Assembly (NCBI GenBank): GCA_017463815.1 | Contig: JAFTOK010000169.1 | Location: 1 to 49,776, forward strand | Origin: Clostridia bacterium | Lineage (GTDB): Bacteria; Bacillota; Clostridia; Oscillospirales; CAG-272 | DNA length: 49,776 nucleotides | Direction: 5' to 3' | Shown: positions 1 to 49,776 of the stretch, in pieces | Position numbering within the stretch: position 1 is the stretch's first letter | Layout of the letters: the number at the start of each line of letters is the position of its first letter | The notes under the pieces: model-generated | What the model saw: the letters and a program-made list of their open reading frames with translations, nothing else | Database searches by the model: none | What the model was told of the DNA's origin: nothing | Program-made: the position numbers and the translations under genes

Positions 1-35
1 GAAAAAGAAGATATACTTTCGGGCAAAACCAAAAG

Positions 36-148
36 CCTTCCCCAGTGGGGGAAGGTGGCAGCCGAAGGCTGACGGATGAGGTGTGCTGAACGCAAGGTTA
101 CTCCTCATCCACCGCTATCGCGGTCCCCCTTCTCCCACAGGAGAAGGC
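36..148. repeat. Nested-hairpin inverted-repeat element, short cargo-less copy with an alpha arm on the left and a beta arm on the right
   Basis: The left arm is CCTTCCCC-AGT-GGGGGAAGG, then GTGGCA, a GCC-GAA-GGC hairpin, and TGACGGATGAGG. The right arm is CCTCATCC, then ACCGC-TATC-GCGGT, CCCCC and TTCTCC-CAC-AGGAGAA. GGATGAGG and CCTCATCC can pair across a roughly 20-nt core. The 76..279 ORF is a translation of this repeat. Confidence 0.7.
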
Positions 149-169
149 TATCTATAATTCTCTGTAGGG

Positions 170-208
170 CAAACAAAAAGGACAGAAAGCATATACTCTC
201 TGTCCTTT
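170..208 (-). terminator. Rho-independent terminator downstream of the nucleotidyltransferase gene, possibly bidirectional
   Basis: The stem AAAGGACAGA (177-186) pairs with TCTGTCCTTT (199-208). On the minus strand it is followed by TTTTTGTTTG. Confidence 0.6.
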
Positions 209-298
209 TCCTGTCGGTAGGTAACGTATTCTATTTAATTCAAAAACTGTCCTTAAGAGTACGACACTTTTCATCGTGATTTTTTATTTATTAAAATA

Positions 299-1219
299 TC
301 AAACGCAGGCTACCGCTTCCCAAAGCTCTTTCGGGTAAACACCTGCGGCTTTCTGCGCGCGTATAAACTCGCGGAAAGGCTCGCTGTCTTCTATATACGT
401 CACGCCCTTCCACGTGGATGTGGTAGGAATAACGCGCACGTCGCATTTTCCGCTGTCTATAAGCATCTTCACCGTGGTGGGCACGAGAAGCTCGCACTTT
501 GAAAGGTCCTCTTTGTTCTTTTCCAAAAATTCCGCAAAAAGCGGCTTCATATAACCGAGAATAGACGGCGTAAAGCCAAAGCAGTTCATAGAAACCGTGG
601 CGCCCGAGGGTATTTCCGCCACTCTGCCGTCCTCGAACGTGTTCACGATTCTGCCGTCGGCAAGGCGTTCTATTTTCTTGTTTTCCTCTATAAAATCGAG
701 CATTCCCTGCCCATTCACTTTGCAAACCCCGCGCGAAACCGTGCCGTGCTCGCTCAGCGTTTGCTCAAGGTCATAGCCGAGCATACAGTAATGTGCCTTG
801 CCCGTGTCCTCTGCCGTTTCGAGGAAATCGTGCAGTTTTTTGAGCGTGTCGAAGCCATAGAAATCGTCTGCGTTGAGCACGCCGAAGTTTTCGCTCATTT
901 CCCCCAGGGAAAGTATGGCGTGCGTTGTACCCCACGGCTTTTTGCGCTCCGCAGGTACGGCATAACCGCCGCCTATTTCCTGCTTTTGGAAAGCATAGCC
1001 CACTTCAATGCCGCTTCTGCGCACGCGCGCGCCTATGGTGCTTTCAAAAAGCTCAAGGTTCTCTTCTTTTATAATAAAAATAATCTTATCAAAACCCGCA
1101 CGCACGGCGTCGTACACCGTAAAATCTATTATAAATTCCCCATCATCGGTAAGGGGGGTAAGCTGTTTTAAACCGCCGAATCTGCTGCCCATTCCCGCAG
1201 CCATAACAACGAGTGTCAC
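299..1219 (-). CDS. Sugar-phosphate nucleotidyltransferase family protein
   Basis: The N-terminal LVVMAAGMGSRFGG motif is the G-x-G-x-R signature of the NTP-transferase fold. The GTG start lies 8 nt after AAAGGAG. Confidence 0.8.
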   Translation of the reverse strand: MTLVVMAAGMGSRFGGLKQLTPLTDDGEFIIDFTVYDAVRAGFDKIIFIIKEENLELFESTIGARVRRSGIEVGYAFQKQEIGGGYAVPAERKKPWGTTHAILSLGEMSENFGVLNADDFYGFDTLKKLHDFLETAEDTGKAHYCMLGYDLEQTLSEHGTVSRGVCKVNGQGMLDFIEENKKIERLADGRIVNTFEDGRVAEIPSGATVSMNCFGFTPSILGYMKPLFAEFLEKNKEDLSKCELLVPTTVKMLIDSGKCDVRVIPTTSTWKGVTYIEDSEPFREFIRAQKAAGVYPKELWEAVACV

Positions 1220-1367
1220 AAAAACATCTCCTTTTCTTTGTTTTATAATATTATTTTACCATATTTTCACCGTTTTAACAACACAATGGCAAAATTTTAA
1301 GATAAATTTAATAATTGTACGCGGGGCGGCATATAAATTAAATAACTTTTCCCCTCGGAGGCATAAA

Positions 1368-1868
1368 ATGAAGCGTATTTTTTCGGTTTTTATAATATTT
1401 TGTGTGTTATTTTCCATTTCCGCTTGCGCGGAGAGCGCCAATATGAGCGAGCTTACCGCTTATCAGAACGGCGATTTTTGCGCGGAGGCAAGCATAGCCT
1501 TCTGCGATGAAAGCTACACCGCAGAAATAGAAAAACGCGGCGAAAGGCTCACGTTCCGTTTCAAAGAGCCCAAAAAGCTCGCCGCCTTCAGCTTTATTTT
1601 TACCAAAGAGAGCGCAAGCATAGCAACGGAAGGCATAGAAATCCCGCTTCAAAAAAGCGAGTTTTTAAAAATTTCGGAGCTTGCAAATCTGTTTTCCGTG
1701 CCCACAGAGGGCGCGTGGAAAATAAAACGTGCAAGCCCCGGCGGCGTGGACGTTTTCGTCTGCCAAAACGGAGATACCGTGCTCTACATAGACGCAAACT
1801 CATATTTGCCGCTTAAAATTTCCGTTCAGGGCGCCGTGGCGGATATTCTTTGCTTTACTAAGGAATGA
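1368..1868 (+). CDS. Hypothetical lipoprotein
   Basis: This is an internal ATG of ORF 1008..1868, preceded by GGAGG. The signal peptide MKRIFSVFIIFCVLFSISAC has a lipobox Cys. Confidence 0.7.
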   Translation: MKRIFSVFIIFCVLFSISACAESANMSELTAYQNGDFCAEASIAFCDESYTAEIEKRGERLTFRFKEPKKLAAFSFIFTKESASIATEGIEIPLQKSEFLKISELANLFSVPTEGAWKIKRASPGGVDVFVCQNGDTVLYIDANSYLPLKISVQGAVADILCFTKE

Positions 1869-1942
1869 TTTTTTACAAAAAACGCATAAGCAAAAAAACG
1901 CCCGCATAAAATTTCAACATAAAATTCATTTCGGAGGTTTTT

Positions 1943-2413
1943 ATGTTCATAACCACGTTACGCATAAACACGCTTAAACTCATAGGTATAACGGCGCTTT
2001 CCATACTCGTTGTAGCAGCGCTCGTCATTTTCGTTCCCGCATACGAAAGCACTTCTGCTTCAAACGGAATCAACTACGAAAAGGTTTATTCCAACAGCGA
2101 CAGAGTGGAGTTCATTTCGGGTTTCGGCTGGGAGGTGGCGCAAACACCCGTGGAAGAAGTTGAGGTTGCCATCCCCGCAGAGTTTGATACAGTTTACCTC
2201 GGCTACAACGAAATTCAGAAGGCACAGGGGCTCAACCTCGCCAAATACAAGGGCAAGGAGGTCGTGCGCTATACATACGAAATAACGAATTACGAGGGCT
2301 ACGAGGGCACGGTGTACGTAAACCTGCTCGTATACCGCAATAAAATCGTGGGCGGCGACGTTTGCTCTGCCGATGCCGCGGGGTTTATCCACGGTTTTGC
2401 AAAAAACGCCTAG
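1943..2413 (+). CDS. DUF4830-like membrane-anchored protein
   Basis: It has an N-terminal TM segment, then the ...FISGFGWEV...VYLGYNEIQKAQGLNL...Y..K pattern that I recognise as DUF4830. The RBS is GGAGG. Confidence 0.65.
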   Translation: MFITTLRINTLKLIGITALSILVVAALVIFVPAYESTSASNGINYEKVYSNSDRVEFISGFGWEVAQTPVEEVEVAIPAEFDTVYLGYNEIQKAQGLNLAKYKGKEVVRYTYEITNYEGYEGTVYVNLLVYRNKIVGGDVCSADAAGFIHGFAKNA

Positions 2414-4572
2414 AGTGATAAAAACAAACGTAGTCTTTCTATTTCCGCTTCTGCCTTTGCCTTTTCTCTTGCCGCCGCCTTACCCAGGTGCGCGGCAATT
2501 TTTTTGCGGTTTTTCAAAATTTCCCCCGCAGAGGCAACGAGGTCTTTCGCCCGCACTCCGCGAAAAATCGCACACCCGCGCAAACGGGCAGTGGCAAAAA
2601 ACGCCGCCGCTTTGGCATCGCGCGAAACGGCTATAACGGGGCACGCTTCCGCCACGGCAAAGACCGCGCCGTGCAGGCGCATAGAAAGCGTAAACTGCGC
2701 CCCTTTCGCAAGCGCACGGGCACGCGGGGCATCACGCACGCTCGCCTCATATCGCGTCCAAGGCAGACGAGCGGCAAATTTGCGGCATATTTTTTCATCC
2801 TCACGCCCGTGGAGTGCTGCAAAAACGGGGATAAGCCCATATTGCCGCCTCATCGCGCAGAAAAAGCGCAGAAGCTCCCCTTCCTCACGGGCGCTCACCT
2901 CTTTCGGGAACACGGCGTAGTATTTTTCGCCCAAAAACAGCGCTTTTTCCGCCCTTTCTCCCGCAAAAACAAGGTCGCCCGAAAGAAATACATCCTCGCT
3001 CTCTGTAAGCCATACGGCAAGCTCGCGCGAAAAATCTTCACGCATAGAAATATAATCCGCCGCAGAGAGCGCTTTTTTCACACGCGTCAGATTTTTTCGG
3101 TGCAAAAGCGGGCCAATGCCATTTGCCGAAAGCGCCACACGGCACCCGTGCGCGCGGGCAAGTCGGGCAACAGCCGCGTAATACAGGAGCGATGCCGTGC
3201 TGGTTCTATCCTGAAAAATGTTCCCGCCGCCGAAGATGAGCACATCTGCCCGCGCCATAGCTTTTCCCACAGCCGCGGGCGAAAAACGCGGCACGGCGAG
3301 GGTGTCCCGCCGTTTTGCCGTATCGTCGGGGCGAGTGCTCATAACGCAAATCTCGCCCACGGCTTCGCTCCCCGCAAGCGCACGGCAAAGCACCGAAAGC
3401 ATAGCTTCGTCGCCCACGTTGCCGTAGCCGTAGTAGCCGCATAGGAGCACGCGTTTTCCGCGCGTGGCAAGCAACTTCGCATAGTTCTTTTCGTAAATAG
3501 CCGCCATTTTCCGCACGGAATAGTGCTCGCAAACAAAAGCTCTGCCATATTCTGCGGCGGCTTTTCGTTCGCTTTCGCTAAGTGAGAGCGCGTGCAAAAC
3601 GGCGGTTTTCACGTTTTCCGCCGTGGTGGGGGCAAAACCGCGGCAGCAGAAGTTGGTGCGCCGCGCCGCCTCCGCCACTTCCGCGCCGAAAAGACCGAGC
3701 GTGCCCGCGTTTCCAGCCACCACCGTGGGCTTACCGCACGCAAGCGCCTCCATAGCGGAGCGCGATGGCGCTACGAAAACGTCGCACGCGGCAATGTATG
3801 CCTCCGCCCGCGAGGTTCCGCCGGGCAAAAGCACGATTTCTTCGCCTAAGCGTGAGTTTACCTCCCGCGCCCGCGCAGAAAGCTCCGCGCGCTTTTCCCC
3901 CTCGCCCACAAGCACTATTTTTATATCGCGGTGTTCGCAAAACAGCGCCTCCGCGCTTTCCAAAAGCGCTTTTGCCGGCAAAAAACTGTCGTGCGAGAGC
4001 CTACCGAGGTACATTACCACCCTTTTCCCCGCCAAACCGAGGTGTGCGCGCACTTCTTCCCCCGAAACATCGGGGCAAAAACGCGCCGTGTCTATGCCGT
4101 TCGGCACGAGGGTTATACGCTCGCGAGGATAGGCGTATTCGCGCGCGAGCTTTTCCGCTATATCCTCGCTCACGGCGAAAATATGCTCGCCCCAATCCAT
4201 AACGCGTGCGCACGCACACTCCGCGTCGTACACCCCGTGCGCCGTGGTGACGAACACAAAGCCAAAACGCCTTTTCAAAAGCGAGGCTATAACCGCAGGT
4301 ATGCGCGCGTGCGCGTGAACAATATCAAACCGCTCCCGCTCGCAAAGCCGCGAAAGAACGGCGAGCGATTTTGCCACGTGCGCGGGGTTTTTGCTGTGGA
4401 GCGGCGCAAAAATATGGCGCACCCCGCCCCTCTCAAGCTCGCCAACAAATGTGCCGCCGTTCGACGCCACGAAAACCGTGTGCCCGAGGCGCGCAAGCCC
4501 GCGCGAAAGCTCCAGCACGTGCGTTTCCGCCCCGCCAAGCCCCATAGACATAGCAAGCATAAGTATTTTCAT
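2410..4572 (-). CDS. Fusion protein: GT4 glycosyltransferase (N-terminal) plus polysaccharide pyruvyl transferase CsaB-like domain (C-terminal)
   Basis: The N-terminus MKILMLAMSMGLGGAETHVLEL is typical of GT4. The C-terminal half RVLLCGYYGYGNVGDEAMLSVL...GGGNIFQD is typical of CsaB pyruvyl transferases. I chose the ATG at 4572, 5 nt after GGAGGG. Confidence 0.75.
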   Translation of the reverse strand: MKILMLAMSMGLGGAETHVLELSRGLARLGHTVFVASNGGTFVGELERGGVRHIFAPLHSKNPAHVAKSLAVLSRLCERERFDIVHAHARIPAVIASLLKRRFGFVFVTTAHGVYDAECACARVMDWGEHIFAVSEDIAEKLAREYAYPRERITLVPNGIDTARFCPDVSGEEVRAHLGLAGKRVVMYLGRLSHDSFLPAKALLESAEALFCEHRDIKIVLVGEGEKRAELSARAREVNSRLGEEIVLLPGGTSRAEAYIAACDVFVAPSRSAMEALACGKPTVVAGNAGTLGLFGAEVAEAARRTNFCCRGFAPTTAENVKTAVLHALSLSESERKAAAEYGRAFVCEHYSVRKMAAIYEKNYAKLLATRGKRVLLCGYYGYGNVGDEAMLSVLCRALAGSEAVGEICVMSTRPDDTAKRRDTLAVPRFSPAAVGKAMARADVLIFGGGNIFQDRTSTASLLYYAAVARLARAHGCRVALSANGIGPLLHRKNLTRVKKALSAADYISMREDFSRELAVWLTESEDVFLSGDLVFAGERAEKALFLGEKYYAVFPKEVSAREEGELLRFFCAMRRQYGLIPVFAALHGREDEKICRKFAARLPWTRYEASVRDAPRARALAKGAQFTLSMRLHGAVFAVAEACPVIAVSRDAKAAAFFATARLRGCAIFRGVRAKDLVASAGEILKNRKKIAAHLGKAAAREKAKAEAEIERLRLFLSL

Positions 4573-4636
4573 ACGCCCTCCCACAATATTTCGCATTTTG
4601 TAGTGCCCTGTTTCGAGAAAAAATTGATGTTTCTAA

Positions 4637-4825
4637 GCCTCCATCTTTGAGGGAGGGGGACCGCACGAGGTTCTCAAATAATGCGAAGCATTGTTTGGGG
4701 TTCTCGGGGTGCGGTGGAAGGAGTTACCAAAGCTAAACAAATTTATTTTTGCAAAAATTCAAGTGCACGCCCACTCCTTCAGTCTTCGCCTTTAGGGCGA
4801 ATCCAACTCCCTCCCGGAGGGAGCC
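4637..4825. repeat. Nested-hairpin inverted-repeat element, short copy in the opposite orientation (beta-like arm on the left, alpha-like arm on the right)
   Basis: The left arm is CCTCC..GGGAGG, GGGGA, then ACCGCAC...GTGCGGT enclosing an extra AATGC-GAA-GCATT hairpin, then GGAAGGAG. The core contains the palindrome ATTTTTGCAAAAAT. The right arm is CTCCTTC, TTCGCC-TTTA-GGGCGAA and CTCCCT-CCGG-AGGGAG. Confidence 0.6.
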
Positions 4826-4841
4826 AACGTCCCAATAAAAC

Positions 4842-4877
4842 AAAAAAACTTCGCCGTTAGTTTTGCCAACGGCGAAG
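4842..4877 (-). terminator. Rho-independent terminator after the transketolase operon
   Basis: The stem CTTCGCCGTT (4849-4858) pairs with AACGGCGAAG (4868-4877). On the minus strand it is followed by a run of seven T. Confidence 0.7.
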
Positions 4878-4892
4878 AAAATTATGCTTTAA

Positions 4893-5834
4893 TTATTTTT
4901 TAAGGGCAATAGCTTTTTTAGCGTTTGCAACGATGTTTTCCGTTGTAAGACCGTATTCGTTAAGGAGTTCGGGCACTTTGCCGCTCATACCGAATCTGTC
5001 TTCCACGCCAACGCGAACAACGGGAACGGGGCAAGTTTCTGCGAGAGCTTCGCAAACCGCGCCGCCGAGGCCGCCGATAATATTGTGTTCTTCCGCCGTT
5101 ACAACAGCGCCTGTCTTAGCCGCGGAAGCCGCGATGATGTCTTTATCGAGGGGTTTGATTGTATGGATATTGATTACCTCTGCGGAAATGCCCTCTGCTT
5201 TGAGCACTTCAGCCGCTTCGAGAGCGAGGTGAACCATAAGGCCCGTAGCAACGATTGTTACGTCTGTACCTTCAGCGAGTTTCACGCCTTTGCCGAGCTC
5301 GAATTTGTAGCCTTCGGGGCAAACGTTCGGAACAGCCGCTCTGCCGAAACGGAGGTAGAAGGGGCCGTACGTTGTGATAGCCGCTTCAACAGCCGCCGCA
5401 GCTTCTATAGCGTCTGCGGGGTTAACGATTGTCATACCGGGAATGGTGCGCATAAGAGCGATATCTTCGTTGCACTGGTGTGTCGCACCGTCTTCACCAA
5501 CGGAAATACCTGCGTGTGTCGCACCGATTTTTACGTTGAGGTGGGGGTAGCCAACGGAGTTTCTGATTTGCTCAAAAGCTCTGCCTGCCGCGAACATAGC
5601 GAAGGAGGAAGCAAAAACTGTTTTGCCCGCTGCCGCAAGACCTGCCGCAACGCCTACCATATTGCCTTCCGCGATACCGCAATCGAAAAATCTTTCGGGG
5701 AATTTCTTTTTGAATGTGCCTGTTTTCGTAGCCGCCGCAAGGTCCGCGTCGAGCACAACGAAATCTGTGTATTTTTCACCGAGAGCAGCGAGGGCGTTGC
5801 CGTACGCTTCTCTTGTTGCAATTTTATCTGCCAT
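4893..5834 (-). CDS. Transketolase, C-terminal (pyrimidine-binding) subunit
   Basis: MADKIATREAYGNALAALG...GIAEGNMVGVAAGLA is typical of the split transketolase B subunit. The ATG at 5834 lies 10 nt after AGGAG. The track start at 5843 is a GTG that abuts the RBS. Confidence 0.9.
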   Translation of the reverse strand: MADKIATREAYGNALAALGEKYTDFVVLDADLAAATKTGTFKKKFPERFFDCGIAEGNMVGVAAGLAAAGKTVFASSFAMFAAGRAFEQIRNSVGYPHLNVKIGATHAGISVGEDGATHQCNEDIALMRTIPGMTIVNPADAIEAAAAVEAAITTYGPFYLRFGRAAVPNVCPEGYKFELGKGVKLAEGTDVTIVATGLMVHLALEAAEVLKAEGISAEVINIHTIKPLDKDIIAASAAKTGAVVTAEEHNIIGGLGGAVCEALAETCPVPVVRVGVEDRFGMSGKVPELLNEYGLTTENIVANAKKAIALKK

Positions 5835-5854
5835 ATTATTCACACTCCTCTTTC

Positions 5855-6682
5855 TTAAGCGTTAGCTTTGAGCTCTGCAACGGCCTGTTCATACTGGTCG
5901 TCTTTGGGTGCGGAGCCGTGCCAGCTTACCTGGTTTTCCATATAGGAAACGCCTTTGCCTTTTACGCATTTTGCGATAATGGCGGTGGGTTTGCCCTTAA
6001 CTTCGCGCGCATTTGCGAGAGCTGCTTCGATTTCATCGAAGTTGTGGCCGTCGATTACGCAAACGTTCCAGCCGAACGCCGCGAATTTTTCGTCGAGCGG
6101 AGTGGGGTTCATAACTTCCGTTACTTTACCGTCAATCTGCAAGCCGTTGAAGTCTACAATCGCAACGAGGTTGTCGAGCTTGTAGTGTGCGCCGAACATA
6201 GCGGCTTCCCAAATCTGACCTTCTTCGCTTTCGCCGTCGCCGAGGATTGCGTAAACACGGTAATCCTTGCCGTCGATTTTGCCTGCGAGAGCCGTGCCGC
6301 AAGCGGCGGAGAAGCCCTGACCGAGAGAACCTGTGGACATATCAACACCGGGGATATGCTTCATATCGGGGTGGCCCTGAAGGATAGAGCCGAATTTACG
6401 AAGTGTGCCGAGAAGTTCTTTATCAAAATAGCCTTTTTCAGCGAGAGCCGCATAGAGCGCGGGGGCTGTGTGACCTTTGGAAAGAACGAGTCTGTCGCGG
6501 TCTGCATTTTTGGGGTCTGCGGGGTTTACGTTCATTTCCGCAAAATAGAGATATGCGAGGATATCTGCAATAGCGAGAGAGCCGCCCGGGTGACCGGAAG
6601 CCGCCGCGTGAATACCCTCAAGAGCGCCGAGTCTGATATTGAGTGCTTTTTCTTTTAACATTTCGAGTTTTGTTGTTTCCAC
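5855..6682 (-). CDS. Transketolase, N-terminal (TPP-binding) subunit
   Basis: It carries the ...ASGHPGGSLAIADIL...GDGESEEGQIWEA... thiamine-diphosphate motifs. The start is a GTG after GGAGGTG. Confidence 0.9.
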   Translation of the reverse strand: METTKLEMLKEKALNIRLGALEGIHAAASGHPGGSLAIADILAYLYFAEMNVNPADPKNADRDRLVLSKGHTAPALYAALAEKGYFDKELLGTLRKFGSILQGHPDMKHIPGVDMSTGSLGQGFSAACGTALAGKIDGKDYRVYAILGDGESEEGQIWEAAMFGAHYKLDNLVAIVDFNGLQIDGKVTEVMNPTPLDEKFAAFGWNVCVIDGHNFDEIEAALANAREVKGKPTAIIAKCVKGKGVSYMENQVSWHGSAPKDDQYEQAVAELKANA

Positions 6683-6759
6683 GAAATATTCACCTCCGAA
6701 TTTTACTTTGCGAGGACATTCCCCCGCAAAAGCGATTTAAAATCGTCTTTCTATTTAAA

Positions 6760-6788
6760 ATTATACAATTTTTTCGCCGTAATGTCAA
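6760..6788 (-). promoter_or_regulatory. Consensus sigma-A-type promoter for the transketolase operon
   Basis: The minus strand reads TTGACA, a 17-nt spacer (ttacggcgaaaaaattg), then TATAAT. Confidence 0.6.
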
Positions 6789-6809
6789 TATAACACGGCA
6801 ATTTAGCGA

Positions 6810-6846
6810 AAAAGAAAAACACCGAAAGCGGTTTTCGGTGTTTTTG
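6810..6846. terminator. Bidirectional rho-independent terminator that ends the lipoprotein module
   Basis: The stem ACACCGAAA (6819-6827) pairs with TTTCGGTGT (6833-6841). An A-run lies upstream and a T-run downstream. Confidence 0.65.
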
Positions 6847-6906
6847 CAGAGGCAAATGATATTTTCCGTAGACATTTGTAGGGGCGACGTCCCGCGCTCC
6901 CCGCCC

Positions 6907-7563
6907 CTATCTTGTTCCAAACATTTTATCGAGTTCGGCCACAGCGCTCTCTGCCGTTTCCGCAGAAAGCAAGCGGCTTATAAATGTGTCCTTTCCCTCT
7001 GTGGGGTAGCCCGAACAGCTGATTGTAACACACATATCACCGTAAATCTTTTCAATATAGGTGAGTTTTCCGCCCATATAACTGTATCTTGCCCCACCAA
7101 CCATAATGTACGCGCGTTCGGGCAGATTTTCGAGCGCAGAAAGGTTTTGCGCGTTTTCGGGCATTTCCACGGATACATAGCCGTATTTATCCTCTTCTGG
7201 TGTGTAGTAATGCTCCACGCAAAGAATAAAGGCATATTCCCTTTCATCTGTCAAGCCGTATGAATATTCGTCGAGAGATACCGTGGTTTCGCCTAATACG
7301 CCCCCATTGAACATATCGAACTTTCCAAGCTCGGCAATCTCCTCGTATTTCACGAAACTATCGAAAAGCTCCGTATTTTTGCAAAATTTCTTGTATGAGG
7401 AATAATCGTTTATCGAAAGCGTAACGGGGTCTACAATAATACCTTCCGGCGAGGTGTAATCGGGGGTGTTCGTCAAAACCGTATAGGCATAATTTTCCCC
7501 GCCGCACGACACGGCGCATAGCAAAACCGCAATTATTAAAAACATCGGTATAATTTTTTTCAT
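6907..7563 (-). CDS. Hypothetical lipoprotein
   Basis: The signal peptide MKKIIPMFLIIAVLLCAVSCG has a lipobox. The ATG at 7563 lies 7 nt after GAGG. I recognise no domain. Confidence 0.65.
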   Translation of the reverse strand: MKKIIPMFLIIAVLLCAVSCGGENYAYTVLTNTPDYTSPEGIIVDPVTLSINDYSSYKKFCKNTELFDSFVKYEEIAELGKFDMFNGGVLGETTVSLDEYSYGLTDEREYAFILCVEHYYTPEEDKYGYVSVEMPENAQNLSALENLPERAYIMVGGARYSYMGGKLTYIEKIYGDMCVTISCSGYPTEGKDTFISRLLSAETAESAVAELDKMFGTR

Positions 7564-7580
7564 TTCCAAACCTCACAAAA

Positions 7581-8231
7581 TCACGCAAAGCTAAGTTCAG
7601 CAAAAAAATCTTCGCCAAGATATTCTGCGTTTGCCCTTATAATAACAAGCATATCTTCATAAATCAAAAACACGTATATTTGCTCGCTGTCGCTCATTTC
7701 GCACACCAAAGCGGAAATTTGATTTTCGGAAACGTTTATTTCCTTTTCATATACGTTTTTGTAATTTTCGTAAGATTTAAAATTGTCAATATTCGGTGCG
7801 TCGGGCGCGATTTTCTTTATAAATTCCGAAGCAGAGAGCCCTTTCGCCTCGTCGCCGTTCAAATACGTCGTCCGAATAATCACCTCGCCGCCACTGTTTA
7901 TGCAATAGAACCAAATCCACGGTCTGCCGTAAAGCTCGCTTTCAAGTAAGGTTATGTTACTATACCCCTCGCCGCGATTGCGCAGAGCAAGCGGTTCGCC
8001 GCTTAAATACGGGATTTTCAGCTTTGAAGTATCTTTCGCCATTTCAGAAATGAAGCCCGCAAACTCGCCCTCGTGCTTTTTCGCTTCTTCCTCTGTGAAG
8101 AAAGCGCGCAGTTCCTCTGCGTTTTCAAAGTCGTATGAATTATTTTCGGGCGGAGGACATATGGTGGGCTCACAAGCAGATATACCGAACACAAGCGCCA
8201 AAAACACGATTAAAGCTATTATCCTTTTCAT
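7581..8231 (-). CDS. Hypothetical lipoprotein
   Basis: The signal peptide MKRIIALIVFLALVFGISAC has a lipobox. The ATG at 8231 lies 7 nt after GGAGAG. I recognise no domain. Confidence 0.65.
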   Translation of the reverse strand: MKRIIALIVFLALVFGISACEPTICPPPENNSYDFENAEELRAFFTEEEAKKHEGEFAGFISEMAKDTSKLKIPYLSGEPLALRNRGEGYSNITLLESELYGRPWIWFYCINSGGEVIIRTTYLNGDEAKGLSASEFIKKIAPDAPNIDNFKSYENYKNVYEKEINVSENQISALVCEMSDSEQIYVFLIYEDMLVIIRANAEYLGEDFFAELSFA

Positions 8232-8253
8232 AAACATTCTCTCCTTTGTTTAC

Positions 8254-8282
8254 ATTATAGCATTTACGGCATTGAATGTCAA
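8254..8282 (-). promoter_or_regulatory. Consensus sigma-A-type promoter for the two-lipoprotein module
   Basis: The minus strand reads TTGACA, a 17-nt spacer (ttcaatgccgtaaatgc), then TATAAT. Confidence 0.6.
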
Positions 8283-8445
8283 CAGCACCGTTTTTATGGG
8301 ACGTCGATGGCGGCCGCCCTACAAAAATATAGGCGCACAAAATGCGCGAAAACGGACATTTTTTTGTAAAATATATAAAATTTCGTAATTCACCCCTTTG
8401 GTCGCTCCGAATACACGGAAATATCAGCCAAATTTTGATACAAAG

Positions 8446-8492
8446 ACACCTCATCAGTCCCTTACGGGACAGCTTCCCCTCAAGGGGAAGCC
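8446..8492. repeat. Solo alpha arm of the nested-hairpin repeat family, in reverse orientation
   Basis: The reverse complement is GGCTTCCCC-TTG-AGGGGAAG CTG TCCC-GTAA-GGGA CTGATGAGGTGT. It differs at only 4 positions from the arm at 39687-39733. Two of those positions form a compensatory pair in hairpin 2. Confidence 0.7.
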
Positions 8493-8554
8493 TTGGCAGC
8501 AAGCAATAACCCCTATTTTTTACCCCATACTGCTCAAAATATCGCATTTTTGTA

Positions 8555-8583
8555 TTGAAAAATCCCTTCATATATTGTATAAT
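8555..8583 (+). promoter_or_regulatory. Sigma-A-type promoter for asnS
   Basis: It reads TTGAAA, a 17-nt spacer (aatcccttcatatattg), then TATAAT. Confidence 0.55.
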
Positions 8584-8647
8584 ATTTTATTATATTATAT
8601 ATTTTCGCGTTTCCGCGAGAAAAATTAACAAAGGAAGATATTTTACT

Positions 8648-10042
8648 ATGAAAAGAACAACAGTAAAAGAGATTTTTGCGTGCCCCGAGGCTTTCGCAGA
8701 TAAAGAAATTACCGTTGCGGGCTGGGCAAAAACGATCCGCTCCAGCAACGTTTTCGGCTTTATCGAGCTCAACGACGGTAGCACGTTTTCCCGTATCCAG
8801 GTAGTTATCGAAGCAGACAAGCTTGCAAACTATACAGAAATCGCAAAACAGAACGTAGGCGCGGCTCTTATCGTTCGCGGCACGCTCGTGCTCACACCCG
8901 AAGCTAAACAGCCCTTTGAAATCAAAGCGGCAGAGGTTACTGTGGAAGGCGCTTCCACACCCGACTTCCCTATGCAGAAGAAGAAAACCTCTCTTGAATT
9001 TTTGCGTACAATCCCCCACCTCCGCCCCAGAGCGAACATTTACACGGCTGTGTTCCGCGTTCGTTCCGAAGCGGCTTACGCTATTCACAACTTCTTCCAC
9101 GAGCGCGGCTTCCTCTATGCGCACACACCTCTCATCACTACAAGCGACTGCGAGGGCGCGGGCGAAATGTTCCACGTAACGAGCCTTGACCTCGAAAACC
9201 TCCCCAAAACAGAAGACGGAGCTGTGGACTACACGAAGGACTTCTTCGGCAAGCACACAAGCCTTACCGTTTCAGGTCAGCTCCACGCAGAATGCTATGC
9301 GCAGGCTTTCGCAAACGTATACACGTTCGGACCCACTTTCCGCGCAGAGCGCTCCTATACACAGCGCCACGCGGCTGAATTCTGGATGATAGAGCCCGAA
9401 ATCGCATTCTCCGACCTCGAAGACGATATGGAGCTTGCAGAGGCTATGACGAAATACGTCATCAACCACCTCCTCGTTTCCTGCAAGCCCGAGCTTGAAT
9501 TCTTCAACAAATTCGTGGATAACACTGTCCTCGAAAGACTCAACAATATTGTCACAAACGACTTCGCTCGCGTAGAATATACAGAGGCGATTAAGCTTCT
9601 CGAAGAAAGCGGCGAAAAGTTCGATTTCAAACCCTACTGGGGCTGCGACCTCCAGACAGAGCACGAAAGATACCTCTGCGAAAAGGTATTCAAAAAACCT
9701 GTGTTCGTTATCAACTACCCCAGAGAAATCAAGGCGTTCTATATGCGTCTTAATGATGACGGCAAAACTGTTGCCGCAATGGATATGCTCGTGCCCGGCG
9801 TAGGCGAGCTTATCGGCGGTTCCCAGCGTGAGGAAAGAATAGATTACCTCACAGCCGCATACAAAAACTTCGGCATCGCAGAAGAAGACTATTGGTGGTA
9901 CACAGAGCTCCGCAAATACGGCGGCACACACCACGCGGGCTTCGGCCTCGGCTTCGAGCGCCTCATTATGTACGTAACGGGCGTTTCCAACATCCGCGAC
10001 GTAGAGCTTTTCCCCAGAACAACAGGTAACGCAGACATTTAA
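8648..10042 (+). CDS. asnS: Asparagine--tRNA ligase
   Basis: The internal ATG follows [18 protein letters not shown]...[25 protein letters not shown] forms the OB-fold anticodon domain. The class IIb motifs FRAE...GGSQREER...GFGLGFERL are present. Confidence 0.92.
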
Positions 10043-10081
10043 CCTAATCTTATCCCCATTTCCAAGGAGCAACAAACACCT

Positions 10082-11383
10082 ATGAACAAACCCATTTCCC
10101 AGATGACACGAGAGGAGCTTGCTTTTGAATACAGCGAGCTTCTCGCAGAATATGAACAAGTAAAAGCAGAGGCGCTTTCGCTCGATATGTCGCGCGGCAA
10201 GCCCAGCACGGAACAGCTCGACCTTTCCGACGGCATTCTCACCGTACTCAAAACGGGCGATGATTGCCTTAACTCCTACGGCACAGATATGCGTAACTAC
10301 GGTATGCCCATAGGCGTGCCTGCGGCGCGAGGGCTCTTTGCCGAGCTTTGCGGCGTGGAATTCGACAACGTCTTCCTCGGCGGCAACGCAAGCCTGGAGC
10401 TTATGTTTGACGCGGTTGCACGTGCAGAGCTTTTCGGCGTTTTGCCGGGTATGACACCCTGGTGCAAGCTCGATAAGGTAAAATTCCTCTGCCCCGCCCC
10501 CGGTTACGACCGCCACTTCCGCATTTGCGAAACCTTCGGCATAGAGATGATAAACATCGAAATGCGCGAGGACGGCCCCGATATGGATACCATCGAAAAG
10601 CTCGTTGCGGAAGATGAAAGCATAAAGGGCATTTGGTGCGTTCCGAAGCACTCTAACCCCACGGGCACTATCTACAGCGACGAGGTTGTGCGCCGTTTTG
10701 CCGCGCTCAAACCCGCCGCCAAAGATTTCCGCGTATTCTGGGATAACGCATATATGGTGCACGACCTTTACGACGACGTGCCCGACATTCTCAACATTTT
10801 CGACCTCACGCAGGGCACGGAAAACGAAGACCTTGTGTATATGTTCACGTCAACTTCCAAAATCACGTATGCGGGCAGCGGCATTTCCGCATTCATCACG
10901 AGCGACCGCAATATGGAGCACGCGCTGAAGTACATCGGCACGCAGATTATCTCCTACGACAAGCTCAACCAGTTCCGCCACGCTATATTCTTCAAGGATG
11001 CAGACGGCATACGCGCGCATATGAAAAAGCACGCAGAAATTCTCCGCCCCCGCTTCGAGGCTGTTATAAGCGCTTTTGAACGCGAGCTTGAAGGCAGAGA
11101 TATGGCAACGTGGACAAAACCCACGGGCGGCTACTTCATAAGCCTCGATATGAAATGCGGCAGCGCAAAACGCGTTTACGAGCTTTGCCTCGCCGCAGGT
11201 ATGAAGCTTACGGAAGCGGGCGCAACCTTCCCCTACGGCAAGGACCCGAAGGATTCCAACCTTCGCATTGCTCCTTCCTATCCCCCTTTGCGCGAGCTCC
11301 GCAAGGCGGCACAGGTGCTTTGCCTTTGCGTAAAACTCGCTTCCGTGGAAAAAGCGCTTACAAACGCACTTTCCGCGCTCTGA
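10082..11383 (+). CDS. PLP-dependent aminotransferase, probably an aspartate aminotransferase of the PF12897 type
   Basis: LDMSRGKPSTEQLDLS..., ...NPTG... and ...STSKITYAGSGI... (Lys for the PLP Schiff base) match the class I/II fold. Confidence 0.7.
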   Translation: MNKPISQMTREELAFEYSELLAEYEQVKAEALSLDMSRGKPSTEQLDLSDGILTVLKTGDDCLNSYGTDMRNYGMPIGVPAARGLFAELCGVEFDNVFLGGNASLELMFDAVARAELFGVLPGMTPWCKLDKVKFLCPAPGYDRHFRICETFGIEMINIEMREDGPDMDTIEKLVAEDESIKGIWCVPKHSNPTGTIYSDEVVRRFAALKPAAKDFRVFWDNAYMVHDLYDDVPDILNIFDLTQGTENEDLVYMFTSTSKITYAGSGISAFITSDRNMEHALKYIGTQIISYDKLNQFRHAIFFKDADGIRAHMKKHAEILRPRFEAVISAFERELEGRDMATWTKPTGGYFISLDMKCGSAKRVYELCLAAGMKLTEAGATFPYGKDPKDSNLRIAPSYPPLRELRKAAQVLCLCVKLASVEKALTNALSAL

Positions 11384-11425
11384 TTTAACGTAAATCAACA
11401 TCCGTACAAAGAAAGGGACGTAACA

Positions 11426-12850
11426 ATGGACAGAACAAAATACGAAAGTGCGTTCTCGGGCAGATATGCAAGCCGCGAAATGCAATACCTTTTTTCGCAG
11501 GATATGAAGTTCACCACTTGGCGCGGGCTTTGGATTTCCCTTGCAAAAGCGGAAAAGGCGCTCGGGCTTAATATTACAGACGAGCAGATTGCAGAGCTTG
11601 AAGCGCACAGAAGCGACGTCAACTATGAAGTTGCTGAAGAATATGAGAAAAAGCTCCGCCACGACGTTATGTCCCACGTTCACGCATACGGTGACCAGTG
11701 CCCCAAGGCACGCGGTATTATCCACCTCGGCGCCACGTCCTGCTACGTTGGCGACAACACGGATATGATTATAAACAAAAAAGCGCTCGGGCTCGTTCGC
11801 GAAAAGCTAACCGCAGTGCTCGCGAACCTGCGCGAATTTGCGCTTAAACACAAGGCGCTCCCCTGCCTTGCCTACACACATCTCCAGCCCGCGCAGCTCA
11901 CCACGGTGGGCAAGCGCGCCACGCTTTGGATGTACGACCTCTACCTCGACCTTTGCGAGCTCGATTTTGTAATCGACTCCCTTGCGCTCCTCGGCCAAAA
12001 AGGCACCACGGGCACGCAGGCGAGCTTTATGGAGCTTTTCGACGGCGACGAGGCAAAAATCAAAGAACTTGAAGCGCGCATCGCGGCAGACTTCGGCTTT
12101 GCGAAGGTCGTTCCCGTTTCGGGGCAGACGTACACGAGAAAGTTCGATTCCCGCATAATAAACGTGCTGGCAAGCATAGCGCAGAGCGCGGCGAAATTCG
12201 CCACGGATATGCGCCTGCTCCAATCCTTCAAGGAAATGGAAGAACCCTTTGAAAAGAACCAAATCGGGTCCTCCGCTATGCCGTATAAACGCAACCCTAT
12301 GCGTTGCGAACGCATTTGTGCGCTCTCCCGCTACGTCGTTGCGGATATGCTGAACCCCGCGATGACATCGTCCACACAGTGGCTTGAACGCACGCTCGAT
12401 GACAGCGCAAACAGACGAATTGCCATAAGCGAAGCATTCCTCGCAGTAGATGCAATTTTGGGTGTCTACCTCAACGTAAGCTCCGATATAGTGGTTTACC
12501 CCAAGGTAATAGAAGCGCGCGTTATGGCAGAGCTCCCCTTCATCGCTTCGGAAAACATTATGATGGACCTCGTACGCCGCGGCGGCGACAGGCAGGAAAT
12601 ACACGAGAAAATCCGTGTTCATTCCATTGCCGCGGGCAAGCAGGTCAAAGAAATGGGCGAAAAGAACGATATGCTCGAACGCATAGCCGCAGACCCCTCC
12701 TTTAATATAACGATGGAAGAGCTCAAGGATATTCTCATTCCCTCGCTTTACACGGGCAGAAGCGAACATCAGGTAGAAGAATTTATCGCGGAATATATAG
12801 ATTCCGCGATTGGCGAAAAAACAAAAAGCTCCGTAGAGCTTTCGGTTTAA
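11426..12850 (+). CDS. purB: Adenylosuccinate lyase
   Basis: It has SGRYASREMQYLFS..., ...HLGATSCYVGDNTD... and the fumarate-lyase signature GSSAMPYKRNP. Confidence 0.92.
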   Translation: MDRTKYESAFSGRYASREMQYLFSQDMKFTTWRGLWISLAKAEKALGLNITDEQIAELEAHRSDVNYEVAEEYEKKLRHDVMSHVHAYGDQCPKARGIIHLGATSCYVGDNTDMIINKKALGLVREKLTAVLANLREFALKHKALPCLAYTHLQPAQLTTVGKRATLWMYDLYLDLCELDFVIDSLALLGQKGTTGTQASFMELFDGDEAKIKELEARIAADFGFAKVVPVSGQTYTRKFDSRIINVLASIAQSAAKFATDMRLLQSFKEMEEPFEKNQIGSSAMPYKRNPMRCERICALSRYVVADMLNPAMTSSTQWLERTLDDSANRRIAISEAFLAVDAILGVYLNVSSDIVVYPKVIEARVMAELPFIASENIMMDLVRRGGDRQEIHEKIRVHSIAAGKQVKEMGEKNDMLERIAADPSFNITMEELKDILIPSLYTGRSEHQVEEFIAEYIDSAIGEKTKSSVELSV

Positions 12851-13020
12851 CTCAAACTTGCTTTGAAAGCGCTTCGCTCCTTTGCAGCACCGCAATATTC
12901 AGTTAGAGAGCCTTGCTCCGGCTTTGCTTATCGTTTCCACGCGTCGAGCCGCTTACGTAATTTTCAATGGCTTCTCGCAGCGCTATTCGCACAAAATGAA
13001 TCAGCGCGCACCCAGCCGAT

Positions 13021-13049
13021 AAATCCTGCAAGGATTTTTGCTTCTTTTT
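13021..13049 (+). terminator. Probable purB terminator, the first of three consecutive hairpins
   Basis: AAATCC-TGCA-AGGATTT is followed by TTTGCTTCTTTTT. Confidence 0.45.
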
Positions 13050-13127
13050 GCAACTTTTTCTTTCAAAAAGAAAAAGTTGAGATAATTTAAAGAAAGCGTA
13101 CGCTTTCTTTTCCATTCAGGAGTTTCT

Positions 13128-14156
13128 ATGAAAATAGCAGTTTTGGCGGGAGGGCTTTCGCCGGAGCGCGAGGTTTCGCTTTCCTCCGGTTCGCTTATAG
13201 CAAACGCCCTCTGCGCGTGCGGGCACGAAGTAGCCCTTGCCGACGTTTATCTCGGCACAGGCGGCAAAACGCCCGAAGAACTTTTTAATAAAAACGGGAA
13301 CTATTCACACACTATTCCCGAAAACCCGCCCGACCTCGATGCCCTGCGCGCACAGGCAGGCATAGGCGAGCGCCTTATCGGCCACGGTATAGCCGCGCTT
13401 GTACACGCGGCAGACGTCGTCTTCCTCGCTATGCACGGCGGTATGGGCGAAAACGGTCAGCTCCAAGCATACCTCGATTGCCTCGGCATAAAATACACGG
13501 GCAGCGGTTTTGCCGCTTGCCTCGCCGCAATGGATAAAAACCTTTCCAAGGTCATTTTCCGCGCGGCAGGTGTGCCCACGGCAGATTGGCTCTATTTAAC
13601 GGTAGACGAAGCCGCGGCAAAAAAAGACGAAATACGCTTTCCTTGCGTTATAAAACCCTGCTCCTGCGGCTCCAGCGTAGGCGTCACGATGGTGGACACG
13701 GCAGAAGACCTAGAAAACGCACTCGAAGCGGCGAAAAAATATGAAAATCATATAATTATAGAAGAAAAGCTTCACGGGCGCGAATTTTCCGTTGGCGTAT
13801 TGGACGGCAAAGCCTTGCCCGCGATTGAAATACGCCCGAAAGGCGAAGGCTTCTATGATTTCACGAAGAAATATCAGCAAGGGCTTACAGAGGAAATCTG
13901 CCCCGCGCCGCTCACACAAGAAGAAGCCGAGCGCCTTGCTTTCCTCGCCGTAAAAGCGCACAAAGCGCTCGGCCTTGGCGATTACAGCCGAATAGACTTC
14001 ATTCTCGACGAAGAAAAAGGCGATTTCTATTGCCTGGAAGCAAACACTTTGCCGGGTATGACACCTATGAGCCTTCTCCCGCAGGAGGCGGCGGCGGCAG
14101 GCATTTCCTACGGCGAGCTCTGCGACAAAATCGCAAAAACAGCATACAAAAAATAA
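13128..14156 (+). CDS. ddl: D-alanine--D-alanine ligase
   Basis: MKIAVLAGGLSPEREVSLSSG..., ...HGGMGENGQLQ... and the ATP-grasp C-terminus ...LEANTLPGMTPMSL are all present. Confidence 0.92.
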   Translation: MKIAVLAGGLSPEREVSLSSGSLIANALCACGHEVALADVYLGTGGKTPEELFNKNGNYSHTIPENPPDLDALRAQAGIGERLIGHGIAALVHAADVVFLAMHGGMGENGQLQAYLDCLGIKYTGSGFAACLAAMDKNLSKVIFRAAGVPTADWLYLTVDEAAAKKDEIRFPCVIKPCSCGSSVGVTMVDTAEDLENALEAAKKYENHIIIEEKLHGREFSVGVLDGKALPAIEIRPKGEGFYDFTKKYQQGLTEEICPAPLTQEEAERLAFLAVKAHKALGLGDYSRIDFILDEEKGDFYCLEANTLPGMTPMSLLPQEAAAAGISYGELCDKIAKTAYKK

Positions 14157-14219
14157 ATCGTTCAAAAATTCTGCACTTTGCATTTTGCATTCTGCACTTA
14201 TTTCAGAGAGGTGTTTAAA

Positions 14220-15050
14220 GTGAAAGTTATCATTGGTATTGACGTTGGCGGAAGCACCACCAAAATCGTAGGTTTCCGCGGGGAAAAGGTTCTCGGCTCT
14301 ACGTTCGTTCACGCCGCAGACCCAATAACATCGCTCTACGGCGCGTTCGGTAAATTTACGGTGGAACACGGCATTGCTCTCGGCGATATAGAAAAGGTTA
14401 TCGTAACGGGCGCGGGCTCTTCCTATGTGAAAGACCCTATCTATGGGCTCCCCTGCGTGCACGAATCTGAATTTTCATGCGTCGGCAAAGGCGGGCTCTA
14501 CCTTTCGGGCCTTTCCGAAGCTATTGTGGTAAGTATGGGCACGGGCACGGCGCTCGTTCACGCAAAAAAAGAAGGCAATCGCATAACCACAAACTACCTC
14601 GGAGGTACGGGCGTGGGCGGCGGTACGCTTTTGGGTCTTTCCAAAAAGCTCATCGGTATAGAAACCATAGACCACATCGTGGAAGTGGCAAAAGAGGGCA
14701 ACCTCGACAACATCGACCTGCGCATTTCCGACATTATCAAAAAAACGGCGCGCAACGTGCCTCTGCCCAACGATATGACGGCGGCAAACTTCGGCAAGGT
14801 TTCAGACATTGCCTCCAAAGGCGACCTCGCGCTCGGCGTTATCAATATGGTGTTTGAAACTATCGGTATGATAGGCTACTTTGCCACAAAGAGCGTAGGC
14901 ACGAAAGACCTCGTGCTCACGGGCAATATGACAAACCTGCCCCAGGCAAGAGAAATTTTTGCAAACCTCAACACACTTTTCGACGTAAACTTCATCATTC
15001 CCGAAAACGCAGTTTTCGCTACCGCACACGGCGCGGCACTTTCAAGATAA
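14220..15050 (+). CDS. coaW: Type II pantothenate kinase
   Basis: The GTG start follows AGAGAGGTG. (M)KVIIGIDVGGSTTKIV..., ...VSMGTGTA... and ...YLGGTGVGGGTLLGL are the actin-fold motifs of Staphylococcus-type CoaW. Confidence 0.8.
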   Translation: MKVIIGIDVGGSTTKIVGFRGEKVLGSTFVHAADPITSLYGAFGKFTVEHGIALGDIEKVIVTGAGSSYVKDPIYGLPCVHESEFSCVGKGGLYLSGLSEAIVVSMGTGTALVHAKKEGNRITTNYLGGTGVGGGTLLGLSKKLIGIETIDHIVEVAKEGNLDNIDLRISDIIKKTARNVPLPNDMTAANFGKVSDIASKGDLALGVINMVFETIGMIGYFATKSVGTKDLVLTGNMTNLPQAREIFANLNTLFDVNFIIPENAVFATAHGAALSR

Positions 15051-15051
15051 A

Positions 15052-15498
15052 ATGAACGCGAAACTTCCAAAATTCGTTTTTTATTTTCTCACGTTCACGT
15101 GGGGCTTGCCGTTCACACTTCTCGGGCTTTTCGCCGCACTTTTCCTGCGCCTTAGCGGATACAAGCCGAAAAAGCACGGCTACTGCTTCTATTTTGAAGT
15201 GGGTGAACATTGGGGCGGCATAAACCTCGGCTTATTCTTCATCGTGGATAAGCACAACAACAAAGCCATACGCAACCACGAGCACGGCCACGCCGTACAG
15301 AACTGCTACCTCGGGCCGTTTATGCTCTTTGCCGTGGCACTTCCCTCGCTTATACGCTCGCGTTACCGCGCATACCTTATGGAGAAAAAGGGCGTGAGCG
15401 CCAAAACGCTCCCACCATACGACAGCGCGTGGTTTGAGGGGCAGGCGACCCAGCTCGGGAACGAGATTGTGACGTATATAGAAGGCAAAAATGCTTAA
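15052..15498 (+). CDS. Small membrane protein with an HExxH motif
   Basis: The ATG lies 1 nt after the coaW stop. It has hydrophobic segments plus NHEHGHAVQN, which fits HExxH. Confidence 0.6.
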   Translation: MNAKLPKFVFYFLTFTWGLPFTLLGLFAALFLRLSGYKPKKHGYCFYFEVGEHWGGINLGLFFIVDKHNNKAIRNHEHGHAVQNCYLGPFMLFAVALPSLIRSRYRAYLMEKKGVSAKTLPPYDSAWFEGQATQLGNEIVTYIEGKNA

Positions 15499-15500
15499 CA

Positions 15501-15535
15501 AAAAGTCCCTTTCCTGCACGGGAAAGGGACTTTTT
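15501..15535 (+). terminator. Rho-independent terminator
   Basis: GTCCCTTTCC (15505-15514) pairs with GGAAAGGGAC (15521-15530), followed by TTTTT. Confidence 0.75.
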
Positions 15536-15640
15536 AACAGAAAATTCACACTTTATTTTTGGAAAAGTGTAGATTACAAAAAAAATTTTAATATATAATA
15601 TACTTGTTATATTTTTTTATTTTAGAAGGAGGTATGTATT

Positions 15641-16627
15641 ATGCCAGGACCAGGTGGTGGTGGACACGGCGGCGGCGGTCATCGCGGAGGTGGCGGTCAT
15701 CGCGGAGGTGGCGGTCACGGCGGCTTCGGTGGAGGACCGGGTGGTGGCGGACCGAGAGGCTTCGGTGGAGGACCGGGCGGCTTCGGCGGCGGCCCTCGCG
15801 GTTTCGGAGGAGGCCCGCACGGACCTCACGGACCTCACGGACCCCACGGAGGTTGGGGCTGGAGGCGCAGACCTCGCCATTACGGCGGCGGTGGTTGCCT
15901 CGGCTTTATGTTGATGCCCATTATCTTAATCGTATTTGTGGTAGTTATTGCGGCTTCCTCGCTCGGCAGCGCGTTCACTGCCGTTTCAAGCGGCGGTGAA
16001 GTTGCGTACAATGAAACCGCGTTCGGCGATTACGCAAACGATCAGTACGCTGTGGAATTTTCAGATTCCACAGCGTACGAGGATAACCTTATGCTCGTTT
16101 TCCTCGTAGAAGATGACGAATATTACGATTACTACTACATTTCGTGGAAAGGCGACCACATAAACGAAGATATAGTCGAGCTTTTCGGCAACGAATACAC
16201 GGCGTATGGCAAGGCAATCAATTCCAAGGTGAACTCTTCCTCTTATAAATACTCGCTCGATTCCGACCTTGCAAGCGTTATAAACGCTATGGGCGAAAAA
16301 GTAGCATCGCTCGAGCTAACAACCTCGTTCACCTGCAACGAAGAGCACGTTGGCACAAAAAAATCTCACCTTGTGAACAATACAAGCCTGCCGCTCACGG
16401 AAAGCACCGTAAACGCGGCTCTCGAAAAATTCACAGAGGACACGGGCATTCCCGTTGTTTTGGTCGTAGAGGATATCGATGATGTTTTCGAGCGTACGAT
16501 GCCCGTCGGCGCGATTTTCACCATTATTTTGCTTATCGCCATTGTCGCTCTCGCGATTTACCTCATAGTTCGCTCTGTAAAAAAGCGCAAACAGTACGGC
16601 GAAAATGACAATCAGTATTATAACTAA
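15641..16627 (+). CDS. Bitopic or two-TM membrane protein with an N-terminal Gly/His/Pro/Arg low-complexity repeat region
   Basis: The RBS is AAGGAGG. The N-terminus is MPGPGGGGHGGGGHRGGGGHRGGGGHGGFGGGPGGGGPRGFGGGPGGFGGGPRGFGGGPHGPHGPHGPHGGWGW. This is followed by a TM segment, a roughly 190-aa acidic Tyr-rich domain, a second TM segment and a basic tail. Confidence 0.75.
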   Translation: MPGPGGGGHGGGGHRGGGGHRGGGGHGGFGGGPGGGGPRGFGGGPGGFGGGPRGFGGGPHGPHGPHGPHGGWGWRRRPRHYGGGGCLGFMLMPIILIVFVVVIAASSLGSAFTAVSSGGEVAYNETAFGDYANDQYAVEFSDSTAYEDNLMLVFLVEDDEYYDYYYISWKGDHINEDIVELFGNEYTAYGKAINSKVNSSSYKYSLDSDLASVINAMGEKVASLELTTSFTCNEEHVGTKKSHLVNNTSLPLTESTVNAALEKFTEDTGIPVVLVVEDIDDVFERTMPVGAIFTIILLIAIVALAIYLIVRSVKKRKQYGENDNQYYN

Positions 16628-16637
16628 ACGATAAATC

Positions 16638-16664
16638 AAAAAACTCGGCTTTTGCCGAGTTTTT
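16638..16664 (+). terminator. Rho-independent terminator
   Basis: AAAAACTCGGC-TTTT-GCCGAGTTTTT. Confidence 0.75.
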
Positions 16665-16670
16665 CTTAAT

Positions 16671-16759
16671 AACATAGGAAATTGCGCGCAGTTCGTGCGC
16701 AATTTTGCTTCTTCAAACAAAGTTTTCCTTATGCAAAAACGCCCGAAAATCGGGCGTTT
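16671..16759. repeat. Copy A of a roughly 90-nt structured intergenic module (see also 27331-27417)
   Basis: AACATAGGAAATTGCGCGC...GCGCAATT...AGTTTTCCTTATGCAAAAACGCCCGAAAATCGGGCGTTT aligns along its whole length with 27331-27417. Confidence 0.65.
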
Positions 16760-16783
16760 CAGACTGTCGAAAAAGTGATTTAA

Positions 16784-16919
16784 GCCTCTCACTCTGGGAG
16801 AGGTGGCACTGTCAGGTGACGGAGAGGGCTATGATAAAAACCTAAAATTGCATCAAAAGTTTATATTTTTGATGTTTGCCCTCTCACCGCTGCGCGGAGC
16901 TCCCCCATAGGGGGGAGCC
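16784..16919. repeat. Nested-hairpin inverted-repeat element, short copy with an alpha arm on the left and a beta arm on the right
   Basis: The left arm is CCTCTC-ACTCT-GGGAGAGG TGGCA..TGAC GGAGAGGGC. The AT-rich core contains the CATCAAAA..TTTTGATG hairpin. The right arm is GCCCTCTC A CCGC-TGC-GCGG AG CTCCCCC-ATAG-GGGGGAG. Confidence 0.65.
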
Positions 16920-16988
16920 GAAAGTTAGTTTATCGACACGCTAAAACGCCCGAAAATCGGGCGTTTTTTAGTTTAAGAAGTCAACTTT

Positions 16989-18341
16989 TTATTTTTCTTC
17001 TTTATCGAGCTTTTCAAAAAGCTTCTTATACGGCATAAGCATACCCTCGTTCATAGCGTTGCCCATCTTCGCCTTAATTTTCGGCGAGGAAAGGAGCACG
17101 CCCACGAGCTGCATCTTCAGCATTGTGCCGAGCTTCTTTTGCGGGAAGTCATACTGCCCGTGCGCCTTGTAGAACTTGTGGTCTGCCTTCATCATACCCT
17201 GCATAAGCCAGATGAGGTCGCGGAAAATTTTCATACCGCCCACGCCGTAGAAGTTCTGCGGCGGCACGTATTTGTGCTCTATGGCATAGGCAAGCGTTTT
17301 TGCCATACGGTCTATTTCCGCGTTCGGCTCTTTTTCGTCGGTTGCCACACCCGCAAGGAAGTTTGTGCCGACCTGTGCTCTGCCTTCCACTATCATCTGC
17401 AGGTTCTGCTCCGTGCTGTACGCACCGGAAACGAGGTAGCCCACGGGCGAGCCCATCGTAACCGTGCGGTGACCGTTACAGAACTGGCGGTCATCGTACA
17501 TTTTAAAGAGCGCACCCATAGAGTGGTCTTTAATCGTGAAAGCATACACCGTCGCCTGCGCTGTCTGTATGTCGTTTCGCAAAAACTCATCGAATTTATC
17601 GTTGTAGATACATTTGCCCGAAACCGCGCAGTTGAAGCACCCGAGGCAACCGCCCTTAAACGGATATTCGCGCAGGTTTACAACTCTTGTTTTAAGCGGA
17701 AATACCGCGCGGAAACGCGCTATCATAGCCGCGAGCTGCTCGTTATCTTCCTCGCAGTCTGTAACGATTACCACGTCGCCCTTCTTTTCTTCCGCGCCGC
17801 ATTCGGGAATTTCCACAGGGTTGTGTGCAGCGGGCACGGCATATGCCGTATACGGCTCGCAATATCCGTTTTGGGCGCTCCATACGGCGTATTCGAGGAA
17901 GTCGCACGCCTCTTTCTGCCCCTTTTCCGTGAGCAAATCGTCCATATCGGCGGAAAGGCCGCGCACGTATTTCATTCCCATATCCTTGCAGTTTTCTTCG
18001 ACGTATTTGTGCGCCGTTACGTCGTAGAAGTGCTTGGAGGTAGTGATTTGCGTGGCGTATTTTCCCGTGAGGTCCACGCCCGAAGCCTTAAGAAGCTCTA
18101 TGAATCTGTGGAGCTGGCTTGGCGCGATAAACGTATACACGGGGTAAGCGAAAAGGAGCATATCCGCTTTTTCAAGATATTTCACCACGGGCGAAAAATC
18201 GCGCTCCAAAGCTTTGATTTTCTTGCCGACGTGCAAAAATTCAAAAATATGCTCGGGATATTTTTTCTCCAGAAACTTTGCCGTCTGCAAAGTGACGCTG
18301 TATTCGCCTTTAGGGCTGCCGTTCAAAACCAAAATTTTCAT
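16989..18341 (-). CDS. Two-domain flavodoxin-like-fold NAD(P)H-dependent oxidoreductase (iron-sulfur flavoprotein-like)
   Basis: MKILVLNGSPKG...LLFAYPVYTF is an FMN-reductase fold. The second half carries GGCLGCFNCAVSGKC. The RBS is AAAGGAG. Confidence 0.7.
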   Translation of the reverse strand: MKILVLNGSPKGEYSVTLQTAKFLEKKYPEHIFEFLHVGKKIKALERDFSPVVKYLEKADMLLFAYPVYTFIAPSQLHRFIELLKASGVDLTGKYATQITTSKHFYDVTAHKYVEENCKDMGMKYVRGLSADMDDLLTEKGQKEACDFLEYAVWSAQNGYCEPYTAYAVPAAHNPVEIPECGAEEKKGDVVIVTDCEEDNEQLAAMIARFRAVFPLKTRVVNLREYPFKGGCLGCFNCAVSGKCIYNDKFDEFLRNDIQTAQATVYAFTIKDHSMGALFKMYDDRQFCNGHRTVTMGSPVGYLVSGAYSTEQNLQMIVEGRAQVGTNFLAGVATDEKEPNAEIDRMAKTLAYAIEHKYVPPQNFYGVGGMKIFRDLIWLMQGMMKADHKFYKAHGQYDFPQKKLGTMLKMQLVGVLLSSPKIKAKMGNAMNEGMLMPYKKLFEKLDKEEK

Positions 18342-18518
18342 ATTGTTTCTCCTTTATATTGTCGTTATCAGTTTACAAACTCCGCGGGCAAATTTGCCTT
18401 GTTTGCCTCGTATTTTTCCGCATTCAGCACTTTATCCTCGCTTCCGTAAACGGAGAGCACGGAAAGCACGCTTTCCGCAAGGTCTGACGTGGAATAGGAG
18501 GCAAGCAAGATAAGCCCC

Positions 18519-19136
18519 TCATCTTATGAAGTTCGTGTGCTTCGGTGATTCTTTTTCGGGCAAGCCGTATTTTTCCTTGCCGAGCGCTATGCTCTTCATA
18601 AGGAACGCCATATTGCGTGCGAGTGTGCGCATAATCTGCAAGCCCTCTTCGTCCTCTGCCGCTTGCCCGGAGGCGGCACCGTGCACGCTGTTCCAATATT
18701 GGCTCGCGGCAACGGGCATACCGCTTATGGTGAAGAACTTGTTAAGCTCATCGAACGTGGAGGAAAGTCCGCCGCGCCTTGCCACGGCTATACCTGCGCC
18801 AACCTTCATAGTTTTGTTAAAAGACGTGCTGTAAAAGAGCCTTTGCAGGCACGCCATCAGCGTGGCGTTTGCGGAAGCATAGTAGACGGGCGTGCCCACA
18901 ACCAAGCCGTCGCAGGCCTCGAATTTAGGCGCAAGCTCGTTTACAACGTCGTCGAAAACGCATTTGCCGTTCTTTTTGCAGCTGCCGCAGGCAATACACC
19001 CGCGCACGTCTTTGTTTCCCACGTGCACAGTTTCCACCTCTATGCCCTCTTCAAGAAAGATTTTCTCCATTTCCGCCAGAGCAAGCGCTGTGTTGCCCTT
19101 TGCACGCGGGCTGCCGTTAATCATCAATACTTTCAT
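18519..19136 (-). CDS. Flavodoxin-family / NADPH-dependent FMN reductase (iron-sulfur flavoprotein)
   Basis: MKVLMINGSPRAKGNT..., ...RGCIACGSCKKNGKC... and ...GTPVYYASANA are present. Confidence 0.8.
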   Translation of the reverse strand: MKVLMINGSPRAKGNTALALAEMEKIFLEEGIEVETVHVGNKDVRGCIACGSCKKNGKCVFDDVVNELAPKFEACDGLVVGTPVYYASANATLMACLQRLFYSTSFNKTMKVGAGIAVARRGGLSSTFDELNKFFTISGMPVAASQYWNSVHGAASGQAAEDEEGLQIMRTLARNMAFLMKSIALGKEKYGLPEKESPKHTNFIR

Positions 19137-19146
19137 AATTATTACC

Positions 19147-19710
19147 TCACTTTTTCAGCTTCAAACCGTCGGAAAAAGCGTTGCCCACGATTTCTCCGAG
19201 AGCGATATATTTGTGGTTCATAGGGTCGTACGTTATGGGGCGGAGCTTTGCGGGGTCCACCTTGCCGTTTTCGCCGAGCACACTTTCGTCTGCGCTCACG
19301 TTCACGATTTCGCCCACAAGGCGGCACGTTTCGGCATCGTAGCTTTTGAGCTTGCATTCCACAGCCATAGGAAGTTCAGCGATTATGGGCGCGTCCACAA
19401 ACTCGCTTCTGAACGTGGTAAAGCCCGCAACTTCCATTTTGTTCGGCACTTTGTTGCCCGAAACCACGCCGACATAGTCACACTCCGCAACGTGTGCGGC
19501 GTCTGCCATAGAAACGGTAAAAGCACCGCGCGCGAGTATATTCGCCGTTGTTTTGTGGTCCTCACTTATGCAAATCGTGAGCTCGTTTTCTTCCGTGAGC
19601 CCGCCCCACGCGGCGTTCATAGCGTTCGGCACGCCGTCTTCGCCATATGTGGCGATGATAAACACGGGTTGGGGGTAAAGCAAGGGTTTTGCACCAAAAT
19701 TCTTTCTCAT
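19147..19710 (-). CDS. Flavin reductase family protein (flavoredoxin-like)
   Basis: ...LLYPQPVFIIATYGEDGVPNAMNAAWGG... is typical of the flavin reductase-like FMN-binding split barrel. Confidence 0.8.
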   Translation of the reverse strand: MRKNFGAKPLLYPQPVFIIATYGEDGVPNAMNAAWGGLTEENELTICISEDHKTTANILARGAFTVSMADAAHVAECDYVGVVSGNKVPNKMEVAGFTTFRSEFVDAPIIAELPMAVECKLKSYDAETCRLVGEIVNVSADESVLGENGKVDPAKLRPITYDPMNHKYIALGEIVGNAFSDGLKLKK

Positions 19711-19742
19711 AATAAAAATTCTCCTTTTTGTTTTATATTAAG

Positions 19743-21257
19743 TTAAAATAACATTGTAAGCATCAGCACAAGGCAGGAGGTAAACGGCACGGTGACCGTA
19801 TCCATACCCCGTTTTGTAAAAAGCTCCGTAAGCGAAGCAACGGGCGCTACGGCAGCGGAAAAGGCAAGCGCAACGTACCAAGGCAACGCAGACATCGTAA
19901 TCAGCACGGCAAACGTACACACAAAAGACGTAAGTGCCATAGCCACGCTGCCTTCCACAGATTTTGTACCCTCTATAAACCTTCCCGAAAGTTTGTGCTT
20001 ACCAGCTTTTTTGCCGACAATTGCGGCGGCGGCATCTCCCGGGCCCCACGCCATAATTGCGCCCACGGCTATGAATTTAAAATCTGCGCCGAAGCCGCCC
20101 CAAAAAACTGCCATAAGCACCGTCATAAGCCCGAAAAGCATAACGAAGCTAACGAGAACTTCGTGCTTGCCCTTTTCCACAAACAGTGATTTATAGAACG
20201 GAAACTTCTCGCAAACGAGAAGCGCCACAATCACAAGCACGAGGAAAGCTATTTCCGCGATGCACGCCGCGCGCACATCTTCCGTGCAGAAAACGAGCGG
20301 CAGAATGGAGGTAAACGCAACTATGTGCAAAAGCTTTCGAAAAACGTAATCGGGCACTTTTGTTGTAAAGCGAACCACGATAAGCACGGTGGCAAAAGAT
20401 ACGATGTACGCGATATAAATGCCGAACAGGCGAGCACTTTCTGCCACAAGCGCCATATCGAGCTTTTCCCTGTAATTGAGCAGAACGAGCACCGTGCCGA
20501 GCACGAAAAGTATAGCGCCCGTAACCAGCCCCACGGCTTTACCGCCGACCTTGTTGGCAAACTGTGCGCTGACAAGCGAAAAGAACGTCGCCGTAACAAT
20601 AGCGATGAGCAAAAAATCCCAACATTCTAAAATAATCGTGGGTTCGATTAAAATGTGGCTAACAGAAGCTATGAGCGCTGTGAACGTCATTATAAACGTG
20701 GAAGTACCCACGGCGGTTTTGCGGTCATAACCAAGCATAGCCGTGAAAACGATGAGCATCATCATTCCCCCGCCCGAGCCAAAAAAGCCCGTGCCGAAAC
20801 CGATGGTTATGCCAAAGAAAAGCGAAACAGCTATCTGCTTCGGCGTAAGTTTTTTCGCGCCTGCTCCCTCAGGTCGCTCTTTGGAATCGGGCTTCACGAG
20901 GAAGCGTATGCCGATTGCCACGCAGAGAAAGAGCGAAAAGCCGCCCAAAACCTGCTGGTGTGTGAAATACGCGGCAACAGAGCCCACCGTGCACATCGCC
21001 ACAATGCACGCGAGCATAATCCAGCCGTGCTTCAAATCTATTTTCTTGTTTTTAGCGTATACGAAAGAAGTAACGGCAGAGCCGAGAATATCGCTGGCAA
21101 GAGCGATTGCCGTAGCCATATACGCGCCGTGTTCGCCGCCGAACGTAGGGCACAAAACTATAAGCAACGGCACCATAGCCGTCGCCGCGCTCAAGCCCAC
21201 AAGCCCCGTGCCTATACCCGCCATCATAGAAGCAAGTATTACAACCAAATATTCCAT
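19743..21257 (-). CDS. Fusion membrane protein: TauE/SafE-type anion exporter domain plus a CTP-dependent polyprenol/phytol/dolichol-kinase-like (CTP_transf_1 superfamily) domain
   Basis: The N-terminal roughly 260 aa contain the duplicated 4-TM TauE pattern (...GIGTGLVGLSAATAMVPLL..., ...GFGTGFFGSGGGMMML...). The C-terminal roughly 200 aa carry RKLLHI... and ...WGPGDAAAAIVGKKAGKHKL...GTKSVEGS. Confidence 0.65.
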   Translation of the reverse strand: MEYLVVILASMMAGIGTGLVGLSAATAMVPLLIVLCPTFGGEHGAYMATAIALASDILGSAVTSFVYAKNKKIDLKHGWIMLACIVAMCTVGSVAAYFTHQQVLGGFSLFLCVAIGIRFLVKPDSKERPEGAGAKKLTPKQIAVSLFFGITIGFGTGFFGSGGGMMMLIVFTAMLGYDRKTAVGTSTFIMTFTALIASVSHILIEPTIILECWDFLLIAIVTATFFSLVSAQFANKVGGKAVGLVTGAILFVLGTVLVLLNYREKLDMALVAESARLFGIYIAYIVSFATVLIVVRFTTKVPDYVFRKLLHIVAFTSILPLVFCTEDVRAACIAEIAFLVLVIVALLVCEKFPFYKSLFVEKGKHEVLVSFVMLFGLMTVLMAVFWGGFGADFKFIAVGAIMAWGPGDAAAAIVGKKAGKHKLSGRFIEGTKSVEGSVAMALTSFVCTFAVLITMSALPWYVALAFSAAVAPVASLTELFTKRGMDTVTVPFTSCLVLMLTMLF

Positions 21258-21268
21258 TTATTACTCCT

Positions 21269-23353
21269 TTATTTTAATAAGTTCATCTCAAAAAGCATAT
21301 GCAGGGAAAGTTTTTTTGTGCCGCTTGTAAATTTCACGTCGGCAATGTCGCCGTTTACGGCTGTAACCGTGCCCGCGCCAAACGCTTTGTGGCAGAGCTC
21401 CGTGCCCACTCTTATTTTTGCGGCAAACTCGGCATATTCCGCTTCGCTTTTTCGAGCCGCAGAGTTCACGGAAAACGGCAATTTTTCCTGCTTCGGCTTC
21501 TCTTTGCCGAGAAAATCGTCGCAAAAAACGGAATTTTTGGCGGAATACGTGAAAATACAGAGTTTATTTTTCGCTCGCGTCGCGCCCACGTAGAAGAGCC
21601 TGCGTTCCTCCTCGTATTCGGCTAGCGCTTCTCTTTCCGCACTTTTGGGGTTAACCACAATCTGCTCGGGAAAAGAGCCGTCGCACACGTCGGCGAGGTA
21701 TACCGTATCGTATTCAAGCCCCTTTGCCGAGTGAATGGTGGAAAGCGTAAAACGGCAGTCTGCGGGGTTTTTGTGTTCACGCGTGATTTCGGCAAGCTCG
21801 GAAAGGCGCGAAAGCAAATTTTTCGCCGTTTGCTCGCCCGCGCCTATAGACTCAAGAATCTCTGCTTTGCTGCGCTTTATACCCATTCTGTCGAGGTATT
21901 CACCATATCCCATATAGTTCACTATGCGGGAAACCGCCTTATCCGCCCGCTCCGATGTAAGCATATCGAGGTGGCTTTTCATCGCTTTGCAGCTTTTCAG
22001 CACGCCCATATGGATTTTGCCTATTTCCCACACGGCGTCCAGCACGTTCATTCCCTCACGCGCGCAGTATTCGCACGCGGCAACCGCGGCGGCTTTATTT
22101 AGGTGCGTATTTATTTTATAATAAATCTGCATAAATGCCTCGGTATCGCACCTGTCGTACGCAAAACGGATTATGTTCGTTATATCTTGCACGGCACGAC
22201 TGGTGAAAAACGAGGTGTCCAGCGCGCGCGTCTTGTACGGCACGCCGTACTTTTCCAGAATGTCGATTATGGGCAGGGCGCTTTCATTGTCGCGGTAAAG
22301 CACCGCCGTTTCCTCGCGGCAGGCGCGCGCCGCCTTGAGCAGATAGACGTACTGCGAAGATTTCGCCGAAAGCGCGATTTCGCGCACCTCGCCCGCATCC
22401 GTGCGGGAGGCACGCATATTTTTCGGGTGGCGGAGCGTGTTTTTTCCTATAAACCTATCTGCCGCCTCCACAATTTTTGTGCCAGAGCGGAAGTTTTCCT
22501 CCATTTTCAGCACTTTTGCGCCCGCGTGCTCCGCCTCAAAGGCAAGGAGCGCCTGCGGGTATGCCGCGCGGAAACCATAGATACTCTGGTCCTCGTCGCC
22601 GACCATAAAAAGGTTGCCGCTGTTTTTCGCCAAAAGAGAGATAATGGCGTGCTGGATTTTGGAGGTATCCTGCGCTTCGTCCACGCAGATATAGCGGTAA
22701 CGCTTCGCCACGCGCTCGAGGATTTCGGGGTACATACGCAAAATCTTGTGTGCATACACCATTTGGTCGTCATAATCCATAAGCTTTTGCGCTTTTAGCA
22801 TAGAGTTGTACTTTTGGTATATTTTAGAGAAAGGCAAACCTTCCTCGTCCATTCCCTCCACTTCTTCTGCGGAAAGGAGCATATTTTTTGCGTACGTTAT
22901 CATTGTTCGCACGCCTTTTATGTCGCTTTCCGTGGGAAATTCGCCCGTACACTCCTTGTAAATGGCGGAAAGTGCTGTTGAAAGCTCCTTTTCGTCGGTC
23001 ACAAGCGTGAACGCTCTGCCGCGTGTGAGCTGCTCGTAGCTTGCGATAATTTTGGCGCATACACCGTTGATTGTGCGAAATTCGAGCGATTCGCGCATCT
23101 CTTCCCCGAAAACTGAGCAAAACCGTTCGCGCATTTCGTGCGTCGCCGCCACGGTGTACGTCATCGTGAGTATGCTTCGCGGCTCTATGCCCAGGCAATA
23201 GACCATATATCCCAGGCGAGTTATAAGTACCGTCGTCTTGCCGCTCCCGGGCACGGCTAAAAGCAGAACGTGCCCGTCCACAGCCTTTACCGCTGCGAGC
23301 TGCTGCTCGTTTAACTGTATATTAAAATTCTCTTTAAATTCAAGAAAGTTCAC
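21269..23353 (-). CDS. ATP-dependent DNA helicase, UvrD/PcrA/Rep superfamily 1
   Basis: It has Walker A (AVPGSGKTTVL), DEAQD, VGDEDQSIYGFRAA and ...TIHSAKGLEYD...LFYVGATRAK. The GTG start follows AGGAG. Confidence 0.88.
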   Translation of the reverse strand: MNFLEFKENFNIQLNEQQLAAVKAVDGHVLLLAVPGSGKTTVLITRLGYMVYCLGIEPRSILTMTYTVAATHEMRERFCSVFGEEMRESLEFRTINGVCAKIIASYEQLTRGRAFTLVTDEKELSTALSAIYKECTGEFPTESDIKGVRTMITYAKNMLLSAEEVEGMDEEGLPFSKIYQKYNSMLKAQKLMDYDDQMVYAHKILRMYPEILERVAKRYRYICVDEAQDTSKIQHAIISLLAKNSGNLFMVGDEDQSIYGFRAAYPQALLAFEAEHAGAKVLKMEENFRSGTKIVEAADRFIGKNTLRHPKNMRASRTDAGEVREIALSAKSSQYVYLLKAARACREETAVLYRDNESALPIIDILEKYGVPYKTRALDTSFFTSRAVQDITNIIRFAYDRCDTEAFMQIYYKINTHLNKAAAVAACEYCAREGMNVLDAVWEIGKIHMGVLKSCKAMKSHLDMLTSERADKAVSRIVNYMGYGEYLDRMGIKRSKAEILESIGAGEQTAKNLLSRLSELAEITREHKNPADCRFTLSTIHSAKGLEYDTVYLADVCDGSFPEQIVVNPKSAEREALAEYEEERRLFYVGATRAKNKLCIFTYSAKNSVFCDDFLGKEKPKQEKLPFSVNSAARKSEAEYAEFAAKIRVGTELCHKAFGAGTVTAVNGDIADVKFTSGTKKLSLHMLFEMNLLK

Positions 23354-23380
23354 AAATTTTCTCCTACGTTTGATATATTT

Positions 23381-23409
23381 ATTATAGCAAACTGTACGAG
23401 ATAAATCAA
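23381..23409 (-). promoter_or_regulatory. Sigma-A-type promoter for the helicase gene
   Basis: The minus strand reads TTGATT, a 17-nt spacer (tatctcgtacagtttgc), then TATAAT. Confidence 0.55.
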
Positions 23410-23577
23410 TATTTTAGCCGGCAAATAAAAAGCGCTTTCCGTGTAAAACACCTGCGGCAATCAATTTTCAAATTATATTTCAAAAATATATTCTAAAAAG
23501 CCTTCCCCTATCTAAGAATGGAAGCCTTTTGGGTTTGTTTTTTTAATTTGATTTCCGTGTAAAACCCCCGCAAATAA

Positions 23578-23606
23578 TTGATTTTGTTTTTATTCTATGA
23601 TAAAAT
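23578..23606 (+). promoter_or_regulatory. Sigma-A-type promoter with an extended -10 for the HAD phosphatase gene
   Basis: It reads TTGATT, a 17-nt spacer ending in TGA, then TAAAAT. Confidence 0.5.
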
Positions 23607-23634
23607 AAAAATATACTTTCACGGAGGGTTCGCT

Positions 23635-24291
23635 ATGTACAACACGATTTTGTTCGACCTTGACGGCACTTTAATAGATTCGGCAGAAGGCATAAAAAAT
23701 TCTTTCCGCTATGCTTTCGCAAAACTCGGCTTGCCCGAGCCCACAGACGAATATTTAAACAACTTCATAGGCCCGCCCCTGCTCGATTCATTCAAAAATT
23801 TCTGCGGTTTTCCGCCGGAAAAAGCCGCGCACGCAGTGGAAGTTTACCGCGAATATTTTGCAGAGAAAGGCGTTTACCAAAACCGCGTTTACGACGGCAT
23901 TGAAGAACTGCTCAAAAAACTAAAGGCCAGCGGCAAAACGCTCGTTTTGGCCACATCGAAGTACGAGCTGTATGCCCTGCAAATAATAGAAAACCTGGGC
24001 TTTTCCGAATATTTCGATTTTGCGGCGGGCTCGCTTGCCGACGGCGGCAGAGGCACGAAAGCGGAGGTTATCGAATATGCACTCGCCTCCATAGGCGCGG
24101 CAGACAAAAAAAGCGCCGTTATGGTCGGCGATAGAATGCACGATATCGAGGGCGCGAAAGCTGTGGGCATAGACTCCATCGGCGTGCTCTTTGGTTTTGG
24201 CTCCCGCGAGGAGCTGGAGTCGCACGGCGCTACACACATAGCGGCAACACCCGCCTCTGTTTATGCTCTTATTGCAGGAGAAGAAAAATGA
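23635..24291 (+). CDS. HAD-superfamily hydrolase (phosphoglycolate phosphatase / 5-prime-nucleotidase-like)
   Basis: The internal ATG lies 6 nt after GGAGGG. It has MYNTILFDLDGTLIDS (DxDxT motif I), ...LATSK... and ...VGDRMHDIEGA (motif IV). Confidence 0.85.
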   Translation: MYNTILFDLDGTLIDSAEGIKNSFRYAFAKLGLPEPTDEYLNNFIGPPLLDSFKNFCGFPPEKAAHAVEVYREYFAEKGVYQNRVYDGIEELLKKLKASGKTLVLATSKYELYALQIIENLGFSEYFDFAAGSLADGGRGTKAEVIEYALASIGAADKKSAVMVGDRMHDIEGAKAVGIDSIGVLFGFGSREELESHGATHIAATPASVYALIAGEEK

Positions 24292-25358
24292 TTGCAAAAA
24301 TAATATCATTTTCTATGCTCATTTACATCGTTTTTATAACGTCCGTTGGCATATTTTTGCGCAGAGAAAGGCAGAAACACCGCGGCGACAGGCATTATTT
24401 GTTTATTCCGTTTTTCTGCTTCGTTGTGGGCGTGATAGGCTCTGCATTTTTCGGCATAATAAGCATAATAGTTTCGTTCAGCGAAGAAAACATTTGGTTC
24501 ACGGTAGCTTTTTCTGCATTTACCCTATTCGCCTCATCGCTCATTCTCGCCTACAACAACTGCTATATCGTATATGATGACAAATCATTCACGCAGGGCT
24601 TGTTTATCGGCATAAAGCGTACCTTTGCCTACGAGGAGCTTACGGGCTTTGCTGTTTCAGACATTTCTCGCCTATACGCAGGCAAAAAGAAAATTTTCGT
24701 TTATGACGATTACTTTAAACACCAAGAATTTATAGAATTTGCAAAAAGACGCCACCGCAAATTAACAGGGGAAATTTTGCCGCAGACAAAGAATTTCGAT
24801 ATATTCAACCACCATTTAAACGGAGGAACAGCTACTTTTGTTCTTTTCATATTGTTGACCGTTTTTATGCTTTCGATTGGCGGGTTTATCTTTGTGCAAC
24901 AATATACGCCGATTAACGAGCAGAACACGGAATTTTTCCAAACCCCGCTCACACCTGCTGGCACGGCACTTGAAAATTATAAATTTACCGCCGAGGGAAT
25001 ATCGGAAAAATTCCGCTTACGCAAAAGCGCCGTTTCGGAATATGAAATTGCAAAAATAGAGGCTCTTTGTGAGGAAAACACCGTATTTTCAGTTTGGGCA
25101 AAGTATTATAACGGCGACGATGAACCGGATTATTACAGAATAGAGCAAATTGCCGCAGACGGGCAAGTTTTCTATTCATTTGAAGAAGCAACCGCGCATC
25201 AGCGAAAAGACGCATATATGATTTTGGCTATATTTGTCGCACTGCTCGCCATAATATGGGGGCTGTTGGGATTTATGATATACATAGCCTGGCACCCGCA
25301 GAAATTCAGCAAAAAGGTTATACATATGTTTTTCAAAGAAGGCTATTGGCGCGATTGA
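24288..25358 (+). CDS. Hypothetical multi-pass membrane protein
   Basis: Its ATG overlaps the HAD stop as ATGA. It has several TM segments (N-terminal cluster, middle, C-terminal). The region is AT-richer than its neighbours. I recognise no domain. Confidence 0.6.
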   Translation: MIAKIISFSMLIYIVFITSVGIFLRRERQKHRGDRHYLFIPFFCFVVGVIGSAFFGIISIIVSFSEENIWFTVAFSAFTLFASSLILAYNNCYIVYDDKSFTQGLFIGIKRTFAYEELTGFAVSDISRLYAGKKKIFVYDDYFKHQEFIEFAKRRHRKLTGEILPQTKNFDIFNHHLNGGTATFVLFILLTVFMLSIGGFIFVQQYTPINEQNTEFFQTPLTPAGTALENYKFTAEGISEKFRLRKSAVSEYEIAKIEALCEENTVFSVWAKYYNGDDEPDYYRIEQIAADGQVFYSFEEATAHQRKDAYMILAIFVALLAIIWGLLGFMIYIAWHPQKFSKKVIHMFFKEGYWRD

Positions 25359-25373
25359 ACAGGACAGAATGAC

Positions 25374-25401
25374 AAAAACCACGGGAAACCCGTGGTTTTT
25401 T
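25374..25401. terminator. Bidirectional rho-independent terminator between convergent genes
   Basis: AAAAACCACGGG-AAA-CCCGTGGTTTTTT. Confidence 0.75.
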
Positions 25402-25405
25402 AATA

Positions 25406-25687
25406 TCAAAGCACTATTATCATCACAACAACAAGCGCGACCTGCCAGAGAAGGCCGAGAATGTTAACCGCCCAGAAATACCAATGTTTCGTTTTATGGC
25501 GGAGATTTTTCATAGCCACAAGCGCACCGACAGCGCCGCCTAAGAAGCCCCAACCGAGAAGCACCGCTTCGGGTATGCGCCAAGCGCCTTTTTTCGCCTT
25601 CGCTTTATCAACCGCATAAAGTATAAACGCAATAGCACTCATAACAAAAACAATAGCGCCAAAAGCCGCAATAAGTATGGTTTTCAT
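25406..25687 (-). CDS. DUF1294 domain membrane protein
   Basis: ...YAVDKAKAKKGAWRIPEAVLLGWGFLGGAVGALVAMKNLRHKTKH... is the characteristic DUF1294 core. Confidence 0.8.
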   Translation of the reverse strand: MKTILIAAFGAIVFVMSAIAFILYAVDKAKAKKGAWRIPEAVLLGWGFLGGAVGALVAMKNLRHKTKHWYFWAVNILGLLWQVALVVVMIIVL

Positions 25688-25751
25688 ATCAAATCCCCCA
25701 TTTCTTCATATTGTATATTAATATTGTATCATATAAAAATCTCTTTGTAAA

Positions 25752-26138
25752 TCACTTTGTGCAAACTTTGCGCTTTTTGAGCGTTAAATCGTAGCTTTTT
25801 TCTATAAGCCGTTCTGTGAAATCGAGCGGAACGGTGCCATTCAGAATAACGGAAATCCAAAGCCGCTTGTTCATATGGTAGGCAGGTATGATGCTTTCGT
25901 AAAGTTCGCGCACGATAAACGCTTCCTCCGGGTCGCATTTCAGGTTGAGCACGTCTATACATCCCTCCCCTTCTATACCCACACGGCATTTTTTCACATT
26001 CATAACAAGTCCAAACCACTTGCCTCCCTCGCCGTGGCGCAGAACGGTTGTGTCGAAATCGTCTTCAAACGGCTTGTCTGCCACCGCCTGCGGCAATGTC
26101 AGCGCAAAATCTATAATTTTTTCTCTTTCGGTTTTCAT
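25752..26138 (-). CDS. MmcQ/YjbR family DNA-binding protein
   Basis: The internal ATG at 26138 follows AGAGGTG. MKTEREKIIDFALTLP...DKPFEDDFDTTVLRH...GKWFGLVM......AYHMNKRLWISV matches the YjbR pattern. The 67-aa N-terminal extension in the track has no support. Confidence 0.75.
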   Translation of the reverse strand: MKTEREKIIDFALTLPQAVADKPFEDDFDTTVLRHGEGGKWFGLVMNVKKCRVGIEGEGCIDVLNLKCDPEEAFIVRELYESIIPAYHMNKRLWISVILNGTVPLDFTERLIEKSYDLTLKKRKVCTK

Positions 26139-34321: not shown

Positions 34322-35437
34322 TTATTTCTTTGCTTCGCGGATACCGTCTACGTAAGTGTGAATTTTCTTAACGGGGTTAAGTATTTCGCTCATAGTTTCG
34401 TCGCGGTTGAGGCGGTCGATAATGTGCGCAACGTATTTGCACATATTAACCTCCGCATACCAGGGTTTGTTTATGATTTCGGGCGTGCGATAGTTGAGGT
34501 TCGTTGTGAAGATTTTATCCACAATGCCCTTTTCATATGCCGCGTCGAGGTGAGCACAACCGTTGCAGAAGAGGCCGAACGTAGCGAAAACGAAAATACG
34601 TCTTGCGCCCATATCTTTAAGTTTAGCCGCAACGTCTATAACGCTGTCGCCGGAGGAAATCATATCGTCTACAACAATCACGTCTTTGCCTTTAACGGAT
34701 TTACCGAGGAATTCGTGTGCTTCTATGGGGTTTCTGCCGTCTACGATGATTGTGTAGTTGCGGCGTTTGTAGAACATACCGAGCTCTACGCCGAGAACGG
34801 AGGAGCAATACATTGCTCTGCCCATACCGCCTTCGTCGGGAGAAATAATCATCGTTGTTTCGGGGTCGAATGTGATGTCGGGATATTCGCGAACGAGCGC
34901 TTTGAACATCTGGTAAGAGGTACGAACGTTATCGAAACCGCTTCTCGGAATAGCGTTCTGCACGCGGGGGTCGTGCGCGTCGAACGTGATGATGTTGGAA
35001 ACGCCCATATTGATAAGCTCCTGAAGAGCTACCGCGCAGTCGAGCGATTCGCGTGCGCTGCGTTTGTGCTGTCTGCCCTCATAGAGCATAGGCATAATAA
35101 CGGAAATACGGCGAGCCTTACCTGCAATAGCGCAAATCATACGCTTAAGGTCCTGGAAATGGTCGTCGGGGCTCATAGGAACGAGCTGGCCGTACATTTT
35201 GTATTTTACACCGTAGTTGAAAACGTCGGCATAGATGTATGTGTCGTGGCCGCGGAGCGTTTCAAGGATAATACCCTTGCCTTCGCCCGTGCCGAAACGG
35301 GGGCAATCTGCCTTTACAATATATGTTTCGTCCTGGTCGCCACGCCATTCGTGAATGTAGTTGTCAACCTCGGCAAGGAAATCTTCGCTTCCTTTCATAC
35401 CGATTACGCTTAATTTCCCGAAATATTTAGAGTCCAT
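34322..35437 (-). CDS. prs: Ribose-phosphate diphosphokinase family protein (long form)
   Basis: ...VIMPMLYEGRQHKR..., ...ITFDAHD... and the PRPP-binding loop VIVVDDMISSGDS are present. I chose the ATG at 35437, because the track start is a TTG. Confidence 0.8.
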   Translation of the reverse strand: MDSKYFGKLSVIGMKGSEDFLAEVDNYIHEWRGDQDETYIVKADCPRFGTGEGKGIILETLRGHDTYIYADVFNYGVKYKMYGQLVPMSPDDHFQDLKRMICAIAGKARRISVIMPMLYEGRQHKRSARESLDCAVALQELINMGVSNIITFDAHDPRVQNAIPRSGFDNVRTSYQMFKALVREYPDITFDPETTMIISPDEGGMGRAMYCSSVLGVELGMFYKRRNYTIIVDGRNPIEAHEFLGKSVKGKDVIVVDDMISSGDSVIDVAAKLKDMGARRIFVFATFGLFCNGCAHLDAAYEKGIVDKIFTTNLNYRTPEIINKPWYAEVNMCKYVAHIIDRLNRDETMSEILNPVKKIHTYVDGIREAKK

Positions 35438-35472
35438 AAAAAGTCCTTTCAATTTTAACGTTTATTTCTTTA

Positions 35473-36765
35473 TTAAAGTTTAAAAACCGTTTCGATTTCT
35501 TTAACTTCTTCATCGTTGATTTTTACCACTTCGCCTTTAATGCTCTTGGCCTGGATAAGCGATTTCGCGCTGTATTCCATAACCTCAAGCCTGTCGAAAG
35601 CGTTTGCAAGCGAGCTGCCTGCGGCAACAGCGCAGTCGCTTTCAATTATCGCAACGGGGTTCTTCATAGAAAATTCACGCGCCAAAAGTTTGGGCTGCAT
35701 AAAGGTAGAACCGAAGGGGAATTTTCTTACCGTTTTGAGCGCTATATAGCTTTCGGGGATAAGACGTGCATCGAAATCGTTGTCTGTAACGGCGAAAGCC
35801 ATAAGGTGCGGCGGATGTGCGATTATAATAGAGTTGATGTCGGGGTGCTGCTCGTACATATACATATGGAATTTAACGGAGCGAGAGGGGTTCTTGCCCG
35901 CTTCGCATTCGCCGTTTTTGATAAGCACGAGGTCCTCGGGTTCAAGGTAGGCTCTGTCTTTACCGTTGGGAGTGATGACAAAAGAGCCGTCTGCAAGTCT
36001 GCAGGAGAAAGTGCCCTGTTCGCTTGTAAAGAGCTGTTCGCCGTATGCGCGCTTAATCAGCGTGCACATATCGCGGCGCACCGCTTGTTCTTCGCTGGTG
36101 TGCACGGAAGGGCAAAACTCGGAAAGCTGCGGAGCTGTTTTTTGCTTGAAAACTTCCAGATGTTTGTCGGAAATCGTCTGTATTTTGCCGCCGAGCGTGC
36201 CCGCGTTGATTTCGAGGCGCGCAAGGTAATCGAGCGTTTCAAAGCTCATAAAAGCGGCAAAAAGGTCTTTCGCGCCAACCACAACACCGTGGTTTTCGAG
36301 CAATACGGTATTTACGCCCTTTTCAAACTCGCGGGAGATGTTTTCGCCGAGCTTTGCGCTGCCGGGGCAAGCGTAAGGAGCTATGGCAATATCGCCGCAA
36401 AGTATGCGTGCATCGGGGATAATCGCCGTATCGGGGCTTTTGCGCAACAAGCTGAACGCAACGAGCGCGGGCGGATGTGCGTGGAGCACAGCGCCGAGGT
36501 CGGGGCGCTTTTTATATATGCCGAGGTGGAAGGGGTATTCCACAGAAGGTTTGTGAATACCCACAATCGTGCCGTCGGGCTTGATTTGCATAATGTCTTC
36601 TCTGCGCAGGCTACCTTTGTCTACGCCGCTGGGGCTTATCCAAACAGTGCCTTCGCTGTCTTTAACGGAAAGGTTGCCGCCTGTCATCGTCGTCATACCG
36701 TAGTAGTAAAGACGGTTCATTATGGTTACGATTTGGTCGGCGGGGTGAAGCATACTGAAATTCAT
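35473..36765 (-). CDS. Tandem-domain class II aldolase/adducin-family protein, probably the rhamnulose-1-phosphate aldolase of this operon
   Basis: There are two aldolase_II modules. The first is GGNLSVKD...ISPSGVDKG...VLHAHPPALVAF. The second is ...FVITPNGKDRA...IIAHPPHLMAF. The gene is adjacent to rhaA and rhaB. Confidence 0.7.
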   Translation of the reverse strand: MNFSMLHPADQIVTIMNRLYYYGMTTMTGGNLSVKDSEGTVWISPSGVDKGSLRREDIMQIKPDGTIVGIHKPSVEYPFHLGIYKKRPDLGAVLHAHPPALVAFSLLRKSPDTAIIPDARILCGDIAIAPYACPGSAKLGENISREFEKGVNTVLLENHGVVVGAKDLFAAFMSFETLDYLARLEINAGTLGGKIQTISDKHLEVFKQKTAPQLSEFCPSVHTSEEQAVRRDMCTLIKRAYGEQLFTSEQGTFSCRLADGSFVITPNGKDRAYLEPEDLVLIKNGECEAGKNPSRSVKFHMYMYEQHPDINSIIIAHPPHLMAFAVTDNDFDARLIPESYIALKTVRKFPFGSTFMQPKLLAREFSMKNPVAIIESDCAVAAGSSLANAFDRLEVMEYSAKSLIQAKSIKGEVVKINDEEVKEIETVFKL

Positions 36766-36800
36766 ATAATCACCTTCACTTTTCTATAATTTTAGGGGGG

Positions 36801-38054
36801 TTATCTTTTGGAAAGAACTTCTTCCTCGTATTTTTTAACTTCAGCATACCAAGCGTGGTTTGCGGGAACACCGCATTCTTCGCAGTATTTTTCCCATACG
36901 TCTTCGAAGGGGAGCATCTTCATATCTTCCTGCATAACCATAAGTTCTGTGAAGTTGCTTTCGTCCTGAAGCTTCTTGAGCATTGCGTTGGGCGTGCAAA
37001 GAGCTGTGAGGAGCGCTTTCTGCCAGCTTCTGAAGCCAACAGTCCAAGCGGAAATTCTGTTTATGCTTGCATCGAAATAGTCGAGCGCCATATAAACTCT
37101 GTCGAGTGCGTCGCAACGAACGATTTCTTTTGCCATTTCTTTTGTTTCGTCGTCGAGGAGAAGAACGTGGTCGCTATCCCAGCGAACGCCGCGCGTGATA
37201 TGGAGCGCGATTTCGGGGAAGAAGCAAAGGAGCGCGGGAATCTTGTCAGAAACAACTTCCGTGGGGTGGTAGTGACCGTTGTCCATAAGGGGCAGGCATT
37301 TATCCTTGTGCATAGCAGCCATACTGAGTGTGAACTCTGCGCTGCCCGCTGTGTAGGATTCTACACCGATACCGAACACTTTGGATTCTACGCAAGGTTT
37401 AACCTTTGCGAAATCGAAAGGTTCGGAAAGAATTTCTTCAATAGATTCTTTGTATCTCATTCTGGGGCCCATTCTGTCTGCGGGAACGTCTTTGAAGCCG
37501 TCGCCTGTCCAGATATTCATAACGCAGGGTACACCCGTTTCTTCTGCAAAGTAGTTTGCAATGCGGATGCACGCTTTGCCGTGCTCAATCCAGAATTTTC
37601 TTACTTCCGCGTCGGGGTGGGAAAGTGTAAGTCCGTCTTTCTGCATAGGATGAGAGAAGAATGTGGGGTTGAAGTCTATACCCATATTTCTTTCTTTTGC
37701 GAACTCAACCCATTTTTTGAAGTGTTTGGGTTCAAGTTTATCTCTGTCTACCCATTCGCCTTCTTCAAAAATAGCGTAGCAAGCGTGAACGTTGAGCTTT
37801 TTCGCGCCGGGGCAAAGGGAAATAACCTTGTCCATATCAGCCAGAAGCTGTGCAGGTGTTGTAGCCTTGCCGGGGTAGTTACCCGTTGTCTGAATACCGC
37901 CTGTGAGGCCGCCTTCGTTATCAAAGCCGATAACGTCGTCGCCCTGCCAGCAGTGGAGAGAAACGGGAATGTTTTTGAGTTTCGCGATAGCCGCGTCTGT
38001 ATCCACGCCGTAAGCCGCGAAAATCTCTTTTGCAGATTCATATCTTGTGTTCAT
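36801..38054 (-). CDS. rhaA: L-rhamnose isomerase
   Basis: ...IPVSLHCWQGDDVIGF...TGNYPGKA... and ...MDNGHYHPTE... match RhaA along its full length. Confidence 0.9.
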   Translation of the reverse strand: MNTRYESAKEIFAAYGVDTDAAIAKLKNIPVSLHCWQGDDVIGFDNEGGLTGGIQTTGNYPGKATTPAQLLADMDKVISLCPGAKKLNVHACYAIFEEGEWVDRDKLEPKHFKKWVEFAKERNMGIDFNPTFFSHPMQKDGLTLSHPDAEVRKFWIEHGKACIRIANYFAEETGVPCVMNIWTGDGFKDVPADRMGPRMRYKESIEEILSEPFDFAKVKPCVESKVFGIGVESYTAGSAEFTLSMAAMHKDKCLPLMDNGHYHPTEVVSDKIPALLCFFPEIALHITRGVRWDSDHVLLLDDETKEMAKEIVRCDALDRVYMALDYFDASINRISAWTVGFRSWQKALLTALCTPNAMLKKLQDESNFTELMVMQEDMKMLPFEDVWEKYCEECGVPANHAWYAEVKKYEEEVLSKR

Positions 38055-38128
38055 TTTGCGTTCTCCTTAAAGATTTTATATATTTTTCGTAAAATTGTTT
38101 TTCGGTCAATTCTGCGTTTTGCATTCTT

Positions 38129-39604
38129 TTAAATAAGTTTTTTGAACTTTTCGTAAGCTTCGTCCCATTCGTCTTTGTTTGCTTCGGGATAGAATTCTTC
38201 GATTTCAAAGGAATTTGCGATAATCTCGCGTGCTTCGCGGAGGTCTTTAACTTCGCCGCTTGCAATAGCCTGCGCCGCGATGTTGCCGAGTGCCGTTGCT
38301 TCTACGGGGCCTGTGAATACGGGTCTGCCGCAAGCGTTCGCCGCAAGCTGGGAAAGGAGCTTATCCTGCGTGCCGCCGCCCACGATATTGATTGCGGGCA
38401 TACGTTCGCCAACCATTTCGTCGATTTTTTCAACAGTCCATCTGTATCTCATCGCCAAGCTCTGGCTTATGCAACGAACGATTTCGCCGACTGTTTCGGG
38501 TATGGGCTGGTTTGTTTCCGCGCAGTATTCGCGGATTTTCTTCGGAATGTTGCCGGGAACGCCGAAACGGGGGTCGTCGGGGTCGATAAAGCTCTGCAAG
38601 GGTTTTGCCGCTTTGCCCATTTCAACAAGCTCGCCAAAGCCGTATGTAGTGCCCTCGCGAATCCACTGTCTGCGGGATTCCTGAAGGACCCAAAGACCCG
38701 TGATGTTTTTGGAGAAGCGGAACGTGCCGCCGTAGCCGCCTTCGTTTGTGAAGTTGTAAGCGGAGGATTTTTCGCTGATTTGCGGTTCTTTCGTTTCCGT
38801 ACCCATAATAGACCAAGTGCCGGAGCTTATCCAGATGAATTTATCGCTCTTTGCGGGAACTGCTACAACAGCAGAGGCTGTGTCGTGTGCGCCTACGGAG
38901 ATAACCGTGGGGTCTATGCCGCCGCATTCCTCTTTTACGTCTGCGCGGAGCTTGCCGCAAACCGTGCCGGGTTCAACGATGTCGGAGAAAATGTGCTTCG
39001 GCAAGCCGAATTTTTCGATAATTTCGTTCGACCAGTTTCTTGCGCGGGCGTCGAGGAGCTGGGATGTGGAGGCGATTGTATATTCCGTCTGCTTTTTGCC
39101 CGTGAGGAAGTAGTTGAGCAGGTCAGGCACGAAAAGCATATCCTTTGCAATGCCGAGAAGCTCGGGGTTTTCTTTCTGGAGCGCCAAGAGCTGGTAGAGG
39201 GAGTTGAAATCCATCACCTGAATGCCCGTTATGTCGTAAAGCTTTTCGCGGGGGAACGTTTTGAAGGCTTCTTCGGGAACGCCTACAGTTCTCGTATCTC
39301 TGTAATGTACGGGGTTGGCAAGAAGTCTGCCGTCTTTGCCAAGCAAGCCGAAGTCAACGCCCCAAGTGTCGATACCGATAGAAGCGATGTCTTTATCTTC
39401 GGAAAGCGCGCAGTTGCGAATGGACTGCTTGATTTCGTGGAAAATACGCAAAATATCCCACGTGAACTGCCCCGCCGCCATTGTGGGGTCGTTCGTGAAG
39501 CGGTGGTTTTCCGCCAGAGCGAATTTTTCGCCGTCGAAAGTGCCAACTATACCCCTGCCGCTGGACGCGCCGAGGTCGATGGCAAGCATTTTGAGTTTTT
39601 TCAT
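38129..39604 (-). CDS. rhaB: Rhamnulokinase
   Basis: It belongs to the FGGY kinase family, with LAIDLGASSGRGIV..., ...GIDTWGVDFGLL... and ...IVGGGTQDKLLSQL. The ATG at 39604 follows GGGAG. Confidence 0.88.
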   Translation of the reverse strand: MKKLKMLAIDLGASSGRGIVGTFDGEKFALAENHRFTNDPTMAAGQFTWDILRIFHEIKQSIRNCALSEDKDIASIGIDTWGVDFGLLGKDGRLLANPVHYRDTRTVGVPEEAFKTFPREKLYDITGIQVMDFNSLYQLLALQKENPELLGIAKDMLFVPDLLNYFLTGKKQTEYTIASTSQLLDARARNWSNEIIEKFGLPKHIFSDIVEPGTVCGKLRADVKEECGGIDPTVISVGAHDTASAVVAVPAKSDKFIWISSGTWSIMGTETKEPQISEKSSAYNFTNEGGYGGTFRFSKNITGLWVLQESRRQWIREGTTYGFGELVEMGKAAKPLQSFIDPDDPRFGVPGNIPKKIREYCAETNQPIPETVGEIVRCISQSLAMRYRWTVEKIDEMVGERMPAINIVGGGTQDKLLSQLAANACGRPVFTGPVEATALGNIAAQAIASGEVKDLREAREIIANSFEIEEFYPEANKDEWDEAYEKFKKLI

Positions 39605-39686
39605 TCTTTTCTCCCTTCCCCGCCTTTCTTTCACGGAAAGGCAGGTCTGTTATTTATATTCTTGTGTTTTTTAGTTGCTGGTTTTG

Positions 39687-39733
39687 GGCTTCCCCTAGAG
39701 GGGAAGCTGTCGCGAAAGCGACTGATGAGGTGT
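39687..39733 (+). repeat. Alpha arm of the nested-hairpin repeat family
   Basis: GGCTTCCCC-TAG-AGGGGAAG CTG TCGC-GAAA-GCGA CTGATGAGGTGT. It ends 1 nt (39734) before the stop codon of the 394-aa gene. Confidence 0.7.
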
Positions 39734-39734
39734 C

Positions 39735-40919
39735 TTATGAGTTTACACCAAAATAAATATTTTCTTTATCGACTAGCAAATCTAAAGGCTGATTATAAAG
39801 CCTATTAACCATATTTATATTATCTATAAAAGGCTCAGCAGAACTGTTTTCAAAAACAGAAATATATTCCATTGTACGTTCTGTACGCTTCTCTCCCAAA
39901 TCTGTTAGTTTATTTCCTTGTTCAATCAAATTTTCATCAATTTGAGATTTATTCACATATGGAATTTTTGCTACAATATTGCCAGCTGATTTGCTTACTT
40001 TTGCAACACCGCCAATAAAATGAGATTGTATGGATGATTTTGAATAAGTTTCTATTTGATTATAGCACTTTTTATAAAGTTCGCTATATGTCAGCTCAAA
40101 ATTTTCTATCTTTCTCGAAATCTGCGTCAAATATCCCTCATCAAAATTCTCAAGAAGCATTACACCTAAATATGCAGAAAATGCATATATGTATGATGCT
40201 AATTGATATTCTTTTAGTAAAGAAGATATTTCTTGCATTTTATTTTTCAAATCTTTATCTATATGAATTAAAGACTGCTTAACAAGTTTTTTATTTATAC
40301 GTTCTTGGTAGAATAAAATACTTGCTTCCGACTCTTGCATGATATCTAAAATTTTAATATAATTGCTATCTTTATACTGTTTATTAGACCAATTATATTT
40401 GTAATTATTTAATATATCAGAAAGCAACGAAAGATTAGCTTTCAAATTAGCTCGTTCTTTTTCTTCTAAAAATTCCAAAATTTCTTTCTGTGCTTCTCTT
40501 ATACTGTCAAGTTTTTGATTAACATTCATCAAAGCAACCGCCATAAAAAGCATTGTTGGGTCGCAAGCAAGCGGATTTAAACGAGCCTGCCCTCCGCCTA
40601 CCATACCGTCTTTATTTAAAACAGCGCCCAAATATGAATTTTCATACTTAAATTTAGCCAAACTACCGCCATTTGGCACAGTTACATAATACAACCCGCT
40701 TTTGGCTTTTCCTCTATTTATAATCGTTTGAACAGCCTGAGTTAATGGTTCAAAGGCAACTCCAAAAGACGAAAGTTCGGATAAAGGCAATTTTTTATAT
40801 TTGTCTAAATCCGTTTTTTCCAGCACCGCAGGAAGTGTAGGAAAAAACTCAATATTTGTCATAGCTTTAACGATATTTTCTTTTTCTAATATCAAAGATT
40901 TCTTGTTTTTTCCAAACAT
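39735..40919 (-). CDS. Hypothetical protein of 394 aa, an orphan with no domain I recognise
   Basis: It is a long clean ORF with the RBS GGAGAAAGAA-ATG. The mixed N-terminal region contains ...GLYYVTVPNGGSLAKFKYENSYLGAVLNKDGMVGGGQARLNP..., followed by a long predicted helical or coiled region. It has no TM segment and no Cys clusters. Confidence 0.75.
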   Translation of the reverse strand: MFGKNKKSLILEKENIVKAMTNIEFFPTLPAVLEKTDLDKYKKLPLSELSSFGVAFEPLTQAVQTIINRGKAKSGLYYVTVPNGGSLAKFKYENSYLGAVLNKDGMVGGGQARLNPLACDPTMLFMAVALMNVNQKLDSIREAQKEILEFLEEKERANLKANLSLLSDILNNYKYNWSNKQYKDSNYIKILDIMQESEASILFYQERINKKLVKQSLIHIDKDLKNKMQEISSLLKEYQLASYIYAFSAYLGVMLLENFDEGYLTQISRKIENFELTYSELYKKCYNQIETYSKSSIQSHFIGGVAKVSKSAGNIVAKIPYVNKSQIDENLIEQGNKLTDLGEKRTERTMEYISVFENSSAEPFIDNINMVNRLYNQPLDLLVDKENIYFGVNS

Positions 40920-40962
40920 TTCTTTCTCCGTGATTTTCTTAAAGAGTTAATTTATGTGCGTA

Positions 40963-41011
40963 GCATCCTCATCCACCGCAAGCGGTCCCCCTTCCCCCGC
41001 TTGGGGAAGGC
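40963..41011 (+). repeat. Beta arm of the nested-hairpin repeat family
   Basis: GCATCCTCATCC ACCGC-AA-GCGGT CCCCC TTCCCC-CGCT-TGGGGAAGG. It lies 17 nt from the mutS2 stop codon. Confidence 0.7.
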
Positions 41012-41028
41012 TCGGTGTCATTCTGTAT

Positions 41029-43440
41029 TTACCGCAGTTCCGCGATGGAAACGCCCGTATCGCCCTCGCCCCATTCGCCTATGCGGACGGAAAGCACGCG
41101 GGTGTCGCTTTTAAGGTATTCCGTCACACGTCTGCGGAGCACGCCCGTGCCCTTGCCGTGTACGATGCGGATTGTCTTCACGCCCACGCGCAGCGCGTCG
41201 TCGATGTATTTATCCACCATTTCGCACGCTTCGTCGCCGTATTTGCCGCGCAAATCGAGCTGCGGCGCAAAAGACGTTACCGCACGCTCCTGGTAGAACG
41301 AAATCGTCTTTTTCTTTTCTTTTTCCTTGCAGATGACCGTCTTGCCGTCTATGAGCATAAGGCGGGAGGAATTCATCTTCATCGTGGCGTTGCCGACCTT
41401 TACCATCACATTACCCTTTTTATCGGGCGCGGAGGTAACCTCGCCTTTTTTGTTGAGGTCTACTACGATAACGCCGTCGCCCACGCGTAGCTCGCGCGGT
41501 AGCTTATAATCGCCCATTTCCGTTTTGAAAACAGGGTCTATTTCGTCCGTGTTATCTTTGAGGTGGGCACGAATGGCTTTTCGCGTTTCCTCGAGGGTTT
41601 GGGCAAGGTTTTCTTTGTCCTTCTGCTTTTTCGCTTTTTCAAGCTCGGCAAAGATAAATTCGCTTGTGGCTTTCGCCGCCTCTACCATTCTGCGTGCCTG
41701 CTCGCGCGCTTTTTCAAGCTCTTTCTGCGCCTCCGCGAGCTTTTTCTCTGCCGCTTCGTCGCTTTCCTGCTTTTTCGCCGTCATTTCGGTGAGCAAAACG
41801 TCGGCGTCGGCGCGGCTTTTTTCCATCTTCATACGCTCGCTTTCGAGCTTGTCTATAACGCGCTCGAAGCGCTTATCCTCGCCGGAAACGAAGCGTTCGG
41901 CGCGCGCAAGTATCTCTGCGGGCAAGCCGAGCTTGCCGGAAATGGCAAAGGCATTGGATTTGCCGGGCGTACCTATTATAAGCTTATACGTTGGGCGAAG
42001 TGTTTCCACATCGAACTCGCAGGAGGCGTTGCAAACGCCGTCTGTATCCATAGCAAAAGATTTCAGCTCTACGTAGTGCGTGGTGGCGGCTATAAGCGCG
42101 TGCTTTTCGCGCATATTTTCAATAATCGCCATAGCGAGCGCCGCGCCCTCAATCGGGTCTGTGCCCGCTCCGAGCTCGTCAAAGAGCACGAGCGATTTAT
42201 CCGTAACTCTTTCTATTATATTTACAATCTTCACCATATGGGAAGAAAACGTGGAAAGCGATTGTTCTATGCTCTGTTCGTCGCCTATGTCGGCGAGGAT
42301 TTCGTCGAAGATGCACATAACAGAACCTTCGTTTGCGGGTATGTGCAAGCCCGCCTGCGTCATAAGAGCGAAAAGGCCGAGCGTTTTGAGCGTAACCGTC
42401 TTACCGCCCGTGTTGGGGCCCGTGATAATGAGCGTATCGAAATCTTTCCCAAGGCTCACGGTGACGGGCACGACAGTTTCCTTTGCTAAAAGCGGATGGC
42501 GCGCGGAAATAAGGCTTATTTCGCGCCCCTCGGAAATTTTCGGGCACATACCGTTGTAGGAAAAAGAAAGCTGTGCCTTTGCGAAAATGAACGCGAGGTC
42601 CGTTATAATTTCATAATCGGCTTTTATGCCGCCCGCCACGGCGGCAACTTCTGCGGAAAGCAGAGCTATTATGCGCTCTATTTCGTCCTTTTCCCTGCCC
42701 TCCAGCACGCGGAGCTCGTTGTTCGCCTCCACAACGCTCATCGGCTCTATAAAAAGCGTGGAGCCCGAAGCGGACGTGTCGTGAACAAGGCCTTTTATTT
42801 CGTTTTTGTATTCGAGCTTGACGGGGATAACGTATCTGCCGTCGCGCATCGTGATTATATTTTCCTGCAAATATTTTGCATACGTTCCGCCCGTCACGTA
42901 TTTTTGCAGGTTTTCGCGCACGCGGTTTTCCGCAGAACGCATTTTACGGCGGATGTTAAAAAGCTCGTCGGAAGCTGTGTCTGCCAGCGTTTCGGGGCCG
43001 ATAATCGCGCTGTTAATTTTGTCCTCCAGGTGCTTCTGCGGCACGAGGCGGTGGAAGTAATCGTCAAGAGCCGTGGGCTCTTCACCGTGGGCGAAAGCGT
43101 TGTACTCTTTCAGCGCGCGCGTAGCCGAAAGCACGCGGGCTACGGCAAGAAGCTCGGTAAGCTGGAGAGAGGCGCCCCTGTCCGCACGGTCGAGCGCGTC
43201 GAGTATATCGGAAACGCCGCCGAAAGGAGGCATTCCTTTCGCCGCGAGAGCCGTATATGCCGCGTCCGTTTCCGCGAGCGTCTTTTTTACCATCATCGCA
43301 GATGTCGTGGGCATAAGCTCGCGGGCGAGCGCCTTTGCGCCATCTGTGGGGGCAAAGTAGGCGAGCTTTTCGCGTATTTTATCAAATTCCAGCGCACGAA
43401 CGGCGCCTTCAAATCTTGTGTTTTCCATAGTGTTTATCAT
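41029..43440 (-). CDS. mutS2: Endonuclease MutS2
   Basis: It has the MutS ATPase Walker A (ITGPNTGGKTVTLK), ...LFDELGAGTDP... and a C-terminal Smr domain (LDLRGKYGDEA...IVHGKGTGVLR). Confidence 0.92.
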   Translation of the reverse strand: MINTMENTRFEGAVRALEFDKIREKLAYFAPTDGAKALARELMPTTSAMMVKKTLAETDAAYTALAAKGMPPFGGVSDILDALDRADRGASLQLTELLAVARVLSATRALKEYNAFAHGEEPTALDDYFHRLVPQKHLEDKINSAIIGPETLADTASDELFNIRRKMRSAENRVRENLQKYVTGGTYAKYLQENIITMRDGRYVIPVKLEYKNEIKGLVHDTSASGSTLFIEPMSVVEANNELRVLEGREKDEIERIIALLSAEVAAVAGGIKADYEIITDLAFIFAKAQLSFSYNGMCPKISEGREISLISARHPLLAKETVVPVTVSLGKDFDTLIITGPNTGGKTVTLKTLGLFALMTQAGLHIPANEGSVMCIFDEILADIGDEQSIEQSLSTFSSHMVKIVNIIERVTDKSLVLFDELGAGTDPIEGAALAMAIIENMREKHALIAATTHYVELKSFAMDTDGVCNASCEFDVETLRPTYKLIIGTPGKSNAFAISGKLGLPAEILARAERFVSGEDKRFERVIDKLESERMKMEKSRADADVLLTEMTAKKQESDEAAEKKLAEAQKELEKAREQARRMVEAAKATSEFIFAELEKAKKQKDKENLAQTLEETRKAIRAHLKDNTDEIDPVFKTEMGDYKLPRELRVGDGVIVVDLNKKGEVTSAPDKKGNVMVKVGNATMKMNSSRLMLIDGKTVICKEKEKKKTISFYQERAVTSFAPQLDLRGKYGDEACEMVDKYIDDALRVGVKTIRIVHGKGTGVLRRRVTEYLKSDTRVLSVRIGEWGEGDTGVSIAELR

Positions 43441-49776: not shown

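Follow-up and report, generated by a model that had tools for sequence, protein, structure and literature searches.

Introduction

Knowledge of the BoxC/PIT/TMECO repeats goes back to the 1990s, and we are aware of no origin, partner protein or function found for them. Among the other small repeats of bacterial genomes, MITEs such as Correia/NEMIS, RUP, BOX and ERIC carry terminal inverted repeats (TIRs), lie between genes, fold back strongly and are polymorphic for presence or absence. DUF559, for its part, is a very widespread protein family to which, to our knowledge, no function has been assigned, and we know of no DUF559 protein whose nuclease activity, binding or cut site has been established.

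Repeats of the BoxC/PIT/TMECO type have been reported from Escherichia coli, other Proteobacteria and Cyanobacteria (PMC4666352, citing Bachellier and Hoyne & Maher). The TMECO motif itself, CCCTCNCCC N3-6 GGGNGAGGG N3 GGGNGAGGG, was found in 262 proteobacterial genomes, with no mobility genes in its neighbourhood and no stable triplex in vivo (Holder et al. 2015, PMC4666352). The rules applied there call for stems of at least 7–8 nt with at most one mismatch and for a third, purine-rich stem that runs antiparallel to the purine stem; the antiparallel purine-motif triplets used by the ITxF finder are AA, GG and TA (PMC4666352). The loops allowed are short, namely 0–10 nt for Hoyne, 1–6 nt for ITxF and 3 nt for loop 2 of TMECO (PMC4666352). 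In REPIN–RAYT systems, the replicating entity is an inverted doublet of short palindromic units that is present in hundreds of intergenic copies (PMC3116915; PMC3337134). Finally, a survey of PD-(D/E)XK enzymes groups Vsr with DUF559 and DUF2726 (clade 'VSR, DUF559, DUF2726'), together with a homing endonuclease (PMC3424549).

Here, we describe a family of intergenic inverted repeats whose arms combine features of these systems and bracket DUF559 genes. It is found in Clostridia, whereas TMECO has been reported only in Proteobacteria (PMC4666352). Our literature search returned no paper that links DUF559 to such repeats, or that brings together 'mirror repeat' and 'triplex' with Clostridia.

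Results

Anatomy of a complete element

The window, i.e. the whole stretch of 49,776 nt that was analysed, is contig C135 of a Clostridia metagenome-assembled genome (MAG) of 259 contigs, 2.24 Mb and 47% G+C, which is 78% complete and whose closest DUF559 loci indicate an uncultured gut member of the Clostridia/Eubacteriales. The repeat unit spans positions 34–149 (116 nt) and is a complete gene-less element of class I (see below), consisting of an alpha arm, a 21-nt spacer and a beta arm (Table 1). Each arm is a triad made of a pyrimidine/purine (Y/R) hairpin, a structured mini-hairpin linker and a box of 8–9 nt. A preliminary description had outlined this architecture for positions 36–148; it proved accurate, as its arms, linkers and boxes were all found on direct reading, and the variant boxes that it listed at 16784–16919 (GGAGAGGGC/GCCCTCTC) and 4637–4825 (GGAAGGAG/CTCCTTC) are present too. 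It had also regarded the open reading frames 76..279 and 8170..8571 (minus strand) as spurious, and both indeed translate repeat arms (...TPHPPLSRSPFSHRRRL... and ...LPLEGKLSRKGLMRC...). In annotations of Clostridia, arms of this family give rise to spurious ORFs of the '...PSPxGKA...' kind.

Read in reverse, the box of the alpha arm (GGAGTAGG) matches the purine strand of its hairpin (GGGGAAGG) at seven of eight positions under the purine-motif rule, and the box of the beta arm gives an 8/8 mirror match to GGAGAAGG. The single-stranded DNA folds predicted for 34–149 (z = -6.4 on the plus strand and -7.4 on the minus strand) contain an 8-bp helix between box and box', which in doublets would compete with a triplex. 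A blastn search with window positions 1–1300 revealed nine further copies of 33/34–149 in the genome, 80–93% identical and with differing flanks; two more copies (C146:11842-12132 and C231:25275-25553) share a larger context, corresponding to window positions 1–291 at 95% identity.

Besides this copy, the window contains the arms and elements collected in the lower part of Table 1. The class-III element carries a nested insert of ~45 nt in its left mini-hairpin and an outer extension of ~30 nt on its left side. The block delimited by the two arms at 39688–41010 encloses a gene for a 403-aa AT-rich orphan, which had no match in a Pfam search.

Table 1. Features of the repeat family in the window
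Feature	Position	Strand	Description
Alpha arm	35–81	+	Direct reading; hairpin, mini-hairpin linker and box, in that order
Alpha Y/R hairpin	35–56	+	CCTTCCCC-AGTG-GGGGAAGG (also read as AGCCTTCCCC-AGTG-GGGGAAGGT)
Alpha mini-hairpin linker	57–73	+	GGCAGCC-GAA-GGCTGAC
Alpha box	74–81	+	GGATGAGG
Spacer between boxes	82–102		21 nt
Box'	103–110		CCTCATCC (+ strand reading)
Beta linker	111–127		ACCGC-TAT-CGCGGT + CCC (+ strand reading)
Second Y/R hairpin (beta)	128–147		CCTTCTCC-CACA-GGAGAAGG
Beta arm	103–148	-	Hairpin CCTTCTCC-TGTG-GGAGAAGG, linker GGG-ACCGC-GATA-GCGGT, box GGATGAGG
Class-III element	4607–4825		Boxes GGAAGGAG/TGAAGGAG, hairpins GAGGGAGG/GAGGGAGC
Solo class-I arm, T type	8449–8491	-	Hairpin GCTTCCCC-TCAA-GGGGAAGC, linker TGTCCC-GTAA-GGGAC, box TGATGAGG
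Terminator hairpin, left copy of 24-nt duplication	16736–16759		AAAACGCCCGAAAATCGGGCGTTT
Class-VI element	16760–16942		Arms 16784–16919, boxes GGAGAGGG/TGAGAGGG, plus ~23-nt outer inverted segments
Terminator hairpin, right copy of 24-nt duplication	16943–16966		AAAACGCCCGAAAATCGGGCGTTT
Class-I arm, T type, left end of arm-gene-arm block	39688–39730	+	
Class-I arm, beta type, right end of the same block	40967–41010	-	

A large family that avoids genes

About 190 copies of this putatively triplex-ended repeat are present in the genome. An nhmmer search of the 2.24 Mb, seeded with six arms of the window, recovered ~98 arms and 23 inverted pairs. A scan for the triple block yielded 240 candidate arms versus 53 in the reversed genome used as control, and 116 versus 8 at a threshold of at least 7/8; it produced 59 paired elements, 48 of which have spacers of 9–61 nt. 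These two approaches superseded a simple regular expression for pyrimidine hairpins, which had badly under-counted the family. The elements occur in both orientations and their arms avoid genes: 25 of 116 arm midpoints fall inside ORFs of at least 150 aa, while such ORFs make up 86% of the genome. For 26 of 214 arms, the nearest contig end is no more than 150 nt away; the repeat family therefore breaks MAG assembly and its true copy number is higher.

Copies beyond the window, on which the preliminary description had made its proposal of a family depend, were thus found in the rest of the genome and also in related MAGs. Its statement that the family could be assigned to no named class was borne out inasmuch as there is no clean match to an IS, an Rfam family or a REP (in Rfam, no match at the gathering score and none on any element at E up to 5), but a described relative does exist in the form of BoxC/PIT/TMECO (PMC4666352).

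Each box mirrors the hairpin of its own arm

Tabulated over the whole genome, the elements fall into about six classes defined by box and by the purine strand of the hairpin: class I, (G/T)GATGAGG with GGGGAAGG, GGAGAAGG or GGGGAAGC; class II, (G/T)GAGGGAT with AAGGGAGG or AAGGGAGC; class III, (G/T)GAAGGAG with GAGGGAGG or GAGGGAGC; class IV, (G/T)GAAGGGG with AGGGGAAGG or AGGGGAAGC; class V, GGAGGGGA with AAAGGGGAGG; and class VI, (G/T)GAGAGGG with GGAGAGG or GGGGGAGC. The two arms of one element always belong to the same class.

In every class, reversing the sequence of a box yields that of the hairpin's purine strand within the same arm, so that the two form a mirror repeat. This rule was evaluated in the genome itself on 12 classes, with one representative per class and equal scanning freedom for all templates: boxes matched their own hairpin at 7.58 of 8 positions, versus 6.17 for other hairpins (0/200,000 permutations). 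An independent set of 29 DUF559 loci from across the order, which were found with the C30-type DUF559 protein and whose hairpins were picked blind to the box, gave 7.06 versus 6.10 (again 0/200,000 permutations). Direct-repeat controls, in which the box is compared with the purine strand without reversal, showed no signal in the genome (p = 0.23) or in the 29 independent loci (p = 0.44), and pairing of the box with the Y strand as an alternative hairpin is rejected on these grounds. In the independent set, a perfect 8/8 box accompanies 33 of 49 hairpins that face the gene versus 6 of 46 that face away from it, and further perfectly mirrored classes are found there (AAGGAGGG/GGGAGGAT, AAGGGGAGC/TGAGGGGTT, AAAGGAGC/TGAGGATTT and GAGGGAGG/GGAGGGAG).

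The correspondence follows a defined code. Over 35 distinct pairs, the putative third strand has G opposite G in 164 of 180 cases, A (55) or T (27) opposite A (82 of 84 together) and T opposite a terminal C in 13 of 15. When the register is fixed by the other seven positions, hairpins that end in G face a G in 99 of 150 arms and those that end in C face a T in 77 of 96; as these arms were pre-selected by the same rules, the type of match or mismatch is the sole informative aspect of these figures. The commonest arms (GGGGAAGG with GGATGAGG) display one triplet mismatch, at which the hairpin pair has changed with compensation (T-A to C-G) and the box is unchanged. The mirror code of the boxes corresponds to the triplets of an antiparallel purine-motif triple helix (G.G-C, A.A-T and T.A-T). 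Mirror symmetry is not a product of Watson-Crick pairing, and template switching yields direct or inverted repeats rather than mirror repeats. Because neither process accounts for it, we read this symmetry as selection for a third strand that folds back, and the covariation between box and hairpin points to an intrastrand DNA triplex. A G-quadruplex reading of the G-rich arms was also considered; it does not predict mirror covariation.

These data modify the view of how the boxes are maintained. The preliminary description had noticed that both arms of a copy carry the same box variant, which is true across elements, and had concluded that each copy maintains its own pairing. However, the variants belong to about six classes and not to single copies, and box changes confined to single copies are uncompensated in the partner arm (C100, GGATTAGG/GGATGAGG; C256:142, GGATGAGG/GGATGAGT; C160; and the cassette of C35). 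In the same vein, the two boxes of the L139 cassette differ (GGGAGGATT and CGGGGGATT), each of them tracking its own hairpin and not the partner box. A box covaries with the purine strand of its own arm's hairpin, in a mirror-wise relation that Watson-Crick pairing does not explain, and a framing in terms of RNA covariance or R-scape consequently misses the main signal.

The linker is a covarying mini-hairpin

The class-I linkers of this genome and of 80 foreign loci amount to 76 distinct sequences, of which 40 are of the form TGKC-hairpin-GWC (alpha) and 36 of the form GGGACC-hairpin-GGT (beta); no third design was found among them, and the two arm types proposed at the outset thus constitute a real dichotomy. 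Watson-Crick covariation is present in the mini-hairpin linker. In alpha stems, 85% of the cells are paired versus 65% in shuffles, cells with a double change number 46 versus 16.6 in shuffles (0/500 shuffles reach the observed value), and the covariation score is 0.462 with slid controls at or below 0.118. The covariation that the preliminary description anticipated is therefore real, but as Watson-Crick pairing within the linker and not as pairing of box with box' copy by copy.

Alpha loops are GNA triloops in 22 of 40 linkers, nearly all of them closed by C.G as in GCGAAGC, which we take to be the classic hyper-stable DNA mini-hairpin of the GNA type. A G.A mismatch is kept at the base of the alpha stem in 24 of 40. 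By bringing the 5' end of the box beside the 3' end of the purine strand, the linker would work as a structured loop 2, with a length of 12–40 nt and itself a covarying hairpin.

Arms bracket every DUF559 gene of the genome

Five PF04480 (DUF559) genes are found in the genome, with scores of 93–108 bits (cut-off 20.6) and E values of 1e-26 to 1e-31; the matches span positions 2–108 of 109 and are free of internal stops. All five are arranged as arm-gene-arm, with the arms inverted. Only a few nucleotides separate the start of the gene from the 5' box, whose sequence also provides a Shine-Dalgarno-like GGAGG/GAGG; the stop falls inside the 3' arm or a few nucleotides short of it. Pairwise identity between the five paralogues is only 41–47%, and the classes of their arms differ (I alpha/beta, I T/T, II, III and V), the paralogues of C98, C30 and C90:6227 belonging to classes I, II and III, respectively. 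Residues D50, E61, D63 and H67 are invariant in the five paralogues and in E. coli YcjD, and the nearest solved structure by sequence is 3HRL (E 1.8e-9). Since arms bracket every DUF559 gene of the genome, this nuclease is a testable candidate for the partner of the repeat.

Each abundant doublet class of the genome (I, II and III) has a cassette of the same class. Moreover, class-III doublets have a left spacer homologous to the 5' leader found in the cassette of that class, a relation that deletion derivatives would show. Cargo other than DUF559 also occurs between arms, i.e. the 403-aa orphan of the window and a 172-aa ORF (C146:16639-17255) without significant Pfam match; these genes sit exactly between the arms and start just after the box. 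The genome contains a single match to PF01797 (Y1 transposase), at a contig end (C97:4-246); no arms were found on contig C97, and a RAYT/IS200 transposase is rejected as the partner on this basis.

The association with DUF559 extends to other genomes

With the C98-type DUF559 protein, 80 loci that encode 69–90% identical proteins were collected from other MAGs. Full flanks were available for 59 of them: 48 are bracketed by arms on both sides, eight carry a single arm and three carry none. Their hairpin (GGAGAAGG) and box (GGATGAGG) are nearly invariant and the stems and loops of the linker vary freely; the sole box variant, GGAAGAGG in L072, has A for T opposite A, a substitution compatible with the triplex code. 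The 5' arm is of beta type in nearly all 80 loci, the box ends typically 7 nt upstream of the ATG, and the C98-type cassette has its downstream terminator context in common with several of the foreign loci. The order of the arms depends on the clade, as C98-type cassettes almost always have beta at the 5' side, C30-type cassettes have a G-type arm at the 5' side and a T-type arm at the 3' side, and cassettes outside these two clades are beta/beta or T/T. A fixed rule relating arm type to gene orientation in all classes is thus rejected. DUF559 homologues on viral contigs of IMG/VR are also flanked by arms, including class-VI arms (L157 and L158).

Among 31 relatives, the net number of arm-pattern hits correlates with the number of DUF559 genes (Spearman 0.55), and at least 30 net hits are found in 7 of 13 DUF559-positive versus 0 of 18 DUF559-negative genomes, both figures being obtained with loose patterns and uncorrected for relatedness. 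Exceptions exist in both directions: arm-like hits occur in three genomes that gave no DUF559 match (G008, G014 and G029), and two (G011 and G023) have DUF559 genes and almost no arms of the counted classes. Likewise, the congener G005 has at least 13 class-VI doublets and no class-VI cassette in its assembly, which is 85% complete. As gene and arms are physically linked, a class shared across species can result from plain co-inheritance.

Elements are polymorphic and one class duplicates terminator hairpins

The elements show insertion polymorphism, and two copies of the window bear on their mobility. The ~248 nt around the class-III copy (~4590-4838) are absent at the orthologous site of the congener G004, which reads ...TTTTCATACGCCATCCCCCAAAAAACAAAAAAACTTCGCC and in which the start of a 728-aa gene and the upstream terminator are ~20 nt apart. 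The class-VI copy (16760–16942) splits a repeated intergenic module of ~130 nt, of which an uninterrupted paralogue is present at 27316–27447. On either side of it stands an identical 24-nt copy of the terminator hairpin of the module, a hairpin that this paralogue has once.

In G005, at least 13 copies of window positions 16757–16947 are found at 83–92% identity. Five of the eight class-VI copies examined there are flanked by duplicated hairpins of 15–32 nt, a different hairpin in each case; the duplication is perfect for two of them (15 and 32 nt) and imperfect for the other three (23–27 nt). These variable, hairpin-length duplications suggest that the cuts may be set by the structure of the target and not by a fixed stagger. 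A flank comparison of 50 elements revealed no general target-site duplication beyond the null, and the ends of class III vary between short and long forms with extra outer inverted segments.

Discussion

Taking these results together, we lean towards reading 34–149 as a DNA-level, gene-less doublet, similar to a MITE or a REPIN, of the ends of a DUF559 cassette, with each end being a split triplex repeat of the BoxC/PIT/TMECO type. The cassette itself consists of a gene for a small Vsr-fold PD-(D/E)XK nuclease bracketed by two structured ends. Once the DNA is single-stranded or unwound, the box would turn back onto its hairpin and supply the third strand of an antiparallel purine-motif triplex, with the mini-hairpin acting as a structured loop between hairpin and box, and such a triplex may form in vivo. 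The gene-less doublets would derive from cassettes by gene loss. From the arrangement of gene and arms, we infer that DUF559 acts on the arms: each paralogue may recognise and nick arms of its own class and in this way spread or maintain doublets, as RAYT transposases do for REPINs. An ambitious extension of this reading, which we consider doubtful as a whole, is that DUF559 together with split-triplex ends constitutes a DNA system of a new kind, mobile or self-maintaining, in which each paralogue reads its own 'triplex code' at the ends of cassettes and doublets, terminator hairpins serve at least one subfamily as insertion sites through cuts that straddle the hairpin (hence the 15–32-nt duplications), and the BoxC/PIT/TMECO repeats are short-loop relatives.

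The relation between gene and repeat could also be the reverse. Arms and doublets would then be primary, as a REP-like repeat that is tolerated by or useful to the host and spreads by other means, and DUF559 would be a homing-type passenger that inserts into the centre of doublets like other cargo. The non-DUF559 genes that lie exactly between arms and start just past the box fit this order of events, as does the presence of a group-I-intron homing endonuclease in the Vsr/DUF559 clade (PMC3424549), and both the genomes with arm-like hits that lack DUF559 and the class-VI doublets of G005, without a cognate cassette in that assembly, are in line with it. However, a passenger would hardly be expected to have arms in five of five diverged paralogues, each with its own class, nor would the spacer of a doublet be homologous to the leader of a cassette as it is in class III. 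Besides, no other mobility gene is linked to the repeat, the single Y1 transposase being on an arm-less contig. On balance, we regard a passenger role of DUF559 as possible but rather unlikely.

Far less plausible is that the element acts, for example as an sRNA, a terminator or a regulatory RNA, in the form of a structured transcript or of a long interrupted stem in which Watson-Crick pairing of box and box' is kept in each copy. Strong predicted folds with the 8-bp box:box' helix, covarying mini-hairpin stems and the many copies that adjoin terminators would agree with an RNA. Nevertheless, the relation between box and hairpin is a mirror and not a complement, for which RNA offers no explanation; RNA, moreover, is said to be incapable of purine-motif triplexes (PMC4666352). 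Box changes in single copies are uncompensated, the boxes of cassettes are 350–1,240 nt apart and those of the L139 and C35 cassettes are non-complementary; in addition, copies are found in both orientations and Rfam gives no match even at E up to 5. Finally, a REPIN or MITE moved by a conventional transposase (RAYT/IS200-type Y1, or DDE) is highly improbable in spite of the REPIN-like architecture of an intergenic inverted doublet of palindromic units in hundreds of copies (PMC3116915), given that the one PF01797 match of the genome is at a contig end without arms on its contig, that duplications of fixed length are lacking and that the gene between the arms is DUF559 and not a transposase.

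Under the preferred reading of 34–149 as a doublet of DUF559-cassette ends, three described systems invite comparison. With BoxC/PIT/TMECO, the family shares the succession on one strand of a pyrimidine run, the purine run complementary to it and another purine run in mirror order to the first (G.G, A.A, T.A), together with a G/C-rich, intergenic, multi-copy nature, a lack of strand bias and tolerance of one mismatch. It therefore has, by sequence potential, the three blocks that define a BoxC/PIT/TM triplex, but not the short loops, since its loop 2 is a hairpin of 12–40 nt. Such a loop lies outside the published limits and leaves the family invisible to published searches. The stems (CCTTCCCC/GGGGAAGG, CCTCCCTT/AAGGGAGG and similar) also depart from the TMECO consensus. 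With the three blocks present and both loop limits and consensus exceeded, we consider the family a variant of the BoxC/PIT/TMECO type and not a member of it. Unlike TMECO, its units come in inverted pairs of two linker types, and several classes coexist in one genome.

In its working, the family looks most like REPIN–RAYT, with a different enzyme fold. Inverted doublets of short palindromic units, 48 of 59 with spacers of 9–61 nt, would be the replicating entity in both cases, and units flank a small intact gene that is single copy per class and syntenic across species. Here, however, the gene is not a RAYT: it encodes a Vsr-fold PD-(D/E)XK nuclease instead of a Y1 HUH enzyme, and the unit is a three-block triplex instead of a simple REP hairpin. 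Concerning the enzyme, Vsr and I-Bth0305I belong to the same fold clade as DUF559 (PMC3424549). Vsr is a housekeeping enzyme that nicks at T/G mismatches and I-Bth0305I resides in a phage group I intron; unlike DUF559, neither is flanked by structured inverted repeats. The likeness to the Correia/NEMIS, RUP, BOX and ERIC MITEs, drawn from their description only, is weakened by the lack of a DDE-transposase parent and of a fixed duplication. As the elements do have TIRs but neither a duplication beyond the null nor a transposase parent was found, they are not classical MITEs, and class VI differs further from bacterial MITEs by duplicating whole terminator hairpins of 15–32 nt.

The family ties repeats of the BoxC/PIT/TMECO type to DUF559 in Gram-positive gut anaerobes. 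As a structured linker can stand between the hairpin and its third strand, existing triplex finders under-count such motifs. Moreover, mirror-coded classes that coexist in one genome, each with a diverged nuclease paralogue, constitute ready cognate and non-cognate pairs for binding or nicking assays, and the duplication of whole terminator hairpins upon insertion of one subfamily hints at structure-directed cutting. More distant DUF559 homologues from IMG/VR (L163 and L165) are accompanied by canonical triplex motifs with a 3-nt loop, e.g. GGGAGAGGGG-CCG-GGGGTGAG, and these short-loop motifs provide a bridge between the split-triplex family and BoxC/TMECO. A PF04480 search of the E. coli genome used as control gave no match although RefSeq annotates YcjD as DUF559, which is probably a miss of this first look; the ycjD gene itself ends in CCCTCTCCC...GAGGGGG.

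Nested repeats within and around the elements

The gene-less 116-nt class-I doublet lies, together with a terminator-like hairpin at 176-209, inside a larger unit of ∼285 nt, three copies of which are present in the genome with 95% identity and differing outer flanks (Table). A second case of nesting is seen in the class-III element, whose left arm carries a ∼45-nt insert that was found again in the mini-hairpin loops of arms of different classes, both in the same genome (contigs C195, C134, C141, C256, C51 and C55) and in the relative G005. This insert looks like a second-order element targeting the linker hairpin. At the intergenic site orthologous to window ∼4600-4850, the congeners G002, G003, G009 and G010 (loci L019-L023) carry a different short module, TACTTTCTTGAAAGAAAGTAGGCAAAGAACTTT, either singly or as several copies in tandem. 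This site is therefore a hot region where different repeats occur.

The class-VI copy splits a separate intergenic module of ∼130 nt, which occurs twice in the window and at least five more times in its own genome, while the congeners G003, G004, G006 and G009 contain 10-20 copies each. It may represent either a further family of repeats or the gene for a small RNA together with the terminator of that gene.

Coordinates of repeat units in the window and its genome
Feature	Position	Description
∼285-nt unit	window 1-291	encloses the 116-nt element
∼285-nt unit, other copy	C146:11842-12132	
∼285-nt unit, other copy	C231:25275-25553	
∼45-nt insert	window 4662-4712	GGGGTTCTCAAATRATGCGAAGCATYGTTTGGGGTTCTCG, itself a hairpin
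∼130-nt module, split copy	window 16657-16759 + 16943-17000	TAACATAGGAAATTGCGCGC...terminator...GTTGACGAAGTCAAC-T run
∼130-nt module, second copy	window 27316-27447	uninterrupted copy

Cargo genes and viral homologues

Besides DUF559 nuclease genes, two examples of other cargo were identified between arms: a 403-aa orphan (window 39688-41010) and a 172-aa ORF bracketed by class-I arms (C146:16639-17255), whose ATG is located 3-4 nt past the box (GATGAGGTGTCT-ATG) and which gave no significant match in Pfam.

Among IMG/VR contigs, class-VI arms adjoin a DUF559 gene in L157 and L158. In L163 and L165, canonical short-loop triplex motifs, in which loop 2 is CCG or TCG as in TMECO type B, flank DUF559 homologues that are more distant (32-40% identity). 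The PF04480 search of the E. coli control genome returned no match, although YcjD (b1289) is assigned to DUF559 in RefSeq and can be aligned with the DUF559 proteins of the window's own genome. The missing match probably results from a miss of the first-look filter.

Other features of the window

An ORF at 15641-16627 includes a periodic GGTGGCGGTCAT... repeat (18/21/36 nt; 15653-15829) that codes for a Gly/His-rich low-complexity stretch. Two neighbouring paralogous small genes (26263-26591 and 26818-27146), located 555 nt apart and 73-80% identical in DNA, correspond to repeat families D5 and D8.

Follow-up and report, generated by a model that had tools for sequence, protein, structure and literature searches.

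A probable miniature IS1182-type element between two copies of a terminator hairpin in a Clostridia genome

The window, by which we mean the whole 49,776-nt stretch of Clostridia DNA analysed here, belongs to a draft genome of 2.24 Mb in 259 contigs (G000, 78% complete) and contains at about 16.7 kb an intergenic region that separates two convergent genes, one at 15641-16627 on the plus strand and one at 16989-18341 on the minus strand, the latter encoding a flavodoxin/FMN-reductase-like protein of 450 aa. Within this region the 24-mer AAAACGCCCGAAAATCGGGCGTTT occurs at 16736-16759 and again, in direct orientation and with 0 mismatches, at 16943-16966; when the window was shuffled 100 times with preservation of dinucleotides, such 24-mer pairs numbered 0.00 on average. 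The two copies enclose 183 nt (16760-16942), inside which lies a core of nested hairpins at 16784-16919. A preliminary description of this DNA had reported both the perfect 24-nt duplication and the enclosed 183 nt with its core, and both were borne out. The features of the site, together with a second, uninterrupted site in the window, are the following.

16668 to 16992, plus strand: interrupted module of about 118 nt, with its 5' part reaching to 16759 and its 3' part starting at 16943 (alignment with other copies)
16736 to 16759, no strand assigned: left target copy, a palindromic terminator-like hairpin (exact 24-mer, fold, terminator scan)
16760 to 16942, plus strand: putative non-autonomous IS1182-type element (MITE), 183 nt (copies in the same-genus genome G005; boundaries from the flanking duplications)
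16760 to 16776, plus strand: left terminal inverted repeat CAGACTGTCGAAAAAGT (identity to ends of IS1182-family insertion sequences)
16784 to 16829, plus strand: alpha arm of the core, taken as cargo (architecture as in the arms upstream of 5/5 DUF559 genes of G000)
16830 to 16877, plus strand: AT-rich 48-nt spacer with a small hairpin, at the position of the gene in DUF559 cassettes (sequence, fold, cassette comparison)
16878 to 16919, plus strand: beta arm of the core, taken as cargo (architecture as in the arms downstream of DUF559 genes)
16929 to 16942, plus strand: right terminal inverted repeat TTTATCGACACGCT, a diverged copy of ...TTTTTCGACAGTCTG (conservation, complementarity)
16943 to 16966, no strand assigned: right target copy, the same hairpin (exact 24-mer, terminator scan)
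27326 to 27443, plus strand: uninterrupted module with a single hairpin, CGCCCGAATTCGGGCG, and no insert, representing the empty-site state (alignment with other copies)

The left copy of the 24-mer is made up of an A-tract, a 7-bp GC stem, an AAAA loop and a T-tract, and folds nearly end to end (-15.1 kcal/mol). It retains a T-tail for minus-strand transcription and gave a minus-strand match in the terminator scan, and the right copy retains the plus-strand T-tail, with a plus-strand match at 16943-16967. The duplicated unit could be 23 nt long instead of 24, with the A at 16943 as the last base of the element, because most of the related elements described below end in ...CT(C/G). When treated as a single strand, the 243-nt block gave a strong fold (z-score -9.9), as expected from nested inverted repeats, and an Rfam scan of the window returned nothing at gathering score and only sub-threshold noise on the module and the element.

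The interrupted module (TATAACATAGGAAATTGCGCGC...GTTTTCCTTATGCAAAAACGCCCGA..TCGGGCGTTTTATAGTTGACGAAGTCAACTTTTTTAT) is dispersed in G000, where we found six full copies (two on C135 and one each on C250, C79, C208 and C172) and four partial copies that comprise the 3' half only (C50, C41, C140 and C141). The hairpin is single in the nine other copies, with the 16.7-kb copy as the sole exception, and the empty state is therefore well defined: compared with empty copies, the 16.7-kb module is longer by 207 nt, which correspond to the 183 nt plus a second 24-nt palindrome. The uninterrupted paralogous site noticed in the preliminary description thus proved to be genuine and can now be assigned to a repeat family with at least 10 copies in this genome. 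Many copies are also present in the same-genus genomes G003, G004, G006 and G009, and in G004 the orthologous site, next to the orthologue of the flavodoxin-like gene (87% identical), has one hairpin and lacks the insert. Two scans of metagenome contigs, one with a right-flank pattern and one with the conserved 3' end of the neighbouring gene, revealed no empty allele at the exact locus, and an exact-protein look-up of the 450-aa neighbour had as its sole match a contig with the identical 361-nt spacer, that is, a filled site. The orthologous intergenic regions of G000 and G005 are too diverged for a clean empty-site comparison, except at the G005 copy L012 and its counterpart on C48, where the G000 side carries a single small hairpin. 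The module lies invariably just past another terminator, and its structured 5' part precedes two hairpins; it may be a small RNA gene or another MITE.

The enclosed 183 nt recur as a unit of their own. The same-genus genome G005 contains at least eight full copies with 81-92% identity, spanning exactly the equivalent of window positions 16757-16947, and four further copies that are cut by contig ends. The copies begin with CAGACTGTCGAAAAAAGT... and end with ...AGTTTATCGACACRCT(C), and 12 out of 12 left ends directly follow the T-tract of a hairpin that is different at each locus. The extent of these copies and their abutment to varying hairpins indicate that the approximately 24 nt on each side of the core belong to the unit. 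The earlier suggestion that the element had inserted together with about 24 nt per side, duplicating the hairpin, is supported by these data, as 16760-16942 is exactly the unit repeated in G005. The right end (16929-16942) is complementary to the left end over TGTCGA.AAA and is kept in all G005 copies as well as in the elements L044, L047 and L073. We found the full 183-nt unit only in G000 and G005. G000 has no intact copy besides 16760-16942; what remains of a right half is found at C51:794-858, and further hits to the element end do not exceed chance level. The 183 nt contain no ORF of their own and, in particular, no ORF for a DDE transposase (DUF772 + DDE_Tnp_1_6), and we therefore classify the unit as a MITE and not as an IS. 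At 92%, the identity of the window element to its best G005 copy, L011, exceeds that of the adjacent flavodoxin-like gene (81% between G000 and G005), which hints that the element has been exchanged more recently, or changes more slowly, than the host genes.

The core at 16784-16919 is composed of two unlike inverted arms with two hairpins each, separated by a short spacer, and is devoid of a gene. By eye, the order of the arms and their motifs (AGCCTCyC-loop-GrGAGG, a small hairpin and GACGGAGrG, followed by the complement) match the flanks of 5/5 DUF559 genes of G000, and arm-only matches were detected in 23 of 201 genomes of the taxonomic family. We take the core to be cargo, a gene-less version of the DUF559 arms. 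The five DUF559 genes, which encode Vsr-like nucleases, are located on C35, C98, C30 and C90 (two places); the stem sequences of their arms differ between cassettes and the architecture is constant. Two half-arms elsewhere in the window (8443-8492 and 39687-39736) match the C90 type.

The finding that all five DUF559 genes of G000 sit between arms built like 16784-16919 would be in line with an alternative in which the nested-hairpin repeat is moved by its own partner enzyme, such as a DUF559 Vsr-like nuclease, and causes the hairpin duplication itself. However, duplicated hairpins at the flanks and outer CAGACTGTCGA ends are both missing from all five cassettes, and the other gene-less nested-hairpin copies in G000 lack both features too. 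Moreover, as described below, hairpins are duplicated by elements that share these ends and have different interiors, one of them only 58 nt long, and we consider this alternative improbable. Since mobility appears to come from the outer approximately 24-nt ends, with the core as cargo, the locus is no proof that the nested-hairpin family moves alone. The preliminary description had taken the insertion as direct evidence for a mobile repeat family; this stands for the unit with its outer ends and does not extend to independent movement of the nested-hairpin family.

A search with the 18-nt element end identified 37 loci in species-representative genomes, about 20 of them from Clostridia/Oscillospiraceae. 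Most of these Clostridia/Oscillospiraceae loci abut a different hairpin, and they include MITEs with unrelated interiors and duplicated hairpins. Both ends could be located in 17 elements, namely the window copy, copies from G005 and elements retrieved via the 18-nt end from other Clostridia/Oscillospiraceae MAGs. When their 40-nt upstream flanks were aligned with the respective 45-nt downstream flanks, 14/17 elements showed locus-specific direct repeats, 16-39 nt long, right up against both ends of the element. Alignment scores were 32-68, whereas mismatched upstream/downstream pairs averaged 11.2 and never exceeded 22. All but one of the 14 repeats fold as hairpins, and in 12 cases the pairing extends to within approximately 1 nt of the repeat ends. 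Both sequence and length of the flanking hairpins vary between loci and match within a locus. The preliminary description had raised the questions of whether other copies are also flanked by duplicated hairpins and whether terminator stems are preferred as targets, and these counts answer both in the affirmative. The interiors of the elements with shared ends are mutually unrelated, which implies that hairpin duplication is a property of the ends, independent of the nested-hairpin core. Three of the 17 elements deviate: the left and right hairpins of L014, and likewise of L052, are not the same, which would need later recombination or a second insertion mode, and L045 has no duplication.

These comparisons also bear on an explanation without transposition, in which the hairpins are part of the repeat or arose by slippage or hairpin recombination, with the core lying between the copies by chance. 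The entire 231 nt do form one long imperfect palindrome, and the loop of the first hairpin of the module is flipped among copies (GAAAATC versus GATTTTC, GAATTC and GAAATC), which suggests that recombination occurs in such stems. Against this explanation, the two 24-mers match as direct repeats over 24/24 positions and as inverted repeats over only 21/24, the flanking hairpins are locus-specific and nevertheless match within each locus, and an identical arrangement is found around intact, transposase-bearing ISs (see below). We regard it as very improbable, and recombination between hairpins, offered in the preliminary description as an alternative, is unnecessary.

The ends of the element led to the IS1182 family. 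The left terminal inverted repeat CAGACTGTCGAAAAAGT is identical over 17/17 nt to the left end of L110, an intact 1587-bp IS1182-family IS (G240:C61) from the same taxonomic family as the window, and likewise over 17/17 nt to the right end of L086. L110 has the right end ...CTCGACAGTCTG and encodes a transposase of 494 aa without stops that scores 399 bits against NF033551 (cut-off 270 bits), with matches to PF05598 and PF13751 as well. The 21-nt hairpin TAGCACCCGTCAAGGGTGCTT stands on both sides of L110 as a perfect duplication. Directly duplicated flanking hairpins of 20 and 24 nt were also found at the full-length ISs L083 and L084, and the full-length ISs L086, L087 and L088 begin with CAG(A/T)CTGTCGAAAAA directly after a hairpin. 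In three of the full-length ISs for which both ends are available, the left and right hairpins differ, and here too later recombination or a second insertion mode would be needed. L052, which is 728 nt long and has the same two ends, encodes the last approximately 85 residues of an IS1182-family transposase, corresponding to positions 402-485 of 488 of NF033551 (E 6e-22; PF13751 E 6e-18); this internally deleted form with a transposase remnant is an intermediate between the small element and the IS. L111 is a decayed copy of 1268 bp. Two points speak against the end match: no more than 17 nt are shared, and the tip of the right end is diverged. Palindromic targets used without sequence specificity, as in other members of the IS1182 family, are what we observe for the present elements.

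Throughout the taxonomic family, the 15-nt end core is present in 26 of 301 genomes, with up to 42 occurrences in one genome, and the reversed 15-nt control yielded singletons only. IS1182-family transposases (NF033551) occur in 39 of the 301 genomes. The NF033551 search returned no IS1182 transposase in G000 (78% complete), G005 (85% complete), G004 or G003, and only a C-terminal transposase fragment in G009. Multi-copy ISs are often absent from draft assemblies. As no IS1182 transposase was seen in G000 or G005, the proposed trans-acting partner is deduced from other genera of the family.

IS1630 of Mycoplasma fermentans, a member of the IS30 family, targets and duplicates inverted repeats with junctions of 16-26 bp (Calcutt et al. 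1999, as reported in PMC3317919), and G000 contains an IS30-family gene; yet the end of the MITE is identical to IS1182-family ends instead, which makes an origin as a MITE of an IS1630-type element scarcely credible. The IS30-family candidates on contig C237 of G000 (TTGCAA...GTTGCAATAGT, with a frameshifted gene) and on C33 of G004 were rejected, as their ends are unrelated. The C237 element, at about 6770-7970 and outside the window, is flanked by an imperfect direct repeat of approximately 15 nt (AAGAGGTTATATTAT / AAGGAGATTATATTAT) that covers the start of the following gene together with a ribosome-binding site.

Another known mode of repeat dispersal is that of REP/REPIN-RAYT systems, in which repeats are mobilised by a Y1 (RAYT) transposase without target duplication. 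The long target duplications found here argue against this mode.

Collectively, at 16.7 kb an element has inserted and the palindrome has been duplicated, insertions of its relatives recur at many hairpins without a sequence consensus, and the end is identical to that of IS1182-family ISs, intact members of which show the same outcome, namely duplication of the whole palindrome. We conclude, with a probability of roughly 0.85, that 16760-16942 is an IS1182-family MITE with a nested-hairpin payload that was moved by a DDE transposase acting in trans onto the palindromic terminator of the module. In the mechanism that we propose, an IS1182-family DDE transposase (DUF772 + DDE_Tnp_1_6) would be supplied in trans and bind the retained terminal inverted repeats. 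The transposase would recognise the shape and not the sequence of the palindrome, and the target would probably be an extruded cruciform or folded single-stranded DNA. The two element ends would be joined at the two feet of the stem, which are 16-39 bp apart in linear DNA and adjacent when folded, and gap repair would then copy the entire palindrome to both sides, so that the length of the duplication equals that of the palindrome, 24 nt in the present case. This route would correspond to path 3b-6b of the IS1272 model in PMC5678879, where Fig 13 proposes, as path b, strand transfer at the 5' feet of the cruciform, which would duplicate the stem-loop. Insertion would do little harm because a terminator is left on each side; with the plus-strand T-tail kept on the right and the minus-strand T-tail kept on the left, termination is plausibly preserved in both directions, which fits a low-cost landing site.

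The best-studied points of comparison within the IS1182 family are IS1272 and TnSha1 of staphylococci, which target terminator hairpins without sequence specificity (PMC4923244) and delete or replace the target hairpin, leaving no duplication (PMC4923244, PMC5678879). They resemble the present system in the transposase family of its autonomous relatives (NF033551, DUF772 + DDE_Tnp_1_6) and in targeting hairpins by shape. They differ from it in that here the whole palindrome (16-39 nt) is duplicated, the transposase is absent and a foreign repeat is carried as cargo. As IS1272 and TnSha1 remove the hairpin, the choice of feet for attack appears to vary within the IS1182 family. Siguier et al. 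(2015), as cited by PMC4923244 and PMC5678879, stated that palindromes are the targets of some IS1182 members. IS1630 likewise inserts at inverted repeats, terminators among them, and leaves them duplicated over a variable length; unlike the present element, it has a transposase of another family and unrelated ends, and it is autonomous and not miniature. The preliminary description had called the 24-nt target duplication unusually long: it is unusual, and precedents exist in IS1630 and, as a proposal, in path b of PMC5678879.

Like classical MITEs (Correia, RUP, MITEAba12 and others), which are mostly intergenic, the present element is short, non-coding, bounded by terminal inverted repeats and presumably mobilised in trans. 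In those MITEs the transposase fixes the duplication at a short length of 2-9 bp, whereas the duplication length of the present element is dictated by the palindrome of the target. The arms of the DUF559 cassettes have the same two-arm architecture as the core 16784-16919; unlike the cassettes, which have neither such ends nor hairpin duplications, the core is gene-less and lies inside IS1182-type ends.

The kind of element described here is already known, as IS1182 members target palindromes and IS1630 duplicates them, and what is new is this member; the way of transposing is likewise known and little-documented, and the 16.7-kb locus is a clear new example of it. The hairpin-rich block between two identical terminators can be explained as an ordinary product of transposition, and similar blocks in Clostridia genomes may be recognised by CAGACTGTCGAAAAA immediately after a hairpin. 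Three repeat systems, namely the module, the MITE ends and the nested-hairpin cargo, are layered at this one site. For annotation, it follows that many of the duplicated terminators and long intergenic 'inverted repeats' in these genomes lie outside the element proper and represent target duplications. The loci provide natural evidence that some IS1182-family transposases duplicate the whole palindromic target, which supports the published and unproven cruciform-foot model. This natural collection of insertions, with duplications whose length follows that of the palindrome, is of use as a data set for that model. Retention of a terminator on both sides would amount to a low-cost landing strategy.

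A broader proposal, to which we give somewhat less than an even chance, is that gut and rumen Clostridia harbour a large undescribed superfamily of MITEs that share one IS1182-type end of approximately 18 nt, carry arbitrary cargo and leave duplications whose length is set by the palindrome. If so, the transposase would act at the feet of extruded cruciforms and the natural insertions collected here would constitute the first broad data set for the proposed pathway. They would also connect two orphan systems of repeats, in that nested-hairpin repeats of the DUF559 type would travel between IS1182 ends.

Some further variants with these ends were observed. L044, L047 and the window element represent three MITE lineages that have the same IS1182-type ends and arms of their own host's type. 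L044 (CANQVZ010000025.1, about 2690-3040) is flanked by a 39-nt promoter-like, non-palindromic duplication (TTGACA...TAGTATAAT), with an extra 24 nt separating the right end from the repeat, and is thus an exception to the palindrome rule. L060 (CAKTXZ010000029.1) and L071 (CACWHX010000001.1) are bare left-right end pairs of 32 nt (CAGACTGTCGAAAAAAGTTTTTCGACAGTCTG) with nothing in between; both are perfect palindromes located beside hairpins, and the L060 pair is nested in a larger element.

Follow-up and report, generated by a model that had tools for sequence, protein, structure and literature searches.

A 394-aa open reading frame (ORF), far richer in A and T than the genes beside it, lies between mutS2 and the rhamnose gene rhaB in the window, by which the whole 49,776-nt stretch of Clostridia DNA analysed here is meant. 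A hairpin repeat arm stands on each side of this ORF. The locus raises the question of whether the repeat family carries the gene, whether the gene moves the repeat family, or whether a foreign gene came to lie between two arms. The first-pass annotation, made from the sequence alone, had left a cargo-carrying or autonomous form of the repeat and a captured foreign gene side by side; of the two, the latter fits best, with a foreign gene of accessory or defence type caught between arms. The block is explained here, at a probability of roughly 0.6, as an old single-gene accessory cassette that was acquired horizontally and lies at the centre of a palindromic intergenic repeat. In kind, the locus is an accessory gene lying inside a palindrome of REPIN/MITE-like type, and both the repeat family and the protein family are uncharacterised in the libraries checked.

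The locus and its repeat arms

The position, strand and length first given for the ORF were borne out, and Pfam identified the flanking genes as MutS2 and the FGGY kinase RhaB, in agreement with the first reading (Table 1). On the ORF strand, the mutS2 stop codon (41029-41031) is followed by an arm, an AT-rich leader of about 45 nt with a ribosome-binding site, the ORF, and an inverted arm. The spacings noted earlier are exact, with 17 nt between the mutS2 stop and the first arm and 1 nt between the ORF stop codon and the second. The first 10 nt of the 17-nt spacer align with the empty site of a close relative (L013, see below), and some 7 nt, which read ACACCGA on the ORF strand, are unassigned. 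The true start of rhaB is near 39583 by alignment with relatives, whose tblastn matches begin at residue 18 of the listed ORF. Many related MAGs share the order mutS2-rhaB-rhaA. The AT-richness of the interior was also confirmed: GC is 0.305 in the ORF versus 0.536 in mutS2, 0.528 in rhaB and 0.484 in the whole window. The only other equally AT-rich region of the window, at 32.5-34.1 kb, carries no arms, which indicates that foreign DNA enters this genome without arms.

Table 1 Features of the mutS2-rhaB locus and of the repeat family within the window.
Feature	Position	Strand	Basis
rhaB (FGGY kinase), downstream flank	38129..39583	-	Pfam FGGY_N, FGGY_C
Downstream arm ("alpha")	39687..39733	+	R1, 60.7 bits, E 8e-16
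AT-rich ORF, 394 aa	39735..40919	-	GC 0.305; large uncharacterised Firmicutes family
AT-rich 5' leader of the ORF with GGAG ribosome-binding site	40920..40963	-	Sequence and alignments; homologous to the L001 leader
Upstream arm ("beta")	40964..41011	-	Covariance model R1, 43 bits, E 1e-10
17-nt spacer, mutS2 stop to arm	41012..41028	-	Alignment with the L013 empty site
mutS2, upstream flank, on the ORF strand	41029..43440	-	Pfam MutS_V, MSSS, Smr
Short complete copy, two convergent arms and 15-nt centre	35..148	.	R1 matches 35-84 (+), 100-148 (-)
Solo arm, same variant as 39687-39733, divergent intergenic region	8446..8492	-	R1, 60.8 bits
Short complete copy, divergent variant with compensatory changes, 46-nt AT-rich centre	16783..16919	.	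R1 matches 16783-16830 (+), 16877-16919 (-)

The arms were searched with a covariance model (R1) built from 54 arms. It recovered both arms of the locus where they had been noted and seven arms in the whole window, namely three convergent pairs and one solo arm, all intergenic. The two arms had first been read as two types, alpha and beta; they are instead sequence variants of one 47-nt motif in inverted orientation. This motif consists of a conserved hairpin of 8-9 bp, (G/C)CTTCCCC-loop-GGGGAAG(G/C), a short linker, a freely varying second hairpin, and GATGAGG, paired with CCTCATC in the partner arm. The linker comes in at least three variants (GTGGC...CGGATGAGG, CTGTC...GACTGATGAGG, and GGGGACCGC...GCGGTGGATGAGG), and they pair in any combination; in L156, the first is paired with the second and the third also with the second. 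The upstream arm reads GCCTTCCCC-AAGC-GGGGGAAGG GGG ACCGC-TT-GCGGT GGATGAGG on the ORF strand and belongs to the variant with GGGGGACCGC...GCGGTGGATGAGG. The downstream arm is reverse-complemented relative to the ORF, belongs to the variant GCTGTC-hairpin-GACTGATGAGG, and shares 92% identity with the solo arm at 8446-8492 and 91% with an arm of the distant genome L092. No partner arm was found near that solo arm. A hammerhead ribozyme was considered from CTGATGAG in the downstream arm and was rejected: other variants read CGGATGAGG or GTGGATGAGG at this place, no stem II and GAAA lie behind it, and Rfam gives no match.

The second hairpin of the arm covaries. All of 108 distinct second-hairpin segments (100%) fold with at least 4 bp versus 71% of shuffled controls, and their mean energy is -9.3 versus -4.2 kcal/mol. 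The two short complete copies have the same plus/minus convergent order as the arms around the ORF, as the first-pass annotation had described. They fold as long hairpins, with z values of -7.6 (copy at 35..148) and -4.9, and comparison with the paralogous region at 27300-27444 shows the second of them to be an insertion.

The arms beside the ORF are nothing out of the ordinary within their repeat family, which is very abundant in gut Clostridia. The exact pattern CTTCCCC-N3-6-GGGGAAG-N14-24-GATGAGG matched at least 120 IMG/VR contigs, and arms with 91-100% identity are present in genomes whose MutS2 is merely about 53% identical to that of the window. A search with nhmmer over 2.2 Mb of fetched DNA gave 211 arms and 19 convergent neighbouring pairs. 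The spacing is 17-148 nt in 17 of these 19 pairs, and the remaining two enclose this ORF (1234 nt) and a segment of L179 (2473 nt). The L179 pair contains 2.5 kb of genes with native GC and is taken as a likely chance arrangement. The family thus usually appears as solo arms or as convergent pairs of 110-230 nt; solo arms are frequent, same-strand solo arms predominate in other contigs, and the solo arm of L092 lies directly after a gene. No consistent direct repeat that could be a target-site duplication was seen at 20 elements, the three pairs of the window included, and the inverted symmetry of these 20 elements often runs beyond the arms into the flanks. The whole window gave no Rfam match to the arms at gathering score, a permissive Rfam scan of 1-250 returned nothing relevant, and 12 arm-rich contigs returned one tRNA only. 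The literature search gave no useful match to the arm sequence or to MITE/REPIN repeats in these taxa.

A presence/absence block at the mutS2-rhaB junction

The mutS2 junction was surveyed in one genome per species by scanning with MutS2. Nine related species have mutS2 directly beside rhaB, with spacers of 60-350 nt and neither ORF nor arm. These are L013, the closest one (MutS2 95% identical), L014-L020, and L070. On the mutS2 side, the window and L013 are homologous as far as TAAATACAGAATG; on the rhaB side, homology begins again at CAAAA..CAG.AACTAAAAA. Both breakpoints are the outer ends of the arms to within about 7 nt, so the inserted block consists of arm, leader, ORF and arm. The alignment of relatives, which the first-pass annotation had expected to be informative, thus displays the empty sites and sets the boundaries of the insertion. 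The arm-ORF-arm block is a unit that is present or absent among close relatives, and the locus is a case in which a gene presence/absence unit is bounded exactly by repeat arms.

The same gene was found at the same junction in two further groups. In L001-L003, which come from three JGI metagenomes, the ORF is 79% and MutS2 90% identical to those of the window. The upstream arm of L001 has an internal deletion of about 35 nt, with the 5' leader and the inner arm end (GGTGGATGAGGATGCT) kept, and its downstream remnant is vaguely arm-like and not statistically distinguishable from chance (z -1.1). In L213, the ORF is 73% identical, and the 3' end of mutS2 and the rhaB leader resemble those of L015, L017 and L020. 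The upstream arm of L213 is intact and of the same variant as in the window (E 1.4e-10), and its distance to the start codon is also the same. This shared variant and spacing indicates that the upstream arm predates the split of the two. Downstream, L213:2066-2150 has the three-hairpin arm architecture in inverted orientation (fold z -3.3). The downstream arm is of a different sequence variant in each of the window, L001 and L213.

The first-pass annotation had considered its idea lost if relatives carried the ORF at this locus without arms and the arms were generic hairpins elsewhere. Part of this picture was found, L001 having a shortened upstream arm and no convincing downstream one, and solo arms being common. 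The other part was not, for L213 retains intact arms and the empty sites have neither arms nor ORF.

In trees of the flanks, the window pairs with L013, and L001 with L014. The ORF identities of 79, 73 and 71% follow the host order, and the gene tree agrees with the host tree. The dN/dS between the window and the L001 copy is 0.077, with a dS that equals or exceeds that of the flanks. Purifying selection acts on the gene. Since copies at the same junction share 79% and 73% identity with the ORF, the block is old as well as selected; it was horizontally acquired and is patchily distributed over three lineages.

The protein family and its genomic company

The ORF belongs to a large family. More than 1263 proteins matched at E <= 1e-3 in a set of 5.8 billion sequences, and a separate search gave 948 clusters at 50% identity; nearly all members are 380-400 aa long. 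The ORF gave only noise against Pfam, PHROGs, PADLOC and NCBIfam, and Pfam likewise gave only noise on 72 family members. The best match in PADLOC-DB 2.0, E1-E2 (E 0.019, 11.5 bits), is noise. Sequence-profile searches of the PDB returned no significant match. In the structure search of BFVD, the sole real match was an uncharacterised homologue from a gut siphovirus, and a phage collection and a plasmid collection gave one weak match each.

AlphaFold models reached a pLDDT of 64, and of 75 with an alignment of 72 sequences. The latter model has a small alpha/beta domain (residues ~40-118), seven long helices and two short C-terminal strands. Foldseek against the PDB returned nothing significant for either model, with a best E of 0.058-0.12 and a TM of at most 0.26. 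The profile and structure searches, which had been advised at first reading, therefore brought out a large family, but no significant relative in Pfam or the PDB. The statement that the protein has no recognised signature stands: the model is a helical bundle without a nuclease or recombinase signature, and no catalytic family was matched.

Pore-forming toxins of the ClyA family (AhlB/C, SmhB, MakE, YaxA) recur among the top Foldseek results of both models at non-significant values (E 0.06-0.8, TM 0.15-0.26). They share an elongated bundle of helices of 30-36 residues with the predicted structure; however, the ORF has no signal peptide and has an extra N-terminal beta domain. The resemblance of the predicted fold to a ClyA-like toxin is a lead only.

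By composition, the family is native in low-GC Firmicutes (Bacillus, Neobacillus), and it forms an AT-rich island only in hosts of higher GC. The foreign origin proposed for the ORF is upheld because the ORF is AT-rich, is missing from the closest relatives, and belongs to a family native to low-GC Firmicutes. Of some 75 loci with homologues, drawn from genomes, metagenomes and three viral contigs, L213 alone has arms, and no inverted repeats were present around the homologues in six other genomes. Because the homologue loci elsewhere are without arms, the gene is not the one that mobilises the repeat.

The homologue loci have no conserved partner gene. The neighbours are HsdR, McrB and McrC in L276, and BrxL, AAA_15/21 and a UvrD-like protein in L007 (BrxL/Gabija-like). 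Tyrosine integrases are neighbours in L005 and L008, and the L278 homologue adjoins a phage-type replication module with PolA and primase. PADLOC matches near homologues include type I restriction-modification, PDC-S01, PDC-S11, PDC-S68 and Sir2. Defence or mobile-element neighbours were seen at several of 40 non-redundant loci and housekeeping genes at others, this being a raw tally.

This profile fits a stand-alone gene for defence or a mobile-element accessory gene. Similar to single-gene anti-phage and abortive-infection genes, the ORF stands alone, has variable neighbours that at several loci include defence systems and integrases, is foreign in composition in high-GC hosts, and is patchy among close relatives. 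In contrast to them, it matches no PADLOC-DB 2.0 model and also adjoins housekeeping genes. Context (restriction-modification, McrBC, BREX, candidate defence systems, integrases and the phage replication module) is the reason to propose a stand-alone anti-phage or abortive-infection role. We tentatively regard the protein as a candidate defence-type effector, possibly membrane-active, at somewhat less than even odds. The gene is probably a captured passenger, putatively defence-related, and not an autonomous element. With some 950 clusters at 50% identity, no relative in Pfam, PADLOC or the PDB, and defence and mobile-element company, the family is a cheap candidate for phage screening.

Origin of the block and likeness to known repeats

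In the explanation preferred here, the gene would have entered a resident repeat copy at its AT-rich centre, or would have gained its flanking arms early. One old insertion, already with arms, would then have been inherited as a block. In several lineages the block may have been lost cleanly, probably by homologous replacement via the conserved mutS2 and rhaB flanks; alternatively, a long-lived presence/absence polymorphism could have been resolved by recombination in these flanks. The coincidence of the insertion boundaries with the outer arm ends speaks for capture between the arms. The possibility that the repeats carry cargo as a general habit did not hold, given the short spacing of nearly all convergent pairs and the native-GC genes inside the L179 pair.

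The scan of the minus strand found no terminator-like site after mutS2, as the first-pass annotation had observed, and no sigma-70-like promoter site was found in the leader at 40920..40963. For both reasons, putative read-through from mutS2 would transcribe the ORF, and co-transcription of the two genes is plausible from the sequence. The GC-rich hairpins at both ends may delimit or stabilise the ORF mRNA, as REP elements do, a role suggested by analogy. The product would act as a stand-alone effector of the anti-phage or abortive-infection type.

Several observations count against this explanation. If the gene had nested itself in a resident copy, some relative should have a bare repeat in the mutS2-rhaB spacer, and none of them does. 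Vertical descent requires at least three clean losses. The varying downstream arm variants and the chance-level L001 remnant count against it as well.

The alternative that survives best, though it is judged unlikely, treats the arms as termini of a mobile element similar to REPINs or MITEs, with an enzyme acting in trans that precisely inserts and excises the 1.3-kb arm-gene-arm unit. The same insertion boundaries would suit this, and so would the clean, remnant-free empty sites of the sister species and the patchy presence, which would require several precise losses. The repeat centres do vary in length (17-148 nt), and larger ones are conceivable. However, the unit was found at one chromosomal site only in three lineages, and the agreement of gene tree and host tree argues against movement. 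No other gene-bearing pair occurred among the 211 arms, with the L179 pair enclosing genes of native GC, and target-site duplications were absent. No transposase or RAYT gene was linked to the arms in the one 49.8-kb MAG contig, of which part of the genes were Pfam-scanned. In its specific form, in which the arm pair is a working mobilisation module, that is, a REPIN-like palindrome with a 1.2-kb passenger moved by a trans-acting, arm-recognising enzyme, this idea is slightly less likely again, and it would explain the clean empty sites in the sister species. If it were true, an abundant repeat of gut Clostridia and phages would be a vehicle for accessory and defence genes. More generally, if the arms mediate gain or loss, they would provide a new route for the shuffling of accessory genes in uncultured anaerobes of the gut; otherwise, the locus is a clean example of a hypervariable spacer used as a landing pad beside a conserved gene pair.

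It is more doubtful still that two solo arms were inserted separately and independently beside a foreign gene that had arrived otherwise. Solo arms do exist, both at 8446-8492 and directly after a gene in L092, and their same-strand predominance in other contigs agrees with this possibility. The two flanking arms are different variants, and the downstream one differs in the window, L001 and L213. In contrast, the upstream variant and its distance to the start codon are the same in the window and L213, the arms are convergent as in complete elements with complementary inner stems (GATGAGG / CCTCATC), and the ends of both coincide with the indel boundaries. Finally, an autonomous element, with the 394-aa protein as the enzyme behind the movement of the repeats, can be dismissed as highly improbable even though this is the sole ORF between an arm pair within the window, since the roughly 950 clusters across Firmicutes are essentially all arm-free, arms abound in contigs without the gene, and the predicted helical bundle with its small beta domain matches no catalytic family.

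Among known repeats, the family is closest by behaviour to REP/REPIN sequences, with some features of MITEs. REP sequences are repetitive extragenic palindromes, and REPINs are their inverted doublets, which are mobilised by RAYT transposases; in enterobacteria, BIMEs are of this kind. The arms are similarly extragenic, GC-rich and hairpin-forming, with many copies per genome. Both singlets and inverted doublets, the latter with a short, variable spacer, are found, as is also the case in the window. The lack of target-site duplications, the conservation of sequence while the stems covary, and the location beside gene ends, which fits a role in mRNA stabilisation, are shared features too. The differences are that every arm here combines two hairpins and the conserved inner stem GATGAGG in one 47-nt module, that the family spans many Clostridia species and viral-classed contigs with near-identical arms, and that no RAYT gene is linked to the arms in the single 49.8-kb MAG contig. 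To our knowledge, no REPIN enclosing a 1.2-kb gene has been described.

With MITEs, the repeats share terminal inverted repeats, seen also in the window, a length of 110-230 nt, an AT-rich variable centre, high copy number, and ordinary copies that have no coding capacity. They differ from MITEs in having no target-site duplication at the 20 elements, in their symmetry that often extends into the flanks, in the frequent solo arms, and in that no insertion sequence with these ends turned up as a parent. A transposase-sized gene was not present inside any convergent pair (211 arms, 2.2 Mb of fetched loci). Integron cassettes have attC sites with R''/L''-L'/R' core sites and form arrays beside intI. 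An integron gene cassette was considered for this locus and rejected: the arms have no GTTRRRY core, no integrase is adjacent, and arms are on both sides of the ORF.

The repeat is a very abundant structured palindrome of gut Clostridia and of viral-classed contigs that has no Rfam family. Within the viral contigs, the orientation of the arms relative to genes showed a bias that is qualitative only, the ORF calls in this GC-rich DNA being crude.

Insertion of a repeat copy beside a terminator hairpin

Sequence comparison of 16739-16967 with the paralogous intergenic region at 27300-27444 indicates that the repeat copy at 16783-16919, two convergent two-hairpin arms with a short centre between them, is extra DNA that was inserted. 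The inserted segment comprises this copy and about 22 nt of additional inverted flank per side. The terminator hairpin AAAACGCCCGAAAATCGGGCGTTT is present in two complete copies, one on either side of the insertion. The insertion could have generated a long palindromic duplication, or the hairpin could have been targeted.

At L040:5640-5945, a locus from outside the window, a 197-nt repeat copy lies between direct repeats of approximately 36 nt (GAAGGCTCTGGCACAATGAATTTC...), and a short hairpin with a GAAGGC end precedes the upstream direct-repeat copy. These elements look like a tandem arrangement.

Arms in viral-classed contigs

The arms are very abundant in the IMG/VR loci classed as viral (L093-L212, e.g. 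L104, L139, and L168), and within one contig they are mostly on the same strand. Their outer end is often 0-30 nt from an opposite-strand ribosome-binding site, suggesting that the arms have a function in transcripts that depends on their orientation.

The mutS2-rhaB spacer and the rhaB leader

The empty mutS2-rhaB spacers of related species are hypervariable (L015:8410-8645, L017:8398-8745, and L014:8410-8760). Modules of GTGAAAT plus a short GC hairpin occur in tandem in L015 and L017, and the rhaB leader is duplicated in tandem in L014 and L017. The leader hairpin lies directly 5' of the rhaB ribosome-binding site. Because it is maintained between species and was copied along with the duplicated leader, this hairpin may help to regulate the rhamnose genes.

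Features located in the window
Feature	Position	Strand	Description
rhaB-leader hairpin	39612-39640	minus	(G/A)CCTTTC-N-GAAAGAAAGG(C/T); conserved in all relatives
AT-rich island	32500-34100		GC 0.28-0.33; second strongly AT-rich island
Tandem repeat	15653-15829		18/36-nt period; inside ORF 15641-16627
Paralogous segment pair	26263-26591 and 26818-27146		adjacent; 73-80% identical

A second AT-rich island and other repeats

The AT-rich island lies between DUF4364 and prs, and no repeat arms were found at its flanks. Its 365-aa ORF has a weak match to Peptidase_C39_2, and its 151-aa ORF has no Pfam match. Elsewhere in the window, the tandem repeat codes for a Gly/His-rich stretch of its ORF. The two paralogous segments are 555 nt apart and take in the starts of two small genes.
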